Assembly: GCA_944392935.1 (NCBI GenBank)
Contig: CALXYI010000032.1
Span: 132-64,131, forward strand
Direction of reading: 5' to 3'
DNA from: an uncultured Spirochaetaceae bacterium
GTDB lineage: Bacteria > Spirochaetota > Spirochaetia > Sphaerochaetales > Sphaerochaetaceae
DNA length: 64,000 nucleotides
In this document: positions 1 to 64,000 of the stretch, one piece after another
How positions within the stretch are numbered: position 1 is the stretch's first letter
How the letters are laid out: each line of letters starts with the position of its first letter
Notes under the pieces: model-generated
What the model saw: only the letters and a program-made list of their open reading frames with translations
Database searches by the model: none
Told to the model about the DNA's origin: nothing
Program-made: the position numbers and the translations under genes

Positions 1-511
1 AGAAGAATTGATGTCTGGCATCAACAGGTATACAGAAGCATTGGATCTTCTTGATGATTATGATCATCAATGTATGAAAAGACCGGAAGGGAGCAAGAAT
101 TATGTTCCAATCAGCTATGATGAGTGCAAAACGATAATCAATTCGATGAAGTTTACCCTTTCTTCGGATGTTTTCGGTACTGAGAAGACAGAAGGTGCGT
201 TAGAAGGTATTCTTGGATCTGTCTACCAAACCGCATTTGGACAGGATGTTTATCCTACAGTGGAAGAAAAAGCGGCCTCTTTATTGTATTTTCTTGTGAA
301 GGATCATCCGTTCAATGATGGTTGCAAGAGAATTGGCGCTACGTTGTTTCTTGCATTTCTCCAGAAGAATAGAATGTTATTTACCTCAGCAGGCAAGCAG
401 GTGATTTCCAATGGAGCTCTAGTTGCAATAACGCTGATGATTGCGGAATCAAGACCGGAGGAGAAGGATATTATGGCCACTTTGGTTATGAACCTTCTAA
501 CAAACAGATAA
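1..511 (+). CDS. Fic/DOC (RhuM/Fic/DOC-type) family protein, C-terminal part; 5' end probably outside the window
   Basis: The frame is open back to position 2, with no stop upstream of the listed TTG/ATG at 8-13. It carries a Fic/Doc-type active-site motif, HPFNDGCKRIGATLF (compare HxFx[DE]GN[GK]R; Asn replaced by Cys). GC is about 37-40%, unlike the rest of the window. Confidence 0.7.
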   Translation, partial: EELMSGINRYTEALDLLDDYDHQCMKRPEGSKNYVPISYDECKTIINSMKFTLSSDVFGTEKTEGALEGILGSVYQTAFGQDVYPTVEEKAASLLYFLVKDHPFNDGCKRIGATLFLAFLQKNRMLFTSAGKQVISNGALVAITLMIAESRPEEKDIMATLVMNLLTNR

Positions 512-530
512 AGTTTGTGAGACTTGCCAT

Positions 531-1067
531 ATGCCTGTATCTGTTTTTTTATATCAGGATGGAGTGAAGATACGGAGTTTGAGATACAGGCTTGTAAAAG
601 AAAATGATGCTTCCGCATATCTTGAGTTCTTCCAATCTGCTGCCTCAGAAACAGATAATCTCGCATGCTCTACTAGGGAAGCTGAGTCATTGATAGTGGA
701 AGATGAACGAGATTTTATCAGTAATCTGAATGATTCAAGATCTTTTTCTGTTATTGCTGCAAAAGATGATAGCATATGTGGTTCGTATGATATCCGGATA
801 CAGAACAGAGAACGTCTGAGACATCGTGTAGAGATGGGGATTGCGGTAAGAAGAGAATATTGGGGTCCAGGTGTTGCACAGCACATCCTTGAAGAAGCGA
901 AGAGGCGGGGAATCAGGATAATTTCTCTGACTGTCCGAACTGATAACAAAAGAGCTATAGCCTTCTGCAAAAGAAATGATTTTGAATTTTCTGGTGTGTT
1001 CAGAATGCTGTTCTGCATTGGTGGCAATTATGTTGATGGCGAACAATATGAACTTCTGCTGAAATAG
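531..1067 (+). CDS. GNAT family N-acetyltransferase (RimJ/RimL-like)
   Basis: 178-aa ORF with GNAT-fold signatures in the C-terminal half (RHRVEMGIAVRREYWGPGVAQHILEEA and NKRAIAFCKRNDFEFSG). It starts 19 nt after the Fic/DOC stop and shares its low-GC composition. Confidence 0.75.
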   Translation: MPVSVFLYQDGVKIRSLRYRLVKENDASAYLEFFQSAASETDNLACSTREAESLIVEDERDFISNLNDSRSFSVIAAKDDSICGSYDIRIQNRERLRHRVEMGIAVRREYWGPGVAQHILEEAKRRGIRIISLTVRTDNKRAIAFCKRNDFEFSGVFRMLFCIGGNYVDGEQYELLLK

Positions 1068-1300
1068 AATATGCTTAAGGAAAAGTATGCCAAACATCAA
1101 CAATTCTTTTTAGATCCACACTATCAGGCAAAACTCGATACAATTGGGCGAAACTCCGAGAGGGGTGGCTAAGATTGCCGGTGAAATACAAAGATTGCCG
1201 GAATAAATCCAGAGAGTGTCTGATTTCTAGGCCATTGATGGCCTCTAGGCAATAGCCGGATTCTGACGGGCTGCCTCACAACTCTTTGCATATAAGAAAT

Positions 1301-1330
1301 AAGGAGCGGCTCCTTGGATCACCGCTCCTT
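1301..1330 (-). terminator. Hairpin downstream of tRNA-Val (possible terminator)
   Basis: Inverted repeat AAGGAGCGG (1301-1309) / CCGCTCCTT (1322-1330). On the minus strand it lies about 45 nt after the tRNA 3' end and is followed by ATTTCTTATAT. The U-tract is weak. Confidence 0.45.
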
Positions 1331-1373
1331 GTTTGCTAGGAAAAGGCTTTGTATCACCTTTTGTGTTTGTTGA

Positions 1374-1445
1374 TGGGCGCGATTGGGATTGAACCAACGA
1401 CCCCTACCGTGTGAAGGTAATGCTCTCCCGCTGAGCTACGCGCCC
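1374..1445 (-). tRNA. tRNA-Val (anticodon CAC)
   Basis: The reverse complement GGGCGCGTAGCTCAGCGGGAGAGCATTACCTTCACACGGTAGGGGTCGTTGGTTCAATCCCAATCGCGCCCA folds as a cloverleaf. Acceptor GGGCGCG/CGCGCCC, anticodon stem TTACC/GGTAG, loop TTCACAC, T arm GTTGG-TTCAATC-CCAAT. CCA is not encoded. Confidence 0.9.
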
Positions 1446-1471
1446 TCTGCGTCCGCAATGCGAACAGGAAG

Positions 1472-1500
1472 ATTATGCCCGTAATGGCGGATATTGTAAA
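1472..1500 (-). promoter_or_regulatory. Putative sigma70-type promoter of tRNA-Val
   Basis: On the minus strand: TTTACA (1500-1495), 17-nt spacer, CATAAT (1477-1472). It lies about 25 nt upstream of the tRNA 5' end. Confidence 0.5.
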
Positions 1501-1549
1501 GCGACTGGATGAAAATTCCTTCAGATTCTTCCCTCTTGATGATGATCGG

Positions 1550-2029
1550 CTACGAGAGATGGGTATTCCCGATACCAGCCGGATCAGTCTGAAGCTCCAT
1601 ATAGAGCAGTGGATATGGATTGCCCTGCTCATCAATCTCCGTGCGCCTGCATATATGGAAGCCCATATGCTCATAGAATCCGATTGCCTGCGGATTCTGC
1701 TCATTCACTGCCAGCCTGCGGACTCCGGATTCCTCGATGCCGTATCGCAGCAAACGCCTTCCGAGTCCTTTGCCGCGTTCCTTCGGTGCAATGAACAGCA
1801 TTTCCAATGTACCATTCCCTGTTCCCATGAATGCAGCAGGATTGCCTCTTTCATCGACAGCTATCACCAGATCAGGAACATCCATGAGGGCCTGCGGGAC
1901 GTATTCCTTTATCTTCAGGATCTCGCTATCAGACAAGAACAGGTGAGTGGCTCTCACTGAAGCCTCCCAGACTGCAAGCAGCTGCCCGATGAGTTCCGGA
2001 GTCCTTTCCTTTGCTTCCATTATCCTCAT
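1550..2029 (-). CDS. GNAT family acetyltransferase, YjaB-like
   Basis: ORF 1550..2080, with the start moved to the ATG at 2029 (MRIMEAKERTPE...). It is collinear with YjaB-type GNATs: WEASVRATHLFLS, LFIAPKERGKGLGRRLL, VNEQNPQAIGFYEHMGF, GNPYPLL. Confidence 0.8.
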   Translation of the reverse strand: MRIMEAKERTPELIGQLLAVWEASVRATHLFLSDSEILKIKEYVPQALMDVPDLVIAVDERGNPAAFMGTGNGTLEMLFIAPKERGKGLGRRLLRYGIEESGVRRLAVNEQNPQAIGFYEHMGFHICRRTEIDEQGNPYPLLYMELQTDPAGIGNTHLS

Positions 2030-2307
2030 GCAGATAGTGTAGACGAACACGTCTGCGAGTAGAAGGGGCAGGAAGTCCAAATGCTATATCTGCAATCTCA
2101 ATCCCGTATAAACCATATGCTTCATCATCTGGGAAGAAGCACATCCGGCATGAATGCTTTTGCAGTTATTGTCTTTGCATAATTTTGGATTATATTCCGA
2201 AATCACAATTATAATCTGAATCATAATTATTTTTTATTCTTGCAAACCTGCTTCATCGGGAATTCTCCGATGGATTTCCCTCATATTCCCCTGATAGCCT
2301 TCTCCTC

Positions 2308-2335
2308 TTGCAAATCTGCCCCCCCCCAGTATACT
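2308..2335 (+). promoter_or_regulatory. Putative promoter with a C9 homopolymer in the -35/-10 spacer
   Basis: TTGCAA (2308-2313), 16-nt spacer ATCTG-CCCCCCCCC-AG, TATACT (2330-2335). The C9 tract is at 2319-2327. The ATG at 2375 follows 39 nt downstream. Confidence 0.55.
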
Positions 2336-2374
2336 TGCAGCGGCACATCAAATCGAATCAGGAGGATTTGGAAA

Positions 2375-3133
2375 ATGAAATTCAGAAATGCATGTCTGCT
2401 GCTGTTGCTTCTCCCGATGATCATCGTATCCGGGATTTCCTGCAGCGATTCCGGTAATGGCGGAGCGGGCGGGGATGCCTCAGAAGCTGAGATCATCGAG
2501 GCAATCGAGGATGCCCTTGGCGGAATGAGCGTTATCCAATCTGCATTTGGCAGCAGCGGAGGAAGCATGCCCCCGTCTGGAGGAATGGCAGCTCAGCCGA
2601 AGTCCGCAGCTATCCTGGATGGAATGAACCTGTCAGACATCATCAAGGATCTGAGCAGCAAAGACGGAAGCTTCATGACTGAGCTCAATGCAGCGATAGA
2701 CAAGATGTCTCAGGGTACTGATCCAACGCCATTTACAGAGCAAACTGATTACGGTGAATTCAAAGTGAAGATGGATATGATGGCAGGGGCAACCGGAACT
2801 CAGCCTATGACTATATCCAATGTCGTCATTTCCGTAGGAGACACCCTGATGCTTGAGATACCCGACGGAACGATTTCAACTGGAAGCACCACTGTTCAGG
2901 ACTGGCATTTCCGCTATACAGACAAGAGGGAATACAGCGGATATCTTGTTGAATTCGATGCAAGGATGGAAATAACCGCATCAATGGGCCCGGATGCTTC
3001 ACCATCAGCCCCTGCAATGGAAAGCACCCTCTCGGATCTCAAGTACAAAGGAACTCCGCGTGAGGTAACGGATAACATAAACAGCGCCACTGCGGAGATG
3101 CTGGAGACGATCATTCTCGGCAAGACGAATTGA
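2375..3133 (+). CDS. Putative lipoprotein, function unknown
   Basis: ORF 2240..3133, with the start moved to ATG 2375 behind GGAGGA (2361-2366). The N-terminus MKFRNACLLLLLLPMIIVSGISC is a signal peptide with a lipobox-like Cys. The mature part is G/S/A/T/D-rich and I recognise no domain. Confidence 0.75.
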   Translation: MKFRNACLLLLLLPMIIVSGISCSDSGNGGAGGDASEAEIIEAIEDALGGMSVIQSAFGSSGGSMPPSGGMAAQPKSAAILDGMNLSDIIKDLSSKDGSFMTELNAAIDKMSQGTDPTPFTEQTDYGEFKVKMDMMAGATGTQPMTISNVVISVGDTLMLEIPDGTISTGSTTVQDWHFRYTDKREYSGYLVEFDARMEITASMGPDASPSAPAMESTLSDLKYKGTPREVTDNINSATAEMLETIILGKTN

Positions 3134-3249
3134 GACAGGACCGGAATACCTGGCAATCAAGCATGCCCCTGGACCGTTGATGTGTCTGGGGGCTTTCGTA
3201 TTAAAAAAGAGGATAGATAACAATCCGAGAGCCTTCTTATGGGTGAATC

Positions 3250-3290
3250 CCCTCCCTTTCATAATATTTCCTTCCTAAAGGGAGGGTATT
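3250..3290 (+). terminator. Hairpin after the first lipoprotein gene (probable terminator)
   Basis: Perfect 10-bp inverted repeat CCCTCCCTTT (3250-3259) / AAAGGGAGGG (3277-3286), followed by TATTTCTT. It sits immediately upstream of the next promoter. Confidence 0.5.
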
Positions 3291-3292
3291 TC

Positions 3293-3322
3293 TTGACAAG
3301 ATGCTACGGGGGGGGGTATTCT
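3293..3322 (+). promoter_or_regulatory. Putative promoter with a G9 homopolymer in the -35/-10 spacer
   Basis: TTGACA (3293-3298), 18-nt spacer AGATGCTAC-GGGGGGGGG, TATTCT (3317-3322). The G9 tract at 3308-3316 abuts the -10 element. The ATG at 3356 follows 33 nt downstream. Confidence 0.55.
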
Positions 3323-3355
3323 TACTTCAGATTTCAATATCTGGAGGATTTGAAA

Positions 3356-4096
3356 ATGAAGAAAATTCTTATGGTTCTTCTTGCTGCTATGGTCGTATTC
3401 GGCTTCACAGCATGTGATGAAAGCACACCGGCTCCAAGTGACGTGAAGACATCTGAAGTTGTTGCTTATTTCAACAACTTCGCAACAAAGCATATCTTCG
3501 GAGAGATCAACACTGCACTTAATGCAGAAAACAAGTCTACGGATGAGATAAGCAATCTTTCAGCTGTTTTTACAGAGGCTGTTACAGATGATCCGGATAC
3601 AGATGATGTAAATGAGGCGGCTCCTGCGAAAATCGTGTTCACCTATACTGCAACGGACATGAGGTACAATGGAGAGATTGAAGAGGGTGGTACAGATAAG
3701 ACCAACCATCGTCTTGTCAATGGAAACATAACCCTTACAGTAACTGGTACAGTTTCTGGCGAGACTAAATTCACCGCTAAGGATTTTACATTTGCCGGTA
3801 CGGACCTCAGGCTCACCGATGCCCAGACTGGAAAGGATTATGAAACACTTCCTGTCCTGACTGTCGATATCAAGGATTTCGCAGTTGATTTCGTAGCAGG
3901 CAAGGAAGCAGATATCACGCTTGAGAAGGAGGGTACGGGGGATGATGCTGTGCTAGCTCCTGTAGCTATTGAGGAACTTAAGGCGAATTCAGCTGATCTT
4001 GCTCAGGCTACTGGCAGCGTTGTCGTGAAGCCGAACAACATCTCATATGATTTCTCTCAGATAGTCGCGCTCATTGCGGCTGCACAGCAGCAGTGA
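3356..4096 (+). CDS. Putative lipoprotein, function unknown
   Basis: ORF 3239..4096, with the start moved to ATG 3356 behind GGAGGA (3343-3348). The N-terminus MKKILMVLLAAMVVFGFTAC is a signal peptide plus lipobox Cys. The mature part is T/D/E-rich, and GC is about 43-48%, lower than neighbouring core genes. Confidence 0.8.
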   Translation: MKKILMVLLAAMVVFGFTACDESTPAPSDVKTSEVVAYFNNFATKHIFGEINTALNAENKSTDEISNLSAVFTEAVTDDPDTDDVNEAAPAKIVFTYTATDMRYNGEIEEGGTDKTNHRLVNGNITLTVTGTVSGETKFTAKDFTFAGTDLRLTDAQTGKDYETLPVLTVDIKDFAVDFVAGKEADITLEKEGTGDDAVLAPVAIEELKANSADLAQATGSVVVKPNNISYDFSQIVALIAAAQQQ

Positions 4097-4121
4097 CTGC
4101 TGGCTGAGTGATTTCAGCGAT

Positions 4122-4149
4122 AAGGCCTCTCCGCACGGGGAGGCCTTTT
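4122..4149 (+). terminator. Rho-independent terminator
   Basis: 11-bp stem AAGGCCTCTCC / GGGGAGGCCTT (one G-U pair), loop GCAC, followed by TTTT. It lies 26 nt after the lipoprotein stop. Confidence 0.7.
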
Positions 4150-4169
4150 GAGAAAGCTGGGGAGTGTGC

Positions 4170-4370
4170 ATGGACGGAGTGAAGATGCGAAGGACACGCG
4201 TTCCTCAGGATAAGCGGATCGAGTGCCTCCAGTACTTCAAGGGCGGGCATGGATACAAGTTCGCTGCCAGCAGGACTGGGCTGAGCCGCTATACTGTCAG
4301 GGATTACCTCAGGAGCTATAAGGCCGGGGATATCACCTGGGCAGAACGCGAGGATATCTATCAGAAGTGA
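4170..4370 (+). CDS. Small helix-turn-helix protein (transposase-type HTH-like), possibly an orphan remnant
   Basis: About 66 aa. RIECLQYFKGGHGYKFAASRTGLSRYTVRDYLRSY looks like the N-terminal HTH of IS-family transposases or resolvase-like proteins. GGAG lies 6 nt upstream of ATG 4170. There is no catalytic domain downstream. Confidence 0.45.
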   Translation: MDGVKMRRTRVPQDKRIECLQYFKGGHGYKFAASRTGLSRYTVRDYLRSYKAGDITWAEREDIYQK

Positions 4371-4404
4371 GAGGCTTCCATGCGGGAGCCTCTCATATCA
4401 TAAT

Positions 4405-4911
4405 ATGGACATGAGGATTTCACTGGTATGCTGGAGCCTTACCGGGCATACGGCCGAGATGGCCGGAGAGATCGGGAAGGGAATCGAGGAAGCTGGGGCG
4501 GAGTACCGTATCTTCAACCTGAGGGAAGGGGAGGCAGACGCGGAATATGTCTCGTCTTCGTCCGGGCTCATCATAGGCACTCCTGTCTATCTTGCTTCCG
4601 GCGTGTGGCAGATACATAAATGGCTTGGTGAGGATTCTGCCGGAATCAATCTGTCAGGCAAGCTCGGCGGTGCGTTCGCAACGGCGCATTTCGCCCAGGG
4701 CGGTGCTGATACCGCCATCATGGATATCCTTGGCATGATGCTTGTCAAGGGAATGCTCGTTTACTCCGGCGGCGGGAGCTATGGGCTCCCATTCATCCAT
4801 CATGGGCCTGTCGCCCTGGACAAGGTCGGCGATCATTATGATGAGAGCCGCAGTGCGTTCCGCATCTTCGGATCACGCTTCGCGGGCAAGGCAAGGGAAC
4901 TCTTCAGCTGA
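4405..4911 (+). CDS. Flavodoxin family protein
   Basis: N-terminal FMN-phosphate loop WSLTGHTAEMA and the typical flavodoxin-like layout (IIGTPVY..., GGAFATA...). 168 aa. Confidence 0.8.
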   Translation: MDMRISLVCWSLTGHTAEMAGEIGKGIEEAGAEYRIFNLREGEADAEYVSSSSGLIIGTPVYLASGVWQIHKWLGEDSAGINLSGKLGGAFATAHFAQGGADTAIMDILGMMLVKGMLVYSGGGSYGLPFIHHGPVALDKVGDHYDESRSAFRIFGSRFAGKARELFS

Positions 4912-5281
4912 GGAGGCGCAGCGCCTCTGCCATATCCCGCCTGACCTGGTCCCTCACTTCCCCGAGGTCCTTCATCCTGTGGGCTGATCTCAGGAAGTAC
5001 ATTACGGAAAGAGTCATCCTCTCCCCGTAGATATCCTTGTCGAAGCCATGGATGTTCGTCTCTATCGTGAAGCGCCTGTCATTGTCTACAGTGGGCCGTG
5101 CCCCGATGTTCGTCACGCCTATGAAGACACCTTCAGGGAGGTATACGCGTGATGCATATACCCCCTCCGATGGTATGACGGAATCCCTGTCCGGCTGCAG
5201 ATTGGCTGTCGGCATACCCACCGTACGGCCAAGCCCCTTGCCATGGACTATCGTTCCCGTTATCTCGGCAATCGGCTCCAT
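4904..5281 (-). CDS. Riboflavin kinase, stand-alone (no FAD-synthetase domain)
   Basis: 125 aa matching the RibF C-terminal kinase domain (GKGLGRTVGMPTANL..., GVTNIGARPTV..., IETNIHGFDKDIYGE...). TGATG overlap with the upstream gene. Confidence 0.8.
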   Translation of the reverse strand: MEPIAEITGTIVHGKGLGRTVGMPTANLQPDRDSVIPSEGVYASRVYLPEGVFIGVTNIGARPTVDNDRRFTIETNIHGFDKDIYGERMTLSVMYFLRSAHRMKDLGEVRDQVRRDMAEALRLLS

Positions 5282-5688
5282 CAGAATGCAACGGACTCGT
5301 CAGGCGCCGTGAAGGATGAGAAGACGGCGGTAGCATCCTTGAGGTAGAACACCTCGGTATTGCCGTCATCCTCGTCGTACATGCTCCTGAGCTCCGGGTA
5401 GGCATCAAGCATGCTCTTCCTGGCTTCCCTCCTGTCATCCTCAACAGCCTCTGCAGCTATGCGGAGCCATTTCCCGTCATGGAAGGCGCAGATCTCGATC
5501 CTCGGATTCGCATGCAGCTGCCTCGATACCGATTTCTTCTTCCCTGTCTGGATATATATCCTGCCATCAAAGAGATTCACCGTTCCGAACGGCCTTACGC
5601 GCGGCTGCCCGTTGTCATCGGTTGCAAGATAGTATGTTCCGGCCTTCTTGAGGAATGAAAGCACATCACCAGCTCTCTTCATGATCAC
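5281..5688 (-). CDS. Pyridoxamine 5'-phosphate oxidase family (FMN-binding split-barrel) protein
   Basis: 135 aa with YYLATDDNGQPRVRPFG... and IYIQTGKKKSVSRQLHANPRIEICAF, typical of the small PNPOx-like family. Confidence 0.8.
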   Translation of the reverse strand: MIMKRAGDVLSFLKKAGTYYLATDDNGQPRVRPFGTVNLFDGRIYIQTGKKKSVSRQLHANPRIEICAFHDGKWLRIAAEAVEDDRREARKSMLDAYPELRSMYDEDDGNTEVFYLKDATAVFSSFTAPDESVAF

Positions 5689-5815
5689 CTCCGCAATGAT
5701 GATAGCTGTTTTCTTCCTTTTCGTGTATCTTCCGCCCGCTTTCTGCTACGTGGCATGCGATGATCCAGGATTTTGTATTTTGTATCCAATTTTCAGCTTC
5801 TTCATCCCAAACCGC

Positions 5816-5843
5816 TTCACAAAGCCTTAACCTCTGGTATACT
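5816..5843 (+). promoter_or_regulatory. Putative promoter of the BMP/ABC operon
   Basis: TTCACA (5816-5821), 16-nt spacer, TATACT (5838-5843) with an extended TGn. A tandem TTTGTAT TTTGTAT repeat sits at about 5772-5786 upstream. Confidence 0.45.
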
Positions 5844-5873
5844 GAAGCCACAGATTACGATAAGGAGAGAAAC

Positions 5874-6899
5874 ATGAAGAAGCTTCTTGTACTTGCTCTG
5901 GTTCTTATCCTCCCGTTCATGGCATTCGCCCAGGGTGGAGGAGAGACTGCGGACGATGATACCTTCAGGATCGCACTCATCATCGAGAACACTATCGATG
6001 ATAAAGGCTGGTGCCAGTCCATGCATGATGGTATCACTCAGGCGATTGCTGAAATGCCCGACATGAAGATCGAGTATTCGTACAATGAGAAGATGCTCCC
6101 AGTTGATGCCGGATCGATCGCACGCCAGTATGTTGCGGAAGGCTATGATCTGATCATCGCGCATGGTGCTCAGTACAAGAACCTGATTCTTGAGATAGCT
6201 GAGGAGTATCCTGATGTATCATTCGCATTCGGAACATCATCCGAGATCGGACCGGCGAATGTATTCACGTACATGCCTGAATCAGAGGAGACAGGATACA
6301 TCAATGGCATCATCGCAGGAACGGTGACCAGGGATGATATCGTTGGCCTTGTCGGTCCTGTTGATTCCGGCGATGCAGCGCGCTACAACCGCGGCTATGT
6401 GCTCGGTGTGCAGTCCGTGAATCCTGATGCGAAGATCCTTGTTGCCCATACAGGATCCTTCTCCGACTACGTGAAGTCCTCCGAAGTCGCGACATCCCAG
6501 CTCGGAAATGGAGCTGATGTTCTCACCGGATCGTCACAGCAGGCCATCGGTGCTCTCAGGGCCACGGCTGAGTCCCCGACAGCGATGTGGGTCGGACAGG
6601 ATCTTGCGCAGCTGACGACAGCCGAGGGCCAGGCGAAGTGCATCGCGGCATCGGCATACAACTATGCTGCAGTCGTGAAGGAGCTTGTCGCGAAGATCAC
6701 TGCCGGAACGCTCGGAGGTGAGTGCATCCCGATGAACTTCGCGAACGGCGGCTTCGTATTCGATTACAACCCCGCCCTCAAGGCAGAATGGGTGACACCG
6801 GAGCTTGAGGCAGAGGTGCAGACGGCTATCGATTCCTTCATTGCCGATCCTGACGGAACGCTTGCCAACTGGGCGGATGTGGATTACTCCACACTCTGA
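5874..6899 (+). CDS. BMP family (Med/PnrA/TmpC-like) ABC transporter substrate-binding protein
   Basis: Start moved to ATG 5874 behind AAGGAGAG. Signal peptide MKKLLVLALVLILPFMAFA with no Cys. BMP-family body (FRIALIIENTIDDKGW..., GYDLIIAHG...). Confidence 0.9.
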   Translation: MKKLLVLALVLILPFMAFAQGGGETADDDTFRIALIIENTIDDKGWCQSMHDGITQAIAEMPDMKIEYSYNEKMLPVDAGSIARQYVAEGYDLIIAHGAQYKNLILEIAEEYPDVSFAFGTSSEIGPANVFTYMPESEETGYINGIIAGTVTRDDIVGLVGPVDSGDAARYNRGYVLGVQSVNPDAKILVAHTGSFSDYVKSSEVATSQLGNGADVLTGSSQQAIGALRATAESPTAMWVGQDLAQLTTAEGQAKCIAASAYNYAAVVKELVAKITAGTLGGECIPMNFANGGFVFDYNPALKAEWVTPELEAEVQTAIDSFIADPDGTLANWADVDYSTL

Positions 6900-6948
6900 G
6901 TATCGATGACATGAGGCAGGGTATCCACCCTGCCTTGCTTTTCTGGCT

Positions 6949-8472
6949 ATGGAAGACAAGATCAGATCGCTTAGGATGGAGCACATCTCGAAGAGATTCC
7001 CCGGTGTGCTCGCTTCCGATGACATCTCCATAAGCGTAGGCGAAGGCGAAGTCCTTGCCCTCGTGGGCGAGAACGGCGCAGGGAAGACCACGCTTATGAA
7101 TATCCTCATGGGGCTTTACCAGCCTGATGAGGGACGCATCCTCATAAATGACGAGGAAGTGAGGTTCAGGGGCCCGGAAGATGCTTTCCGTGCCGGGCTT
7201 GGGATGGTGCATCAGACATACATGCTCGTCCCCAATATGACAGTCACTGAGAATATCGCTCTCGGATACAAGGCCGCATGGAAGCCATTCCGGCTGGACA
7301 TGAAGGCAGTCAGGGACAGGGTCGTGGAGATATCATCCCGCTATGGCCTTGCAGTCAATCCGGATGCATATATCTGGCAGCTCTCGGTCGGCGAGCAGCA
7401 GAAGGTGGAGCTCGTGAAGACGCTCTGCCTCGGTGCCAGGTTCCTCATACTCGATGAGCCGACGTCAGCGCTCACGCCGCAGGAGGTGGATGAGCTTATC
7501 GTCCTGCTGCATAAGATGACAGAGGAGCTCTCTATAATCTTCATCTCCCACAAGCTTCAGGAGGTGAAGGCCCTGTCGAACAAGGTTACGATACTGCGGC
7601 ATGGGAAGGTTGTCTTCTCAGGCAATACCGATGACTACTCATCGCAGGAGATCGCCGCGAAGATGACAGGGCATGAGATAATACTGCCCAAGAACTCGGG
7701 AAGCCCGTCAGATGGCCCTGTGGCCCTTTCCATAAAGGATCTTGTGGTGATGTCCGACAGGAAGACCGTGGCCCTCGACCACCTGTCGCTTGATGTAAGG
7801 GCAGGGGAGATCATAGGGCTTGCAGGAGTCTCCGGCAACGGACAGAGGGAGCTTGCGGAGGCGATAAACGGGCTCAGACGCACGGAGAGCGGTTCCATAT
7901 CGTTCTTCGGCAAGGAGATATCGAACAGCACGCCTCATGGGATAATCGAGGCGGGAATGGGCTATATCCCGGAGGAAAGGAATGTGGAGGGCATAGTCCC
8001 GTCATTCTCCATCAGGGAGAATCTCATCCTCAAGGATTCCGATTCGCCGCAGTTCTCGAAAGGCGTCTTCCTTGACAGCAGGAAGATAGAGAGCACCGCA
8101 TCATCGCTCGTGGAGCGCTTCGATGTCAGATGCCCGGGAACGGCTACGGCTGCAGGCTCGCTCTCCGGTGGCAATATACAGAAAGTCATCCTCGCACGTG
8201 AGATAGAGCGCCGCCCGAAGTTCCTTATCGCGGTCTATCCGACACGTGGCCTCGATATGGGGGCTGTCGAGTTCATACACCAGAAGCTGCTTGCCATACG
8301 CGACAGCGGCATCGGCATCCTCCTGATATCAGAGGAGCTGGATGAGATAATGGACCTCTCCGACCGCATCGCGGTCATATACAAGGGATCGATCCAGCGT
8401 GTGCTGAGCAAGCTTGAGGCCACGAGGGAGAGGCTTGGCATACTTATGGCAGGTGTGAGGGAAGAGTCATGA
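6949..8472 (+). CDS. ABC transporter ATP-binding protein with two cassettes (nucleoside/sugar type)
   Basis: Walker A motifs GENGAGKTT and GVSGNGQRE. Signature motifs LSVGEQQK and LSGGNIQK. 507 aa. Confidence 0.95.
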   Translation: MEDKIRSLRMEHISKRFPGVLASDDISISVGEGEVLALVGENGAGKTTLMNILMGLYQPDEGRILINDEEVRFRGPEDAFRAGLGMVHQTYMLVPNMTVTENIALGYKAAWKPFRLDMKAVRDRVVEISSRYGLAVNPDAYIWQLSVGEQQKVELVKTLCLGARFLILDEPTSALTPQEVDELIVLLHKMTEELSIIFISHKLQEVKALSNKVTILRHGKVVFSGNTDDYSSQEIAAKMTGHEIILPKNSGSPSDGPVALSIKDLVVMSDRKTVALDHLSLDVRAGEIIGLAGVSGNGQRELAEAINGLRRTESGSISFFGKEISNSTPHGIIEAGMGYIPEERNVEGIVPSFSIRENLILKDSDSPQFSKGVFLDSRKIESTASSLVERFDVRCPGTATAAGSLSGGNIQKVILAREIERRPKFLIAVYPTRGLDMGAVEFIHQKLLAIRDSGIGILLISEELDEIMDLSDRIAVIYKGSIQRVLSKLEATRERLGILMAGVREES

Positions 8473-9554
8473 CGAAAGGATTCAGATTAGCCTTCAGGGC
8501 TGTGGTTGTTCTGCTGGCCATACTCGCCACGCTTCTTATGGCCTCGGTCATCCTCTGGATGATCGGTGCGGATGTGGCAGCTACGTTCTATACGATCTGC
8601 TTCGAGCCCCTTACCAGGATGCTCCATATCTCGGAAGTGCTCATACGCGCGATTCCCCTGTGCATAATCGCCATAGGCATATCGGTGGCATACAGATCCG
8701 GGATAATAAACATCGGTGCAGAGGGACAGATGGCCATGGGGATCCTGGCATTCACCGGTGCAGCGCTTGCGTTTCCCGATGTTCCCAGGCCGCTGCTGCT
8801 GCCCCTTGCGCTGCTTGCATCCATGATCGGAGGCGGCGTGTGGGGATTCATACCGGGCATCCTCAAGGCGAGGCTCAATGTCTCTGAGCTCCTGTCCACG
8901 GTCATGCTCAACTACATCGCGGCGCAGTTCTACTCGCTCTGCCTCCGCACGATCTACCTCGATCCTGCTGAGCAGGTAGACGGTACGGGCACTCCGCAGT
9001 CGATGAGGCTCACCGAGAATGTATGGCTCGGCCGTATCACCGGACGCCTCCACTTCGGCATCCTGATAGCCCTCGTGCTTGCCGTACTCATATTCATCCT
9101 CATGTGGAAGACATCGATAGGCTTCAAGATGAGGGCATCCGGATCCTGTGCCCGCGCTGCGCGCTACGGCGGCATAAGCGTCGGCTTCTATGTCGCGGCT
9201 TCGATGATCATCTCCGGAGCATTCGCAGGGCTTGCAGGCGGTGTGGAGCTTGCGGGCGTGCACAGGAGGGCCATCGAGGGCATAACGAACAACTACGGCT
9301 TCTCCGGAGTCGTGGTCGCTCTCTTCGGCGGCCTGCATCCCTTCGGGATAATCCCCGCATCCTTCTTCTTCGGCCTGATGATCTACGGATCGACGCTGGC
9401 GCCATCGAAGGTAGGGGTCCCCGCGAATATCGTGCAGGTGATGCAGGGCATAATCATAATCGTCATAGTGACAGCGCAGATGGTGCTTTCCAACGCATAT
9501 CTCCAGGACAGGATATGGAGGAAGTACCAGGCGCTGAGGAAGAAGGAGGCCTGA
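8469..9554 (+). CDS. ABC transporter permease
   Basis: Polytopic membrane protein. ATGA overlap with the ATPase gene. Confidence 0.9.
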   Translation: MTKGFRLAFRAVVVLLAILATLLMASVILWMIGADVAATFYTICFEPLTRMLHISEVLIRAIPLCIIAIGISVAYRSGIINIGAEGQMAMGILAFTGAALAFPDVPRPLLLPLALLASMIGGGVWGFIPGILKARLNVSELLSTVMLNYIAAQFYSLCLRTIYLDPAEQVDGTGTPQSMRLTENVWLGRITGRLHFGILIALVLAVLIFILMWKTSIGFKMRASGSCARAARYGGISVGFYVAASMIISGAFAGLAGGVELAGVHRRAIEGITNNYGFSGVVVALFGGLHPFGIIPASFFFGLMIYGSTLAPSKVGVPANIVQVMQGIIIIVIVTAQMVLSNAYLQDRIWRKYQALRKKEA

Positions 9555-9555
9555 T

Positions 9556-10503
9556 ATGCTTGATATAATCACCAACATGCTCTCGATGTGCATACCGTTC
9601 TCGGTTGCGCTCCTCCTTGCTTCGATCGGCGAGATGTTCAACCAGCGGGCCGGTGTGTTCAACCTCGGATGCGAGGGAGTCATGGCGATGGGCGCCTTCA
9701 TCGGCATGCTCATACCTTTCATGGCAGGAGGGGGCGGGGCCGTCTCTGAATGGTACAACCTCCTCGGCTTCGTGGCCGCTGCCGTGCTCGGAGCGCTCTT
9801 CGGCCTCTTCTTCGGTCTCGTGACGGTCACGTTCAGGGCTCCTCAGGGAATCGCGGGGATAGGGCTGCAGATGTTCGGCGTAGGAACGGCAGGAACGCTC
9901 TTCCGCCATTTCGTAGGCGGGACGCAGTCCATTCCCGGGATACCGGATATCGACATACCGGTCCTTTCCAGGATACCTGTCATCGGTGACATATTCTTCT
10001 CGCACAATGCCGCTGCCTATCTGGCATATCTCTTCATCCCGGTCGCGTGGTACATACTCTTCCGCACCCCGTGGGGACTGAAGGTGAGGGCTGCCGGGAC
10101 AAGCCCGAGGGCCGCCGATTCCATGGGCATAAACGTCAGCCGGGTGCGCTATGAGGCGCTGATGCTCGGAGGCGCGCTTGCAGGCCTTGCAGGAGCGTAT
10201 CTCTCGATAGCGCAGGCGAAGATGTTCTCAGATACCCTGATCTCGGGACGCGGCTTCATCGCGGTGGCGCTTGTCTATTTCGGCCACTGGCATCCTGCGC
10301 AGATCATGGGAGGAGCGCTGCTCTTCACGCTTGCCCAGACTTTCCAGACGATCGTGCAGAGCATGGGCATCTCGTTCCCCTACGAGCTTGCAGTCATGCT
10401 GCCGTATATCCTTGTGATCGTCGTGCTCTCGTTCACGTCGCGCAATCAGATAACGGCGCCGACATCCCTTGGCAAGCCGTTCAACAGGGAGATAAGGACC
10501 TGA
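9556..10503 (+). CDS. ABC transporter permease
   Basis: Polytopic membrane protein. It starts 1 nt after the previous stop. Confidence 0.9.
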   Translation: MLDIITNMLSMCIPFSVALLLASIGEMFNQRAGVFNLGCEGVMAMGAFIGMLIPFMAGGGGAVSEWYNLLGFVAAAVLGALFGLFFGLVTVTFRAPQGIAGIGLQMFGVGTAGTLFRHFVGGTQSIPGIPDIDIPVLSRIPVIGDIFFSHNAAAYLAYLFIPVAWYILFRTPWGLKVRAAGTSPRAADSMGINVSRVRYEALMLGGALAGLAGAYLSIAQAKMFSDTLISGRGFIAVALVYFGHWHPAQIMGGALLFTLAQTFQTIVQSMGISFPYELAVMLPYILVIVVLSFTSRNQITAPTSLGKPFNREIRT

Positions 10504-10578
10504 TTTGAAAATCCCCGGAAACGGGGATTCCATTCTCCCGCTACTTGATGCAGAATCTGAGGGAAAGGAGTTCCTTAT

Positions 10579-11205
10579 ATGAAGATCTATGATGTCACTG
10601 ACGCTGTATTCAGCGAATACGGCAGGATTGTCGAGGGCGTGGATACCGCAGCCCTCCTGGAGAAGCTTGACGAGGTATCGCCATGCCCTGATGACAGCAC
10701 TGTATATGTGCCCGATGTGAAGGAGCTTGATGCCCTTCCAGTCTTCTCCTTCCTGCAGGATCATGTCTATGGCGGGCTTCCGATAGAGATCGGATACTGC
10801 TCCGGCACGAATACCAGGCTCAACTGCCTGGAGTACCACAGGGGCTGCGAGCTCAATGTCGCCGCATCATCATTCGTACTGCTGCTTGCGCGTGTCCAGG
10901 ATATCAAGGACGGGAAGATCGATTCGTCAGCGGTCAAGGCGTTCAGGGTTCCGGCAGGAGTTGCCGTGATCGTCTACGAGACGACGCTGCATTATGCTCC
11001 ATGCGGTCATTTCAAGGTGATCGTCGTGCTTCCGAAGGGAACGAACGAGGCAAAGCCGGATATCAAGGCAGCGACATGGGAGGATGGCCTTCTGTGGGCA
11101 GCCAACAAGTGGCTCATCGCGCATCCCGATACCGCTGAGGCCGCAGCAGGTGCCTATGTCGGCATCACGGGCTGCAATATAGACATAGCAGAGGATCTCC
11201 GGTAG
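10579..11205 (+). CDS. DUF4867-like protein (cupin/ureidoglycolate-lyase-like fold family), function unknown
   Basis: AAGGAG RBS. Motifs as I recall them for DUF4867: GGLPIEIGYCSGTNTRLNCLEYHRGCELN, TTLHYAPC, LLWAANKWLIAHPD. Confidence 0.65.
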   Translation: MKIYDVTDAVFSEYGRIVEGVDTAALLEKLDEVSPCPDDSTVYVPDVKELDALPVFSFLQDHVYGGLPIEIGYCSGTNTRLNCLEYHRGCELNVAASSFVLLLARVQDIKDGKIDSSAVKAFRVPAGVAVIVYETTLHYAPCGHFKVIVVLPKGTNEAKPDIKAATWEDGLLWAANKWLIAHPDTAEAAAGAYVGITGCNIDIAEDLR

Positions 11206-11260
11206 CCATATCCTCTTTTCTCGGGTATCATCCTCCTGACTCGATCGGGAGGATTTTTCC

Positions 11261-12418
11261 ATGAAGGGAAGGACATGTCCGCTCTCCGGGCGTTGCGGGG
11301 GCTGTGATTTCATCGGTATGCGCTATGAGGATGAGCTTCTGGAGAAGTATCTGGAGGAGGAGCGGTATCTCTCATCGTTCTGCCGTGTCTCTCCGATCCT
11401 CCCTTCCCCGAGGATCACGGGCTATAGATGCAAGGTGCAGGCTGCGTGCGGGACATCGGACGGCCGCCTCGTCACAGGGATATACCGCCGCGGAAGCCAC
11501 CGTCTCATACCTGTACGCTCATGTCCCCTGGAGGATCCCCGTGCGCAGGAAGCCATAGGCACGGTCCGCATGGCTGCGAACAGGTTCCGCCTCTCCGCCT
11601 ATGATGAGGACAGGGGTACAGGGGACCTCCGGCATATCCTCGTACGCTGCTCCTCCCATTATGATGAGGGGCTTGTCGCGCTTATCGCTTCATCCCTGGA
11701 CCTGAGGTGCGCTGATGATATAGCCGCTCTTCTCCATCAGCGCCATTCCTGGGTCAGGTCCGTCTCCGTCATAGCCAATGCAGGGAAGACATCCCTGGTG
11801 ATCCCTCCGGGTGCGGAGGAGAGGGTGGTCTATGGCAGGGGATTCATAATGGACAGGCTCAATGGCCTGGATTTCCGCATCTCCGCATCATCCTTCTACC
11901 AGGTGAATCCCGTGCAGGCGGGGAGGCTCTATACGATAGCGATGAACATGGCTTCCCTCAGGGGGTCCGACCATGTCATAGATGCATACTGCGGGACAGG
12001 AACGATAGCGCTCATGGCAGCAGCTTCCGGTGCGGGGCATGTCCTCGGCATAGAAGCCAATGCCGATGCCATATCGGATGCCGAGGCGAATGCCAGGCTG
12101 AACGGCATAGGCAATGCTGAATTCGTCACAGCCGATGCCTCGAAGCACATGAGGAAGCTTGCGAGGGAAGGCAGACGCTGCTCAGTGCTCTTCCTCGACC
12201 CTCCGAGATCCGGTGCATCGGAGGAGTTCCTTGCCGCCGCAGGGAGGATGGAGCCGGAGAGGATCGTGTATATCTCCTGCAATCCCGAGACGCTCGGACG
12301 GGATCTCAGGTACATAAGGCGGTTCCTTCCATACCGCACCGTCGGGATACAGCCCGTTGACCTCTTTCCTGGATCCGCTCATATAGAGACAGCGGTCCTT
12401 CTGCACCGCTGTTCCTGA
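11261..12418 (+). CDS. TrmA/RlmD-family SAM-dependent RNA (uracil-5)-methyltransferase
   Basis: N-terminal Fe-S Cys cluster CPLSGRCGGCDF. SAM motif DAYCGTGTIAL. C-terminal LDPPRSG and YISCNPETL. Confidence 0.9.
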   Translation: MKGRTCPLSGRCGGCDFIGMRYEDELLEKYLEEERYLSSFCRVSPILPSPRITGYRCKVQAACGTSDGRLVTGIYRRGSHRLIPVRSCPLEDPRAQEAIGTVRMAANRFRLSAYDEDRGTGDLRHILVRCSSHYDEGLVALIASSLDLRCADDIAALLHQRHSWVRSVSVIANAGKTSLVIPPGAEERVVYGRGFIMDRLNGLDFRISASSFYQVNPVQAGRLYTIAMNMASLRGSDHVIDAYCGTGTIALMAAASGAGHVLGIEANADAISDAEANARLNGIGNAEFVTADASKHMRKLAREGRRCSVLFLDPPRSGASEEFLAAAGRMEPERIVYISCNPETLGRDLRYIRRFLPYRTVGIQPVDLFPGSAHIETAVLLHRCS

Positions 12419-12477
12419 AAAACCATGCGCTGTCTCCTTCGCTGTGGTAGAATAAGGCAAAAAGGAGGAGCTAGGAT

Positions 12478-13068
12478 ATGGTTATAACATTAGGAAGGGA
12501 GTTCGGAAGCGGGGGAAGGGAGCTTGGAAGGAGGCTCGCTGATTATCTCCATATCGCATACTACGATAAGGAGATCCTTTCGGAGATCGCGAAGCGGACC
12601 CAGCTTACGGAGGAGTATGTCCATAATGTCGTGGAGCATCATCCGTATCCGCTCCTCCCGATAACGATCGGACACAGCCTCTATCCTGATATGTCCTTCC
12701 AGATACAGCAGTCAGTGTATGTGGAGCAGAGCAACATCATAAAGGAGATGGCTGCCGCTTCCGACTGCGTCATCGTCGGCAGATGCGCCGATTACATCCT
12801 CCAGGAGATAAAGCCGTTCAGGATCTTCGTCCATGCGGACATGGAATGCCGCATAAGGAGATGCCATGAGAGGGCTCCTGAGGGAGAGCATCTCTCGGAC
12901 AAGGAGATGAAGCAGATGATCCAGAAGGTTGATAAGGGCAGGGCGAAGTACTATGAGTTCTACACAGGGGAGAAATGGGGAGACAAGTCGAACTACGACC
13001 TCTGCATCAACACATCGAATGTCGTGATCAAGGAGCTTGTGCCGCATCTCGCTGCATTCCTGTCATAG
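12478..13068 (+). CDS. Cytidylate kinase-like family protein (Cytidylate_kin2 type), function unknown
   Basis: AGGAGG RBS. ITLGREFGSGGRELGRRLADYLHIAYYDKEIL and VIVGRCADYIL are typical of this family. Confidence 0.85.
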   Translation: MVITLGREFGSGGRELGRRLADYLHIAYYDKEILSEIAKRTQLTEEYVHNVVEHHPYPLLPITIGHSLYPDMSFQIQQSVYVEQSNIIKEMAAASDCVIVGRCADYILQEIKPFRIFVHADMECRIRRCHERAPEGEHLSDKEMKQMIQKVDKGRAKYYEFYTGEKWGDKSNYDLCINTSNVVIKELVPHLAAFLS

Positions 13069-13080
13069 CCGGGTGGCTTG

Positions 13081-13110
13081 ATGGAAACCGCCGGATCCCG
13101 GCGGTTCCAT
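13081..13110. terminator. Bidirectional hairpin between convergent genes
   Basis: ATGGAAACCGCCGG-ATC-CCGGCGGTTCCAT: a 13-bp stem with one bulged A. Confidence 0.6.
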
Positions 13111-13111
13111 G

Positions 13112-15022
13112 TCAGAGGATCTCCGGGAAGTCCTCCTTGATATGCAGGAACGAGCTGTAACCCAGCACGCTGACCCATCCGGTGTCCATGCCGAAAGAGC
13201 CGTTCATCCTCTCTTCATCTGAATCACGGTCCCATGATGTGTGGTCGATCTGCTCAGGCTGCCATCCGCCGCAGCTGCAGCTCTGCCCGAGATAGCCGTT
13301 GTCCTTGTCCGCTATGAGCGAGAGGCAGGCATTCATGAGCTTCTTCGCCTCATTCTTCCAGAGCCCGTCGCCTGTTATCCTCCAGAGCCTGAGATAGAGA
13401 CATGCGATGACCATGCCGTGGAAATCGAGGTAATGGTGGGCTACGGAGACTCCCGTCATCCCTGCCGTATGGAAAGAGAGCCTCCCGAGCGGCGACTGGG
13501 GCGGTATGAACGAATCCTTCTCCCATATCCATGTCAGTATGAAGGATGCCGCTGCCTCCGCTGCCTTCTCCGTGCGTTCATCGCCGAAGCCGTTCTCGAT
13601 GCATTCCAGCAGGAAGGAGAGTATGCTCATGCCGGCTTCCTTTCCCGCGGATTCGTCATCATGCATATCGCCGTGGAAATCGCCTGAGAGGGCGATCGAT
13701 GAGTAGAAGTCACGTGCCTTCCTGATCGAATCGCCCATTTCCCTGCGGTCCGTGCGTTCCATGATGGATGTCAGTATCCGTATCATGGCAGTGCCCATGT
13801 ATGCGCCGTTCGTGCCGCTGCTGTCCACCGCTGTCCCGTCCTTGTCCCACCATCTCCCGAAGGAGCCGTCAGGCAGCTGATGGTCATAGAAGAACGAGCC
13901 GACCCTCCATGGCAGCTGCAGGAAGGATACGTAGTCGGTCCTCCTGTATATATCCATATATGCCGACATCGCTTCGCCGGCACCGCCTGCATTCATGAGA
14001 CGGGCCCATTCAGGATGGCCGCTCATTCGGGGATATCCTCCGCGTTCCCCTGTCTTCAGATCCACGCAGTCCTGATAGAACCCGGGTGCGGTCTCCGAAG
14101 CGAGGAAGTACTTCGCGATCCTTATCGCTATGGCATTCAGCAGGTTGCTGTCATCATTGATCCCGAGCTTCTCCGCAGCCTTCAGCCTTGATTCAGAGAG
14201 GGCAGGGGAGAAGAGCCAGTCAGAGCGCGTGCGCAGGAATGCGGATGCAGCCTCCAGCGATTCCATCGGGAATGAGCTGGATGTGAATCCGCTGCCGTTT
14301 CCCTCGTCGAGGGCAAGCGCGGCATTCCCGTCATCCGTCCTGACAAGCATGTCGAGAAGCCTCTGCAGCTTCGATTCCGCGTATTTCTCCCAGCCTTTCC
14401 TGAGAGTGACCGGATAGCTGAAGAATGCCTTTATCAGATCGCGGTAGGATGAATACGGATCCGAGCCTTCACGGCGCGAGAAGAAGAACCGGCGGCTTAT
14501 GCTCTCTCCGGCCTTGAGCTCGAGCTCCGGATATGGGGCATAGGTGCGGGCAAGCGTCTTCCGCCCTCTGTAGCTGCACGGCAGCTCCACAGGAGGGAAC
14601 CGGAATGCCAGCCCTCTATCGCTCCACCCTGCAGAGGCCAGATGCCGCCTGTCAGGGCATTCGTTCATCCATGCATAAAGCCAGCTGCCGCCGCATTCCG
14701 CTGCGATTATCCCGGGAATCGGCATCCTCGTCTCGCAGAATGACCAGCATGGTGCACGTCGCGCGGTAGGGAAGCAGCCTTCCCCCTCCATATTCCCGCG
14801 GTACCATACCGCCGGTATGAATATCCTGTCACGGCTGAATCCATCCTCGCTGACCGTTACGGTCACCGAGCCCCTGAAATCCCTGACTGCCTTCGCTGTC
14901 AGTATGAAGCCGTCCTTGGTCTTCTCGGTTCCTATCCTGAGATTTCCTGCATCGAATGGTGCCTCTTCAGGCATCCCCTCTTTCCTGAGCCCTGCTGACT
15001 CAACAATGATCGCTGTTGTCAA
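13112..15022 (-). CDS. Large cytoplasmic hypothetical protein, possibly (alpha/alpha)-toroid glycoside-hydrolase/lyase-like
   Basis: 636 aa. TTG start behind GAGGAG (RBS 15032-15037). No signal peptide. The C-terminal 400 aa has repeated helical-hairpin-like motifs (LPDGSFGRWWDKDG, GTNGAYMGTAMIRIL, VAHHYLDFHGMVIACLYLRLWRITGD). The fold call is inference only. Confidence 0.75.
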   Translation of the reverse strand: MTTAIIVESAGLRKEGMPEEAPFDAGNLRIGTEKTKDGFILTAKAVRDFRGSVTVTVSEDGFSRDRIFIPAVWYRGNMEGEGCFPTARRAPCWSFCETRMPIPGIIAAECGGSWLYAWMNECPDRRHLASAGWSDRGLAFRFPPVELPCSYRGRKTLARTYAPYPELELKAGESISRRFFFSRREGSDPYSSYRDLIKAFFSYPVTLRKGWEKYAESKLQRLLDMLVRTDDGNAALALDEGNGSGFTSSSFPMESLEAASAFLRTRSDWLFSPALSESRLKAAEKLGINDDSNLLNAIAIRIAKYFLASETAPGFYQDCVDLKTGERGGYPRMSGHPEWARLMNAGGAGEAMSAYMDIYRRTDYVSFLQLPWRVGSFFYDHQLPDGSFGRWWDKDGTAVDSSGTNGAYMGTAMIRILTSIMERTDRREMGDSIRKARDFYSSIALSGDFHGDMHDDESAGKEAGMSILSFLLECIENGFGDERTEKAAEAAASFILTWIWEKDSFIPPQSPLGRLSFHTAGMTGVSVAHHYLDFHGMVIACLYLRLWRITGDGLWKNEAKKLMNACLSLIADKDNGYLGQSCSCGGWQPEQIDHTSWDRDSDEERMNGSFGMDTGWVSVLGYSSFLHIKEDFPEIL

Positions 15023-15349
15023 AACCCACTCCTCTAAATTCCCTGAATCGTTGCATTGCCATCGATGATCTTCCTATGGAGTCCGAAGAAGATGAGCCCA
15101 TGCCCGGATCCTGAGGCCTCCGGGCATGCTGACTTCCATGATGTATGATGCTGCAGGATCTGCCGTTCTATCCATGGGGATCCCCGGCCGCAGACTGCAT
15201 CTGCCGGGGGACCTATCTCCGATGATATGGTCCTGCACATGATCCTCATAGGCTAATGTTAGCACTTTGGGGAATATGCGCAATATATAACCAATAATTT
15301 GGAGAGATTTTCCTCCAGTTTCCGCCTGCCTTTCATGCTTGCCGCCCGC

Positions 15350-15377
15350 TTGCCGATGCAGCTGCCTTTTGTATATA
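15350..15377 (+). promoter_or_regulatory. Putative promoter of the flavodiiron gene
   Basis: TTGCCG (15350-15355), 16-nt spacer, TATATA (15372-15377). The -35 element is part of a tandem GCTTGCCG-CCC-GCTTGCCG repeat (15337-15355). Confidence 0.4.
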
Positions 15378-15399
15378 GTCTTCTGTGGAGATTCTGGAT

Positions 15400-16605
15400 A
15401 TGAACAGCATAAGGAAGATAACAGAGTATATCGTCTATGTAGGTGCAAGCGACCGCCGTCTTGCGCTTTTCGAGAATGTCTATCCGATAGAGCGCGGCGT
15501 AAGCTATAACTCATATGTCGTGCTGGACGAGCAGACAGTGCTTCTTGATACTGCAGACCACTCGGTATCGAGGGAGTTCCTTGCGAATGTGGAGAGCGCG
15601 CTCTCCGGGCGTCCGCTTGACTGGCTCATCGTCAACCATATGGAGCCTGACCACTGCGCGGTGATCGCTGAGATCGTCCTCAGGTATCCCGGCGTCAGGA
15701 TCGTCGGCAATGCCAAGACGATGCAGATGATGAAGCAGTTCTATACGTTCGATGTAGATAGCCATGCGCATATCGTCAAGGATGGCGATACGCTCTCGAC
15801 AGGCCGCCATGCATTCGCATTCGTCTTCGCCCCGATGGTGCACTGGCCGGAGGTCATGGTCACCTTCGATACGACGGAGGGGGTCCTTTTCTCAGCCGAT
15901 GCATTCGGTACATTCGGAGCGCTTTCGGGGAACCTGTGGGCAGATGAGCTCGATTTCGAAGGCGAGTGGCTCGATGACGCCAGGAGGTACTACATAAACA
16001 TCGTAGGGAAATACGGTGTACAGGTCATGAACACGCTCAGCAAGGCTGCCTCGCTCCCGATAAGGATGGTGCTGCCGCTCCATGGTCCGCTCTGGAGGGA
16101 GAACATCGGATGGTTCATCTCGAAATACCAGACATGGGCATCATATGTGCCGGAGGAGAAGGGGCTCCTGATCGTGTATTCATCGATCTACGGCAATACA
16201 GCGGATGCGATGGCCGTGCTCGCCGGTGCCTGTGCTGAGAAGGGCATCAGGAACATCCATATGCATGATGCATCCAAGACCGATGTCTCCGTTCTCGTGT
16301 CGGAATGCTTCAGATACAGCACGATCGTATTCGCCTCCCCGACATACAATGCCGAGATATTCCCGAAGATGGAGATGCTCCTCCTTGAGCTCAAGGCGCA
16401 TGCCTTCCAGAACAGGGATGCCGCAATCGTGGAGAACGGCACATGGGCGATCTCATCCGGAAGGAAGATGTCCGAGATGCTCGGCTCGATGAAGGATATA
16501 AGGATCATAGCTCCGACGCTGACGATCAAGTCATCGCTCAAGGAGGATCAGATGCCCCTTGTGGAAGAGATGGCGGAAGCTCTCGCGAAGAGCGTCAACG
16601 GCTGA
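15400..16605 (+). CDS. FprA-family flavodiiron protein (A-type flavoprotein)
   Basis: Metallo-beta-lactamase-like diiron motif NHMEPDHC plus a C-terminal flavodoxin-like domain (LLIVYSSIYGNTADAMA). ATG 15400 is preferred over GTG 15385 because GGAG lies 9 nt upstream. Confidence 0.9.
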   Translation: MNSIRKITEYIVYVGASDRRLALFENVYPIERGVSYNSYVVLDEQTVLLDTADHSVSREFLANVESALSGRPLDWLIVNHMEPDHCAVIAEIVLRYPGVRIVGNAKTMQMMKQFYTFDVDSHAHIVKDGDTLSTGRHAFAFVFAPMVHWPEVMVTFDTTEGVLFSADAFGTFGALSGNLWADELDFEGEWLDDARRYYINIVGKYGVQVMNTLSKAASLPIRMVLPLHGPLWRENIGWFISKYQTWASYVPEEKGLLIVYSSIYGNTADAMAVLAGACAEKGIRNIHMHDASKTDVSVLVSECFRYSTIVFASPTYNAEIFPKMEMLLLELKAHAFQNRDAAIVENGTWAISSGRKMSEMLGSMKDIRIIAPTLTIKSSLKEDQMPLVEEMAEALAKSVNG

Positions 16606-16609
16606 CAGG

Positions 16610-16632
16610 AAGGCGGCTCCGGCCGCCTTTTC
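16610..16632 (+). terminator. Rho-independent terminator
   Basis: AAGGCGGC-TCCG-GCCGCCTT followed by TTCCC. It lies 5 nt after the fprA-like stop. Confidence 0.65.
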
Positions 16633-16742
16633 CCATGATGCTCATGGCCTTGCTTCGCTTATCCGGACGGAAATGGCCTGAAGCTGTTTATTTTCACATT
16701 TCTGCCGTTTCCTGTTCTATAATATAGGTGCAGGAGGTGCGT

Positions 16743-17387
16743 ATGGGCAGAAGTACGGTATTCACGATCGGACGTCAGTTCGGTTCGGGTGGAAGGATGG
16801 TGGGGAAGGCCCTCTCCGAAAAGCTTGGCATCCCTTATTATGACAAGGAGCTCCTGGCTATGGCAGCCAAGGACAGCGGATACTCTGAGGAGCTCTTCCG
16901 CAATGCCGATGAGCGCCCGGCCTCATCGCTTCTGTATTCGCTTGTGATGGGGAACTACCCTATGTCGTCGGGGACGCTCGGCTTCAATGAGATGCCTCTG
17001 AACGATCAGCTCTTCCTCATACAGTCCAATACCATCAGGAAGGTCGCCAGGCAGGGGTCATGCATCGTGATCGGGAGATGCGCTGACTATATACTCAGAG
17101 GCACTCCGGATCTCATCTCGGTCTTCATCCATGCGCCGCTCGAGGCAAGGGTGAAGCGCGCTATCGAGTTCTATGGCGTTCCGAAGGACAAGGCAGAGGA
17201 GGTCTGCCTCAAGAACGACAAGAGCCGTGCGAACTTCTACAACTACTACTCGGATCAGAAGTGGGGTATGTGCAGGACCTATTCGATCTCCCTCGATTCA
17301 GCCCTTCTCGGAATAGACGGATGCGTCGATGAGATCGTTCATTTCATGGAGCTGTCGGAGAAGCACAAGGGCACTGACGGCATATGA
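16743..17387 (+). CDS. Cytidylate kinase-like family protein (second paralog), function unknown
   Basis: Start moved to ATG 16743 behind AGGAGG. FTIGRQFGSGGRMVGKALSEKLGIPYYDKELL and IVIGRCADYIL parallel the gene at 12478. Confidence 0.85.
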   Translation: MGRSTVFTIGRQFGSGGRMVGKALSEKLGIPYYDKELLAMAAKDSGYSEELFRNADERPASSLLYSLVMGNYPMSSGTLGFNEMPLNDQLFLIQSNTIRKVARQGSCIVIGRCADYILRGTPDLISVFIHAPLEARVKRAIEFYGVPKDKAEEVCLKNDKSRANFYNYYSDQKWGMCRTYSISLDSALLGIDGCVDEIVHFMELSEKHKGTDGI

Positions 17388-17761
17388 TCGTCTTCGATAC
17401 CCTATCGCAGCTTGAGAGCTATCAGGTGGCGTTTCCAGAGATCGGCACCATCATAGGCGTCATGGACCGCTCCCTGCCGTATGACCAGGGGCCAGGGCGC
17501 TATGATACCCCTGAGGAAAGCAGTGTCCGCTACATAATCGATGAGGGGCTCACTTCCGATAAAGGCTTCATCGCGGAGCCTTTCAGCGGAATGAAGGTGA
17601 TGGAGGTAGTCCTTGCAGGCAATGAGCTCGTATCCCTCTCCGGATCGGTATTCCGGATGGAGGAGGGCCGGTTCCTCATATACTCCGGCGACGAGGCCGT
17701 GAAGCGGGGGCAGATGTACGCGCTGCCATCTCCCTTCAAGGCCGTGCGCTTCGTGTTCTGA
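17384..17761 (+). CDS. Small protein, YhcH/YjgK/YiaL (DUF386)-like, degenerate
   Basis: ATGA overlap with the upstream gene. GPGRYDT resembles the family PGRYEL motif, and the C-terminal beta-rich region is collinear. The conserved His residues are not evident. Confidence 0.5.
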   Translation: MIVFDTLSQLESYQVAFPEIGTIIGVMDRSLPYDQGPGRYDTPEESSVRYIIDEGLTSDKGFIAEPFSGMKVMEVVLAGNELVSLSGSVFRMEEGRFLIYSGDEAVKRGQMYALPSPFKAVRFVF

Positions 17762-17767
17762 ATGGAA

Positions 17768-17790
17768 ATGCCTGGCGGTCTGCCAGGCAT
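17768..17790. terminator. Bidirectional hairpin between convergent genes
   Basis: ATGCCTGGC-GGTCT-GCCAGGCAT: a 9-bp perfect stem. Confidence 0.6.
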
Positions 17791-17811
17791 CGATGGATCC
17801 GGGATGTGCTA

Positions 17812-19386
17812 TCAGTTCCCTGTGATATACGCAATCAGGTCATCCACAAGGATATCGAGCTGCGCAGCAGCCTCCTCCGCGGAGATGGAACCAGGATAGG
17901 TTATCGTTGCCTGCCCGTTCCCGTCGAGCGTATATGCAACCCCGAGATCGCCAAGGCCGTATCTGCCGTTCTCCAGCGCGAAGAAAGCCTCGGCCTCGCT
18001 GTCTGCCACGGAGGCAGGATACTCCAGCACGGCCTTCCCGCTGCCGATGGTGGCCGTAAGGGTGCTGCCGCCATATTCATATGTGCGCACCACGCTCTCT
18101 TCCTCATCCCTCTCTATGCCATTGAGCGTGATGTCGAAGATCAGCAGTGAATTCGGCTCGATCGTAGGCGTGCCGCTCTCTCCATAGCCAAGCGCTGGCG
18201 GTATGTACGCCCTTATCGAATCGCCTGCGGTCATCGTCTGGACAGCCTCGCTGAATCCGGGGATCAGGGCGTCGAGCGCGAATGATACGTCCTCTCCCTG
18301 ATCCATGACCGTACCATCCATCAGGGTCAGCGTATAGTCGACGCGGACGGTATCGGAAGCTTCGGGCATCGCGCTTTCCGTCGTATCGTCATAGATCATC
18401 TCTATCTGCACGCCGGAAGGCAGGACGGTGATGCCTTCCCTCCCCAGGTTGTCCTCCAGGAATGCCTCGGCTGCGGCAAGATTGCTCTCTGCCTTCTCCT
18501 CAAGCCAGATCCTGTAGTCCTCTTCCATCTTCTCGATATAGGCCTCGATGAAGCTGTTCATCTCCTCCTCAGTGAAGAGCGGATCGGCTCCGTAGAGAGC
18601 CGTGAGCGTGCCCTGTGCGAATTCCGGGCCGCTTATGGCTATGCCGCCATAGAGGAGGTTGAGGACCGTGAAGTATCCGTATGAATATGCGAACCTGTCC
18701 TCAAGCGGTTCCGGTGCCTCGAGGGCCATGATCGCATCCATGTCAGCGATTATCTCGCCGTAATCCGTCGGAAGCCCGGCTGCGAAGACGTTGTTGATGA
18801 AATCCGACAGCGCGGTCTGCATCTCGCTTGCGGCGACGAGCGGGGATGATGCAGCTGCGGCATCGATTATGCCGCGTGCGAAGTAGCCGCCCCTGGGATA
18901 GAGCCCCTGCGCTATCAGGGACTTCATCGAGAGATAGCCGTAGGAGTAGGCGAATGCCGAATCGATATCATCGGCATCGATTCCTGCGACGCTTATCGTG
19001 ACTCCTGGCATCGTGGGCCGCTCTGCGATCGTTCCATCGATCAGCCCTTTCTCCACAGCCTCCGTTACGGAGCGCACATGCGAGATCGGCATCTGCGGCG
19101 GCAGTGACATCGTCATCACGCCTGTGTCGCGCACGAGGATGAAGTCCCCGTCCTTGATATCCTGGAGCGCATAGCCTTCCTCCGTGGCTGTCATTGCCTC
19201 CGAGGCTGTGTAGATGACCCTCTCGCCATTCTGGCGGAGAGTATCGATCATGTATGTTCCGTTCTCATCTACCGTCACGCCTGTCACCTTGGCCAGCGTC
19301 TCTCCCGGCTGCGGCTCGGTGACGCCCCGTGCGAACAGCATCAGGCCTGCGATCAGGAGCACCGATAGCATGGATAGTCTCTTCAT
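17812..19386 (-). CDS. Secreted FKBP-type peptidyl-prolyl cis-trans isomerase (Mip-like) with a C-terminal extension
   Basis: Start moved to ATG 19386 behind GGAGGG. Signal peptide MKRLSMLSVLLIAGLMLFA. Two FAYSYGY-containing Mip-type N-terminal repeats. FKBP_C domain (VRVDYTLTLMDGTVMDQ...IPGFSEAVQTM...GYGESG...LLIFDITL). About 110 extra C-terminal residues. Confidence 0.9.
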   Translation of the reverse strand: MKRLSMLSVLLIAGLMLFARGVTEPQPGETLAKVTGVTVDENGTYMIDTLRQNGERVIYTASEAMTATEEGYALQDIKDGDFILVRDTGVMTMSLPPQMPISHVRSVTEAVEKGLIDGTIAERPTMPGVTISVAGIDADDIDSAFAYSYGYLSMKSLIAQGLYPRGGYFARGIIDAAAASSPLVAASEMQTALSDFINNVFAAGLPTDYGEIIADMDAIMALEAPEPLEDRFAYSYGYFTVLNLLYGGIAISGPEFAQGTLTALYGADPLFTEEEMNSFIEAYIEKMEEDYRIWLEEKAESNLAAAEAFLEDNLGREGITVLPSGVQIEMIYDDTTESAMPEASDTVRVDYTLTLMDGTVMDQGEDVSFALDALIPGFSEAVQTMTAGDSIRAYIPPALGYGESGTPTIEPNSLLIFDITLNGIERDEEESVVRTYEYGGSTLTATIGSGKAVLEYPASVADSEAEAFFALENGRYGLGDLGVAYTLDGNGQATITYPGSISAEEAAAQLDILVDDLIAYITGN

Positions 19387-19493
19387 TCCATTTCCCTCCA
19401 TTCTGTGGAATCAATATGAATTTAGCCGCACTTGCATGATGCGGTCAACGAAGCGGCATGGAGATTGTATGGATATGCTGTTACAATGCGCTC

Positions 19494-19976
19494 ATGAACG
19501 ATACGGACAGAAGGCTTCTCCTGCGCACTGCGGAGATAGCCCATGAGGCAATGGAGAAAGGCAATCATCCCTTCGGCGCGCTTCTCGCCGACAAGGACGG
19601 CAGGATACTGATGGAGCAGGGCAATGCATTCACGGAGGGCGGAAGCGCCTATCATGCGGAGACACTGCTGCTGCTGAGGGCGGCGAAGGAGTACTCTCCT
19701 GGATTCCTGCGCACCTGCACGCTCTACTCCAATTTCGAGCCCTGCTGCATGTGCACGGGCGCTCTCTACTGGACGAATGTCGGCCGCCTCGTCTTCGGTG
19801 CGACGGAGAAGGATCTGCTCTCATTCACAGGTGACAACGAGGAGAATCCGACTTTCTCGCTGTCCTCCCGTGATGTGGTTGCGCATGGGCAGAAGGATAT
19901 AGCGATAGAAGGGCCGGTGGAGGATAAGGAGCTTCTCTCTGTCCTTGTGCATGACCATATCGGATTCTGGAAATGA
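19494..19976 (+). CDS. CDA-fold nucleoside/nucleobase deaminase (TadA/GuaD-like)
   Basis: Zinc motifs HAE (AYHAETLLL) and PCxxC (EPCCMCTGAL). Start taken at MNDTDRR (ATG 19494). Confidence 0.85.
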   Translation: MNDTDRRLLLRTAEIAHEAMEKGNHPFGALLADKDGRILMEQGNAFTEGGSAYHAETLLLLRAAKEYSPGFLRTCTLYSNFEPCCMCTGALYWTNVGRLVFGATEKDLLSFTGDNEENPTFSLSSRDVVAHGQKDIAIEGPVEDKELLSVLVHDHIGFWK

Positions 19977-20917
19977 TCGGGAATCTCCTCCCATCCATCC
20001 TCAGGCATGGGAATATCTCGCGCATAGCCGATGATGGTGTCTACATCACCGACAGGCGCCGCCTGCCTTTCTCCCGCGAGGAGGTCTTCTGCCCTGACTC
20101 CATCGCCGTGGCAGCGGCCATAAAGGATATGGTGACGCAGGGCGGGGGACCTCTGGAGGCAGCGCTCAATGCCATCCTTCTCGATTGGCGGAGGGACCAT
20201 GGCAGCATAGAGCGTGCTGCGGCAGCGCTCTCCGCTGCGCGGCCTACGAACACGACGATGAAGCGCGAGCTGCAGAGCATCCTCGCAAGGGTGGAGGATG
20301 GCGAGGATATGGAAGAGATCATACCATCGGTCTTCCAGCGCTATGATGAGCTGTATGACAGGATATCCGATATAGGGGAGAGCCTTATATCGGATGGGGA
20401 CGGCATACTCACGACATGCTTCCCGGAGCATACCTTCATGCTTTCCGTGGCGAAGGCCAGGCAGAACGGCAAGGACATAACCGTCTATGTCCCTGAGACA
20501 AGGCCGTATCTGCAGGGATCCAGGCTCACCGAGCCATGCCTCAGGGAAATGGGCATCCGCACCTTCCTGATAACCGATGGCATGGGTGCCCATTTCCTCC
20601 GGGAAGGGCGCATACAGCTCTATATGACGGCATCCGACCTCGCGCTTCCCGACAGGACGGTGGTCAACAAGACCGGAACGCTTGCCAATGCGATAGCCGC
20701 GGCGCGATACGGGGTGCCTTACTATGCATTCTCCCTCGGTTTCGACGCAGGACGCGGGCGTGATGATATTGACATCGAATACAGGGATGGCGCTAGCCTT
20801 AGGCGGATAGGCCGCGAAAGGACCGCAGAGGATGAGGCGGAGGCCCTCTATCCCTGCTTTGACGTGATAGATCCGGAACTCGTGGCCGGCATCGTGATGG
20901 ATGGAGGAATATATTGA
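19973..20917 (+). CDS. eIF-2B alpha/beta/delta family protein (methylthioribose-1-phosphate isomerase MtnA-like)
   Basis: ATGA overlap with the upstream gene. GGGPLEAAL and TVVNKTGTLANAIAAARYGVPYYAF are typical of MtnA/eIF-2B-like isomerases. It is shorter than a typical MtnA. Confidence 0.75.
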   Translation: MIGNLLPSILRHGNISRIADDGVYITDRRRLPFSREEVFCPDSIAVAAAIKDMVTQGGGPLEAALNAILLDWRRDHGSIERAAAALSAARPTNTTMKRELQSILARVEDGEDMEEIIPSVFQRYDELYDRISDIGESLISDGDGILTTCFPEHTFMLSVAKARQNGKDITVYVPETRPYLQGSRLTEPCLREMGIRTFLITDGMGAHFLREGRIQLYMTASDLALPDRTVVNKTGTLANAIAAARYGVPYYAFSLGFDAGRGRDDIDIEYRDGASLRRIGRERTAEDEAEALYPCFDVIDPELVAGIVMDGGIY

Positions 20918-21630
20918 AGGCGATAATAGGCGGAACAGGCATAGATGGCGACAGGAGATTCTCCGAGGGCATGGAATGGGTGGTCAACAGATACGGCCAG
21001 GCAATGTATTCGGTGATCGATGGCGTGGTGTTCCTTCCCCGCCATGCTCCCGGGCATGCCATACCTCCCCACAGGATAAACTACCGTGCCAATGTGCAGG
21101 CCCTTGCCGATCTGGGTGTCGATTCCGTCATCTCGATATATGCCGTAGGCTCCATAACCCGCCGCATGTCACCCGGGCGCTTCGGGCTTGTCCGTGATTT
21201 CATAGACTTCGCATTCGGGCGGGAGAATACGTTCTATGACGGAGTGGAGGCTCCCGCGAAGCATACGCCGTTCGTGACTCCGTTCGACAGCGCACTCAAG
21301 GCGGCTTTCGCCCGCACGGCGATCGAGGCAGGGCATCCGCTTCCTGTGGAGACTGTATACATAACCACCAACGGGCCTCGTCTCGAGACTCCTGCGGAGA
21401 TCGAGGCATTCCGGAACATGGGGGCCGATATAGTCGGCATGACGCTTGCTACCGAGGCAGAGCTGCTGATGGAAGCCGGAATCAGGAACGCGGCTGTCGC
21501 CTATTCCATAAACTGGGCGGCAGGGCTTGATGCGGAAGGGGTGTCGTTCCTTGAGGATGAGAGCATAAGGAGGCTGAGCGATACGCTCATCTCCCTTGCC
21601 CTGAGGACATTCTCAGCCATTCCCTCCTGA
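20914..21630 (+). CDS. mtnP: S-methyl-5'-thioadenosine phosphorylase-like purine nucleoside phosphorylase
   Basis: TTG start overlapping the upstream stop (TTGA), behind GGAGGA. MKAIIGGTG, LPRHAPGHAIPPHRINYRANVQAL and VGMTLATEAEL. Confidence 0.85.
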   Translation: MKAIIGGTGIDGDRRFSEGMEWVVNRYGQAMYSVIDGVVFLPRHAPGHAIPPHRINYRANVQALADLGVDSVISIYAVGSITRRMSPGRFGLVRDFIDFAFGRENTFYDGVEAPAKHTPFVTPFDSALKAAFARTAIEAGHPLPVETVYITTNGPRLETPAEIEAFRNMGADIVGMTLATEAELLMEAGIRNAAVAYSINWAAGLDAEGVSFLEDESIRRLSDTLISLALRTFSAIPS

Positions 21631-21708
21631 ATGTTTTTCCTCTGTTGTTTCGATGAAGACGGACACGGGGACGGATGGAAGTGCTATCTTTCACCATGAG
21701 GTGATAGC

Positions 21709-22092
21709 ATGAAGAAAAGCCATATCGTCATTCTTGCATTCTCGATCCTGCTGCTCGTGCTGGGATTGGGAATGACGGTCTGCGGTGCTCTGTCCGGCGC
21801 TCCGCACGCATATTCGTATCATCACGGCCCGGGATTCTGGTATTATTCGGTCCGGTATGATTCCGCACTGCCCGCTCCATCGGCTCCAGCCTACACATCG
21901 TTCGGGCATCTCGCTTTCGATGCCGGACTTGTGCTGATGGTCATATTCGTTATCCTCAGGCATTCCTCACGCAACGACGAGGAGCTGCGCGGGAAGGAGA
22001 GGAAGGCAGAGCGCATCGATGCAGCCAGGGCGAGGGCGGAGGCAGTGGATGCCGAAGTGCATGAGGAGAACGGTACGGGCGACCGGCAGTAG
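21709..22092 (+). CDS. Small membrane protein, function unknown
   Basis: GAGGTGA RBS. Two predicted TM segments, then a charged K/E/R/A-rich tail. Confidence 0.6.
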   Translation: MKKSHIVILAFSILLLVLGLGMTVCGALSGAPHAYSYHHGPGFWYYSVRYDSALPAPSAPAYTSFGHLAFDAGLVLMVIFVILRHSSRNDEELRGKERKAERIDAARARAEAVDAEVHEENGTGDRQ

Positions 22093-22142
22093 CCGATGCT
22101 GACAGACAGGCCCTGATGGGATATCATCAGCGCGGAGGGTGT

Positions 22143-23051
22143 ATGGGAGATATCCTTGCCAGGGCTTTGTTCTTTCTTCTGATGGTGGCGCTAGGCTATG
22201 CCATGAAGCGCCTCAGGCTCCTGTCAAGGGAGGATGGCGTATCGCTTTCGAAGGTCGTCCTGTACATAACGCTTCCCTGCGCGATAATCACAGGATTCCG
22301 CGATTTCCCGTTCCGCCTGGATTACATGTCCATCCCGCTCATCTCATTCCTCTCGAATTCCCTGATGCTCATCCTGGGCTATGCGATGACCCGCGGAAGG
22401 CCGCGGAATGAGCGTGTATTCTACATGCTCGCGCTTCCCGCGTACAATATCGGGAACTTCACGCTCCCGTTCGTCTCCGGAATGCTCGGGACGGCAGGGA
22501 TCGTGGCAACATGCCTCTTCGATATGGGCAACTCGCCGATGTGCATAGGACTGGATCTCGTCTTCACTGCAGCCGCCATCGGATGCAGCGGCGGAAGGAG
22601 CCCGCTCAGGGCTGTCCTGTCCATATTCGGCAAGCCGTCATTCACCGTCTATGCCATAATGCTCATCCTCTCCGCATTCTCGCTCCATCTGCCGTCAGCC
22701 ATCTATGATTTCGCCTCCCTCATAAGCCCTGCGAACGGGCCTATGTCGATGGTTATGATCGGCCTGATGCTCGAGTTCAGCATGGACCGCACGAAGCTCA
22801 GGGAGGCAGTATCGGCAAATGTCCTGCGCTTGCTGCTCGCTGCCGCCATCTCATCCCTCTTCTTCACCTATGCACCATTCCCGTATGAGGTCAGGAAGGC
22901 CGTTGCCATAACGGCATTCGCCCCGATAAGCTCAGCAAGCGCCGCGTTCACCGCGGAGCTGAAGGGCGATGTGGGGCTTCTTGGATTCGCGAGCACCGTC
23001 TCCATCATCATTTCGCTTCTGCTGATGCCTCTTCTCTTCGTTCTGCTGTAG
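22143..23051 (+). CDS. AEC (auxin efflux carrier) family transporter
   Basis: Start moved to ATG 22143 behind GGAGGG. Polytopic, with an N-terminus typical of the AEC family (ALFFLLMVALGYAMKRLRLLSREDG). Confidence 0.85.
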   Translation: MGDILARALFFLLMVALGYAMKRLRLLSREDGVSLSKVVLYITLPCAIITGFRDFPFRLDYMSIPLISFLSNSLMLILGYAMTRGRPRNERVFYMLALPAYNIGNFTLPFVSGMLGTAGIVATCLFDMGNSPMCIGLDLVFTAAAIGCSGGRSPLRAVLSIFGKPSFTVYAIMLILSAFSLHLPSAIYDFASLISPANGPMSMVMIGLMLEFSMDRTKLREAVSANVLRLLLAAAISSLFFTYAPFPYEVRKAVAITAFAPISSASAAFTAELKGDVGLLGFASTVSIIISLLLMPLLFVLL

Positions 23052-23121
23052 GCTGTGGTTGACCTCTCCCATCCGATGGGGTATATTCTACGGGAAAACG
23101 GAATTCTATAAGGAGAAGAAG

Positions 23122-23286
23122 ATGTCCAAAGCACATAGAGGAACAGGTATCCGCGATCAGTTCAACAACGGAAGGGCAACATGCCCGGTCTGCGGCAGAA
23201 CAGCCATCAAGTGCCTTTACGAGAAGGAGATTGACGGAAACAAGGTCAAGATCTGCAAGGAATGCAACGCAAAGCTTTCCAAGTAA
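23122..23286 (+). CDS. Small zinc-ribbon protein (54 aa), function unknown
   Basis: Start at MSKAHRG behind AAGGAGAAG. Two CxxC pairs (CPVCGRT and CKEC). Confidence 0.65.
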   Translation: MSKAHRGTGIRDQFNNGRATCPVCGRTAIKCLYEKEIDGNKVKICKECNAKLSK

Positions 23287-23322
23287 GTATGCTCTCGTTC
23301 AGGAAGAAAGATGATGAGGAAT

Positions 23323-23353
23323 TGAGGATGCACTTCGCTGCACCCTCATTTTT
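23323..23353 (+). terminator. Hairpin plus T-run after the zinc-ribbon gene (terminator, or a start-site-sequestering structure)
   Basis: TGAGGATGCA-CTTCGC-TGCACCCTCA (10 bp, one A-C mismatch) followed by TTTTT. The stem contains GAGG and ATG 23328. Confidence 0.4.
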
Positions 23354-23717
23354 CGCATCAATAGGGAAGGACTGCACGGCTGAGACGCCCAGGGATGCAA
23401 GGCTGCTATGCGAGAGGGAAAGCCCCTGCTCCGCTGTATTCATACCTTCTCCCCAGGTCTTCTCGGCGCCTCGTGCATGGGCCTCCGCGCTTTCCTCCGC
23501 ATCGTATCTCGTCGTGATAGGCGATGCCAGGATAAGGGCATTCTCCTCATTCATGGGCCTGCTTGACGGCATCGTCTTCTCGCCAGCCCCGAGGAAGCTC
23601 TCATCCGCATTCATCGTGCAGACCCGCGATGAGGCCCTCGCCCTGATCGAAGGGGCGGGAGCTGCATATCCCTCGGTACTCACCATCCGTGCATCCGGGA
23701 CAGGAGACCAGCAATGA
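23328..23717 (+). CDS. Hypothetical protein (uncertain ORF upstream of yicC)
   Basis: The only argument for coding is that the frame stays open and its stop forms an ATGA overlap with the yicC start. The start is unclear (ATG 23328, GTG 23512 or ATG 23553). An antisense ORF is equally open. See findings. Confidence 0.3.
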   Translation: MHFAAPSFFASIGKDCTAETPRDARLLCERESPCSAVFIPSPQVFSAPRAWASALSSASYLVVIGDARIRAFSSFMGLLDGIVFSPAPRKLSSAFIVQTRDEALALIEGAGAAYPSVLTIRASGTGDQQ

Positions 23718-24577
23718 ACAGCATGACAGGCTATGGCCATTCGGTATTCCGCAGCGATGACTATATCGTGGAATGCGAGATAAAGGGCTACAACAGCCGC
23801 TATCTCGATATCGTGCACAACATCTCGCCATCCCTCTCTTCGTTCGAGGCCTATATCGACGGAGAGATAGGGAAGGCCGCGAAGCGCGGCAGGGTGGAGA
23901 TAAGCATGAGGCTCCGCGTCATCCGCAGCAGCGTCGATCTCATGATAGATGACGGTCTCCTCTCATCATACCGCGATGCCTTCAGAAGCATATGCACATC
24001 ATCCGGCTGCGCTTCACCATCCCTCCAGGACTATCTTGCCGTGGAGGGGATACTCACGCCTGTGCGCTCTGACAGCGCTGAGAGCTATGAAGATGGTGTC
24101 AGGACTTCCCTCAGGGAGGCCCTTTCAGCATTCGCTGAAGGGCGGGCGAGGGAAGGCCTGGGCACACTGGAGGACCTGAGGAGGCTGGGGGACAGGTTCG
24201 AGGCCTCCCTCTCCGGCATCGAGGAGAGCGCAGGGGAGCTTGAGGAGCATTACAGGAAGCTGCTGACGGAGAAGTATGAGGAGCTTACGGAAAGGAAGGG
24301 GGATTCCCCTGATTTCATGGCAGAGCTCGCTGCTGTCCTCGTGCGCTACTCCATAAACGAGGAGGTGCAGAGGCTCAGGGTGCATATAGCGGAATACAGC
24401 CGTCTCCTCTCATCCTCCGAGCCTGTCGGCAAGAAGCTCGATTTCCTCTGCCAGGAGATGCAGAGGGAGTGCAATACGATTGCATCCAAGAGCCAGCTTG
24501 TAGGTATCAACCTCCGTGTCGTGGGCATGAAGGATGATATAGAGAACATACGTGAGCAGATAAGGAACATCGAATGA
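23714..24577 (+). CDS. yicC: YicC/YloC family endoribonuclease (stress-induced protein)
   Basis: N-terminal MNSMTGYG and C-terminal LCQEMQRECNTIASKS...DIENIREQIRNIE are typical of the family. Confidence 0.9.
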   Translation: MNSMTGYGHSVFRSDDYIVECEIKGYNSRYLDIVHNISPSLSSFEAYIDGEIGKAAKRGRVEISMRLRVIRSSVDLMIDDGLLSSYRDAFRSICTSSGCASPSLQDYLAVEGILTPVRSDSAESYEDGVRTSLREALSAFAEGRAREGLGTLEDLRRLGDRFEASLSGIEESAGELEEHYRKLLTEKYEELTERKGDSPDFMAELAAVLVRYSINEEVQRLRVHIAEYSRLLSSSEPVGKKLDFLCQEMQRECNTIASKSQLVGINLRVVGMKDDIENIREQIRNIE

Positions 24578-25119
24578 GGATCGCTATTTCATCCAGGAGC
24601 GGCTGCGGCAACACCACTGTCACAAGGCTCGTATCGGAGGCCCTGGGCTATCCGATGATCAATTTCACATTCAGGCAGATGGCTGAGGAGAGAGGCGTGG
24701 ATTTCTGGGAGTTCTGCGCCATGGCTGAGAAGGACTGGGAGATCGACAGGGAGCTTGACAGACGCCAGGTCGAGATGGCGATGTCTGTCCCTGACTGCGT
24801 GCTGGGCTCCCGGCTGGCTATATGGATGCTCAAGGAGGCCGAGCTCAAGGTCTACCTCACGGCATCCCCCGAGACGCGTGCCAGGCGCATACAGAAGAGG
24901 GAAGGCGGCACGTTCGAGGAACGCTACAGGGAGACAGTGACGCGCGACGGCAATGATACGGAGCGCTACAGGAAGATATACGGGATAGACAACAGCACCG
25001 CATCCTCCGTAGCCGATATGATAATAGCCACTGATGATATATCCCCGGAGGAGATAGCGGCCATGATAGTCGGCAGGGCCAGGGGTATTGGCAAGGACAG
25101 CTCTTCTCTGGTACGATAA
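24574..25119 (+). CDS. Archaeal-type (d)CMP kinase-like protein
   Basis: ATGA overlap with yicC. Collinear with archaeal Cmk (EIDRELDRRQVEMA, ERYRKIYGID). The P-loop region SRSGCGNTT is degenerate. Confidence 0.75.
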   Translation: MRIAISSRSGCGNTTVTRLVSEALGYPMINFTFRQMAEERGVDFWEFCAMAEKDWEIDRELDRRQVEMAMSVPDCVLGSRLAIWMLKEAELKVYLTASPETRARRIQKREGGTFEERYRETVTRDGNDTERYRKIYGIDNSTASSVADMIIATDDISPEEIAAMIVGRARGIGKDSSSLVR

Positions 25120-25143
25120 CAAGGCTGTAATAAGGAGATTCAC

Positions 25144-25350
25144 GTGATTCCTCTAAATGAACTTATCGATAAGGAATGCAATGTCTACGAGCTTACGAGC
25201 GTAGCTATCAAGGAAGCGGCGATCTACGCTGCTACCGATAAGAGGAAGGAGATCGAGGACAAGGGGGACAAGATCGTCTCCGTGGTCCTCTCACGCGCTC
25301 TTAACGATGAGATCGAGTACAGGGAAGACGAAGACGGCACGGAGGAATAA
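25144..25350 (+). CDS. rpoZ: DNA-directed RNA polymerase subunit omega
   Basis: 68 aa. GTG start behind AAGGAG. Omega core NVYELTSVAIKEAA. It occupies the conserved yicC-(kinase)-rpoZ position. Confidence 0.8.
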   Translation: MIPLNELIDKECNVYELTSVAIKEAAIYAATDKRKEIEDKGDKIVSVVLSRALNDEIEYREDEDGTEE

Positions 25351-26272
25351 GGCCGTTGTCCTTTTCGGTCCTACCGCTGTCGGCAAGACCGCCCTTACGG
25401 AAGAGCTCTTCAGCAGCGGCTTCGAGATAGTGAATGCCGATTCGGTCCAGGTCTACAGGGGCCTTGACATAGGGTCGGCGAAGCCCGGCAGCCGCCTGCG
25501 TGCATCCATTCCGCATCATCTTCTTGATATCCGCGATCCCTGGGAGCAGTACACAGCCGGGGATTTCGTGCGTGATGCGGAGCTCTGCATCTCCGATATC
25601 TCATCCCGCTCCCATATTCCGCTCATAACAGGCGGCACCGCCTATTATTTCAGATCCCTTGTCTACGGTCCTTCAGCTGCGCCTCCTTCCGATGAGGCCG
25701 TCAGGATCGCCGTGAGGCAGGAGATGGAGAGGAAAGGCATCGCATGGGCCCATTCATACCTGGCTTCGGTAGATCCCGTATCCGCCTCACGGATAGCCAT
25801 CGGCGATACCTACCGCATATCGCGTGCGATAGAGGTGTACAGATGCTCCGGACAGCCGCTTTCATCATTCGCTCTTCCATCCCGGCCCCGCAGCGATATC
25901 GATTTCATAATCATAGGGCTTGACCGTGACCGCACAGAGCTCAGGAGCCGTATCCGCGAGCGTGTGGATGAGATGTTCAGGGAAGGCCTTTATGATGAGA
26001 TAAGGCGCCTCATGGACATGGGTGCAGGGCGTGCATGGCCTGCTATGAGGGCCATCGGCTACAGGGAGTTCCTCGATGCGGCGGAATCCGGCGAGGTCTC
26101 GCTTCCGGTGATCAAGGATGATATAGTGCGCTCGACATGCCAGTATGCCAAGCGCCAGATGACTTTCTTCTCCTCATTCACCGCTGCCCGCTTCTTCCAT
26201 CCCGGAGACAGCCGCGGCATCAGGGAGTATCTCTCTTCCAGGGGAATAGGTGCTGACGGTCTCGTATCCTAG
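25307..26272 (+). CDS. miaA: tRNA dimethylallyltransferase
   Basis: P-loop GPTAVGKT, NADSVQVYRGLDIGSAKP, YAKRQMTFF. The only in-frame start before the P-loop is ATG 25307, which overlaps rpoZ by 44 nt. Confidence 0.9.
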   Translation: MRSSTGKTKTARRNKAVVLFGPTAVGKTALTEELFSSGFEIVNADSVQVYRGLDIGSAKPGSRLRASIPHHLLDIRDPWEQYTAGDFVRDAELCISDISSRSHIPLITGGTAYYFRSLVYGPSAAPPSDEAVRIAVRQEMERKGIAWAHSYLASVDPVSASRIAIGDTYRISRAIEVYRCSGQPLSSFALPSRPRSDIDFIIIGLDRDRTELRSRIRERVDEMFREGLYDEIRRLMDMGAGRAWPAMRAIGYREFLDAAESGEVSLPVIKDDIVRSTCQYAKRQMTFFSSFTAARFFHPGDSRGIREYLSSRGIGADGLVS

Positions 26273-27694
26273 GTATTCCCGCCCGGTTATCTCAGACCCT
26301 GTTATGTTCCACCAGCCTCTCCGGTTCCAGCTGAAGCTGAATGTCTGCTCGACGCTGTAGCCATAGAGCGCTTCCGTGCCGCCTGCAGTGGAGGCTTCCC
26401 CGCTCAGATCGGAGGCGAGGGTGGTGTACCATGTGCTGTGCGCGGTGTATTCGCTCTCGCCTGTGCGCTCTATGGAATCAAGCACGACACCGTAGATCAC
26501 CGATGTGTCAGGAACGGGAGGGGAGCCTGCGGCAAGCCAGTCATTGACGTTTATCACCGTCTCCATGCCTTCGTAGGCCATGCGGGTCCGTGAGGTTACA
26601 TAAAGTGTCGTTATCTCCCTTTCCTGCGGAGCCTCGAAGCCCTTTATGGCCTCCCTGATGAGGTCCGGGCGGCAGTCGCTCTGGGCATCGTAGAATGCCT
26701 CGATGATCTCCTCCGGATCCATGTCCTTCGTCAGAGGCGGTTCAAGCAGCCCGGAGATCCATGACCAGAGGAAGACTGCGATGGATATGGCCGCTGCTGC
26801 GGCTATGCAGATGACCGTACCGCGTCTTCTCCAGAATATCCTGCGCCCTGCCTTCCTCTCCCTTGATGCCATGAACGAGGTGAACGGAGCGGAGGATTCG
26901 GCAGCGGCTATGGCCCTGTCGCGTTCCTCCTCTGTCCGGTCTTCAGCATCCCACTCAAGCGATGCCGAGCGGGAGAGGAACCATCCAAGGCATTCACCGG
27001 CCTTCCCGTTCCCCATGATATCCCTCATCTCGCGGCTTCTGGCATTGAGGATGAAGCTGATGAAGCCATCGGTCCTCTCCGGCAGCTGCGCATATGCGCT
27101 GAGCGGGACTTGCCTGTATCCTGATTCCCTGATTCCATCGCGGGCGAATGGAAGCACTCCCGAGGCGGCATAGTACAGGAGCTCGGCCATCTCCGTTATG
27201 AGCAGGAAGCCTTTCTCCGCATTGCCCTGTATGATGCTGCTAACGCACCTTTCCTTCTCCTTGTCGTCCATCATCACGGAGAATATGTCCCCGAGGTCAG
27301 GCGGCAGGAGCAGTATCCCGCAGTCCCCTGCGATCCAGATCCTGTAGAGAGGGAATATGCCCGATTCCAGGTCAAGGAACTCCTCATCCGCGCTCTCGAG
27401 AGCCACGGCTATGTTCCTGACTATCCTCAGCGCATCCTTCCTGCACTCCGTGGCTATCGCATCGATGGGGCGTATGCTGAGAGGAGGGAAGTACACGTAT
27501 CTCATCCCGTCTATGACGCACATCCCTTCCCAGTACCACTCTGAGAAGGCCTTCCCATCGTAGATGATGCCGCTCTTCTTCTCTCCCTGCATCAGATGCC
27601 TCGGGAGTCCGAATGAATCATCGCCTATGAGGATCGCGGTCTTCGCTTCCCCGTCCCTTTCTATCTCTGCTATCCTTCCTGCCATCTTCCTCAA
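26174..27694 (-). CDS. Membrane-anchored hypothetical protein with a possible degenerate kinase-like N-terminal domain
   Basis: 506 aa. Central TM segment VICIAAAAAISIAVFLWSWISGLL. The N-terminal domain has a kinase C-lobe-like stretch (MAELLYYAASGVLPF) but no HRD/DFG that I can see. ATGA overlap with the upstream gene. Confidence 0.7.
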   Translation of the reverse strand: MRKMAGRIAEIERDGEAKTAILIGDDSFGLPRHLMQGEKKSGIIYDGKAFSEWYWEGMCVIDGMRYVYFPPLSIRPIDAIATECRKDALRIVRNIAVALESADEEFLDLESGIFPLYRIWIAGDCGILLLPPDLGDIFSVMMDDKEKERCVSSIIQGNAEKGFLLITEMAELLYYAASGVLPFARDGIRESGYRQVPLSAYAQLPERTDGFISFILNARSREMRDIMGNGKAGECLGWFLSRSASLEWDAEDRTEEERDRAIAAAESSAPFTSFMASRERKAGRRIFWRRRGTVICIAAAAAISIAVFLWSWISGLLEPPLTKDMDPEEIIEAFYDAQSDCRPDLIREAIKGFEAPQEREITTLYVTSRTRMAYEGMETVINVNDWLAAGSPPVPDTSVIYGVVLDSIERTGESEYTAHSTWYTTLASDLSGEASTAGGTEALYGYSVEQTFSFSWNRRGWWNITGSEITGREYLGYETVSTYSPGREILPDAAAVSGMEEAGSGE

Positions 27695-28413
27695 TCCATA
27701 TAGAAATACGCATGCCCGGCCATCCTTTCCTCAGTGCCGAGGCCTGCGAAGCGCCAGCGTGAGCGGAGCGCACGCTGCAGCGCTTCTATCGCAGGTGTGC
27801 CGCATGCGCCTATCCTGCCCTTATGCCACTGGTCGAGAAGACCATCCCCTCTCTCTATCGCCTTTATGGTCCGGTCCCTCTCTTCCTTCACCTTCTCCTC
27901 TGCAAGTCCCCTCCCGGTCATGTTCGATGAGATTATGAAGGCAGTCCTTCCATCATCCAATGCCTCCGCGATCCCTGCAAGCAGCCTCGCATCCTGGCTT
28001 GTCCTCGCATGCATGAAGACAGGATACAGCGTCGAGGCCGGATTATGGTAAGCGATGAACGGATACAGGAGCTCCAGGCTGTATTCCTCTTCCTCATAGG
28101 AGGCTGAGGATGGGTATCCGAGGCTTCCGATCCTGACGATGCCGAGCTCCGTCCGCTCCTCCCTCTCAGACGGAGAGAAGAGGATGCTGGAGCTATCACG
28201 GATGAGAGGCTCCCTGTGGAGGGGGAGGAATGCGACTATCCTCGTGCCGTCCGGAATGGATGCGAATGCCTCCCTGTATAGATGCGCTGAGTACTGCAGC
28301 GCCTGATGGGGGAGTATGAATGCCCTGTGCGGAACGCCGGCAGCAATCGGGCTGACCGCTGCCAGCAGCTCATCCCTGTTCCCGGGATAGAAGATGCTGC
28401 TGTGGTATATCAT
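27691..28413 (-). CDS. Memo-like (AmmeMemoRadiSam system protein B family) protein, divergent
   Basis: SSIFYPGNRDELL and AFILPHQALQYSAHLY resemble the family N-terminal motifs (FYPG..., PHAGY.YSG). 4-nt overlaps on both sides. Confidence 0.6.
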   Translation of the reverse strand: MIYHSSIFYPGNRDELLAAVSPIAAGVPHRAFILPHQALQYSAHLYREAFASIPDGTRIVAFLPLHREPLIRDSSSILFSPSEREERTELGIVRIGSLGYPSSASYEEEEYSLELLYPFIAYHNPASTLYPVFMHARTSQDARLLAGIAEALDDGRTAFIISSNMTGRGLAEEKVKEERDRTIKAIERGDGLLDQWHKGRIGACGTPAIEALQRALRSRWRFAGLGTEERMAGHAYFYMD

Positions 28414-29801
28414 CGGAGTATCTCCCTGACTCTTTCCTCGTCGAGGACGGCCGACAGGTTCCTTTCCTGCGTCGGAAGCACGAGTCCCTGCTTCCCGTCC
28501 TTTGCACGCCTGAGGTACTTGACCTGCGTATAGTACAGGTCAGCCCTGCCGCTCTTCTTCGCCTTGGAGTAGTGGATCGCAAGCGATGCGGCATCGAGGA
28601 GCACGGGGAGCGGGACCGTCTTCCCCTTCTGTGCCTTGATGATGACATAGCCTCCGGCATAGTCCCGTGTATGGAGCCACAGGTCGGAACCCCGGGCATG
28701 GGTACGGAGTATCTCGTCGTTCTCCTTTGCGCTGCGCCCTACGATCATGTCGAAGCCCCGCACGGTAAGCCACAGCCCGGGGCGTTTCCCGCTGCCGTCC
28801 TTCCGGCTGTCGGGAGCCTTCTCCACGGCTTTCCGCAGCTTCTCATCGGATGCGCCGTCAAGCAGGATGCGGTAGCGCTCCTCCGTCTCCCTGATCTCAG
28901 CCTCGGTGCGCTCTATCTCCTCCCGGGCCATCTCCGATGCCTTCCTGTCCTTGCGGTAGCGCTGATAGAGCCTCTCCAGGTTCTCGTTGGGAGAAAGCGA
29001 TGCATCGAGGGCTATCGTTATCCTTCCGCCTCTCTCCCAGTCATCAAGCTCTATGCTCTTCATTCCCTTCTGCACCATGAAGAGGCTTGCGGAGAGGATA
29101 TCCGCGGCACGCCTTGTCTCCTCGTAGCCCGATGTCTCCTTCTCCCTTTCCATCTGCCTCTGCCGCCTCTCGCGGAGTGCCGCAAGCTCCCTGTCCCGCT
29201 TCTCCGTGAGACGCTCAAGGAGATCTTCCCTCATGCTGTCCGAGGCTTCCTGGGACATCCCGCTGTCTATGGCCTCGCTCAGCGTCGCGGTGGTGTATGG
29301 CCGGATATCATAATGCCTGCTGCCCTCATCCTGCCTTATATCGATGGCGAGCGGCTTCCCATTCTCCTCGCCGCGGTTCGGTCTCCTGTACAGGAGCTCC
29401 TGTATGATGCCGCTGCTGCTGGTGATGATGATATTCGCCCCTGGGCCGGAGAACAGGCGGATGTGCATCTCCAGCGTTTCCTCCGATGAGGAGAGCGTGA
29501 GGCGGAATGCCCTGTCATATGGATACTGCCATACGCCCGCTATCCTCTTGCCCACTATATGCGCGTTCATGTACTGGGTGAAGCGCTGCATGCGCTTGGT
29601 CTTCGGCCTCATCCGCTCTGTCCTGCATATGCGCGCATACGGCGATGACACCTCCACATACAGAAGCCAGGCCTTCTCCGTGCGTGAGTACATGGAGAAT
29701 GTGAATGAATTGACGCTGTGCTCCGTTATCCTCTGGATATAGCTTCCCTCCAGAGGCAGCTCGGACAGTATCCTCTCCGTTTCCTTCCAGTTAAGCCCCA
29801 T
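28410..29801 (-). CDS. rqcH: NFACT family protein (RqcH / fibronectin-binding protein A-like)
   Basis: NFACT-N start (LEGSYIQRI, SPYARICRT), a charged coiled-coil middle, and an NFACT-R/DUF814 end (DLWLHTRDYAGGYVIIKA). At 463 aa it is shorter than B. subtilis RqcH. Confidence 0.8.
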   Translation of the reverse strand: MGLNWKETERILSELPLEGSYIQRITEHSVNSFTFSMYSRTEKAWLLYVEVSSPYARICRTERMRPKTKRMQRFTQYMNAHIVGKRIAGVWQYPYDRAFRLTLSSSEETLEMHIRLFSGPGANIIITSSSGIIQELLYRRPNRGEENGKPLAIDIRQDEGSRHYDIRPYTTATLSEAIDSGMSQEASDSMREDLLERLTEKRDRELAALRERRQRQMEREKETSGYEETRRAADILSASLFMVQKGMKSIELDDWERGGRITIALDASLSPNENLERLYQRYRKDRKASEMAREEIERTEAEIRETEERYRILLDGASDEKLRKAVEKAPDSRKDGSGKRPGLWLTVRGFDMIVGRSAKENDEILRTHARGSDLWLHTRDYAGGYVIIKAQKGKTVPLPVLLDAASLAIHYSKAKKSGRADLYYTQVKYLRRAKDGKQGLVLPTQERNLSAVLDEERVREILR

Positions 29802-31203
29802 CTGCTTCCTTCAGCCTTCCCATCCCTGCGGCGAGATAGAATGAACCTGTTATGAGTATATCAGAGGAGAATGCAAGTGCGCTATCCAGGGCCCTGTCCT
29901 GATCCTCCTCCAGCCTTATGTCCTTGTCGGGGAAGAGCGCGGTGGCGAGTGCGTATATCGCTCCGGGATCGCTTTCCCTGTATGTTCCCGGACGCGATAT
30001 GATGATCCTCCGGAAGGGTGGGAAGAGGGTGCGTACCAGGCCTTCTATATCCTTGCCCCTGACCGCTCCGAACACGAGCACGGGATTCCCTGATGAGAGC
30101 GTGAGGAATGCATCACGCGATGCGGCAGCTGAATTCGCGGTGTGCGCGGTGTCGATGACGATGAGGCGGCCGTTCAGCCTCCGTCTCTCGAATCTTCCTG
30201 GCAGTGCGGTCCTCTCCATTGCCCTGATCCCCTCGTCGGACAGGAATCCCAGCCGGGATGCCGTCAGCACCGCCAGTGCGGCATTCCCGGCCTGCGCCGC
30301 GGTGCACATCCTCAGAGTAAGCCTGAATTCCCTCCCATCGAGGATGAATGAGACATGCTCGCCATCCTGCTCCGTCGATGACCTGAGGCAGGATACCTCA
30401 TTCATCAGGGAGTGGACAGGAGCCATGCATCTGGCAGCCTCGTCGATGAATACCCGTTCGGCCTCCTCGGGCTCGGCGGATATGAAGACAGGCTTCCCTT
30501 CCACGATTATCCTTGATTTCTCCCTGGCTATGGCAGAAATCGTCCTTCCCAGCACATCGGTGTGCTCCAGCTCCACAGGAGTCAGGATGACGGCCTCGGG
30601 AGATAGGGTGTTCGTGGCATCCAGCCTGCCGCCCAGACCCGTCTCGATCACCGCATCCGTGCATCCTGCCCGCATGAACAGAAGATATGCGTAGGCAGTA
30701 TACATCTCGAATACCGTGGGGCGTTCAGGCCCGTATCCCTCCGGCAGGCGCAGCGCCCCGGTCATCTCCTCGAGGCTGTTGTATGCTGATATATACTCAT
30801 CATCGCTGAAGAATGCGCCTGAGAGCGTGAACCGTTCCCTTACCGTATACAGATGCGGGGATGTGTAGAGGCCGCATTTCCTTCCGTATCCTGAGAGCAG
30901 GGCTGCAAGATATGCGCAGGTCGATCCCTTTCCCTTGGAGCCTGCCGCATGGTAGCTCCTGAAGCTCCTCTCGGGATTGCCGATCGCCTCGAGGATGAGC
31001 CGCATCCTGTCAAGCCTGTATTCCCTTATCCTCCTGTCGGGAAGGGAAGGGCTGTATGAATCGAAGACCGTCTCAAGCTCATCTATCGAATGGATCACAG
31101 CGGAGAAGTCTAGCACAATAAAGGCGCATAGGCCATCACCCCTGCATGGCGCACCTGCATCCGGGCAGCTATGCCCTGGAATGCATAATTCCTGAATATC
31201 CAT
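29791..31203 (-). CDS. folC: Folylpolyglutamate synthase/dihydrofolate synthase
   Basis: Mur-ligase P-loop AAGSKGKGSTCAYL and downstream Mur ligase middle and C domains. The start is uncertain because the first ~35 aa are atypical and no RBS precedes ATG 31203. Confidence 0.9.
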   Translation of the reverse strand: MDIQELCIPGHSCPDAGAPCRGDGLCAFIVLDFSAVIHSIDELETVFDSYSPSLPDRRIREYRLDRMRLILEAIGNPERSFRSYHAAGSKGKGSTCAYLAALLSGYGRKCGLYTSPHLYTVRERFTLSGAFFSDDEYISAYNSLEEMTGALRLPEGYGPERPTVFEMYTAYAYLLFMRAGCTDAVIETGLGGRLDATNTLSPEAVILTPVELEHTDVLGRTISAIAREKSRIIVEGKPVFISAEPEEAERVFIDEAARCMAPVHSLMNEVSCLRSSTEQDGEHVSFILDGREFRLTLRMCTAAQAGNAALAVLTASRLGFLSDEGIRAMERTALPGRFERRRLNGRLIVIDTAHTANSAAASRDAFLTLSSGNPVLVFGAVRGKDIEGLVRTLFPPFRRIIISRPGTYRESDPGAIYALATALFPDKDIRLEEDQDRALDSALAFSSDILITGSFYLAAGMGRLKEADGA

Positions 31204-31216
31204 GGAAATGCAAAAC

Positions 31217-31256
31217 TTAACGCAGATTTAACATGCCATAGCTTGGTTCTTAATAC
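31217..31256 (+). promoter_or_regulatory. Candidate Pho box array overlapping the pstS promoter
   Basis: TTAACG (31217) and TTAACA (31228) lie 11 nt apart, with TTAATA (31250) in the same helical phase. A TAATAC -10-like element is at 31251-31256, about 58 nt upstream of pstS. Confidence 0.45.
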
Positions 31257-31313
31257 TGCATCACTACCATTTCGGCATAACACAAAGGGCTATGCCCTCA
31301 TAGGAGTATTGAA

Positions 31314-32126
31314 ATGAAGAGAATCCTCATGATCACGCTTATTGCGGCTCTTGCAGCCACCGTAGCATTCGCAGGCGGTTCCAAGGAAGAGACAGCTACT
31401 GTCTCGACAGACGGATCCACATCGATGGAGCAGGTTATCCTTTCCCTTGCAGAGCAGTACATGACCGACAATCCGAACGTCAATGTGACATATAACCCGA
31501 CAGGAAGCGGCACAGGCATCACGGCAGCTCTCGAAGGCAGGTGCGACATCGGCCTTTCCTCCCGCGCGCTCAAGGACAGCGAGGTTGAGAGCGGGCTTGC
31601 CGAGACGATCGTCGCCCTTGACGGAATCGCCATCATCGTCAACCCTGAGAACACCATCTCCGATCTCTCGATCGAGCAGATCTCAGGCCTCTTCACAGGC
31701 GCTGTCTCCAACTGGAGCGAGATCGGCGGACCGGATGCTCCTGTCGTGCCTATCGGACGTGAGGCAGGAAGCGGCACAAGGGATGGCTTCGAGTCGATAA
31801 CGGATACGGAGGATGCATGCGCATACAGCCAGGAGCTTACCTCCACGGGCGCTGTCATCACGGCTGTTTCCCAGAATCCGGGCGCAATCGGATATGCTTC
31901 CCTTGCAAGCAACCTTGAGGATGTCAAGGTCGTGACGGTCGAGGGTGTCGCTCCTTCCGAGGACACTGTAAAGAGCGGCGACTACAGGATCCAGAGGCCG
32001 TTTGTCTTCGCAACACTCGCAGAGACTCCGCTTTCAGACGCTGCACAGGCATTCTTCGATTACTGCGTATCATCGGATGCAGCTTCCATCATCGCTGGTG
32101 CTGGTGCTGTTCCTGTAGCTGACTGA
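31314..32126 (+). CDS. pstS: Phosphate ABC transporter substrate-binding protein
   Basis: Signal peptide MKRILMITLIAALAATVAFA. PstS-family motifs (GSGTGI, GREAGSGTRD). Confidence 0.9.
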   Translation: MKRILMITLIAALAATVAFAGGSKEETATVSTDGSTSMEQVILSLAEQYMTDNPNVNVTYNPTGSGTGITAALEGRCDIGLSSRALKDSEVESGLAETIVALDGIAIIVNPENTISDLSIEQISGLFTGAVSNWSEIGGPDAPVVPIGREAGSGTRDGFESITDTEDACAYSQELTSTGAVITAVSQNPGAIGYASLASNLEDVKVVTVEGVAPSEDTVKSGDYRIQRPFVFATLAETPLSDAAQAFFDYCVSSDAASIIAGAGAVPVAD

Positions 32127-32145
32127 CCATCAGGGGAATCAGGAA

Positions 32146-33051
32146 ATGAACCTGAGAGAATTCATCGACCAGAAGGGATACAGGCATAATCCCCGCAGGC
32201 TGATGGAGGATATCATCCACATGGTCTTCCTGATCCTCGGTCTCGTTGCGGTCGGCTCGGTCCTGGTCATCACGGTATACCTCGTGATCTCCGGCCTGCC
32301 GGCCATCTTCAGGATAGGCCCGGTGGAGTTCCTCTTCGGAACCCGCTGGGCTTCCACTGCAGCTGAGCCCGAGTTCGGTATCCTCCCATTCATCCTGACC
32401 AGTATCTATGGTACGGCAGGGGCTATCATCATAGGTGTTCCGATAGGATTCTTCGCAGCTGTGTATCTTGCGAAGATGGCTCCGAAGAAGGTCAGGGATG
32501 CAATGGAGCTCTGCATAGGGGTGCTTGCGGGCATTCCTTCTGTCGTATATGGCCTTGTAGGCATGACGATCCTTGTCCCCGGCATAAGGATACTCTTCGG
32601 AGTTCCCGATGGCGCGACGCTGCTGGCGGCAATCATCGTGCTTGCGGTGATGATCCTGCCATCGGTCATCAACGTGTCGCTCACGTCGCTCCAGGCAGTC
32701 CCGAGGGAATATGAGGAAGCCTCGCTTGCACTCGGCGCTACCGATATAGAGACGTATTTCCGCGTGACTGTCCCCGCAGCCAAGAGCGGTATATTCACAG
32801 CTATAGTGCTCGGAATAGGAAGGGCTATCGGAGAGGCCATGGCGATCATGATGGTTGCAGGCAACGTGGCCAACATGCCATCGATCTTCAAGTCCGTGCG
32901 GTTCCTCACGACAGCAGTCGCATCTGAGATGTCGTATTCATCGGGGCTGCAGAGGGAGGCGCTCTTCTCAATAGCGCTCGTGCTCTTCCTCTTCATAATG
33001 ATAATCAATGCCATCCTCAATGTGCTGAAGACAGGAGGAGAGAGAAGATGA
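32146..33051 (+). CDS. pstC: Phosphate ABC transporter permease PstC
   Basis: Polytopic, with a binding-protein-dependent permease EAA-like region (EASLALGAT). First permease after pstS. Confidence 0.9.
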   Translation: MNLREFIDQKGYRHNPRRLMEDIIHMVFLILGLVAVGSVLVITVYLVISGLPAIFRIGPVEFLFGTRWASTAAEPEFGILPFILTSIYGTAGAIIIGVPIGFFAAVYLAKMAPKKVRDAMELCIGVLAGIPSVVYGLVGMTILVPGIRILFGVPDGATLLAAIIVLAVMILPSVINVSLTSLQAVPREYEEASLALGATDIETYFRVTVPAAKSGIFTAIVLGIGRAIGEAMAIMMVAGNVANMPSIFKSVRFLTTAVASEMSYSSGLQREALFSIALVLFLFIMIINAILNVLKTGGERR

Positions 33052-33908
33052 TCGAGAGGATATCAGGGACGAGGAGGACATGGTGCACGGTCATGAAAGC
33101 GCTGTGCTATCTCTCCCTCATCCTTGTAACGGCCCTTACGGCCTTCATGATACTGTATGTGCTTTTCCGCGGCGTGCCGCATATCACACCGCAGCTGCTG
33201 TTCACTAAGCCGAGCACCCTTCGGCATACGATCGGTATCCTTCCGGATATACTCAACACGATATACATCGTCATAGCGACGCTTGTTGTCGTGCTTCCGA
33301 TCGGAGTAGGCGCGGCCATCTATCTCAATGAATATGCGACGAACAGGAAGATCGTCGAGTTGATAGAGTTCGCGGCTGAGACGCTTTCCGGCATACCGTC
33401 CATAATCTACGGCCTTGTCGGCATGCTCGTATTCGTGCAGTTCTGCTCGCTGGGGACCTCGCTTATGGCCGGGGCCCTGACCCTGGTCATAATGAACCTC
33501 CCTACGATAATGAGGACAACGCAGGAAAGCCTGAAGACAGTTCCCGAGAGCTACAGGGAAGGCGCATTCGCGCTAGGGGCCGGGAAGTGGCGCGTCATCA
33601 GGACGGTTGTGCTCCCGACATGCGTCAACGGCATCGTCACAGGGTGCATCCTTTCGATCGGAAGGATACTCAGCGAGTCCGCAGCCCTTCTTTTCACGGC
33701 AGGATTCGCACATAACATCAATGGATTCATCGATGGGCTTGGATCTGCAGGCGCAACCCTCACTGTCGCGCTCTATGTCTATGCAAGCGAGCGCGGGGAG
33801 TTCGATATCGCATTCGCGATCGCATCCATCCTGATGGTCCTTACCGTCATCATAAACCTCCTTACCGGATATATGGGAAGGCTGATGAAGAGGAGAAACG
33901 GACAGTGA
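33048..33908 (+). CDS. pstA: Phosphate ABC transporter permease PstA
   Basis: ATGA overlap with pstC. Polytopic, EAA-like region [11 protein letters not shown]. Confidence 0.9.
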
Positions 33909-34657
33909 CAATCATAGAGACAAAGGATCTGGACCTCTGGTACGGATCGATGCAGGCGCTGAAGAAGATAAACCTCAGCATGGAAGAGAAGAGCATCACG
34001 GCTCTCATCGGCCCTTCGGGATGCGGCAAGTCCACATTCCTCCGTACGCTCAACAGGATGAACGATCTCGTTCCCGGCGTGAGGATAGAGGGGCAGGTGA
34101 TCTATAACGGGGAGGATATCTTCTCGCCGAAGGTGGATGTCAACGGGCTCAGATATGAGGTCGGCATGGTCTTCCAGAAGCCGAACCCGTTCATGATGAG
34201 CATATACGACAATATCGCATACGGGCCGCGCACCCATGGCATAAAGAGCAAGGTGAAGCTCGATGAGATCGTGGAGAAGGCTCTTGTCGATGCCTCCCTC
34301 TTCGATGAGGTGAAGGACAGGCTGAGGAAGAGCGCCCTCGGGCTTTCCGGAGGGCAGCAGCAGCGGCTCTGCATCGCACGCGCTCTTGCCGTGCAGCCGA
34401 AGGTGCTGCTTATGGATGAGCCCACATCGGCCCTCGATCCCATCTCCACTGCGAAGATAGAGGAGCTTGCGATGAGCCTCTGCGACAGGTATACGATCAT
34501 AATCGTCACGCACAATATGCAGCAGGCGCTCCGCATCGCGCACAAGACGGCTTTCTTCCTCCTTGGCGAGGTTATAGAATATGACACTACGGAGAGGATA
34601 TTCTCCAACCCGTCTGATTCAAGGACGGAGGATTACGTAACAGGAAGGTTCGGTTGA
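33905..34657 (+). CDS. pstB: Phosphate ABC transporter ATP-binding protein
   Basis: GTG start overlapping the pstA stop. Walker [10 protein letters not shown], signature LSGGQQQR, Walker [12 protein letters not shown]. Confidence 0.95.
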
Positions 34658-34658
34658 T

Positions 34659-35324
34659 ATGAGAACAAGATTCGACAGTGAGCTTGAGACTCTGTATGTC
34701 AGCATGATAAAGATGGGTTCCCTTTCCGAGGAGGCTCTCTCCGCGCTCCATGACGCGCTTACGGGCAACGGCCGCTCCAGGCTCGATTCGATAGCGGCGA
34801 TCTCCCATCAGATAGACGAGAAGGAAAGGGAGATAGAGGCACTCTGCCTCCGCCTGCTTCTCAAGAGGCAGCCGGTCGCCAGGGATCTCCGCACGATATC
34901 CTCCGCCATGAAGATGGTTGTCGATATCGAGAGGATAGGCGACAATGCAGGGGATATCTCCGAGATAATACCGTTCATCTCGAATGATGAGCTGCCGGCA
35001 CGCATCGGCCTGGACAGGATGTGCGGCGAGGTTACCGATATGGTGGTCGGCGCAATCGATGCCTTCGTCCACTCCGATACGGAGAAGGCCCAGGCCGTTC
35101 TCTCCTCCGATGATATCGTGGACAATTCCTTCGTCAATGCGAAGGAGATGATCACGACGATGATCAGGGAGGGCGACAAGGATGCTGCCGAGGCACCCGA
35201 TCTCCTGATGATCGCGAAGTATTTCGAGAGGATGGGGGATCATGCCGCATCGCTTGCGCGCTGGGTGCTCAATGCATTCGATGCCAGCGGGGACTGGCTG
35301 AATAACCCCGTGCAGGTGAAATGA
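34659..35324 (+). CDS. phoU: Phosphate signalling complex protein PhoU
   Basis: Two PhoU repeats (DIERIGDNAGDI and KYFERMGDHAASLA). It starts 1 nt after pstB. Confidence 0.9.
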   Translation: MRTRFDSELETLYVSMIKMGSLSEEALSALHDALTGNGRSRLDSIAAISHQIDEKEREIEALCLRLLLKRQPVARDLRTISSAMKMVVDIERIGDNAGDISEIIPFISNDELPARIGLDRMCGEVTDMVVGAIDAFVHSDTEKAQAVLSSDDIVDNSFVNAKEMITTMIREGDKDAAEAPDLLMIAKYFERMGDHAASLARWVLNAFDASGDWLNNPVQVK

Positions 35325-35995
35325 TGATATATCTCGTTGAGGATGATCCATCGATACGCAAGCTCGTCAGCTATGCCCTCAAGGGTTCCGGCTATGAGGT
35401 CGCCGCCTTCGAATCGGGGGAGGCGATGGAAGCCGAGATGGGGCAGGACAAGCCGGAGCTTTTCCTCCTGGATATAATGCTCCCCGGTGAATCGGGGCTT
35501 GAGCTGCTTTCCTCGATACGCGCCAATCCCGGCCTGCGGGATATCCCGGTGATCATGCTCACCGCGAAGGGCACGGAGTACGACAAGGTCCTCGGCCTGG
35601 ACAGCGGTGCTGATGACTACATCGCGAAGCCGTTCGGCATGATGGAGCTGCTGGCAAGGATAAAGGCGGTGATGAGGCGCACCGAGCGCAGCAGGCGTGC
35701 CGATGATATATCGCTCGGAGGCATCGGGATATCCGAGGCTTCCCATATCGTGAAGGTCAACGGGAGCCGCATCGAGCTTACGCTGAAGGAGTTCAACCTC
35801 CTTCTGTATCTCATGGAGAATGATGGCATAGTCCTCAGCCGTGACAGCATACTCAACACGGTATGGGGCTATTCCTTCGACGGCGAGAACAGGACCGTCG
35901 ATGTGCATATCCGGCATCTGAGGGAGAAGCTCGGGGCTGAAGGCCAGCGTATCGAGACCGTCAAGGGTGTCGGCTATCGTTTCAGGGGCAACTGA
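35321..35995 (+). CDS. phoB: OmpR-family response regulator, phosphate regulon type (PhoB/PhoP)
   Basis: Receiver domain (LLDIMLPG, MLTAKG) plus a winged-helix domain (VDVHIRHLREKL, GVGYRF). ATGA overlap with phoU. Confidence 0.85.
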   Translation: MMIYLVEDDPSIRKLVSYALKGSGYEVAAFESGEAMEAEMGQDKPELFLLDIMLPGESGLELLSSIRANPGLRDIPVIMLTAKGTEYDKVLGLDSGADDYIAKPFGMMELLARIKAVMRRTERSRRADDISLGGIGISEASHIVKVNGSRIELTLKEFNLLLYLMENDGIVLSRDSILNTVWGYSFDGENRTVDVHIRHLREKLGAEGQRIETVKGVGYRFRGN

Positions 35996-37653
35996 TGAAC
36001 AAGAAGATATTCCATACGGTATTCCTTTCGATACTGCTCACGCTCATGCTTACGCTATCGGTATCGGTCTTCGTATTCTACTCGACATATGAGAGGAGGA
36101 TCGACGAGGATCTCGCATCCGAGCTCAGCCTTCTGAAGGCTGCCGCGGACAGGGACATGTCGCTTATCCCGCTGATGGATATAGCGGGGCAGAGGATAAC
36201 CCACATATCGCCTGACGGCACTGTGCTGTTTGACAGCGCAGCTGACCCGGGCACCATGGACAACCACGAGGACAGGGAGGAGGTGCATGAAGCCCTCATC
36301 TACGGCTATGGCGTATCGGAGCGCAGGAGCTCAACCCTCCTTGAGAGGCTCCATTATGCGGCAGTGAAGCTCTCTGACGGCTCGGTGCTCCGTGTATCGC
36401 TCAGCGCTGATGCCCTCGCTTCATTCCTTGTCGACATGATCTTCCCGCTTATCCTGATACTCCTGCTGCTCATCGCCTTCTTCGCCTACTATTCGTACAG
36501 GGCAGCGCGCAGGATCACCGATCCGATAAACACGCTGGATCTCGAGCATCCGGAATCCGCGGAGGGCTATGAGGAGCTTTCGCCGCTTCTCTTCCGCATC
36601 GCGAAGCAGCAGGCGACGATCCGCAGCCAGATAGAGGATGCGGAACGCAGGAGCCGCGAGTTCACGATAATCACGGACAACATGTCGGAAGGCCTTGCTG
36701 TCATAGACCCGTCGATGAGGCTGCTTTCCGTCAACAGCGCAGCCTACCGCCTGTTCGATTCGGAGGAGGTGAGGCCAGGGGACAGCATCCTCGCGATAAA
36801 CCGTTCCGATGATTTCTCCGATGCCGTGTCAGGAGCCCTTTCCGGCAGGAGAATGGAGATCGTCATCGATGGCAAGGCAAGGTCCCTGCAGATAATCGCA
36901 TCGCCTGTATTCGACAAAGGCGCTGCAACTGGCGCAGTCATCATCATAATCGATATAACGGAGAAGGCCGGACGCGAAAGGCTCAGGCGCGAGTTCTCGG
37001 CGAATGTCAGCCATGAGCTCAGGACACCTCTGACATCGATATCCGGATTCGCGGAGCTCCTGATGAGAGGCGGCGTGCCAGAAGCTACGGTAAGGGATTT
37101 CGGCAAGGAGATATACGATGAGAGCCAGCGCCTGATAGCGCTTGTCCATGACATCATCAGGCTCTCCAAGCTGGACGAGGGCGATGCATCAGAGGATCTC
37201 TCGCGCATCTCCATCTCCGAGATAGCCGAGGATGTCGTATCGAGGCTGAAGAAGAGGGCAGAGAGCTTCTCCGTTGCCATAGATATGCATATTTCCGACA
37301 GGGGCTGCATAAACGGATCGGAGATGCTCATCGATGAGATGATCTCGAATCTTGTCGATAACGCCATCAAGTACAACAGGAAAGGCGGGAAGGTCGATGT
37401 ATCCATATCCCGGCGCGATGACAAGGTCATCCTCTCTGTCAAGGATACGGGGATAGGCATCCCCGATAATGACAAGGACCGTGTCTTCGAACGCTTCTAC
37501 AGGGTGGACAAGTCCCGGTCCAGGGAATCCGGGGGAACAGGCCTCGGCCTCTCGATCGTGCGCCATGCCGCCATCTTCCATCATGCAGCGATAAACCTCG
37601 ATTCGAAGTTCGGGGACGGCACGGTCATCACGATAAGCTTCCCTGCAGCATGA
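35995..37653 (+). CDS. phoR: Sensor histidine kinase PhoR-like
   Basis: TGATG overlap with the regulator gene. Two TM segments, H box SHELRTPLTSI, N box DNAIKYN, G box GGTGLGLSIV. Confidence 0.85.
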   Translation: MNKKIFHTVFLSILLTLMLTLSVSVFVFYSTYERRIDEDLASELSLLKAAADRDMSLIPLMDIAGQRITHISPDGTVLFDSAADPGTMDNHEDREEVHEALIYGYGVSERRSSTLLERLHYAAVKLSDGSVLRVSLSADALASFLVDMIFPLILILLLLIAFFAYYSYRAARRITDPINTLDLEHPESAEGYEELSPLLFRIAKQQATIRSQIEDAERRSREFTIITDNMSEGLAVIDPSMRLLSVNSAAYRLFDSEEVRPGDSILAINRSDDFSDAVSGALSGRRMEIVIDGKARSLQIIASPVFDKGAATGAVIIIIDITEKAGRERLRREFSANVSHELRTPLTSISGFAELLMRGGVPEATVRDFGKEIYDESQRLIALVHDIIRLSKLDEGDASEDLSRISISEIAEDVVSRLKKRAESFSVAIDMHISDRGCINGSEMLIDEMISNLVDNAIKYNRKGGKVDVSISRRDDKVILSVKDTGIGIPDNDKDRVFERFYRVDKSRSRESGGTGLGLSIVRHAAIFHHAAINLDSKFGDGTVITISFPAA

Positions 37654-37673
37654 GAGATGCATGCATAGCTCTG

Positions 37674-37700
37674 AAGGGTCCCCAGGGGGCCCTTCTCTTC
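37674..37700 (+). terminator. Possible terminator after phoR
   Basis: GAAGGG(T)CCC-AGG-GGGCCCTTC followed by TCTTCTCT. The stem is imperfect. Confidence 0.4.
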
Positions 37701-37817
37701 TCTCCGGGCATCCAATGCGATAAGAGGCAGGGGAGTCTGTGCTTCCAAGAGCGGCATTCCCATCCATCCCGGTATAAGGGGCCGTGCAGCGCCGTTTCCC
37801 CGGCCTGCACAGCGGAG

Positions 37818-37833
37818 TAGTGAATATTCACTA
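37818..37833. promoter_or_regulatory. Perfect 16-bp palindrome, candidate regulator binding site
   Basis: TAGTGAATATTCACTA is its own reverse complement. It lies 23 nt upstream of the -35 element of the acyl-CoA ligase promoter. Confidence 0.5.
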
Positions 37834-37855
37834 TGCCTTTTCCGCGTGCTCCGCA

Positions 37856-37883
37856 TTGACAAGGACTCCGTGGAAGCTAGAAT
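37856..37883 (+). promoter_or_regulatory. Putative sigma70-type promoter of the acyl-CoA ligase gene
   Basis: TTGACA (37856-37861), 16-nt spacer, TAGAAT (37878-37883). The ATG at 37915 follows 32 nt downstream. Confidence 0.55.
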
Positions 37884-37914
37884 TCAATGAGACTTCCAGT
37901 AAAAGGGGATTTCC

Positions 37915-39621
37915 ATGAAATTCAAACCATCAGAGCCCTGGCGCTTCCTTGACGCATACAGGGGGAAGGAATTCCAGGGTGAGTGGCCGAATGTGAAGGA
38001 GACGTTCCATATCTCCGCACTGAGGTATCCTGACAATCTCTGCTTCCGCGCATTCTCTCCGAAGGAGGAGTCATTCACCTACAGCGAGGCAGAGAGGAAG
38101 ATAAGGGAAGTATCGTACTGCCTTATGTCCACAGGTGTCAGGAAAGGCGACAGGATCGCTGTATCAGGGAAGAACAGCCCGGAATGGGCGATTGCATATC
38201 TTGGTATCATCTATGCCGGGGCAACTGTTGTTCCGCTTGATTACTCCCTTAATGATGCTGAGATGGAGAGACTCATCGCCTTTGGCGGAGTCTCCCGTCT
38301 CTTCATCGACAAGGAGCGTCTCGGAAGGATCCAGGGCGGCCTTTCCGCCGTCTATTCCCTCGAGCCCGGTGCCGATGTCCCGTTCGTCCTCGATATGACA
38401 GGGCCGGAGGCTGAATGCGAGAGGGCAGAGGGCAGCGATATCGCCGCGATACTCTTCACTTCCGGAACCACCGGCACGCCGAAGGGCGTCATGCTCACGC
38501 ATGACAACCTCATCTCCGACTGCTATCTTGCGCAGGGCAATATGAACATCTTCTCCACGGATGTCTTCTATGCGATCCTCCCGATACATCATGCATATAC
38601 CATGCTTGCCGTCTTCTTCGAGGCATTCTCCGTGGGAGCCGCGACCGTATTCGGGAAGAAGCTCGTTGTGTCGCAGATACTCAGGGAGCTCAAGGATGGG
38701 CATGTGACGATGTTCCTCGCTGTCCCGATGCTCTTCAACAAGATGATAGCCGCGCTCATGGCAGGAGTCAGGAAGAAGGGGGCTGCTGTCTATGGCCTGG
38801 TAAGGGCGATGATGAGCTTCTCCGGCTTCGTGAAGAAGGTCTTCGGTGTGAACATCGGCAAGAGGATGTTCGGCTTCCTGCTGCGCAACCTGTCCCTTGA
38901 GGACAACAGGATATGCATCTGCGGCGGCGGCCCGCTTCCATCCTCCACATTCAGGATGTTCAATGAGCTCGGCATAGATTTCGTGCAGGGCTATGGGCTT
39001 ACGGAGACCTCTCCCATAACCCATCTCAATCCTGTCGAGGCGTATATCGAGACGTCGGTAGGGCGGAGGATACCCGGATGCGATGTGAGGATCGTCGATC
39101 CGGACAGCGACGGGAACGGCCTGATATACATCAAGGGCCCCATGGTCATGAAGGGCTACTACAACAACCCTGAGGCTACGGAGGAGATACTCTCCGATGA
39201 CGGATGGCTCAATACCGGCGATGTGGGGCATCAGGACGAGGACGGATATCTCTACCTTACAGGGCGGGCGAAGAGCGTGATCGTCACGGAAGGCGGCAAG
39301 AACGTCTTCCCTGAGGAGATAGAGGATCATTTCCAGCTCTATGATGATATAGACCAGGTGTGCATCATCGGCTATACCGCCGACAAGGCGCTGAGAAGCG
39401 AGGGGATAAGGGCGATCATCCTGCCATCGCAGGGCTATCTGAAGAAGGAGAGCGATGAAGCTGCTGTCGAGAAGCACATGAATGATATCGTCGCAGAGGT
39501 CAACAGGGAGCTCCAGAGCTATAAGAAGATAACCCGTGTGACCGTTGCCGATCATCCGATGCCGATGACGAGCACCAAGAAGATAAAGCGTTTCGAGGTC
39601 ATAGCCGAGTACGGCGACTGA
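37915..39621 (+). CDS. AMP-dependent synthetase / long-chain-fatty-acid--CoA ligase
   Basis: AMP-binding motif LFTSGTTGTPKGV, GYGLTETS, and a C-terminal KKIKRF-type end. Confidence 0.9.
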   Translation: MKFKPSEPWRFLDAYRGKEFQGEWPNVKETFHISALRYPDNLCFRAFSPKEESFTYSEAERKIREVSYCLMSTGVRKGDRIAVSGKNSPEWAIAYLGIIYAGATVVPLDYSLNDAEMERLIAFGGVSRLFIDKERLGRIQGGLSAVYSLEPGADVPFVLDMTGPEAECERAEGSDIAAILFTSGTTGTPKGVMLTHDNLISDCYLAQGNMNIFSTDVFYAILPIHHAYTMLAVFFEAFSVGAATVFGKKLVVSQILRELKDGHVTMFLAVPMLFNKMIAALMAGVRKKGAAVYGLVRAMMSFSGFVKKVFGVNIGKRMFGFLLRNLSLEDNRICICGGGPLPSSTFRMFNELGIDFVQGYGLTETSPITHLNPVEAYIETSVGRRIPGCDVRIVDPDSDGNGLIYIKGPMVMKGYYNNPEATEEILSDDGWLNTGDVGHQDEDGYLYLTGRAKSVIVTEGGKNVFPEEIEDHFQLYDDIDQVCIIGYTADKALRSEGIRAIILPSQGYLKKESDEAAVEKHMNDIVAEVNRELQSYKKITRVTVADHPMPMTSTKKIKRFEVIAEYGD

Positions 39622-39682
39622 TCAGGGGGGGCGGGAATCCGGCCTCTTGCCTTTATATTCCATCATGCGTATCTTTCAGGAT

Positions 39683-39976
39683 ATGGAACTCATGAGTTAT
39701 CAGCGGGCATTTCTCCGCTCAAGGGCACAGCAGCTTGATCCGGTTGTCTATGTAGGCAAGGAAGGTCTTACCGATGGAGTGGCGAAAGCACTCGATGATG
39801 CCCTTGCTTCCCATGAGCTCGTGAAGGTCAGGTTCCAGAGCGCGAAGGATGAGATCGATGGGATATCGCGTTCGCTTGCAGAGCGCACCTCCTCCACGCT
39901 TGTCGCCATCACAGGATTCACCGCGGTCTTCTTCCGGCAGGATCCGGATAGCACTGAGCGCATCTACCGCATCTGA
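39683..39976 (+). CDS. yhbY: YhbY family (CRM domain) RNA-binding protein
   Basis: Core VVYVGKEGLTDGVAKALDDALASHELVKVRF. Start taken at MELMSYQR (ATG 39683), giving the usual ~97 aa. The ORF is open from 39647. Confidence 0.8.
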   Translation: MELMSYQRAFLRSRAQQLDPVVYVGKEGLTDGVAKALDDALASHELVKVRFQSAKDEIDGISRSLAERTSSTLVAITGFTAVFFRQDPDSTERIYRI

Positions 39977-40207
39977 CCGTGCGGTTTGCCTGAAGGATGC
40001 GATTGCGCTGATGGAATAACAGAAAGAAGGTGTCTCTCCCGCAGCCGCGGGGCGGTACCGCAACAGCATGGCCTGGACCGGGGTCTCGCTCCGGATGAGC
40101 CTGCTGGAACGATCATGAAAAGGGAATCCCATATATCAGGTCAGCTGCAGTGTTCACCTTCGACCCGGGATGGATGGAGTATTCCGTTCCATCAGGATGG
40201 GATTCCT

Positions 40208-40234
40208 GGATGCTTTGCTGAGCATCCTGTTTTT
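40208..40234 (+). terminator. Rho-independent terminator
   Basis: GGATGCT-TTGCTG-AGCATCC followed by TGTTTTT. It lies about 230 nt downstream of the yhbY stop. Confidence 0.6.
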
Positions 40235-40454
40235 CTCATAAAATCCCTTTTTTATCCATATTGGCAGGATATTGCCTCATAAAGCACGATTTTCGTTATA
40301 TGAATCTCTTGATTGAGATACCTTTGCAGATATTGCACGATTCCGCCGATGGCTAAATTCATACAATTTCCTCAGAAAACTTTTGCTTATTGGATTGTTT
40401 CCTGCTAATGTATTAAGCAGTGGAATCTGGCGCAAGCCAGAAGAGGATAGAATA

Positions 40455-41330
40455 ATGTACGCACCTTTCATGTTTGTGACTTCTGAGCAGGAACTTCATT
40501 ACGTCCTCGTTCATAATTCAGGTATACGCGCCTTCCCGATGCACTGGCATGGTGAGATAGAGATCACCTATGTGAGAAGCGGTGAGCAGAAGCTCCTCAT
40601 AAACGGAGCCGAGACGGTTGTCAGGGAAGGCGAGGCCGCGATAATCGCTCCGGGGGACAGCCATTTCTACTTCCCCAGCGAGGCAGAGCTCGTCACCATC
40701 ATATTCTCCCCTGATCTCTTCTCAGGCACCCCTGAAGCAGCGGCTGTGCAGGCTGCGGTGCTGGAGGGGCTTGGACATAACCCCAGGACAACGGGCAGCT
40801 GGCAGGAGAGCGGAAGGGAAAAGCTCCGTGGATGGATATCGTCCCTTGAGGAGCTCTCACCATCATCGCCTCTTGATGAGCTGAGGATACGCTCAGCCCT
40901 CTTCTCGATCTCCGCGCTTGCTGCGGACAGCTCGGTCAGCCCGATATCCGTCGAGAACGGAAGCGGCACGGACAGCAAGGTGAGGGGAAGGATCGCAAGG
41001 GTATTCGCCATGATAGAGGAGAGATACAGCAGCCCTCTCACGCTTCCTGAGGCAGCGGAGGCTGCTGGCTATGTGCCGACATATTTCTCGAGGATATTCA
41101 AGGAATACACCGGCGTGACATTCTACGACTACCTTACTTCCTACAGGATATGCAAGGCGAAGGCAGAGCTTGTATCCGGGCACGCCAGCATCAGCGCAGT
41201 CGCCGCGAAATGCGGCTTCGGGAGCGTGAAGACATTCGACAGGGTCTTCAAGGAATATGCCTCTGTATCGCCTCTGAGATTCAGGAAGGAGCACCAGAAG
41301 GCACAGGGCGCCAGGAAGCAGAAGCAGTGA
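40455..41330 (+). CDS. AraC family transcriptional regulator with an N-terminal cupin domain
   Basis: Start at MYAPFMF (ATG 40455). Cupin region HWHGEIEITYV. C-terminal double HTH (AAEAAGYVPTYFSRIFKEYTGVTFYDYL). Confidence 0.85.
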   Translation: MYAPFMFVTSEQELHYVLVHNSGIRAFPMHWHGEIEITYVRSGEQKLLINGAETVVREGEAAIIAPGDSHFYFPSEAELVTIIFSPDLFSGTPEAAAVQAAVLEGLGHNPRTTGSWQESGREKLRGWISSLEELSPSSPLDELRIRSALFSISALAADSSVSPISVENGSGTDSKVRGRIARVFAMIEERYSSPLTLPEAAEAAGYVPTYFSRIFKEYTGVTFYDYLTSYRICKAKAELVSGHASISAVAAKCGFGSVKTFDRVFKEYASVSPLRFRKEHQKAQGARKQKQ

Positions 41331-41888
41331 TCAGACGAATATGCTGAAGGGTGCCCCGCATTCAGGGCATCTTATATGCACTTCCCTGAGCCGGGGCTCA
41401 ATGAGGGGATGCCCATCCTCGATCCCTAGGACAGCGCCTTTCCCGAAGCGCTCTGCTGTGATGCCCCGGCGCTCGAGCACGATCCTCGCCCTGTCGTCAA
41501 TGCGTTCTGCCGTGTAGACGCTCATTATCCCGGAGTCCTCAAGGACCCCGATCTCCGGCATGCCGCCGGCAAGGATCAGCGATCCGATGCCGTAGGCGCT
41601 GTGATCCAGTACATCCTCGATATCGCGGATGCTGGCAGCGCAGCCGGCGGCCAGCACCGCTGTCCCGTCAGTATCCTCGATCCTGTAGATATCCTCTGCC
41701 ATCTGCTCAAGCCTGAGCCCGTTCCATCTCATGTACCACACAGTGCTGTCAAGCTCTATCGTGTCGCCATCGCTGCTTATGACCGCAAGGCGCTCCGAGG
41801 CGGATGCCGGCATCGCCAGCGAATATGATGCCCAGAGGGGCATGGTGATGGATGCAATCAGTATGAATATGGTCACTCCTGCCTTCAT
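41331..41888 (-). CDS. Secreted hypothetical protein
   Basis: 185 aa. Signal peptide MKAGVTIFILIASITMPLWA. Its stop abuts the araC-like stop (TGA-TCA). A TATAAT lies 8 nt upstream of the ATG, so a very short leader is possible. Confidence 0.6.
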   Translation of the reverse strand: MKAGVTIFILIASITMPLWASYSLAMPASASERLAVISSDGDTIELDSTVWYMRWNGLRLEQMAEDIYRIEDTDGTAVLAAGCAASIRDIEDVLDHSAYGIGSLILAGGMPEIGVLEDSGIMSVYTAERIDDRARIVLERRGITAERFGKGAVLGIEDGHPLIEPRLREVHIRCPECGAPFSIFV

Positions 41889-42011
41889 GCTGCGTGATTA
41901 TAGCATCTTCCCCTCCCTTATGCATGGCATGCCTGAATCCACACCGTCACTTTGCTCCTGCCGCTTGGCTTACCGCTTGAAACGGAACCGTGTTTTGTTG
42001 TATTCATCTAC

Positions 42012-42656
42012 TTGTTTCATAGTCAGATAAATGAACCTACGCATGGATTTCACATTTGTCTGGCTATATATGGACAGGAGTTGGATTTGAGATTCATCAG
42101 CCATATACATACAGGGATCTACATGCTGCTTCAGATGAGGCCTTCGATGGGGCTTCTCGAGTCTGCAGCCTATCTTTTCGGCAGCGTCCAGCCCGATGTC
42201 TGCATGAAGACATATGTCATGGGGGTCGCCCCGGGTGACGAGGGCAGGGGCCACAACTTCCGCACGGCCATGCTGCGGATAGAGAGGCTCCTTGAGAACT
42301 ATGAGGGAGGAGGCGGGATCGTCTCCGCATACAGGCTTGGGAAGATCTCCCATTACGCAGCTGATATCTTCACCTATCCGCACAATCCGCATCTCTTCCG
42401 CGGATCGCTCAAAGACCACATGAAATATGAGAGGAAGCTCAACAGGTACCTGAAGTCGTATCTCGCATCAGGGAACGTGAGGCTGAACGTCCGCTTCACC
42501 ACCGATGTCCTGGGGGAGCTCAGGGCCCGCCATGATGAGTATGAGGAGATGGAACACAGTCCGGAGACCGATACATCATGCATCCTCTCCGCCCTTGCCC
42601 TCGTGTACCTCCTGGGCTATGTGCCGGCTCCAGCGCTTCTCAGCAGCGCTGTATAG
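42012..42656 (+). CDS. Zinc-dependent phospholipase C family-like protein
   Basis: LFGSVQPD and ISHYAADIFTYPHN resemble the Zn_dep_PLPC-like bacterial family. The start is uncertain: the ORF is open from TTG 41952, an in-frame TTG sits at 42012, and neither has a good RBS. Confidence 0.55.
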   Translation: MFHSQINEPTHGFHICLAIYGQELDLRFISHIHTGIYMLLQMRPSMGLLESAAYLFGSVQPDVCMKTYVMGVAPGDEGRGHNFRTAMLRIERLLENYEGGGGIVSAYRLGKISHYAADIFTYPHNPHLFRGSLKDHMKYERKLNRYLKSYLASGNVRLNVRFTTDVLGELRARHDEYEEMEHSPETDTSCILSALALVYLLGYVPAPALLSSAV

Positions 42657-42847
42657 GGAGGCTGCATGGAGCATGGTATCTTCGGTATATCCGTTCCTTA
42701 TGCTGGATGCGGCTTCACGGAGATGGAGCTTCTCCTCATCGATGATATCACGGATGTCATGATGGCAAGGTATATCGCATATATCGGCTGAGGCTAGCCA
42801 GCCGTCCGCTCTTCATGTAGGATGTTGCTGATCAAAGGCGGTACGCA

Positions 42848-43120
42848 ATGAGGAAATCCATAATAACCGTAGTGGGCAAGGACCAGGTCGGCATCATAGC
42901 CAAGGTCTGCACGTTCCTTGCAGAGAGCAATGTCAATATCCTGGACATAAGCCAGACGATCGTGTCAGGCTATTTCAATATGATGATGATCTGCGACGCA
43001 AATGGCGCGGATAAGGAATTCATAGCCCTCTCGGATGAGCTTGAGGCCCTTGGGAAGAGAATCGGCTGCATCATCAAGCTGCAGCGCGAGGAGATCTTCG
43101 AAAGCATGCAGAGGATCTGA
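42848..43120 (+). CDS. ACT domain protein (UPF0237 family)
   Basis: [37 protein letters not shown] is typical. 90 aa. Confidence 0.85.
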
Positions 43121-43122
43121 GG

Positions 43123-44487
43123 ATGATCAATCTCAGCGAAGTAATAGAAACGAATGCGATGATCGAGAAGGAGAACCTCGACGTGAGGACGATCACGCTG
43201 GGGATCTCCCTGCTTGACTGCATCTCCGATGATGTGGACAGGCTGTGCGCCAGGATATACGACAGGATCCTGGAACGTGCGGAGCGCCTTGTGCGGACAG
43301 GGGAGGAGATAGAGCGCGAGTATGCCATCCCGGTCGTCAACAAGCGCATCTCCGTCACCCCCATAGGCATCATCGGTGCAGCGGCATGCCACGAGCCTTC
43401 CGATTTCGTGCGCATAGCGAAGACGCTGGACAGGGCGGCTGCTGAGGTCGGGGTGAACTTCCTAGGCGGCTATTCAGCCCTCTGCGCGAAAGGCATGACC
43501 GAAGCCGAGCGGCTGCTCATAGCATCCATTCCCGAGGCTCTTGCGGAAACGGAGCGTATCTGCTCATCAGTCGCGCTTGGCTCGACACGCACAGGGCTCA
43601 ATATGGATGCCGTAGCCCTGATGGGCAGGATCATAAAGGAGACTGCGGAGAGGACAGCTGACCGCGATTCCATCGGATGCGCCAAGCTCGTCGTGTTCTG
43701 CAATGCCCCTGATGACAATCCATTCATGGCAGGAGCATTCCATGGCGTCACCGAAGCGGATGCTGTGATCAACGTGGGCGTAAGCGGCCCGGGTGTGATA
43801 AAGCATGCCCTTGAAGGCGTGAGGGGAAAGGATTTCGAGGTGCTTGCCGAGACAGTGAAGCGCACTGCCTTCAAGATCACCAGGCTCGGGCAGCTCGTGG
43901 CAAAGGAAGCCTCCAGGAGGCTCGGCATCCCGTTCGGCATCGTGGACTTGTCGCTGGCTCCCACGCCTGCGATAGGGGACAGCATCTCCGATATCCTCGA
44001 GCTCATGGGGCTTGAGAGGACAGGGGCTCCCGGAACGACGGCAGCGCTTGCGCTCCTCAATGACCAGGTGAAGAAGGGCGGGCTGATGGCTTCGAGCTAT
44101 GTCGGAGGGCTCAGCGGATCGTTCATACCTGTAAGCGAGGACCAGGGGATGATAAACGCGGTCAACGCGGGAGCTCTGACGATCGAGAAGCTCGAGGCGA
44201 TGACATGCATCTGCTCCGTAGGGCTGGATATGATCGCGATTCCGGGGGATACCGCGGCATCCACCATCTCGGGGATAATCGCGGATGAGATGGCCATAGG
44301 CATGGTCAACCAGAAGACGACGGCTGTCCGCCTCATCCCTGTCATAGGGAAGGGAGTGGGAGACACAGCCACATTCGGAGGGCTTCTCGGCTATGCCCCG
44401 ATAATGGCCGTGAATCCATTCTCATGCGAGGAGTTCATATCGCGCGGAGGCCGTATCCCGGCACCTGTGCATAGCTTCAGGAACTGA
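43123..44487 (+). CDS. PFL family protein (UPF0210/DUF711)
   Basis: [15 protein letters not shown] start and ~450 aa length. It directly follows its usual ACT-domain partner. Confidence 0.9.
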
Positions 44488-44637
44488 GGAAGGGTGCATT
44501 GCGGCCCTCCTGCAGACAGGAGGATGATCCCTCTTCCTCGCTCATGCAGTATGCAGAGGAGAGGAGGGTGGCTCTGCGGCCACGATGATCGCTTTCATCA
44601 TTCCCCGCCTCTGCCTCAATTTGGGCATCAGGATCTC

Positions 44638-45102
44638 TCAGGATTCCAGCGCTTTCCTCACATCCTCCCCGTGGGTTGCGGTATTGACCTTCCTGAATAC
44701 CTTCCTTATCGTACCATCGCCACCGATTATATACGTGGTGCGTATCACTCCCAGAGTCCTCTTCCCGTAGAGCATCTTCTCGCCATAGGCACCGTACATC
44801 CCCATCACTGCATGCTCCGGGTCGGAGAGCAGATGGAAGGGCAGTGAATGCTTCTCCGCAAAGCGCCTGTGCGACTCAGGGCTGTCAGGGCTTATGCCGA
44901 TGACGGTGGCATCAAGGGCCCTCAGGTCCTCTATCGAATCACGCAGCGAGCATGCCTCCTTCGTGCAGCCCGGGGTGTTGTCCTTCGGGTAGAAGCAGAG
45001 GACAACGGTCTGTCCCCTGAAGTCAGAGAGCCTCGTGGCATTTCCCGATTCGTCCGGCAGCGTGAAATCCGGAGCCGTCATTCCTGTATCAAGCATATTC
45101 AC
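44638..45102 (-). CDS. bcp: Thioredoxin-dependent thiol peroxidase (Bcp/PrxQ)
   Basis: Active site FYPKDNTPGCTKEAC. 154 aa. Confidence 0.9.
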   Translation of the reverse strand: MNMLDTGMTAPDFTLPDESGNATRLSDFRGQTVVLCFYPKDNTPGCTKEACSLRDSIEDLRALDATVIGISPDSPESHRRFAEKHSLPFHLLSDPEHAVMGMYGAYGEKMLYGKRTLGVIRTTYIIGGDGTIRKVFRKVNTATHGEDVRKALES

Positions 45103-45359
45103 CTCCGCTTGCTTTCCTCTGTCGAGAGGATATCATCAAAGCCGATCCTGCTGTCATCTGCGATTCCCTCATCCTCTGCCGCCTCGGAGAGCATCGCAGT
45201 ACCTTCCATGTGCCTTCCCCGCTCCTTTATCGCATCCCCGTATCCGGGAAGGGCAGAGAATGGCGCGAACTGGCTGGCTCTTTCCTGCCGTGGCATCCTC
45301 GGATGCCGCTCCGGCTCATGGTGAGGCAATCCGATTATATCATCATAAGGCCCATTCAC
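45099..45359 (-). CDS. YolD-like family protein
   Basis: 86 aa. RASQFAPFSALPGY matches the YolD-like core. 4-nt overlaps with both neighbours. Confidence 0.7.
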   Translation of the reverse strand: MNGPYDDIIGLPHHEPERHPRMPRQERASQFAPFSALPGYGDAIKERGRHMEGTAMLSEAAEDEGIADDSRIGFDDILSTEESKRR

Positions 45360-46819
45360 CTGTGATGCCCTCCAATCTGCATGTTCCTCTCCCTGGCCGT
45401 GGAGCCTTCCTCGAGATTCATTCCCCTGAGCAGCGCATTGCCTCCGAACCGGCGGCGTATCGAGAGCGCGGCTTCCTGGAGCTGGCGCTCCTTCTCCGCG
45501 TCATGGTCCTTTCCATCGCTTTCGAAGAGGTCGCCCTGCCGCAGGCTGTCCGCCTCATCCTCGCTTATCACCCTGGCTGCTGCTATATAGAGCCGCCTTA
45601 TGAGAAGGGATGGATCCACGATCCTGTCGAAGCGCCCTGCGGCGGCTTCCATCAGCTTCCTGGCCGAGGATGTCCAGCATCCGAGATCCGCGGAGCCCCG
45701 GGCGCTTCTGGGAACCGTGCGTCCATAGCGGTCCTTCTTCGTCTCTCCTCCGAAGATCCCGCTGCGCTGCATGTTCCCGGCATCGTATCCTATCGAGAGG
45801 GTTATCCGGTCCGTGGCGAGATGCCTTGCAAGAAGCGAGGAGGCGACCGCATCCGCCATCTCCCTCACGACCAGCCTTGCCTTGTCCGCCTCATAGCCGC
45901 ACTGCAGCACCTGCCCAGAGCCTATGCTGCTTGAGTCAGGCCTATATGCCTTTATATCCTCCATCGTGCATGGCTCCCATCCCCATGCATGGTCTATCAG
46001 GAGCTCCGCATTGATTCCGAAGAGGCGGTAGAGCACATCCTCATCCTCCACAGAGCAGCGCGCTATGTCCCCCATGGTGTATATGCGCCTCTCCTCGAGC
46101 TTCCTCGCGGTGCTGCTCCCGATACGCCAGAAGTCCGTGAGCGGACGGTGCGTCCAGAGCGTGCGCCTGTATTCCATCTCATCCAGCGAGGCTATCCTCA
46201 CGCCATCGCTGTCCGCATCGATGCGCTTCGCCTTTATGTCCATGGCGATCTTGGCAAGATAGAGATTCGTGCCGATTCCGGCCGTAGCCGTTATGCCCGT
46301 CTCTGCAAGCACATCCTGGATCATCCTCCTCGCGAGCTCCTCTGCCGTCATGCTGTACAGCTGGAGGTAATCGGTGGCTTCGATGAAGACCTCGTCGATG
46401 GAGTAGACGTGCATGTCCTCAGGGGCGATGTACCTTAGGTAGATGCCGTAGATGGAGGTGCTGAGCGCTATGTAGTCGGCCATATGGGGCTTCGCCACCA
46501 GGAAGTCAGCGGCAGCGGAAGGGGAGGCTGAGAGCTCGGATGCGGAGACGGAATAGCCTTCAAGGCGATGCCCGGGCGCCTTCGCTTCCCTTGCTGCATT
46601 GATCTGCCTCATCCTCTCCTTGACCTCGAAGAGACGGCAGCGGCCCGGGATGCCGCAGGCCTTGAGCGGAGGCGAGACAGCAAGGCATATCGTCCTGTCG
46701 CTCCTCTCCTCATCGGCAACGACGAGATTCGTGTCCATCGGATCGAGGCCGCGCCTGCGGCATTCGGCTGAGGCATAGAATGACTTGAGGTCGATCGCGA
46801 TGCAGCATCTCTCCATCAT
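45356..46819 (-). CDS. Y-family DNA polymerase (UvrX/PolY2/UmuC-like)
   Basis: IAIDLKSFYASAE (catalytic Asp), YSIDEVFIE, GIGTNLYLAKIA. 487 aa. Confidence 0.9.
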   Translation of the reverse strand: MMERCCIAIDLKSFYASAECRRRGLDPMDTNLVVADEERSDRTICLAVSPPLKACGIPGRCRLFEVKERMRQINAAREAKAPGHRLEGYSVSASELSASPSAAADFLVAKPHMADYIALSTSIYGIYLRYIAPEDMHVYSIDEVFIEATDYLQLYSMTAEELARRMIQDVLAETGITATAGIGTNLYLAKIAMDIKAKRIDADSDGVRIASLDEMEYRRTLWTHRPLTDFWRIGSSTARKLEERRIYTMGDIARCSVEDEDVLYRLFGINAELLIDHAWGWEPCTMEDIKAYRPDSSSIGSGQVLQCGYEADKARLVVREMADAVASSLLARHLATDRITLSIGYDAGNMQRSGIFGGETKKDRYGRTVPRSARGSADLGCWTSSARKLMEAAAGRFDRIVDPSLLIRRLYIAAARVISEDEADSLRQGDLFESDGKDHDAEKERQLQEAALSIRRRFGGNALLRGMNLEEGSTARERNMQIGGHHR

Positions 46820-46940
46820 AGCTGTATTCTAGCCGGTATGCGCCATGCGGGAAACAGCCTTTCTGTATTATCGGTGAAGTCAGCGCCCTGCGTTTGCCTA
46901 TAGCCTGAGAGTATAGTATCATTAAGAAAAGGAGTTGCTG

Positions 46941-47648
46941 ATGGATAACAGAAACGGGATAATCCTCAAGGATATAAAGCTCAGGGAGAACGTGCTGCTG
47001 AAGAACGTCTATCTCTGGATGATACTGGGGCTTGCCATAACGGCAGGCGTGTCATATGCGACGGTGCATTCAGCCACCCTGCTGCGCCTGATATACACGA
47101 ATCCGCTTGCGATCCTGGCTATATTCATCGCCCAGATCGTGCTTGTGATGGTCCTTTCATCAAGGGTGGAGAGGCTCTCTACAGGGGCGGCCACCGGCAT
47201 CTTCGTCGGCTACTCGGTGCTGACGGGCTTCACGCTCTCTTCGGTATTCATCGTCTATACCGGCACCGTGATAATCCAGGCCTTCATATCCGCAGCGGCT
47301 GTATTCGCGGCGGGAGCCATCTACGGAGCGGTCTCCAAGAAGGATCTCAGGGGCATGGGAAGCTATCTCATGATGGGGCTTGTCGGGCTCATAATCGCAT
47401 CCCTGCTGAACATGTTCATCCGCTCCAGCGGCCTTGATTTCATCGTCTCGATCGCAGGAGTCCTTCTCTTCACCGGGCTCACAGCATGGGATTCGCAGCG
47501 CATCGCCGACATGAATGCGCGCTTCGGCTCGGAGATGACGAATGAGGAGCTTACGAAGATCGGCATCCTCGGAGCGCTTGATCTCTATCTCGATTTCATA
47601 AACATCTTCCTTTATCTGCTGAGGATATTCGGAAGAAGTGATAACTAG
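46941..47648 (+). CDS. Bax inhibitor-1/YccA family membrane protein
   Basis: ATG 46941 lies 6 nt after AAGGAG. Seven hydrophobic segments and a typical N-terminus (LLKNVYLWMILGLAIT). Confidence 0.85.
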   Translation: MDNRNGIILKDIKLRENVLLKNVYLWMILGLAITAGVSYATVHSATLLRLIYTNPLAILAIFIAQIVLVMVLSSRVERLSTGAATGIFVGYSVLTGFTLSSVFIVYTGTVIIQAFISAAAVFAAGAIYGAVSKKDLRGMGSYLMMGLVGLIIASLLNMFIRSSGLDFIVSIAGVLLFTGLTAWDSQRIADMNARFGSEMTNEELTKIGILGALDLYLDFINIFLYLLRIFGRSDN

Positions 47649-48315
47649 GCTTGTATTCGAGGGCCCTGATACCCTCGTATTCTGGAAGGAGAGCGGCATA
47701 CCTACGGTGCCGCTGAAATCGACGATCGATGGCACCACGCTCCTTTCCATCGCTGCTGCATACTATCCTGAGATACGCTGCTGCCATGGCGCAGCCGAGT
47801 GGGAGGGCGGGGTCATACACCGGCTTGACGGCCTTACCAAGGGCCTTGTCCTCATCGCCCGCAGCCAGAGAGCGTATGATGCGCTGATGCAGCAGCAGAA
47901 GAAGGATATCATCCAGAAGGAGTACATCGCACGTGTCACCGAAGGCCGTCTCATAGATGAGGGCTTCGAGCCGTATGCATTCCTTCCGCCATTCGATGGC
48001 CCGTCATCTATAACATCCTGCTTCCGCTCATTCGGACGCGGGGGGCGCAGCGTCCGCCCTGTAAGCGCGGACAGCCGCCATGCCAATGGAAGGATCTACA
48101 CCACGCTGGTGGAGCCTGAGGGCGAGCATTCCCTCAGATGCACGATAACCCGCGGCTTCCGCCATCAGATAAGGGCGCATCTCGCGTGGGCAGGCTATCC
48201 CATAGCAGGGGATACGCAGTATGGCGGGGTGCCGTCCGATGACTTCGGGCTCGAGGCTGTCTCGATAAGCTACATCGAGCCATGCTCGGGACGCCGCCTC
48301 ACGATAACGGCCTAG
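47638..48315 (+). CDS. RluA family pseudouridine synthase (short)
   Basis: Catalytic motif HRLDGLTKGLVLIARS. GTG start overlapping the upstream gene by 11 nt. Confidence 0.8.
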   Translation: MITRLVFEGPDTLVFWKESGIPTVPLKSTIDGTTLLSIAAAYYPEIRCCHGAAEWEGGVIHRLDGLTKGLVLIARSQRAYDALMQQQKKDIIQKEYIARVTEGRLIDEGFEPYAFLPPFDGPSSITSCFRSFGRGGRSVRPVSADSRHANGRIYTTLVEPEGEHSLRCTITRGFRHQIRAHLAWAGYPIAGDTQYGGVPSDDFGLEAVSISYIEPCSGRRLTITA

Positions 48316-49178
48316 CGCTCGACCGCGAAGACTATCGTCTTGTTCCCGTAGACTATTATCCTGTGTTCGAGATGGGCCTTGACGGCGCTTGCGAGCACCC
48401 TCTTCTCGCAGTCCTTGCCGACTTCCTTCAGACCGCTCGGGGTGAGCTCGTGGTTGACCCGCACGACGTCCTGCTCGATTATAGGCCCCTGGTCGAGATC
48501 CTCCGAGGCATAATGGGCTGTCGCGCCGATCATCTTCACACCCCTCTGGTAGGCCCTTAGATATGGATTCGCCCCCTGGAATGCAGGCAGGAAGGCGTGG
48601 TGGATGTTTATTATCCTGTCCTTCCATTCAGCGGTGAACTCCGCGGAGAGTATCTGCATATAGCGGGCAAGCACCACGAGGTCTATGTCGAAGCGCTTGA
48701 GCAGATCGCGTATCTTCTTCTCCTGCTTCTCCTTGTCATCCCCGACAGGGAATGAATAGAAGGGAATCCTGAACTGGTTCGCTACCTTCTCGAGATCGGG
48801 GTGGTTCGAGATTATCAGAGGGATCTCCGCATTGAATTCCCCGTCAAGCTGGCGTGATACGAGGTCATAGAGGCAGTGGCTTGTCTTCGATACGAGTATC
48901 GCGATGCGCGTGCGGTAGTCAGACCAGTGGCAGGACCATTCGAGCTCCAGCTCAGCAGCCAGCGCGGAGAAGCTGTCCTCAAGATCCTTCCTCGTCTCTG
49001 TCATGTCGCTGGCATCGAGCTCTATGCGCATGAAGAAGCGCTTCTCGTAGCTGTCCGTATGCTGCTGGCAGTGCAGGATGCTGAATCCCTTGGCTGCGAA
49101 GAATCCCACGATGGCTGACAGGAGCCCCTTCCTGTCGCTGCACTGTATGAGGAATATGGCCTTAGTCATCCTCTCCAT
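48312..49178 (-). CDS. purU: Formyltetrahydrofolate deformylase
   Basis: N-terminal ACT domain (FLIQCSDRKGLLSAIVGFF) plus a formyltransferase domain (INIHHAFLPAFQGANPY). Start taken at MERMTKA, overlapping the xseB end. The ORF is open to 49298. Confidence 0.9.
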   Translation of the reverse strand: MERMTKAIFLIQCSDRKGLLSAIVGFFAAKGFSILHCQQHTDSYEKRFFMRIELDASDMTETRKDLEDSFSALAAELELEWSCHWSDYRTRIAILVSKTSHCLYDLVSRQLDGEFNAEIPLIISNHPDLEKVANQFRIPFYSFPVGDDKEKQEKKIRDLLKRFDIDLVVLARYMQILSAEFTAEWKDRIINIHHAFLPAFQGANPYLRAYQRGVKMIGATAHYASEDLDQGPIIEQDVVRVNHELTPSGLKEVGKDCEKRVLASAVKAHLEHRIIVYGNKTIVFAVER

Positions 49179-49389
49179 CTCCCTTCCATTCCTCCGTCTC
49201 AAGCTCGTTCTCGTTATCCGAGACGACCTTCTCGACCTTGCGCTGTATCTCCGTAAGCGTCTTCGTGAGCTTCCTGCCAAGCTCGCTCGCTTCCTCATAC
49301 AGCTTGATCGATTCCTCGAGTCCTGTATCCTCTTTCCTTAGGAGATCCGTTATCTCCTCCATTCTCCTGAGATCGCTTTCGAAGCTCAT
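49162..49389 (-). CDS. xseB: Exodeoxyribonuclease VII small subunit
   Basis: 75 aa. LRRMEEITDLL and LEESIKLYEEA. It directly follows xseA. Confidence 0.85.
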   Translation of the reverse strand: MSFESDLRRMEEITDLLRKEDTGLEESIKLYEEASELGRKLTKTLTEIQRKVEKVVSDNENELETEEWKGDGEDD

Positions 49390-50781
49390 CTATCCTTCCT
49401 TTACGATGGAACGGACCGTGCCGTCCATGAGTCTCGTTGTGATTATATCCCCTTCATGCACCTCACCGGCATGCCTGATGATCCTTCCGCCGCTGCCTTC
49501 CGTAACGGAGTATCCCCGGCGGAGTATCTGCAGCGGTGACAGCGCCTCGCATTCCCTTATGGCCGCCCTGAGGCGGAATCCGGCAAGCCTTGCCTTCTCC
49601 TTCCCGGCCCTCTCCGATTCAAGCATGAGGGATGAGAGCAGGGCTTCATACGCCCTGATCCTTCCGCCCGCCGCATCAGAGGCTGCGGCCTTCAGCTCCG
49701 CAAGCCTCCTTGCCGCGGAGCCAAGCCTTGCCTCCATGGCATTCGCGGCATCCTCCTCCGCATATCCAAGACGGGTCTCCGCATTCCTCATCCTGAGTAT
49801 GAGAAGATGCCTGAGATCCTCTACCGATGGGATCCTGGCCCGGTATCCCATGATCCTCTTCTCGAATGCGGAGAGGGCATGGAATGCAGAGGAAAGGCGA
49901 GCTGAGGCATCGTAGGTCTTCCCCTTCATCAGCGATGAGGCGGCGAAGAGCGCAGATGAGAGCCTTCCACGCCTTCTGTATATCGTCTCTGTCGCTATCT
50001 CGGCGGCTGCGGACGGGGTCGGTGCCCTCCTGTCTGCCGCATAGTCCGAGATCGGCCAGTCTATCTCATGCCCGACTGCGGAGATTATCGGTATCGATGA
50101 TGAATGGATCGCCTCTATGACAGCCGGTTCCGAGAATGCCGCGAGATCCTCGATGCTGCCTCCGCCCCTGCCGACTATCAGGAGATCGCAGGCTTCGAAG
50201 AGATCCGCCTGCCTTATCCTCATGGCTATCTCCTCCGCAGCTCCCTCTCCCTGCACTCGGGCAGGGAATATCAGTATATCAAGGGATGGTGCGCGACGCC
50301 GTGTCACGTTGAGGATGTCGCGTATGGCCGCCCCCGTCGGGCTTGTCACCACTCCCAGCACCGATATCTCCTCCGGGATGGGCTTCTTCCTGTCCTCATC
50401 GAAGTATCCGAGGTTCCTGTAGTACTCCTTCCTCTTCTCGATCTGCTGCAGCAGGTCCCCATCCCCCTTCTTCCGCATCTCCCTGACTATGAACGTGAGC
50501 TTCCCGTTCTTCGTATAGTAGGAGAGGGAGCCCCTGGCCACCACGAGATCGCCGTTCTGCGGAATCAGCATGGAAAGCTGATGGGAGCGGAAGACCGCGG
50601 CATCAAGCGCTGCATCCCTGTCCTTCAGGGTGAAGTACCAGTGGCCCGAGGAGGCTGGCCTGAATCCGGATATCTCCCCTTCGATCGTCATCTCGCAGAA
50701 GAGCTCCTCGACGGCGCTGTGTATGAGATCATTCGCCTCGGAGACGGTGAGCGTCTTCCCGAGGAGGTCATACGGTTCCAT
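49390..50781 (-). CDS. xseA: Exodeoxyribonuclease VII large subunit
   Basis: LTVSEANDLIHSAVEELF...IEGEISGFRPASSGHWYFTLKD aligns with the E. coli XseA N-terminus when started at MEPYDLL (ATG 50781). The ORF is open to GTG 50841. Confidence 0.9.
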   Translation of the reverse strand: MEPYDLLGKTLTVSEANDLIHSAVEELFCEMTIEGEISGFRPASSGHWYFTLKDRDAALDAAVFRSHQLSMLIPQNGDLVVARGSLSYYTKNGKLTFIVREMRKKGDGDLLQQIEKRKEYYRNLGYFDEDRKKPIPEEISVLGVVTSPTGAAIRDILNVTRRRAPSLDILIFPARVQGEGAAEEIAMRIRQADLFEACDLLIVGRGGGSIEDLAAFSEPAVIEAIHSSSIPIISAVGHEIDWPISDYAADRRAPTPSAAAEIATETIYRRRGRLSSALFAASSLMKGKTYDASARLSSAFHALSAFEKRIMGYRARIPSVEDLRHLLILRMRNAETRLGYAEEDAANAMEARLGSAARRLAELKAAASDAAGGRIRAYEALLSSLMLESERAGKEKARLAGFRLRAAIRECEALSPLQILRRGYSVTEGSGGRIIRHAGEVHEGDIITTRLMDGTVRSIVKEG

Positions 50782-50936
50782 GATGCTATTGTATTCGGAT
50801 AGGGGCTTTCTGAGAATATCGTGATGGGCAATCCGCGCCACAGAGGCTTCAGGGGGTGGTATATTATCACTATTCCCATCAAAGAATGCGTTTATGACGT
50901 TGCAAAAGGCTTGAGGGGTAATCTAACATTTCTCCT

Positions 50937-51266
50937 ATGCTTCAGGTGATAGGACGCAGGAAATCAAGGGAGACGCAGAAAGCCGTGCGCTATCTGAAGG
51001 AGAGGCGCATACCGTTCCAGATGCTTGACCTGGATGAGAGGGATCTCTCAGCACGCGAATGGGAGGGTATCCTCTCCTCCATCGATCCGGAATCCCTTGT
51101 CGATACGGAAGGCCAGTATTACAGGAAGAACGGCTATGCCTGGCGTGAGTACTCGCCAAGGGAGGAGCTCGTGGAGCATCCGGAGCTCCTGCGCCTTCCG
51201 ATCCTCCGTGCCGGCGGCCGGGCGGCAGCAGGGCTTGATGAGGCCTTCATCGGGGAGAATGCCTGA
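50937..51266 (+). CDS. ArsC/Spx/MgsR family protein (no redox Cys evident)
   Basis: 109 aa. VIGRRKSRETQKAVRYLKERRIPF parallels the ArsC-family N-terminus, but the usual Cys is replaced. Confidence 0.7.
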   Translation: MLQVIGRRKSRETQKAVRYLKERRIPFQMLDLDERDLSAREWEGILSSIDPESLVDTEGQYYRKNGYAWREYSPREELVEHPELLRLPILRAGGRAAAGLDEAFIGENA

Positions 51267-52036
51267 TGCACTATCTCATCATCACGACCGGAAGCTGCGG
51301 CAACTGCTATGTCTTCTTCAGCGGCACGGACACGCTGATAATCGATGACGGGATCACATACTCGAAGCTCTCAAGGAGCCTTTCCGAGCATGATATCCCC
51401 ATCTCATCCATCCGTGCGCTGTTCCTCACGCATCTCCATCCGGATCATTCGAAGGGGGCAGGTGTCCTCCAGAGGAAGCTCGGGATCCCTGTATACATCT
51501 CAGAGCTTTCGAGGGAGAGGAACGGGAGCATACTCATGAGGCAGAAGATAGAGATGGAGAGCCTCCGCACATACACATTCGGAGAGATGGTGGATATCCC
51601 GGGATTCTCTGTCTCCGCATTCCCCACATCCCATGATTCAGATGGATCCGCAGGCTATGTCATCGAGAGCGCAGGGCGCACATTCTTCCTGATGACGGAT
51701 ACAGGTGTCATCCCGAAGGAGGCCTGGGAGCTTGCCTGTGGAGCCGATGTCAAATTCATTGAATCGAACTACGATGATGATATGCTTGAGGAAGGGAGGT
51801 ATCCCGAGTTCCTCAAGAAGCGCATAAACGGCGTCTACGGACACCTCTCCAACAGGGAGGCCGTGGACTTCGCAAAGCGGACAGCACGGCATGGCGAGAG
51901 CGTGTACTTCGTGCACCTGAGCGCCAACAACAATGCTCCCTCGATCGTGAGGGAGCTCGCAGAGCGGGAGATACCGTCAGGCATCTTCTGCCACGTATGC
52001 GAAAGAGGGGGGCTTTCGGAAGGATTCATAGAGTAG
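51266..52036 (+). CDS. MBL-fold metallo-hydrolase
   Basis: HxHxDH motif LTHLHPDHSKG. TGATG overlap with the upstream gene. Confidence 0.85.
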   Translation: MHYLIITTGSCGNCYVFFSGTDTLIIDDGITYSKLSRSLSEHDIPISSIRALFLTHLHPDHSKGAGVLQRKLGIPVYISELSRERNGSILMRQKIEMESLRTYTFGEMVDIPGFSVSAFPTSHDSDGSAGYVIESAGRTFFLMTDTGVIPKEAWELACGADVKFIESNYDDDMLEEGRYPEFLKKRINGVYGHLSNREAVDFAKRTARHGESVYFVHLSANNNAPSIVRELAEREIPSGIFCHVCERGGLSEGFIE

Positions 52037-53824
52037 ATGGGCAGGAAGCACAGGAAGGATGTCATCAGAGAGAAGGACTGCAGGCGCGTCCGCCGTCCGG
52101 ACGGCCTGGGGATGAAGACCGTCAGGGGATATACATTCCCTGATTTCATGGATGCCGTTTCCTCGAGATACGGAGCAAGGAAATGCTATGGCGTATTCCG
52201 CTCGGGAGAGGAGAACGATATCTCATACAGCCAGCTTGTGTGGTATGCGGAAGCCGCAGCCACATACATGCTCTCGCTGGGGATATCCAAGGGCGACAGG
52301 GTCGCCGTGATAGGGGAGAGCTGCCCCGAGTGGATGGTCATATACCTCGCCACGGTCTCGATCGGCGCGATCGCCGTACCTGTCCTTCCGGATTTCCCTT
52401 CCCGTGACATGCTCTCAATACTCTCCTCAAGCGGGGCGAAGGCAGTGGCGGTGAATGCGAAGCAGTTCCCGAAGATAGAGAGCGTGGCTTCTTCCATGAT
52501 CCTCTTCCGCATGGATGATCTGGTGCACGTGCCCCAGATACCTTCCGCCTCGGATTTCCGCAGCGCACCCGGCTACTCGCTCCGTACGCAGAAGATAAGG
52601 AAGGCCGATCTTGAGGCGGCCAGGCCGGGTGAGGATGATACGGCATCGATAATCTTCACATCCGGGACCACAGGGGCATCCAAGGGCGTGGAGCTGTCTC
52701 ATATGAACATCCTGCGCTGTGCCGATCTCGCGACGGATATCTACGTACGCCTGCGCCCAGGCTACCGTGTCCTCTCGATCCTGCCGATGGCCCATGTCTA
52801 TGAGTTCACGATAGGGCAGATACTCCCCATGATGAAGGGCCTTGAGATAACATTCCTCGGCCGCCAGCCTGCGGTATCCATCCTTCTTCCGGCGCTCTCA
52901 GAGATACGTCCGCATGTCATGCTCACCGTACCCCTGCTCATAGAGAAGGTATACAAGGCAGCGGTGCTGCCGGTCCTGAAGGGAGATGGCAGGATCGCCA
53001 GGCTTGCCGCGAATCCTCTTCTCTCCCCATTCGTCTACCGTACCATAGGCCGCCGCCTCATGAAGACATTCGGACACCGGCTCAGGTTCTTCGGTATCGG
53101 AGGCGCACCGCTCGATCCTGAGGTGGAGAGCTTCCTCCATAGGGCTCATTTCCCATATGCGATAGGGTATGGGCTTACGGAGACATCCCCGCTCGTCGCC
53201 GGGTGCGGCTCTGCGCACAGCAGGCAGCATCCGGGATACATCGGGGAGATCGTCTCCGACGATGATGTCATCCTCCTCGATGTGAACAGCAGAGGGGAGG
53301 GCGAGATAGCCGTGAAGGGACCGAATGTGATGAAAGGCTACTACGGCCGTCCCGATCTCACTGCGGAGGTCTTCACCGATGACGGTTACTTCCGCACAGG
53401 GGATCTCGGGTACATCGACAGCCGGCGCCGTCTGTCGATCCGCGGACGCGTGAAGACGATGATACTCGGACCGGGTGGGGAGAATATCTATCCGGAGATG
53501 ATAGAGACGCTGATAAACAACCAGGATTATGTTGCAGAGTCCCTTGTCGTCCCCGAGGATGGCGGTCTCCTGGCCCTGATACGCATCGATATCGATGTCA
53601 TGGCTGACAGGATGAAGATATCGCTGCAGGAGGCGCAGAAGGAGGCGGAGAAGCAGCTTGCCGCGATCAGGCGCGATGTGAACTCCCAGCTATCGGCATT
53701 CTCGAAGATATCGGATGTCAGGCTCCAGGAGAAGCCGTTCGAGCGTACTCCAACGCAGAAGATAAAGCGTTTCCTCTATTCCAGGAAGGACAGGGATAAG
53801 GACAAGGATGGCCCATCCGAGTAG
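52037..53824 (+). CDS. AMP-dependent synthetase / long-chain-fatty-acid--CoA ligase (second paralog)
   Basis: IFTSGTTGASKGV, GYGLTETS, QKIKRF. The start may instead be ATG 52112 (MKTVRGY). Confidence 0.9.
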   Translation: MGRKHRKDVIREKDCRRVRRPDGLGMKTVRGYTFPDFMDAVSSRYGARKCYGVFRSGEENDISYSQLVWYAEAAATYMLSLGISKGDRVAVIGESCPEWMVIYLATVSIGAIAVPVLPDFPSRDMLSILSSSGAKAVAVNAKQFPKIESVASSMILFRMDDLVHVPQIPSASDFRSAPGYSLRTQKIRKADLEAARPGEDDTASIIFTSGTTGASKGVELSHMNILRCADLATDIYVRLRPGYRVLSILPMAHVYEFTIGQILPMMKGLEITFLGRQPAVSILLPALSEIRPHVMLTVPLLIEKVYKAAVLPVLKGDGRIARLAANPLLSPFVYRTIGRRLMKTFGHRLRFFGIGGAPLDPEVESFLHRAHFPYAIGYGLTETSPLVAGCGSAHSRQHPGYIGEIVSDDDVILLDVNSRGEGEIAVKGPNVMKGYYGRPDLTAEVFTDDGYFRTGDLGYIDSRRRLSIRGRVKTMILGPGGENIYPEMIETLINNQDYVAESLVVPEDGGLLALIRIDIDVMADRMKISLQEAQKEAEKQLAAIRRDVNSQLSAFSKISDVRLQEKPFERTPTQKIKRFLYSRKDRDKDKDGPSE

Positions 53825-53833
53825 AATAGCGCT

Positions 53834-54913
53834 ATGAAACCATCACAGGATGTAAGGATAAAGTCCATAGAGCTGCTGAAGACCCCTGCAGAGGTCGCGG
53901 CAGCCTGCCCGCTGTCAGAGGAGATGGCAGGCAGGATCGCAGGATACAGGGCCGCTGTGAATGCGATAATAAAAGGAGAGGACAGCCGTCTTCTCGCCAT
54001 CATAGGGCCTTGCTCGATACACGATCCGAAGGCCGCTCTTGAATACGCAGGGAGGCTGAGGAAGCTTGCGGATGATACTTCGGATGTCTTCCTGATCGTC
54101 ATGCGGGCATATTTCGAGAAGCCTAGGACCGCTCTGGGCTGGAAGGGGCTGATCACCGATCCCGATATGGACGAGAGCTGCGATATCGAGAAGGGGCTGA
54201 TGGAGGCAAGGCAGCTCCTGATGGATATAACGGGAATCGGGCTTCCCGTCGGCTGCGAGGTCCTGGATCCCATTGTCCCGCAGTATATCGATGAGATGGT
54301 AAGCTGGGCCTCCATCGGGGCGCGCACGACCGAAAGCCAGACGCATCGTTCCCTTGCTTCCGGCCTTTCGGTTGCCGTAGGCTTCAAGAACAGCACTTCC
54401 GGAGACCTCACAGCGGCGGTCAATGCAGCTGCGAGCGCCTCAAGCCCTGCCTCGTTCATAGGCGTCAGGCGCGATGGACGCCTTGCCGTCTTCCGCTCTG
54501 CCGGGAACGATGCCACCCATCTCATACTCCGCGGAGGGGACCATGGTCCCAACTACTATGAGGATGATGTCGAGGATGCAAAGGCGAAGATGCTCTCGCT
54601 CTCGCTCGATCCGAGGATAATCATAGACTGCTCGCATCAGAACAGCAGGAAGGACCATACCCGGCAGAAGAGGGTCCTCCGTGCCGTGATAGACCAGGTG
54701 AGATGGGGGGAGAAGGGGATAAGGGGATTCATGCTTGAGTCCAACCTCGAGGAAGGATCGCAGAAGATCCCTTCCAATCTCTCTTCCCTGAGATATGGGG
54801 TTTCCGTCACCGATGCATGCATCGGATGGGATGAGACGGACAGGATAATCAGGAATGCAGCTGAGCTGCTTCGCGATGCCCGCCGCAGCGGCGGGAAGGT
54901 GGATATGCTATGA
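53834..54913 (+). CDS. 3-deoxy-7-phosphoheptulonate (DAHP) synthase, class I
   Basis: LLAIIGPCSIHDPKAALEYA and IIDCSHQNS are typical of AroF/G/H-type enzymes. The isozyme cannot be determined. Confidence 0.9.
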   Translation: MKPSQDVRIKSIELLKTPAEVAAACPLSEEMAGRIAGYRAAVNAIIKGEDSRLLAIIGPCSIHDPKAALEYAGRLRKLADDTSDVFLIVMRAYFEKPRTALGWKGLITDPDMDESCDIEKGLMEARQLLMDITGIGLPVGCEVLDPIVPQYIDEMVSWASIGARTTESQTHRSLASGLSVAVGFKNSTSGDLTAAVNAAASASSPASFIGVRRDGRLAVFRSAGNDATHLILRGGDHGPNYYEDDVEDAKAKMLSLSLDPRIIIDCSHQNSRKDHTRQKRVLRAVIDQVRWGEKGIRGFMLESNLEEGSQKIPSNLSSLRYGVSVTDACIGWDETDRIIRNAAELLRDARRSGGKVDML

Positions 54914-55455
54914 GCGTTGTCGTATTCCTAGCGGAAGGTTTCGAGGAGACCGAGGCACTCTGCCCGGTCGATGTCCTCAGGCGTGGCGGGGTATCCGTCA
55001 TCCTGGCAGGTGTGGGCGGAGAGTATATAACATCCTCCCATGGCGTGACGATAAAGGCTGATGCCGAAGTCGACGATCTCCCTGATGAGGAGTATGAGGC
55101 CGCGTTCTGTCCCGGCGGAATGCCAGGAAGCGTCAACCTCTCCCAGTCGTGGAAGGTCAATGAGATACTCGTGAAGACCGCGCAGACAGGAATCGTCGCC
55201 GCTATATGCGCAGCACCCGCAGTGGTGCTTTCGCCCCTTGGGCTCCTGGCGGGACACAATGCCACATGCTATCCCGGCTGCGAGAGCTATGCGCCCTCCC
55301 AGCATTTCTCCGGCGACGGGGTGGTCGTGGATGGCGGCATCATCACTGCCCGGAGCGCAGGCTGGGCATTCGACCTCGGCCTGGCCCTGCTCTCTGCACT
55401 CCGGGGCCCTGAGGCCGCGGAGAAGGTGAGGCAGGCTATCCTCTACCGTGTCTGA
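54910..55455 (+). CDS. DJ-1/YajL/ThiJ family protein
   Basis: ATGA overlap with the upstream gene. VVVFLAEGFEETEAL and the nucleophile elbow AAICAAPAV. Confidence 0.85.
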   Translation: MSVVVFLAEGFEETEALCPVDVLRRGGVSVILAGVGGEYITSSHGVTIKADAEVDDLPDEEYEAAFCPGGMPGSVNLSQSWKVNEILVKTAQTGIVAAICAAPAVVLSPLGLLAGHNATCYPGCESYAPSQHFSGDGVVVDGGIITARSAGWAFDLGLALLSALRGPEAAEKVRQAILYRV

Positions 55456-55827
55456 TCAGACTGCCTTGCCTGCGCTGAGATGGCCAGCGGAATCATCCTT
55501 GGCCATCCTCATGGCCATCATTCCCGGGATATCGCTCGAGAATGCGAAGCCTCTTGCCTCGAGCTCATAGAGCGATGGGAAGAATACCCTGTATCTGTCA
55601 TGTCCCATGATGCGGCCGACGGTCTCATCGTGCCTTATGACCCATACAAGCGGGCGGAATACGCATTCCGTCCATTCCCTGAGAGCCTCTTCGAAGGATA
55701 CGGAGCGGCCTTCCTTCCTCTCCATTCCCTTCCTGTAGTTGCGGATGCTGCCGCAAAGCGCCTCCGTCTCGTCATAGAAGAGCCCGTTCGTCGCGCTCTG
55801 TATCTGGATTCTTTCGTTCCCTGTCAT
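55456..55827 (-). CDS. Hypothetical protein (123 aa)
   Basis: The ORF is open to 56004, but AAGGAG lies 7 nt upstream of the internal ATG 55827 (MTGNERIQ). The upstream extension is AT-rich promoter-like DNA. I recognise no domain with confidence. Confidence 0.55.
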   Translation of the reverse strand: MTGNERIQIQSATNGLFYDETEALCGSIRNYRKGMERKEGRSVSFEEALREWTECVFRPLVWVIRHDETVGRIMGHDRYRVFFPSLYELEARGFAFSSDIPGMMAMRMAKDDSAGHLSAGKAV

Positions 55828-56078
55828 ATCATGACTCCTTGAAATCAGAACCCTTCCTTTTGTCGCCTGTAATATGATGAATGCCGTGCAGAATGTCAAT
55901 ACCAGCAGTGGAAGAATCAAATATTCAACGTGTAATTCACTTGGACATAAAGAAACATCGTTAATAAAAATGCGATTTTCATTCATTTTCCGCATCTTCT
56001 GCATATCTTTGCCGGAACGTCTGGAATCTTCACCAAGACCCCCGATGCGTGCAATAATCCGGTGCTGAGGAGACTGAT

Positions 56079-57098
56079 ATGCACTTTCCTGAAGGATACA
56101 GGCCTCTTCTCTCGCAGCATGAGACGGAGAAGGCCATAAAGGATGCGAAGGATATATTCGAGAGGGAACTTTCCGGCGCCCTCAGGCTGTCGAGGGTAAC
56201 ATCCCCCATATTCGTACCTGCCGGCTCGGGGATAAACGATGACCTCAACGGCATCGAGAACCCTGTCAGGTTCAGCGTCAAGAACCTGGGTAACGAGGGG
56301 ATGGAGATCATCCAGTCGCTTGCCAAGTGGAAGAGGATGGCGCTTGCCGACTATGGAGTCAAGCCCGGACGCGGCATCTATACCGATATGAATGCGCTGC
56401 GTCCCGATGATGATATCGATGCGATCCATTCCATCTATGTCGACCAGTGGGACTGGGAGAAGGTGATGGCTGATGACGAGAGGAACCTCGGGTACCTGAA
56501 GAGCACCGTGCGTTCCGTATTCGCCGCGATAAAGCGCACAGCCTTCCTCCTTGAGGAGGATTACCGCGTGCTCCATGATACGCTGCCTGAGGATATCGTC
56601 TTCGTGCACTCAGAGGATGCGGCTTCCGAGTTCCCATCCCTCACGCCGCAGGAGAGGGAAAAAAAGCTCGCTGAGCGCTATGGCGCTGTCTTCCTCATCG
56701 GCATAGGCTATGGCAATCCCCCGCACTCGGGGCGCGCTCCCGACTATGATGACTGGTCCACAGAGACAGGCAGCGGACACCATGGACTCAATGGCGCCAT
56801 ACTCGTATGGGACACCGTACGCTCTGATCCCCTGGAGCCCGCCAGCATGGGCATACGCGTCGATTCCGCATCGCTGCTGAGGCAGCTTGAGATCCGCGAT
56901 GCGATGGGGAGGAAGGACCTCTACTGGCATCGCCGCCTCCTTGCCGGGGAGTATCCCCAGACGATCGGAGGAGGGATCGGGCAGTCAAGGCTCTGCATGT
57001 TCCTCCTGCATAAGGCCCATATAGGCGAGGTGCAGGCATCGGTCTGGCAGGAAGAGGCCAGGAAGGAAGCAATCGGGCACGGTTCGCAGCTGCTGTAA
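56079..57098 (+). CDS. asnA: Aspartate--ammonia ligase
   Basis: N-terminus ETEKAIKDAKDIFERELSGALRLSRVTSPIFV and class-II aaRS-like core (IYVDQWDWEKV, GGGIGQSRLCMFLL). Confidence 0.9.
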   Translation: MHFPEGYRPLLSQHETEKAIKDAKDIFERELSGALRLSRVTSPIFVPAGSGINDDLNGIENPVRFSVKNLGNEGMEIIQSLAKWKRMALADYGVKPGRGIYTDMNALRPDDDIDAIHSIYVDQWDWEKVMADDERNLGYLKSTVRSVFAAIKRTAFLLEEDYRVLHDTLPEDIVFVHSEDAASEFPSLTPQEREKKLAERYGAVFLIGIGYGNPPHSGRAPDYDDWSTETGSGHHGLNGAILVWDTVRSDPLEPASMGIRVDSASLLRQLEIRDAMGRKDLYWHRRLLAGEYPQTIGGGIGQSRLCMFLLHKAHIGEVQASVWQEEARKEAIGHGSQLL

Positions 57099-57131
57099 AG
57101 GCCCTCCGCTTTCATCCCGGGATAGCACAGG

Positions 57132-57161
57132 ATCCGCCCATTCTTCCGACGGGCGGATTTT
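57132..57161 (+). terminator. Rho-independent terminator after asnA
   Basis: ATCCGCCC-(11-nt loop)-GGGCGGAT followed by TTT. Confidence 0.6.
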
Positions 57162-57224
57162 CGATGTAATCTATTCATTGCAGTTCATGCAGTTATGCGA
57201 TGAAAATATTTCTGAAGATTTTTG

Positions 57225-57252
57225 TTGCATGTTTGGAAGGCAGTGATATACT
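57225..57252 (+). promoter_or_regulatory. Putative promoter of the sugar-acid ABC locus
   Basis: TTGCAT (57225-57230), 16-nt spacer, TATACT (57247-57252) with an extended TGn. Confidence 0.5.
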
Positions 57253-57260
57253 TTCATTTG

Positions 57261-57280
57261 GAATCTGGGATTCCAGATTC
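57261..57280. promoter_or_regulatory. Inverted repeat between -10 and RBS, candidate operator
   Basis: GAATCTGG-GATT-CCAGATTC (8-4-8 perfect arms) overlapping the direct repeat AGATTC-T-AGATTC. Confidence 0.45.
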
Positions 57281-57303
57281 TAGATTCAAAAAAGGAGAAG
57301 ACA

Positions 57304-58602
57304 ATGAAGAAAAGACTGGTCGTATTGCTTCTTTCGGTTTTCCTTATCGCATCCGTATTCGCCGGAGGCAGCAAGGAAGCTTCAGCTGAGGAGGGTGGAC
57401 AGACTGTCCTGACCGTTCTCACGACTGCCGTCACGCAGGAGCCTGAAGGTTCGCTTGCTGAGGAATATATAGCTGAGTTCGAGCGCCTCAATCCCGATAT
57501 CAAGATCGAGATAACGGGTGTCCCGATGAACTCCGCACTGCAGAGGATCACGACCCTCGCCGCATCCGGTTCCCTTCCTGATCTCTTCGTCAACACGGAG
57601 AACATCGTCGGCCAGCTTGCCGATATGGGCATCTGCGAGGACCTCACGCCGTATCTTTCCGAGGATGAGATCAACAACATCGTTGATTCCGTGCGCACAG
57701 GCTGCACGATCGATGGCCAGCTCGTAATGTACCCATGGTACTCAGGCCCGAATGCCCTCATCTACAGAACCGACTGGCTTGAGGAGCTCGGCATCGAGCC
57801 CCCGCAGACCCTTGATGAAGTCGTTGCTGCTGCCCAGAAGCTCACAAGGGACACCAACGGTGACGGAATGACGGACACATACGGCTTCGGCCTCATCGGC
57901 ACGAACGATGATTCCGGCCAGACGAGATTCGTGATGATCCTCCGCTCCTTCGGCGCACGCGAGCTGTATTTCGAGGATGGAGAGTGGAAGACCGAGATCG
58001 GCACACCCGAGAGCGTTGCCGCATTCGAGTATTTCCGCGACCTCAGCACGAAGTACAAGGTCGTTCCCCCAGGAGCTCTCGAGAACAGCTTCAATGAGAA
58101 CGTCAACCTCATGGCCATGGAGCAGATCGGAATGCTCATCGCAGGCTCCAACTCAGTAGGCAAGATCTTCAACGCCAATCCTGAGCTTGAGGGCAGGATC
58201 GGAAGCGTCGAGATGCCTTCGGCCGTCACGACATACACACCGTCCTCGATCCTCGGCTGGTCCCTCAATCCTGAATCCGAGCACAAGGATGCTGCCATCA
58301 GGTTCGTGAAGTTCATGTCCAACAAGGAGAATTCCCTCAGATGGGTCGAGGTCACGGGAAGGATGCCGTGCATGAAGGATGCGATCACTGAGTCCGATTA
58401 TCTCAGCACCGATCTCTTCCGCGGATTCGTCGCTGGCTTCGAGAACATGGTCCAGGCTCCGAACGCCCCGTTCTATGCAGAGGTCAAGACAGAGCTCGGC
58501 AAGTGCTACCAGAGCCTCATAATGGATCCGTCGCTTGACGCCGCTGCCGAAGTCGCCAAGTGCGCAGAGGCTGTGCAGCGCATCATCGACAACAACGCCT
58601 GA
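57304..58602 (+). CDS. ABC transporter substrate-binding protein (family 1, carbohydrate type)
   Basis: AAGGAGAAG RBS. Signal peptide MKKRLVVLLLSVFLIASVFA with no Cys. 432 aa of CUT1-type SBP. Confidence 0.9.
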   Translation: MKKRLVVLLLSVFLIASVFAGGSKEASAEEGGQTVLTVLTTAVTQEPEGSLAEEYIAEFERLNPDIKIEITGVPMNSALQRITTLAASGSLPDLFVNTENIVGQLADMGICEDLTPYLSEDEINNIVDSVRTGCTIDGQLVMYPWYSGPNALIYRTDWLEELGIEPPQTLDEVVAAAQKLTRDTNGDGMTDTYGFGLIGTNDDSGQTRFVMILRSFGARELYFEDGEWKTEIGTPESVAAFEYFRDLSTKYKVVPPGALENSFNENVNLMAMEQIGMLIAGSNSVGKIFNANPELEGRIGSVEMPSAVTTYTPSSILGWSLNPESEHKDAAIRFVKFMSNKENSLRWVEVTGRMPCMKDAITESDYLSTDLFRGFVAGFENMVQAPNAPFYAEVKTELGKCYQSLIMDPSLDAAAEVAKCAEAVQRIIDNNA

Positions 58603-58615
58603 TCATAGGTTTCGC

Positions 58616-58659
58616 GGTCTCGGCCCTGGCCGGGACCGGTTTACAGGGCCTTTGGCCCT
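58616..58659 (+). other. Two intercistronic stem-loops between the SBP and permease genes
   Basis: GGTCTCGGC-CCTG-GCCGGGACC (9 bp, one G-U pair) and AGGGCC-TTT-GGCCCT. This is typical of 3'-protective or attenuating structures after SBP genes. Confidence 0.5.
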
Positions 58660-58676
58660 TGTGGAGGTTTGACGCA

Positions 58677-59573
58677 ATGAAACAGCCGGCTCTTAGGCAT
58701 GTGGGAGACCTCCATCAGAACAAGCTTGGCTATCTATTCACTGCACCTGCGTTCCTAGTGCTTGTCCTGATGGTGGTTTATCCATTGATCTACGGAATCG
58801 TTATCAGCTTCTTCGATACGAATCTGGTGAACAGGTTCGACTTCGTCGGGCTGAAGTATTACAAGCGCCTTATAGTGGATGAGACGTTCTATGCCTCCCT
58901 GGGCAGGACTGCCATCTTCACGATATTCACTGTAGCGGGCAGGACGGTCCTCGCAGTGCTCTTCGCCAATCTGCTTGTCATGGACAGCATGCCATGCAAG
59001 ACAGTGTTCAGATCCATCCTCGTCCTTCCATGGTTCTTCCCCGATGTCGTCGTGGGCATACTCTGGAGATGGCTCTACAATGCCAACTACGGCCTCTTCA
59101 ACTTCATCCTGAGGACGATAGGCCTTGCCGATGCGCCGATCGAATGGCTGAGCAACAGCAAGACGGCTATGTGGGCTGTCATCATGGTCAGCATATGGAA
59201 GGGATTCCCCTTCATGATGGTGATGCTCCTTGCAGCGCTGCAGACGATCTCAAAGGATCTCTATGAGGCTGCCGAGCTCGATGGCTGCGGAGTGTTCCAG
59301 CGCTTCCTGCATGTGACGCTCCCCGGCATCATGCCTGTCCTGTCCACAACGCTGATGCTAGAGATAATGTGGTGCTTCAAGCACTTCACGCTCATCTGGA
59401 ACCTCACGAAGGGCGGCCCGGTGGATGCTACGCAGGTGGTCAGCATCGATATCTACAATACCGCATTCCAGTACACCAGGTACGGAGAGTCGTCGACACG
59501 CGCGGTATTCGTATTCGTAATCATAATCATCCTCACTGTCATGCAGAAGAAGATGAAGAGGAAGGAGGCTTGA
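58677..59573 (+). CDS. Carbohydrate ABC transporter permease
   Basis: Start moved to ATG 58677 behind GGAGG. Polytopic, with an EAA-type loop (EAAELDGCG). Confidence 0.9.
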   Translation: MKQPALRHVGDLHQNKLGYLFTAPAFLVLVLMVVYPLIYGIVISFFDTNLVNRFDFVGLKYYKRLIVDETFYASLGRTAIFTIFTVAGRTVLAVLFANLLVMDSMPCKTVFRSILVLPWFFPDVVVGILWRWLYNANYGLFNFILRTIGLADAPIEWLSNSKTAMWAVIMVSIWKGFPFMMVMLLAALQTISKDLYEAAELDGCGVFQRFLHVTLPGIMPVLSTTLMLEIMWCFKHFTLIWNLTKGGPVDATQVVSIDIYNTAFQYTRYGESSTRAVFVFVIIIILTVMQKKMKRKEA

Positions 59574-59574
59574 T

Positions 59575-60405
59575 ATGGGACAGCGCAGGAAATTCCCGGT
59601 AGCGGGGCTGATATTGGTCATCCTGGGGTGCCTCATGGTCCTGGTGCCTGTCTACTGGATGGTGATCACATCGTTCAAGGCCGCGCCTGAGACATTCCGC
59701 AATCCTCCGACGCTCTGGCCTGAGTCATTCACCCTCGATGCATACAGGAAGGTCATCGATGACTACTCGTTCGGCGATTTCTTCCTCAACAGCGTCATAG
59801 TCGTCGTCGGCTCGACTCTGCTGACGATCCTGGTTGCAACGATGGCAGGATTCGGCGCATCGCGCTTCCGCTTCCGCGGCAAGGGTGCGTTCCTCGGCTT
59901 CGTGCTCGTGACGCAGATGTTCCCGTCCGTCATCATGCTCATCCCGTACTTCAGGATCCTGAAGCTCTATGGGCTGATCAACACGCACCTCGGGCTCATC
60001 ATAGTCTACATATCCTTCCAGGTACCGCTCTGTACGTGGCTCATGTACAGCTACTTCGAGACCATTCCGAAGGATCTGGATGCGGCAGCTGCGATCGACG
60101 GGCTCAACAACTGGGGCATATTCAGGAAGATAGCGCTTCCGCTCAGCCTCCCTGGAATCGCCTCGACGAGCATCTATGCATTCATCAACAGCTGGAACGA
60201 GTTCCAGTTCGCGATGACGCTGACGACAACCGAGGACATGAAGACGGTATCGGTCGGAATAGGACAGATGATCGACGATACGATGATCAACTGGAATGAC
60301 ATGATGGCAGCCAGCATACTCGCCAGCATACCTCTGATCCTCGTATTCATCTTCTGCCAGAATCTCTTCTTCGAAGGGCTTACCGCAGGAGGTGTAAAAC
60401 AGTAA
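59575..60405 (+). CDS. Carbohydrate ABC transporter permease
   Basis: Polytopic, with an EAA-type loop (AAAIDGLNNW). It starts 1 nt after the previous stop. Confidence 0.9.
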   Translation: MGQRRKFPVAGLILVILGCLMVLVPVYWMVITSFKAAPETFRNPPTLWPESFTLDAYRKVIDDYSFGDFFLNSVIVVVGSTLLTILVATMAGFGASRFRFRGKGAFLGFVLVTQMFPSVIMLIPYFRILKLYGLINTHLGLIIVYISFQVPLCTWLMYSYFETIPKDLDAAAAIDGLNNWGIFRKIALPLSLPGIASTSIYAFINSWNEFQFAMTLTTTEDMKTVSVGIGQMIDDTMINWNDMMAASILASIPLILVFIFCQNLFFEGLTAGGVKQ

Positions 60406-60437
60406 GATAGCTTAGAATATACGTGCGGGAGAATCCT

Positions 60438-61094
60438 ATGGATAAGATAGAAGTTGCGCTGCCTCTTTCCGAGCAGCTGGCGAACATAATCAGGAAAAGC
60501 ATCATGACCGGGGAGCTCAAGGGCGGGGAGAAGGTCTCCGTATCCCGGTTCTGCAGGCAGCTTGGTGTCAGCGCGACTCCTGTCAAGGAGGCATTCAAGA
60601 TACTCCAGAGCGAAGGGCTGCTTGTCACGAAGGAGCGTTCCGGGACGATCATCTCGGATTTCGCTGCGAACAGCCTCGAGAGCATGGCATTCGTGCGCGG
60701 TGCGCTTGAGGGGACTGCGGTGAACCTTGCGACAAGGGTATCCTCGCGGGAGGATCTGGAGGATCTTCTGAGGCTCCTTGATACTTCGGATGACGCTATC
60801 AGGAACAATGATCTGGAGGCGCTCGTCACGATCAACACGCTTTTCCACAGGAGGCTCCGTGAGCTGGCAAGGAACCAGTATCTCTATAATCTCATAGAGA
60901 AGCTGATATCCTTCGATTATACCTTCCGCCACAGGGCGCTTTCCGCCTTCGAGTTCCGCAAGAAGGGAAGCCTCGAGCATCGCGCCATAGTCACCCTGAT
61001 GCTGGAAGGCAAGGCCGAAGAGGCCGAGATGGCCATGGTGAGGCATATCAGGCAGACAGCAATCGATGTTGTCAGGACTGAATCAGATCGCTAA
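60438..61094 (+). CDS. GntR family transcriptional regulator (FCD/FadR-type C-terminal domain)
   Basis: N-terminal winged HTH (GEKVSVSRFCRQLGVSATPVKEAFKILQSEGLL) plus a helical FCD-like domain. ATG 60438 is preferred over GTG 60423. Confidence 0.85.
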   Translation: MDKIEVALPLSEQLANIIRKSIMTGELKGGEKVSVSRFCRQLGVSATPVKEAFKILQSEGLLVTKERSGTIISDFAANSLESMAFVRGALEGTAVNLATRVSSREDLEDLLRLLDTSDDAIRNNDLEALVTINTLFHRRLRELARNQYLYNLIEKLISFDYTFRHRALSAFEFRKKGSLEHRAIVTLMLEGKAEEAEMAMVRHIRQTAIDVVRTESDR

Positions 61095-61103
61095 GGAGTT
61101 GAA

Positions 61104-62219
61104 ATGAAGATTACAGATGTAAGGACGTATATGCATTTCTCAGTCTGGAGAAATATAATATTCGTCAGGATTGATACCGATGAAGGAATAGTCGGAATAG
61201 GTGAAGCAACGATAAGGAACAAGGAGATGGCAGTCAAGGCTGCTATCGAGGAGCATATCAAGCCGGTCATCATCGGCAAGTCCCCATTTGATATCGAGAG
61301 CTTCTTCAATACCACGTTCATCCGTGATGCATGGCGTGGCGGTGCTGTGTTCAACAGCGCCATATCGGGCGTGGAGATGGCCATGTGGGATATCGTGGGC
61401 CAGAAGCTCGGCGTTCCCGTCTACAATCTCCTCGGCGGAAAGCTCAGGACCGAAGTGCCCGTGTATGCCAATACATGGTTCATGGATGCAGTCACCATCG
61501 ATGACTTCGCCCGCGACGCAGCGAAGGTCGTAGATATGGGCTTCAGGGCGATGAAGTGGGATCCCCTGAAGGCTGCTGCGCCTGGATCAGACGAAAGGAA
61601 GAGGGTCGAGGCGGGCATCAGCTGCCTGAAGGCTGTGCGTGAGGCCGTAGGCCCGGATATCGAGCTCTTCATCGAGCTCCATGGTTCCCTCTCATACGAT
61701 GGCGCTCTCTCCTATGCCCGCCAGAGCGAGAAGTACAGGCCGGGATTCCTCGAGGAGCCGATGCATCCGGATGACTTCACTGGCTACCGCAAGCTCGCGG
61801 TCAAGTGCGATGTGCCTATCGCTGCAGGTGAGAGGTACTTCACGCGCTTCGGGCACAGGCCTGTCAACGAGGAGGGCTTCTATTCGATAGTCCAGCCTGA
61901 TCTGTCGCATTGCGGCGGCATCCTGGAGACGAGGAAGATGGCTGCGGCTGCCGAGACGTATGGGCTGAAGTTCGCTCCGCACAACAGCGGCGGGCCGGTA
62001 GGCACGATGGCTTCCGTCATGGTTGATGTGCTCTCACCGAACTTCTACTACCAGGAGTTCTCGATCGAGAACTTCGATCTGAGCAGGAAGTACTTCAAGG
62101 AAGGGCTTGACTACAAGGATGGCTGCCTTGCCGTCTCCGATTCGCGTCCGGGCCTTGGCCTTGTGCCTGACTGGGATGAGATCGGGAAAGAGAGCTACCA
62201 GCATATCCAGACATACTGA
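61104..62219 (+). CDS. Enolase-superfamily sugar-acid dehydratase (D-galactonate dehydratase DgoD-like)
   Basis: MKITDV...FVRIDTDEGIVGIGEAT...AISGVEMAMWDIVGQKLGVPVYNLLGG is collinear with the E. coli DgoD N-terminus. Substrate specificity is not determinable. Confidence 0.85.
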   Translation: MKITDVRTYMHFSVWRNIIFVRIDTDEGIVGIGEATIRNKEMAVKAAIEEHIKPVIIGKSPFDIESFFNTTFIRDAWRGGAVFNSAISGVEMAMWDIVGQKLGVPVYNLLGGKLRTEVPVYANTWFMDAVTIDDFARDAAKVVDMGFRAMKWDPLKAAAPGSDERKRVEAGISCLKAVREAVGPDIELFIELHGSLSYDGALSYARQSEKYRPGFLEEPMHPDDFTGYRKLAVKCDVPIAAGERYFTRFGHRPVNEEGFYSIVQPDLSHCGGILETRKMAAAAETYGLKFAPHNSGGPVGTMASVMVDVLSPNFYYQEFSIENFDLSRKYFKEGLDYKDGCLAVSDSRPGLGLVPDWDEIGKESYQHIQTY

Positions 62220-62236
62220 GAGAAGGAGAGACGATC

Positions 62237-63142
62237 ATGAAGAATGCAAAGGAATTCGTTCCCCGCGGCATAATACCCGCAATGGTGACTCCTCTGAACA
62301 AGGATGAGTCCCTGAACTGCGATGCGCTGGCAAAGCATATCGAATATCTTCTCGACAACGGCGTGCATGGCATATTCGTTGCCGGCACGACAGGTGAGTT
62401 CTATGCCCTGACGAAGGAGGAGAAGAGGCAGATGATAAGGACTGCCATCGATACCGTGAAGGGCAGGGTGCCTGTCTATGCCGGTACCGGCGGCATCACG
62501 ACCGCGGAGTGCATCGAGCTGACGGAGATGGCCGAGGAGGAGGGCGCTGATGCGGTCTCTGTCCTCACTCCCATGTTCATCTCCCCAAGCCAGGATGATC
62601 TCTATGAGCACTACAGGAGGATAGCTGAGTCCACATCGCTCCCGATCATCCTCTACAACAATGTGCCGCGCACCGGGGTGAACATCGCCGTGAAGACGGT
62701 GGAGAGGCTTTCCCGGATCGACAACATCATCGCCATCAAGGACAGCTCCGGCAACTTCGACCTCACTAGCGAGTACATCAGGGTAACGAGGGACAATCCC
62801 TATTTCCATGTGCTCCAGGGCCGTGACACGCACATCCTCGCAGGACTGACATATGGCGCAACCGGTGCAATAGCCGCTACATCCAACGTAGCTCCCGCGC
62901 TCGTGGTGTCGATCTACGAGAATTTCATGAAGGGCGATATGAAGGCCGCCCTCGATGCGCAATACAGGCTTGCTCCGCTCCGCATGGCGTTCTCCCTCGG
63001 CACGTTCCCGATGGTCATAAAGAGCGCCTTGAGCATGATCGGCATCGATGCCGGTCCGTGCAAGGCTCCTGTATTCGACCTCACGGAGAAGGAGAAGGCT
63101 GAGCTCAGGTCGGTTCTTGAGGGAATGGGGCTGATCGGCTGA
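62237..63142 (+). CDS. DapA/DHDPS-family aldolase (2-keto-3-deoxy-sugar-acid aldolase-like)
   Basis: IIPAMVTPL, GIFVAGTTGEF and IAIKDSSGN (Schiff-base Lys region). The context argues for a KDG-type aldolase rather than lysine biosynthesis. Confidence 0.8.
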   Translation: MKNAKEFVPRGIIPAMVTPLNKDESLNCDALAKHIEYLLDNGVHGIFVAGTTGEFYALTKEEKRQMIRTAIDTVKGRVPVYAGTGGITTAECIELTEMAEEEGADAVSVLTPMFISPSQDDLYEHYRRIAESTSLPIILYNNVPRTGVNIAVKTVERLSRIDNIIAIKDSSGNFDLTSEYIRVTRDNPYFHVLQGRDTHILAGLTYGATGAIAATSNVAPALVVSIYENFMKGDMKAALDAQYRLAPLRMAFSLGTFPMVIKSALSMIGIDAGPCKAPVFDLTEKEKAELRSVLEGMGLIG

Positions 63143-63168
63143 TGATCATCTCCTGATGCTGTCTGCAG

Positions 63169-63200
63169 GGATCCCATCGGGTTGCACCCGGTGGGATCTT
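63169..63200 (+). terminator. Long hairpin after the aldolase gene (possible terminator)
   Basis: GGATCCCATCGGGT-TGC-ACCCGGTGGGATCT: a 13-14 bp stem including G-U pairs. The U-tract is weak. Confidence 0.5.
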
Positions 63201-63473
63201 CCGCATCCAGATAAGATCTGGGAGGATGGGTGGAAGGATATGGCAGGGATGGAGATGAGAATGGAATGCCGCCGTATGCGCCCCATCCTGGGTGTCCGTG
63301 ATCCAGCTTTCCTGGCTGTCTCTGCCTGATTCGGTGTGCCGCAGCGGGATCCCGTGCCTGCCCAGCATGAACCGGTGCAAGGCGATGCGGAGGCGTTGTA
63401 TCCGATAATTATCTACCAGGCAAGATAATAGCAGAACCGCAGCAATATTTCTCATGAAAAGTGTGCAATTCTA

Positions 63474-63502
63474 TTGACGAAAGGACGGAAATAGCCTAAA
63501 TT
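63474..63502 (+). promoter_or_regulatory. Putative promoter of tRNA-Leu
   Basis: TTGACG (63474-63479), 17-nt spacer, TAAATT (63497-63502). It lies 13 nt upstream of the tRNA 5' end. Confidence 0.55.
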
Positions 63503-63515
63503 CTTTGAACGTCGA

Positions 63516-63597
63516 GCGGTCGTGGTGGAATTGGTAGACACGCTAGCTTGAGGTGCTAGTGGCGAGAGCTGTGCTGGTTCAAGTCCAGTCGACCGCA
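63516..63597 (+). tRNA. tRNA-Leu (anticodon GAG)
   Basis: GCGGTCGTGGTGGAATTGGTAGACACGCTAGCTTGAGGTGCTAGTGGCGAGAGCTGTGCTGGTTCAAGTCCAGTCGACCGCA. Acceptor GCGGTCG/CGACCGC, anticodon stem CTAGC/GCTAG, loop TTGAGGT, long variable arm, T loop TTCAAGT. CCA is not encoded. Confidence 0.9.
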
Positions 63598-63611
63598 TCC
63601 AATCGTTAAAT

Positions 63612-63649
63612 CCTTCTGGCTTCCATACTTGGTCAGAAGGTTTTTTTTT
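63612..63649 (+). terminator. Rho-independent terminator of tRNA-Leu
   Basis: CCTTCTG-(15-nt loop)-CAGAAGG followed by T9. Confidence 0.8.
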
Positions 63650-63720
63650 GCTGTTGCTCATTTCAGCTAGTGAACTTCTTGCAGCTGGTTCAATTTCGGC
63701 TCAGTTCTAGGAGGGTGCGG

Positions 63721-64000
63721 ATGTACATGGACAGGGTTTCTCACTACACATTGACGAGGGCATCAAACGGGGTGTGGTATTACTATGCCTACGACGATTC
63801 AGGACGCAGGATCCGCAGGTCGACGATGAGAAGAAGCAGGAGAGAGGCGGAGAACGAGAGCCACAGGAGGATAGCCCGTGGAGGGCTGCTGATGAAGCCT
63901 GACGTGAACAGGGATCGCAAGGATGACGTTCCAGGAGTTCAGCCGCCCGTTCTGGGTATGGAGCGAATGCCCGATCATAAGGGACAAGCTCGCCAGAGGC
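63721..64000 (+). pseudogene. Phage-type tyrosine integrase, 5' part (runs off the window), with an apparent frame change
   Basis: AGGAGG lies 6 nt upstream of ATG 63721. Frame 1 gives an integrase-like N-terminal arm motif (YTLTRASNGVWYYYAYDDSGRRIRRST..RREAE). The next expected motif (MTFQEFSRPFWVWSECPIIRDKLARG) is in the +1 frame from 63923, and that frame is closed by a stop at 63905-63907. Confidence 0.45.

Follow-up and report, generated by a model that had tools for sequence, protein, structure and literature searches.

The window analyzed here, a stretch of 64,000 nucleotides from an uncultured Spirochaetaceae bacterium, carries two adjacent genes for predicted lipoproteins, and in front of each of them a sigma-70-type promoter can be predicted whose -35/-10 spacer contains a run of nine G:C pairs. 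On the coding strand this run is C for promoter 1, which precedes gene 1, and G for promoter 2, which precedes gene 2. The same layout is found twice in tandem: a -35 hexamer, a spacer bearing the tract, a -10 hexamer, a leader of 25-35 nt, a strong ribosome binding site (RBS), and the ATG of a lipoprotein gene. An 18-nt block around the RBS (D1) is common to the leaders of both genes. Table 1 collects the coordinates, where the hexamers of both promoters are predicted from sequence and position only.

Table 1. Predicted features of the two lipoprotein genes and their promoters, in window coordinates. L001 to L013 are the contigs and scaffolds used for comparison.
Feature	Coordinates	Strand	Remarks
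Upstream duplicate of the promoter 1 -35 block, TCTTGCAAACCTGC	2238..2251	+	Direct repeat D2; without homopolymer, without -10
-35-like hexamer TTGCAA, promoter 1	2308..2313	+	Consensus scan; invariant in 9 assemblies
Spacer, promoter 1	2314-2329	+	16 nt
Poly-C tract C9 in the promoter 1 spacer	2319..2327	+	Proposed slipped-strand element; C9 in six samples, C8 in L007
-10-like hexamer TATACT, promoter 1	2330..2335	+	Consensus scan; invariant across assemblies
RBS AGGAGG, gene 1	2360..2365	+	9 nt 5' of ATG 2375; within the D1 block
Lipoprotein gene 1	2375..3133	+	252 aa; starts MKFRNACLLLLLLPMIIVSGISC; signal peptide with lipobox-like GISC
Terminator-like hairpin AATCCCCTCCCTTT / AAAGGGAGGGTATT, 17-nt loop, then T-rich stretch	3246..3290	+	Inverted repeat I3, 14-bp hairpin
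-35 hexamer TTGACA, promoter 2	3293..3298	+	Perfect consensus; TTGAC kept in sister-species L012
Poly-G tract G9, promoter 2	3308..3316	+	3' half of the 18-nt spacer, abuts the -10; length varies between assemblies
-10-like hexamer TATTCT, promoter 2	3317..3322	+	TATT kept in sister species
RBS GGAGG, gene 2	3343..3347	+	Within the D1 block
Lipoprotein gene 2	3356..4096	+	246 aa; MKKILMVLLAAMVVFGFTAC; hypervariable between strains

Positions 2308-2335 of the window read TTGCAA ATCTG CCCCCCCCC AG TATACT. A sequence-only reading of this DNA had described them as a promoter for gene 1 with a homopolymer inside its spacer, and both direct reading and a script check return every element of that anatomy (TTGCAA, the 16-nt spacer, C9, and TATACT) where it had been placed. 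The C9 does fill over half of the spacer, 9 of its 16 bases. A consensus scan lists TTGCAA/16/TATACT independently with a score of 9/12. Taken alone, a promoter-like match of this kind occurs at chance frequency and is not significant, as the scan reports 4 such sites in 2.4 kb versus 3.2 expected from shuffles.

The direct repeat D2, TCTTGCAAAYCTGC, occupies 2238-2251 and 2306-2319, with copies that are 93% identical and 68 nt apart, and its first copy reads TCTCGCAAACCTGC in L001-L003. The upstream copy may be a regulator site, or it may be a vestigial duplication. Strains also differ here by a 5-nt indel near 2228, and by a 12-nt indel at about 2281-2292, immediately 5' of promoter 1, where the extra nucleotides are present in the window and in L004-L007, and absent from L001-L003 and L008.

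The G9 in front of gene 2, at 3308-3316, had been overlooked in that earlier reading. It is the second of exactly two G/C runs of at least 8 in the 64-kb window, the other being the C9 at 2319. By order-2 and order-3 Markov simulations, 0.10-0.14 runs of at least 9 are expected per window. Both tracts lie 20-70 nt 5' of a start codon, a zone that makes up 4.7% of the window, and in 13 related loci there are no G/C runs of at least 6 other than these two tracts. The placement of the twin tracts is more than chance. The longest other G/C run of the window is a G7 (39625-39631), found 3 nt past the stop of the ORF 37915..39621; the ORF that follows begins with ATG 39666, about 35 nt further on, and no promoter spacer is obvious around the run.

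Two further observations concern how these genes would be transcribed. A terminator scan matches the inner part of the I3 hairpin (3269-3286), and because this hairpin and its T-rich stretch stand between them, genes 1 and 2 look like separate transcription units. Moreover, one coding strand carries C and the other carries G, which fits a role of the tracts as duplex DNA in the spacer rather than a role at the RNA level. When 1900-4400 was scanned against Rfam by E-value for an RNA element in the leaders, the sole match was to a miRNA inside gene 2, at chance level.

We class both products as putative lipoproteins by their signal peptide and an invariant Cys only. The gene 1 product reads MKFRNACLLLLLLPMIIVSGIS-C, and 5 family members, the most distant at 32% identity, all keep its Cys23. 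The gene 2 product reads ...VVFGFTA-C, and its Cys20 is invariant in 6 alleles. The residues -3 to -1 of the gene 1 lipobox are G-I-S and differ from the E. coli consensus; spirochaetal lipoboxes are looser than that consensus. The earlier call of gene 1 as a lipoprotein gains from the comparison, with the Cys kept in all family members including three homologs at 32-35% identity.

Both proteins are otherwise orphans. Exact-sequence look-ups returned no match for either of them, and no Pfam or NCBIfam family covers either. Among 5.8 billion proteins, the gene 1 protein has just one 90% cluster, and an exhaustive phmmer search against 1.84 billion representatives adds only the three homologs at 32-35% identity (P0017-P0019). 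Its sole genome match is the metagenome-assembled genome (MAG) L008, "uncultured Spirochaetaceae bacterium", at 96% amino acid identity, and neither the gene 1 protein nor the family alignment found a relative when used as a query against JGI metagenome contigs. The AF2 model of the gene 1 product (pLDDT 70.5) has three helices, a seven-stranded sheet, and a C-terminal helix. The gene 2 model has a pLDDT of 61, and both models show a helix, an antiparallel sheet, and a C-terminal helix; neither has a PDB fold match at E < 0.001. BLASTP and hhalign align genes 1 and 2 with each other over the signal peptide only, so that they have no detectable homology beyond it. By sequence or by fold, neither product shows homology to Tpr or to the OmpW beta-barrel.

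The surroundings of the pair deserve a description of their own. The window starts inside a gene with a Fic/DOC domain (8-511). In L002 (1877-3145) this gene is complete (RhuM + Fic) and comes after a gene for a BrnA antitoxin. The Fic region lies between two GNAT acetyltransferase genes, which makes for an accessory-gene neighborhood adjoining the lipoprotein pair. At the other end of the window (63516-64000) there is a tRNA-Leu(gag), and after it a hairpin that carries a T9 run (63641-63649). Past the T9 run, ORF fragments in two frames, which continue off the window end, recall the N-termini of tyrosine integrases. This end may be the integration site of a mobile element with a candidate integrase.

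We compared the locus with contigs from seven other samples, taken from ENA, Logan, and NCBI assemblies and reached via the 90% cluster of the gene 1 protein. They represent seven distinct haplotypes, and all tract lengths given here are the consensus of short-read metagenome assemblies. At promoter 1, six samples have a C9 (window, L001, L002/L003, L004, L005/L006, and L008), and L007 has a C8. The G tract of promoter 2 varies more between samples: four have a G9 (window, L006, L007, and L010), three have a G10 (L001, L002/L003, and L009), and a G11 stands at the end of scaffold L004. With these tracts, the promoter 1 spacer measures 16 or 15 nt and the promoter 2 spacer measures 18, 19, or 20 nt. 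A spacer of 17 nt was found in no sample for either promoter.

Both tracts differ in length between strains within flanks that are conserved, the C tract by one variant. From about 2300 to the gene 1 ATG, and from the hairpin (about 3247) to the ATG at 3356, everything else is invariant, with the exception of an A/G position after the C tract and an A/T position before the G tract. The distal intergenic DNA, with its SNPs and its 5-nt and 12-nt indels, is far less conserved than the core promoters. L004, L006, and L007 differ by merely 5-13 SNPs per 1.3 kb, and yet they carry C9/G11(10), C9/G9, and C8/G9, respectively. As G10 is present in two haplotype groups, the change in length is recurrent.

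How far can consensus lengths be trusted at a homopolymer? The assemblers agree on the same samples: L002 and L003 both have C9 and G10, and L005 and L006 both have C9. Such agreement of independent assemblers argues against random assembly error, and in three samples the G10 is internal to long contigs. Other contigs stop at the tract. L008 ends inside it (10936), and in the sample ERZ16268169 one scaffold (L004) ends just past a G11 and another (L009) begins just before a G10. A de Bruijn assembler breaks where the reads disagree in length, so that breaks at the G tract suggest mixed lengths within a sample. The overlap of L004 and L009 also differs at a T3/T4 run, the G11 sits at a contig end, and the disagreement between the two scaffolds may reflect either a mixture of strains or an error at the contig end. 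The lone C8 consensus of L007 could likewise be an assembly error. Separately, scaffold L005 switches from about 1390 onward to an unrelated low-GC sequence, after "ttccttcct" and inside the gene 1 terminator hairpin. It is probably chimeric, judging by the Logan assembly L006, presumably of the same sample, which continues normally.

The length heterogeneity anticipated at related loci does exist, then, in that the C tract is not invariant, with C8 (a 15-nt spacer) in one of the seven samples. The sequence-only reading had gone further and proposed a slipped-strand switch in which one added C would give the optimal 17-nt spacer, the ON state. The switch gains from the variation in tract length and from the twin G tract with its G9, G10, and G11, and it is weakened by a C-tract variation that amounts to one C8 assembly. 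The 17-nt state itself has no example, as no sample carries such a spacer.

A longer evolutionary comparison is available for promoter 2. Homologs of gene 2 at 61% identity occur in L011-L013, in a different genomic neighborhood. The formyltransferase gene adjoining them is 74% nucleotide-identical to window positions 48319-49180, which identifies L011-L013 as a sister species. Upstream of the gene 2 homolog, L012 has TTGACT, a 19-nt spacer, and TATTAT, with a G8 abutting the -10, and when L012 is aligned with the window, conservation is limited to TTGAC, the G run, TATT, the RBS, and the ATG. The sister-species tract is G8 or G9. This footprint is the best available evidence that the hexamers and the G tract are functional parts of one promoter. 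Along with the invariance of the core promoter within the species, it lends indirect support to a transcription start at the predicted promoter. In L011 (40-101) we find a G9 and a TATTAT, but with unrelated upstream DNA and without a well-placed -35. The L011 tract lies only 92 nt away from the end of its contig, and the locus was either rearranged at the tract or misassembled.

The genes themselves diverge more than their surroundings. Relative to the window, gene 1 has a dN of 0.019-0.034 and a dS of 0.05-0.08 (dN/dS 0.26-0.57). For gene 2, the values are dN 0.075, dS 0.102, and dN/dS 0.74 in L010, and dN 0.405, dS 1.309, and dN/dS 0.31 in L002. The five neighbors beyond gene 2 (flavodoxin-like, flavokinase, PNPOx, Bmp, and ABC ATPase) have a dN of 0-0.003 and a dS of at most 0.034. 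The GNAT gene directly 5' of gene 1, with a dN of 0.002-0.023, is more diverged, which leaves the hot spot without a sharp edge on the gene 1 side. Identities of gene 2 alleles to that of the window range from 100% down to 49%, with 88% and 87% among them. The most distant one is found in L002 (5983-6741), where a 49% identical protein sits between flanks that are 97-99.6% nucleotide-identical. By its sequence context, this allele looks like a replacement by recombination.

Diverged genes in conserved flanks mark this locus as a hot spot of divergence whose alleles are old or imported. With this divergence and their invariant Cys, both products resemble variable surface antigens. The pattern fits what would be seen in exposed proteins under selection; that many spirochaetal lipoproteins are periplasmic speaks against exposure. 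With dN/dS below 1 for both genes, what we observe is elevated divergence, with no formal signal of positive selection.

We can now state the mechanism that these data would support. Each lipoprotein gene would be transcribed separately from its own sigma-70-type promoter, in which a G:C homopolymer makes up most of the -35/-10 spacer. Slipped-strand mispairing during replication would add or remove single G:C pairs, and the resulting change in spacer length would shift both the distance and the rotational phasing of the hexamers, and with them the strength of the promoter. Each lipoprotein would thereby switch, stochastically and reversibly yet heritably, between a higher level of expression and a lower one or none, and the two genes would do so independently. 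A sigma-70 spacer is optimal at 17 nt, reduced at one nucleotide to either side, and poor at two or more away. The window strain would then have both genes at intermediate expression, each at one step from the optimum (+1 C for gene 1, and -1 G for gene 2).

All the variants that we see lie further from 17 nt than the window strain does. Populations could be kept for the most part at low or no expression, as is reported for T. pallidum tprE/G/J (PMC7864442). Or else the assignment of the hexamers, or the assumed optimum, could be off by one, and this is where the model is weakest internally. We infer that the predicted hexamers are the actual promoters, that transcription is governed by tract length, that switching takes place within clones, and that the products are exposed at the surface. 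With these steps in mind, we consider it probable, if well short of certain, that the locus undergoes slipped-strand promoter-spacer phase variation of the type of Treponema pallidum tp0126 or Neisseria porA. The neighboring G tract and the comparative data considerably strengthen this interpretation, which they support in part. Our confidence is somewhat lower for the C tract alone, because its variability consists of one C8 assembly.

Other readings of the tracts have to be weighed against this one. It is unlikely, in our judgment, that the tracts are hypermutable but neutral, the real promoters being elsewhere or indifferent to tract length. Such neutrality would agree with promoter-like matches at the chance rate, with the lack of any sample at the 17-nt optimum, and with the variation of other short runs in the same intergenic regions (T4/T5 and C4/C5). 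It would leave us with two 9-mers, where 0.10-0.14 are expected, in equivalent promoter positions of adjacent lipoprotein genes; with a G tract kept in the sister species where the remaining spacer and the leader have diverged beyond alignment; and with core promoter flanks that stay invariant while the upstream intergenic DNA accumulates SNPs and indels. Could the tracts instead be fixed, as a rigid G:C spacer that tunes promoter strength or supercoiling sensitivity, or as a regulator site, so that the length differences are stable alleles or noise? G:C runs of at least 8 are known to be intrinsically unstable in every organism tested, and this instability counts against a fixed feature, as do the three G-tract lengths among closely related haplotypes, the G10 in two haplotype groups, and the contigs that break at the G tract. 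We find a fixed feature quite unlikely, even when the C9 of six out of seven samples and the concordance of same-sample assemblies (L002 with L003, and L005 with L006 for C9) are put on its side. It is also favored by a finding in T. pallidum, where the CRP homolog Tp0262 binds the tprE, tprG, and tprJ promoters, which carry CRP-like motifs, and acts in concert with poly-G length (PMC7864442).

Very unlikely is that the length differences are all artefacts of sequencing or assembly at long homopolymers. The data are all short-read metagenome consensus, the G11 sits at a contig end together with a second homopolymer discrepancy, and L005 is visibly chimeric. Against this, two assemblers arrive at the same lengths for the same samples (C9 and G10 for L002/L003, C9 for L005/L006), and three samples have their G10 in the interior of long contigs. 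Were it true all the same, the artefact would remove the evidence from variation and leave the anatomy and the cross-species conservation in place. A translational switch is a different matter. In the window, both tracts happen to be in frame with upstream starts, at ATG 2270 for gene 1 and at ATG 3239 for gene 2 (ORFs 2240..3133 and 3239..4096), and they could then be seen as intragenic frameshift switches. Neither of these ATGs is preceded by an RBS, strong RBSs precede 2375 and 3356, and the N-terminal extensions would bury the signal peptides. Public gene calls start at the downstream ATG (the 252-aa gene 1, and the MKKIL ATG for gene 2 alleles), a G10 (three samples) puts gene 2 out of frame, and a C8 breaks the frame of gene 1. 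In addition, the gene 1 extension shows non-conservative changes and a 12-nt indel, and the extension from 3239 crosses the gene 1 terminator hairpin. We reject the frameshift switch as highly improbable on account of the missing RBS, the buried signal peptide, and the frame broken by G10 and C8. Finally, an inverted repeat (I5, CCCCCCCCAGTA / TACGGGGGGGGG) flanks gene 1, as if C9 and G9 were the arms of an invertible segment that flips the gene. The repeat extends just 3 nt beyond the tract, no recombinase gene adjoins it, and all assemblies have one and the same orientation, so that this candidate, to which we give almost no credence, is also rejected.

If slipped-strand phase variation were confirmed at this locus, a mechanism that among spirochetes is documented, in the literature we searched, only for T. 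pallidum would extend to an uncultured relative, and two orphan lipoproteins would be flagged as probable surface-exposed antigens or receptors under selection. The mechanism itself is well known, and what is new is its occurrence in an uncultured spirochete, with no new class of mechanism. The natural pair of promoters, one with a spacer below 17 nt and the other above, suits a test of G:C spacer length against promoter strength. There is also a practical side to it. Since such tracts break contigs and shift the annotated start codons, recognizing them improves the annotation of MAGs. We offer a broader idea tentatively, as one that could well prove wrong: promoter phase variation by poly-G/C might be a wider strategy of the Spirochaetaceae and not a specialization of the pathogen T. 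pallidum. The present species and its sister would then maintain hypermutable tracts in the promoters of orphan lipoproteins that diversify rapidly, and the two tracts might form a combinatorial surface switch (of four or more states) on top of the hypervariable alleles of gene 2. Phage or host immunity might be the driving force, and the organism a non-pathogenic member of its community.

In gene organization the pair resembles the Mycoplasma hyorhinis vlp system, in which neighboring variable surface lipoprotein genes, each with a homopolymer in the promoter spacer, switch ON and OFF in combination. As in vlp, neighboring lipoprotein genes here have each their own promoter tract. The vlp tracts, in contrast, are poly-A, and the vlp genes are paralogs with repetitive coding regions, whereas the genes here are without homology beyond the signal peptide. 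The porA gene of N. meningitidis carries a poly-G between -35 and -10, the classic case of a homopolymer that modulates transcription through its length (summarized in PMC7864442), and it shares this position with the tracts described here. Neisseria porA and opc differ from our case in phylum and in their products, which are porins or adhesins, and the opc poly-C overlaps the -35 instead of lying in the spacer.

The T. pallidum systems come from the same bacterial family. In tprE, tprG, and tprJ, promoters are permissive only at 8 G or fewer, and populations mostly have longer, low-expression lengths; 76% of 17 further poly-G tracts of at least 8 that were tested also varied in length (PMC7864442). 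Promoter 2 resembles tprE/G/J in that its G9-G11 is always above the 17-nt optimum; the poly-G of tprE/G/J and tprL lies just 5' of the TSS. The tprL tract overlaps the -10 region without changing the -35/-10 spacing, unlike the G tract here, which is inside the spacer and abuts the -10. Our products are homologous neither to those of tprE/G/J nor to that of tprL, and because they match neither Tpr nor OmpW, the likeness to the T. pallidum systems is one of promoter mechanism only. In that mechanism the locus would work like tp0126, an OmpW homolog with a poly-G between -35 and -10, for which transcription is optimal at a 17-nt spacing (PMC7864442). Unlike tp0126, the product here is an orphan lipoprotein and not an OmpW-like beta-barrel, and we have two adjacent genes with tracts in opposite strand orientation, in an uncultured MAG other than T. 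pallidum, known here from sequence alone. Like tp0126, the locus belongs to the Spirochaetaceae and places a G:C homopolymer of about 8-11 in the predicted sigma-70-type spacer of an envelope protein gene, where its length sets the length of the spacer.

Follow-up and report, generated by a model that had tools for sequence, protein, structure and literature searches.

The closest described counterpart of the locus analysed here is tp0126 of Treponema pallidum, a gene for an OmpW homologue that carries a poly-G tract between the −35 and −10 elements of a sigma-70-type promoter (Giacani et al. 2015, as cited in PMC7864442). According to PMC7864442, transcription of tp0126 is optimal at a spacing of 17 nt, and the original annotation is described as a longer open reading frame that ran through the tract and left the signal peptide buried. 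The porA gene of Neisseria meningitidis likewise has a poly-G tract in its spacer and, according to the same article, shows graded expression by tract length with an optimum at 17 nt, tract lengths of 9–11 giving spacers of 15–17 nt (PMC7864442). Other T. pallidum genes, tprE/G/J and tprL, have poly-G tracts of 7–11 nt that vary in vivo, those of ≤8 being the more active in the account given there (PMC7864442). For tprL most molecules carry nine G residues, while eight are more active; the authors have its tract overlapping the −10 region in part and rule out a spacing mechanism (PMC7864442).

The locus described here lies in DNA of an uncultured spirochaete, within a stretch of 64,000 nt that is referred to below as the window and whose first letter is position 1. 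A run of nine G residues directly abuts the −10 hexamer of a predicted promoter, and we consider it likely that this tract serves as a contingency switch of the simple-sequence-repeat kind, located in a sigma-70-type promoter spacer and acting through the −35/−10 spacing. Analysed in this way, the locus is most likely a switch of a known type, that of porA and tp0126, and its mechanism would not be new. With tp0126 it has in common its occurrence in a spirochaete, a poly-G tract in what is here a predicted spacer, a gene for an envelope protein and a probably false longer reading frame, here a call of 285 amino acids. The two differ in their products, an OmpW barrel there and an unrelated lipoprotein here, the latter from another, uncultured organism and read from sequence alone; they also differ in that the present locus has a second, apparently independently switchable C9 promoter directly upstream, together with a hypervariable structural gene. 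A homopolymeric G tract in the −35/−10 spacer, here a predicted one, is shared with porA as well, which is a proteobacterial porin gene, whereas tracts of 9–11 correspond to 18–20 nt here; the sampled alleles are therefore on the long side of the optimum. In contrast to tprL, the tract lies cleanly between the hexamers. In full-text literature searches, promoter poly-G switching in spirochaetes was discussed only for T. pallidum.

The two hexamers, the 18 nt spacer and the G9 run abutting the −10 hexamer had been picked out in the original prediction, with coordinates that we find to be exact to the base. The promoter and the gene that it is predicted to serve are laid out as follows.

3250–3286, + strand: terminator-like hairpin, perfect 10 bp stem (CCCTCCCTTT/AAAGGGAGGG), 17 nt loop, then TATTTCTT
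3293–3298, + strand: −35 hexamer TTGACA, 6/6 consensus, unchanged in all ten related contigs
3299–3316, + strand: spacer, 18 nt, consisting of AGATGCTAC and G9
3308–3316, + strand: G9 homopolymer, the putative mutable element, directly abutting the −10 hexamer
3317–3322, + strand: −10 hexamer TATTCT, 4/6 consensus, with A2 and T6 present
3329–3330, + strand: predicted transcription start, placed 7–8 nt past the −10 hexamer by standard sigma-70 geometry
3343–3348, + strand: ribosome-binding site GGAGGA, 7 nt ahead of ATG 3356
3356–4096, + strand: lipoprotein gene, 246 amino acids, ATG at 3356, stop codon at 4094–4096
4122–4152, + strand: intrinsic terminator, 11 bp G+C-rich stem and T run

A consensus scan of positions 2000–4400 returned TTGACA-18-TATTCT as the top promoter-like site, with agreement at 10/12 hexamer positions. 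Four promoter-like matches were observed in the scanned region against 3.3 expected in shuffled sequence, and because such matches are no commoner than in shuffles the hexamer match by itself proves little. The placement of the G9 tract in the spacer of the promoter that drives gene 3356–4096 is thus a prediction by consensus. The 5′ UTR of this gene is short, with the ribosome-binding site as its sole element, and an Rfam search of the locus matched no RNA family. The ribosome-binding regions ahead of both lipoprotein genes (2357–2374 and 3339–3356) form an 18 nt near-repeat, ATCwGGAGGATTTGrAAA.

The hairpin upstream of the −35 hexamer plausibly ends the transcript of the preceding lipoprotein gene (2375–3133) and would thereby shield gene 3356–4096 from read-through. 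We rate it only as a plausible terminator because it is not more stable than shuffled sequences (z = −0.79). The terminator that follows the gene is strong, with −31.4 kcal/mol over a 71 nt stretch (z = −3.07). Bounded by these two elements, gene 3356–4096 therefore looks monocistronic and served by the G9 promoter alone.

A different role for the tract is suggested by the way in which gene callers annotated the public G9 contigs (P0010), as follows.

3239–4096, + strand: open reading frame of 285 amino acids from ATG 3239, its extension reading MGESPPFHNISFLK..., in frame only if the number of G residues is a multiple of three

On this basis the tract could be a translational frameshift switch within the longer reading frame, which we consider very unlikely. 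ATG 3239 has no ribosome-binding site, whereas ATG 3356 is preceded by GGAGGA at a distance of 7 nt; with the extension the signal peptide would come to lie inside the protein, and the extension overlaps the terminator-like hairpin; alleles of a second clade (see below) have no in-frame upstream start; and the equivalent mis-annotation of tp0126 was corrected experimentally (PMC7864442). The 285-residue frame is probably an annotation artefact, seen only with G numbers that leave the frame uninterrupted. Phase variation within the coding region was likewise rejected, the ribosome-binding site and the signal peptide placing the start at 3356, 40 nt downstream of the tract.

The tract is conspicuous in itself. 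In a run census of the 64 kb, only two G/C runs of ≥8 were found, C9 at 2319–2327 and G9 at 3308–3316; the next longest are G7 and C5, in a window with a G+C content of 55.8%. Markov models of order 2–4, trained with both tracts masked, give analytic expectations of 0.03–0.13 G9 words and 0.001–0.06 C9 words per 64 kb. Both tracts occupy promoter-like spacers 33–39 nt before the start codons of lipoprotein genes on the same strand, while the positions that place a 9-mer wholly within a promoter-like spacer amount to 0.83% at ≥9/12 hexamer matches and 0.12% at ≥10/12. The G9 run also lies in the range of about 8 nt or more in which tracts are prone to slippage. Two other runs in the window, G7 at 39625–39631 (4 nt past the stop of the acyl-CoA ligase reading frame 37915–39621) and T9 at 63641–63649 (44 nt downstream of tRNA-Leu 63516–63597), would be of use for gauging homopolymer error in reads from within the same sequence.

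Contigs with genes for the same protein or for related ones were collected from ENA, Logan and NCBI. All comparative data come from these three sources because scans of JGI metagenomes for the promoter pattern TTGACAAGATGCTAC-N4-16-TATTCTTACTTCAG and for the protein family gave no matches. The window-type promoter set contains ten sequences including the window, all with identical hexamers, and the tract lengths are distributed as follows.

G9, spacer 18 nt: window, L002, L009, L010, L014, L017
G10, spacer 19 nt: L001, L006
G11, spacer 20 nt: L016
L015 (NCBI MAG contig, GCA_944389275.1): ends inside the tract, after the fourth G

Three further contigs (L011, L012 and L013) were left out because they are chimeric scaffolds, with foreign DNA of low G+C content attached within the locus. 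These are ENA scaffolds of samples ERZ16268134 and ERZ16268162; the chimeric switch occurs at the hairpin in L013, at about window position 3275, and inside the lipoprotein gene in L011 and L012.

The original prediction named a tract of uniform length as the outcome that would speak against it; we find G9, G10 and G11 beside the same hexamers. Along 3,977 nt of downstream flank, L006 departs from the window by 0.4% substitutions and no indel, yet it has G10 where the window has G9. Strains that are >99.5% identical to the window (L009 and L010) have the same G9. In region 3276–3394, which comprises the promoter, the 5′ UTR and the signal peptide, the only other strain differences are a SNP in the spacer (L017) and an extra T upstream of the −35 hexamer (at the L016 contig end). 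In this alignment the critical promoter positions are conserved, and what varies is the G tract. Contig L001 begins 54 nt ahead of the tract and contig L016 stops 22 nt past it; a single sample yielded both, the former with G10 and the latter with G11. Such clustering of contig ends at the tract, to which L015 also belongs, is circumstantial evidence, being the behaviour expected of assembly under within-sample length heterogeneity.

The differences between lengths 9, 10 and 11 rest on metagenome assemblies, one of them at about 2× coverage, and for the G11 allele, so close to a contig end with an extra T, a contig-end error is possible. It could accordingly be argued that the tract is static and has no role in switching, its length differences being assembly or sequencing errors or neutral drift, the more so as the closest relatives of the window are unchanged and further 1 nt indels separate strains in nearby intergenic DNA. 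We consider this improbable. G8 in the second clade (L004 and L005) and C9 in the upstream promoter (L013 and L014) were each reproduced by independent assemblers, and the G tract is the sole length-variable site, in three of nine contigs, amid roughly 120 identical nucleotides. The 64 kb contain no other G/C runs of >7, both of those present being located in lipoprotein promoters, and the run is kept in a homologue of 61% identity, although decay is what one would expect of a neutral homopolymer.

This homologue belongs to a second clade, with 61% protein identity and different neighbouring genes, in which the tract again directly abuts a −10 box, here TATTAT. The MAG that contains it is labelled 'uncultured Spirochaetales bacterium'. 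The tracts of this clade are as follows.

G8: L004 and L005, two assemblers in agreement
G9: L003
G10: L007

That a long homopolymer is kept across this divergence and in different genomic contexts argues for its upkeep by selection. The −35 side is less uniform. L004 has TTGACT at a spacing of 19 nt, and no convincing −35 box was found in L003 and L007 at any spacing of 14–22 nt, the best match being 3/6. About 35 nt just upstream of the G tract are wholly different between L004 and L003/L007, and the sequences are identical from the tract onward. As judged from this alignment, the second-clade G tract marks a boundary of recombination or replacement.

In the switch mechanism that we propose, slipped-strand mispairing at replication would add G residues to the tract or remove them. 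The number of G residues would set the distance between TTGACA and TATTCT, with G8 giving 17 nt, G9 18 nt, G10 19 nt and G11 20 nt, and the change in spacing would alter the binding of RNA polymerase and consequently the transcription of the monocistronic gene for the acidic lipoprotein. Activity is predicted to be highest with G8, intermediate with G9 as in the window, and low or off with G10 and G11. The idea that loss of one G leads to a 17 nt spacer was part of the original prediction, and the arithmetic holds on the 18 nt spacer. The upstream lipoprotein gene would be switched independently by its C tract, where C8, C9 and C10 correspond to 15, 16 and 17 nt. With two independent tract switches, a clonal population could therefore show at least four combinations of both proteins. 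As parts of this model we infer length-dependent expression, reversibility within a clone, the position of the transcription start and exposure of the product at the surface.

None of the sampled alleles is at the predicted 17 nt optimum: those of the window type have 18–20 nt and L004 has 19 nt. Moreover, the lack of a convincing −35 box in L003 and L007 makes it hard to see how these two alleles would fit a model based purely on spacer length. On one view, most of the sampled populations express the gene weakly, much as nine G residues and not the more active eight prevail in tprL; on the other, part of the effect of the tract comes from something other than spacing. The tract might be a true switch that operates through DNA structure or open-complex formation beside the −10 hexamer, or through the binding of a regulator. 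The feature common to the clades is indeed a G run directly abutting TATTxT and not a −35 box, no sampled spacer has 17 nt, and a mechanism of this kind is discussed for T. pallidum tprL, in which the poly-G tract overlaps the −10 region (PMC7864442). We nevertheless consider this chief mechanistic alternative unlikely, since the window-type promoter has a perfect TTGACA at 18 nt that is unchanged in ten contigs, L004 also retains a −35 box, and control by spacer length, which experiments have established for tp0126 and porA (PMC7864442), is the most economical interpretation. A G-quadruplex was considered as well; no upstream G-runs common to all alleles were evident in the inspected upstream sequences.

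The product that would be controlled by spacer length is a lipoprotein that begins MKKILMVLLAAMVVFGFTA|C, with a signal peptide at residues 1–19 and a lipobox whose Cys20 has its codon at 3413–3415. Signal peptide and lipobox are common to all relatives. Beyond the cysteine the protein is acidic, with a pI of 4.2 and contents of D 9.7%, E 7.5% and T 12.4% in the mature part, and with Cys20 in the lipobox and D, E and T together close to 30% the product is the lipoprotein with a T/D/E-rich mature region that had been anticipated. The richest D/T block, at about 3575–3625, is specific to the window allele. Pfam and NCBIfam contain no family for this protein. The AlphaFold2 model is of moderate quality (pLDDT 61, pTM 0.61) and consists of an N-terminal helix followed by a long antiparallel β-sheet; comparison of this model with folds in the PDB gave nothing significant (best E value 0.38). 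When 1.84 billion representative proteins were searched with a profile, only 31 relatives were retrieved at E ≤ 0.001. Judged by these searches, the product belongs to a small, lineage-restricted lipoprotein family.

The mature region is exceptionally divergent between strains. The hypervariable segment and the substitution rates, with dN and dS calculated according to Nei–Gojobori, are given below.

3395–4132, + strand: hypervariable segment (mature lipoprotein and 3′ end), delimited by sliding identity and BLAST, flanks 97–100% identical
Lipoprotein gene 3356–4096, window versus L001/L002: dS 0.07–0.11, dN 0.07–0.09, dN/dS 0.8–0.9
Six neighbouring genes, window versus L001/L002: dS ≤0.03, dN ≤0.003

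The divergence of the mature region is 10–30 times that of the neighbours. In L006 the mature region is unalignable at the DNA level and has 49% protein identity. This pattern is what allele exchange, diversifying selection or both would leave in a protein that is presumed to be exposed at the surface. The lipobox Cys20 and the divergence hot spot mark an envelope-type product under variable selection, and a hypervariable product fits the type of gene that is usually put under a stochastic switch.

About 1 kb upstream is the parallel C9 promoter that the original prediction had ahead of another lipoprotein gene, and which was recovered by the run census and the consensus scan.

2308–2335, + strand: companion promoter TTGCAA-16-TATACT, with C9 (2319–2327) within the spacer
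2375–3133, + strand: upstream lipoprotein gene, no family match

The C tract also differs in length: L017 has C8, and six contigs have C9. Between the C tract and its −10 box stand two bases, which read AG in some strains and GG in others. The −35 region of this promoter (TCTTGCAAAyCTGC, 2306–2319) has a copy 68 nt upstream (2238–2251) that is not followed by a C tract, and an 11 nt indel at 2274–2284, between the two copies, separates strains and is absent in L006 and L015. No homology between the two adjacent lipoproteins was detected by BLASTP (E value 0.06).

The vlp genes of Mycoplasma hyorhinis are adjacent lipoprotein genes, each with its own poly-A tract in the promoter spacer, such that their ON and OFF states combine. 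They have a conserved 5′ region and prolipoprotein signal peptide, and their divergent mature regions vary via internal tandem repeats. The present locus resembles them in that both predicted promoter spacers contain a homopolymer and that mature regions diverge behind a signal peptide that is conserved. It differs in that the tracts are poly-G and poly-C as opposed to poly-A, in that tandem repeats like those of vlp are not seen, and in belonging to an unrelated phylum.

The opposite strand orientation of the two tracts raises the question of whether C9 and G9 act as inverted repeats that invert the intervening 1 kb segment with the upstream lipoprotein gene and so uncouple both promoters. 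The tracts are part of a 12 nt inverted repeat (CCCCCCCCAGTA / TACGGGGGGGGG) with 92% complementarity, and a small helix-turn-helix protein is encoded downstream. The four contigs found to cover both tracts (L006, L014, L016 and L017) nevertheless all have the orientation of the window, no recombinase is encoded nearby, and complementarity between C9 and G9 is a trivial outcome of having two such homopolymers. We regard inversion as extremely improbable. An invertible promoter was also rejected as a candidate on the same single orientation and missing recombinase, the sole inverted repeats being the hairpin and the trivial C9/G9 pair.

Understood as a spacer-length switch, the locus suggests that uncultured relatives known solely from metagenomes use a poly-G device of the T. 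pallidum type. It singles out two adjacent uncharacterized lipoproteins that are likely to be variable components of the surface, serving for instance as targets of host antibodies or phages. In practical terms, the tract flags a site of metagenome assembly breaks and of false 285-residue reading-frame calls, and it would allow phase variation to be tested in a simple way on reads that already exist.

A broader reading, which we put forward tentatively and regard as doubtful, is that a small lipoprotein family restricted to uncultured Spirochaetales carries a heritable poly-G 'cassette' fused to the −10 box. Such a cassette would outlast replacement of the −35 region and would be combined with allele exchange in the mature region and with a second switched neighbour gene. 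Its switch may use a mechanism beyond simple spacer length, because all sampled alleles are at 18–20 nt. If true, a spirochaete that is not a pathogen, although probably associated with a host, would possess a contingency-locus system.

The surroundings of the two lipoprotein genes have several features of their own. Directly past the terminator of gene 3356–4096, a protein of 66 amino acids is encoded at 4170–4370 that has only a transposase-like helix-turn-helix, with weak matches to HTH_23/28/29, and that is 100% conserved across all syntenic contigs. In L001 a 31 nt deletion (window 4568–4598) within the flavodoxin-like gene 4405–4911 breaks the reading frame. On the other side, L015 carries ISL3-family and Y1 transposases at its positions 284–1645, which join the window at about 1199, beside tRNA-Val (window 1374–1445). 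By these transposases, the region upstream of the lipoprotein genes is marked as a variable segment adjacent to a tRNA gene. Genes for a Doc/Fic-type toxin and GNAT proteins are found nearby, at window positions 8–511, 531–1067 and 1550–2080.
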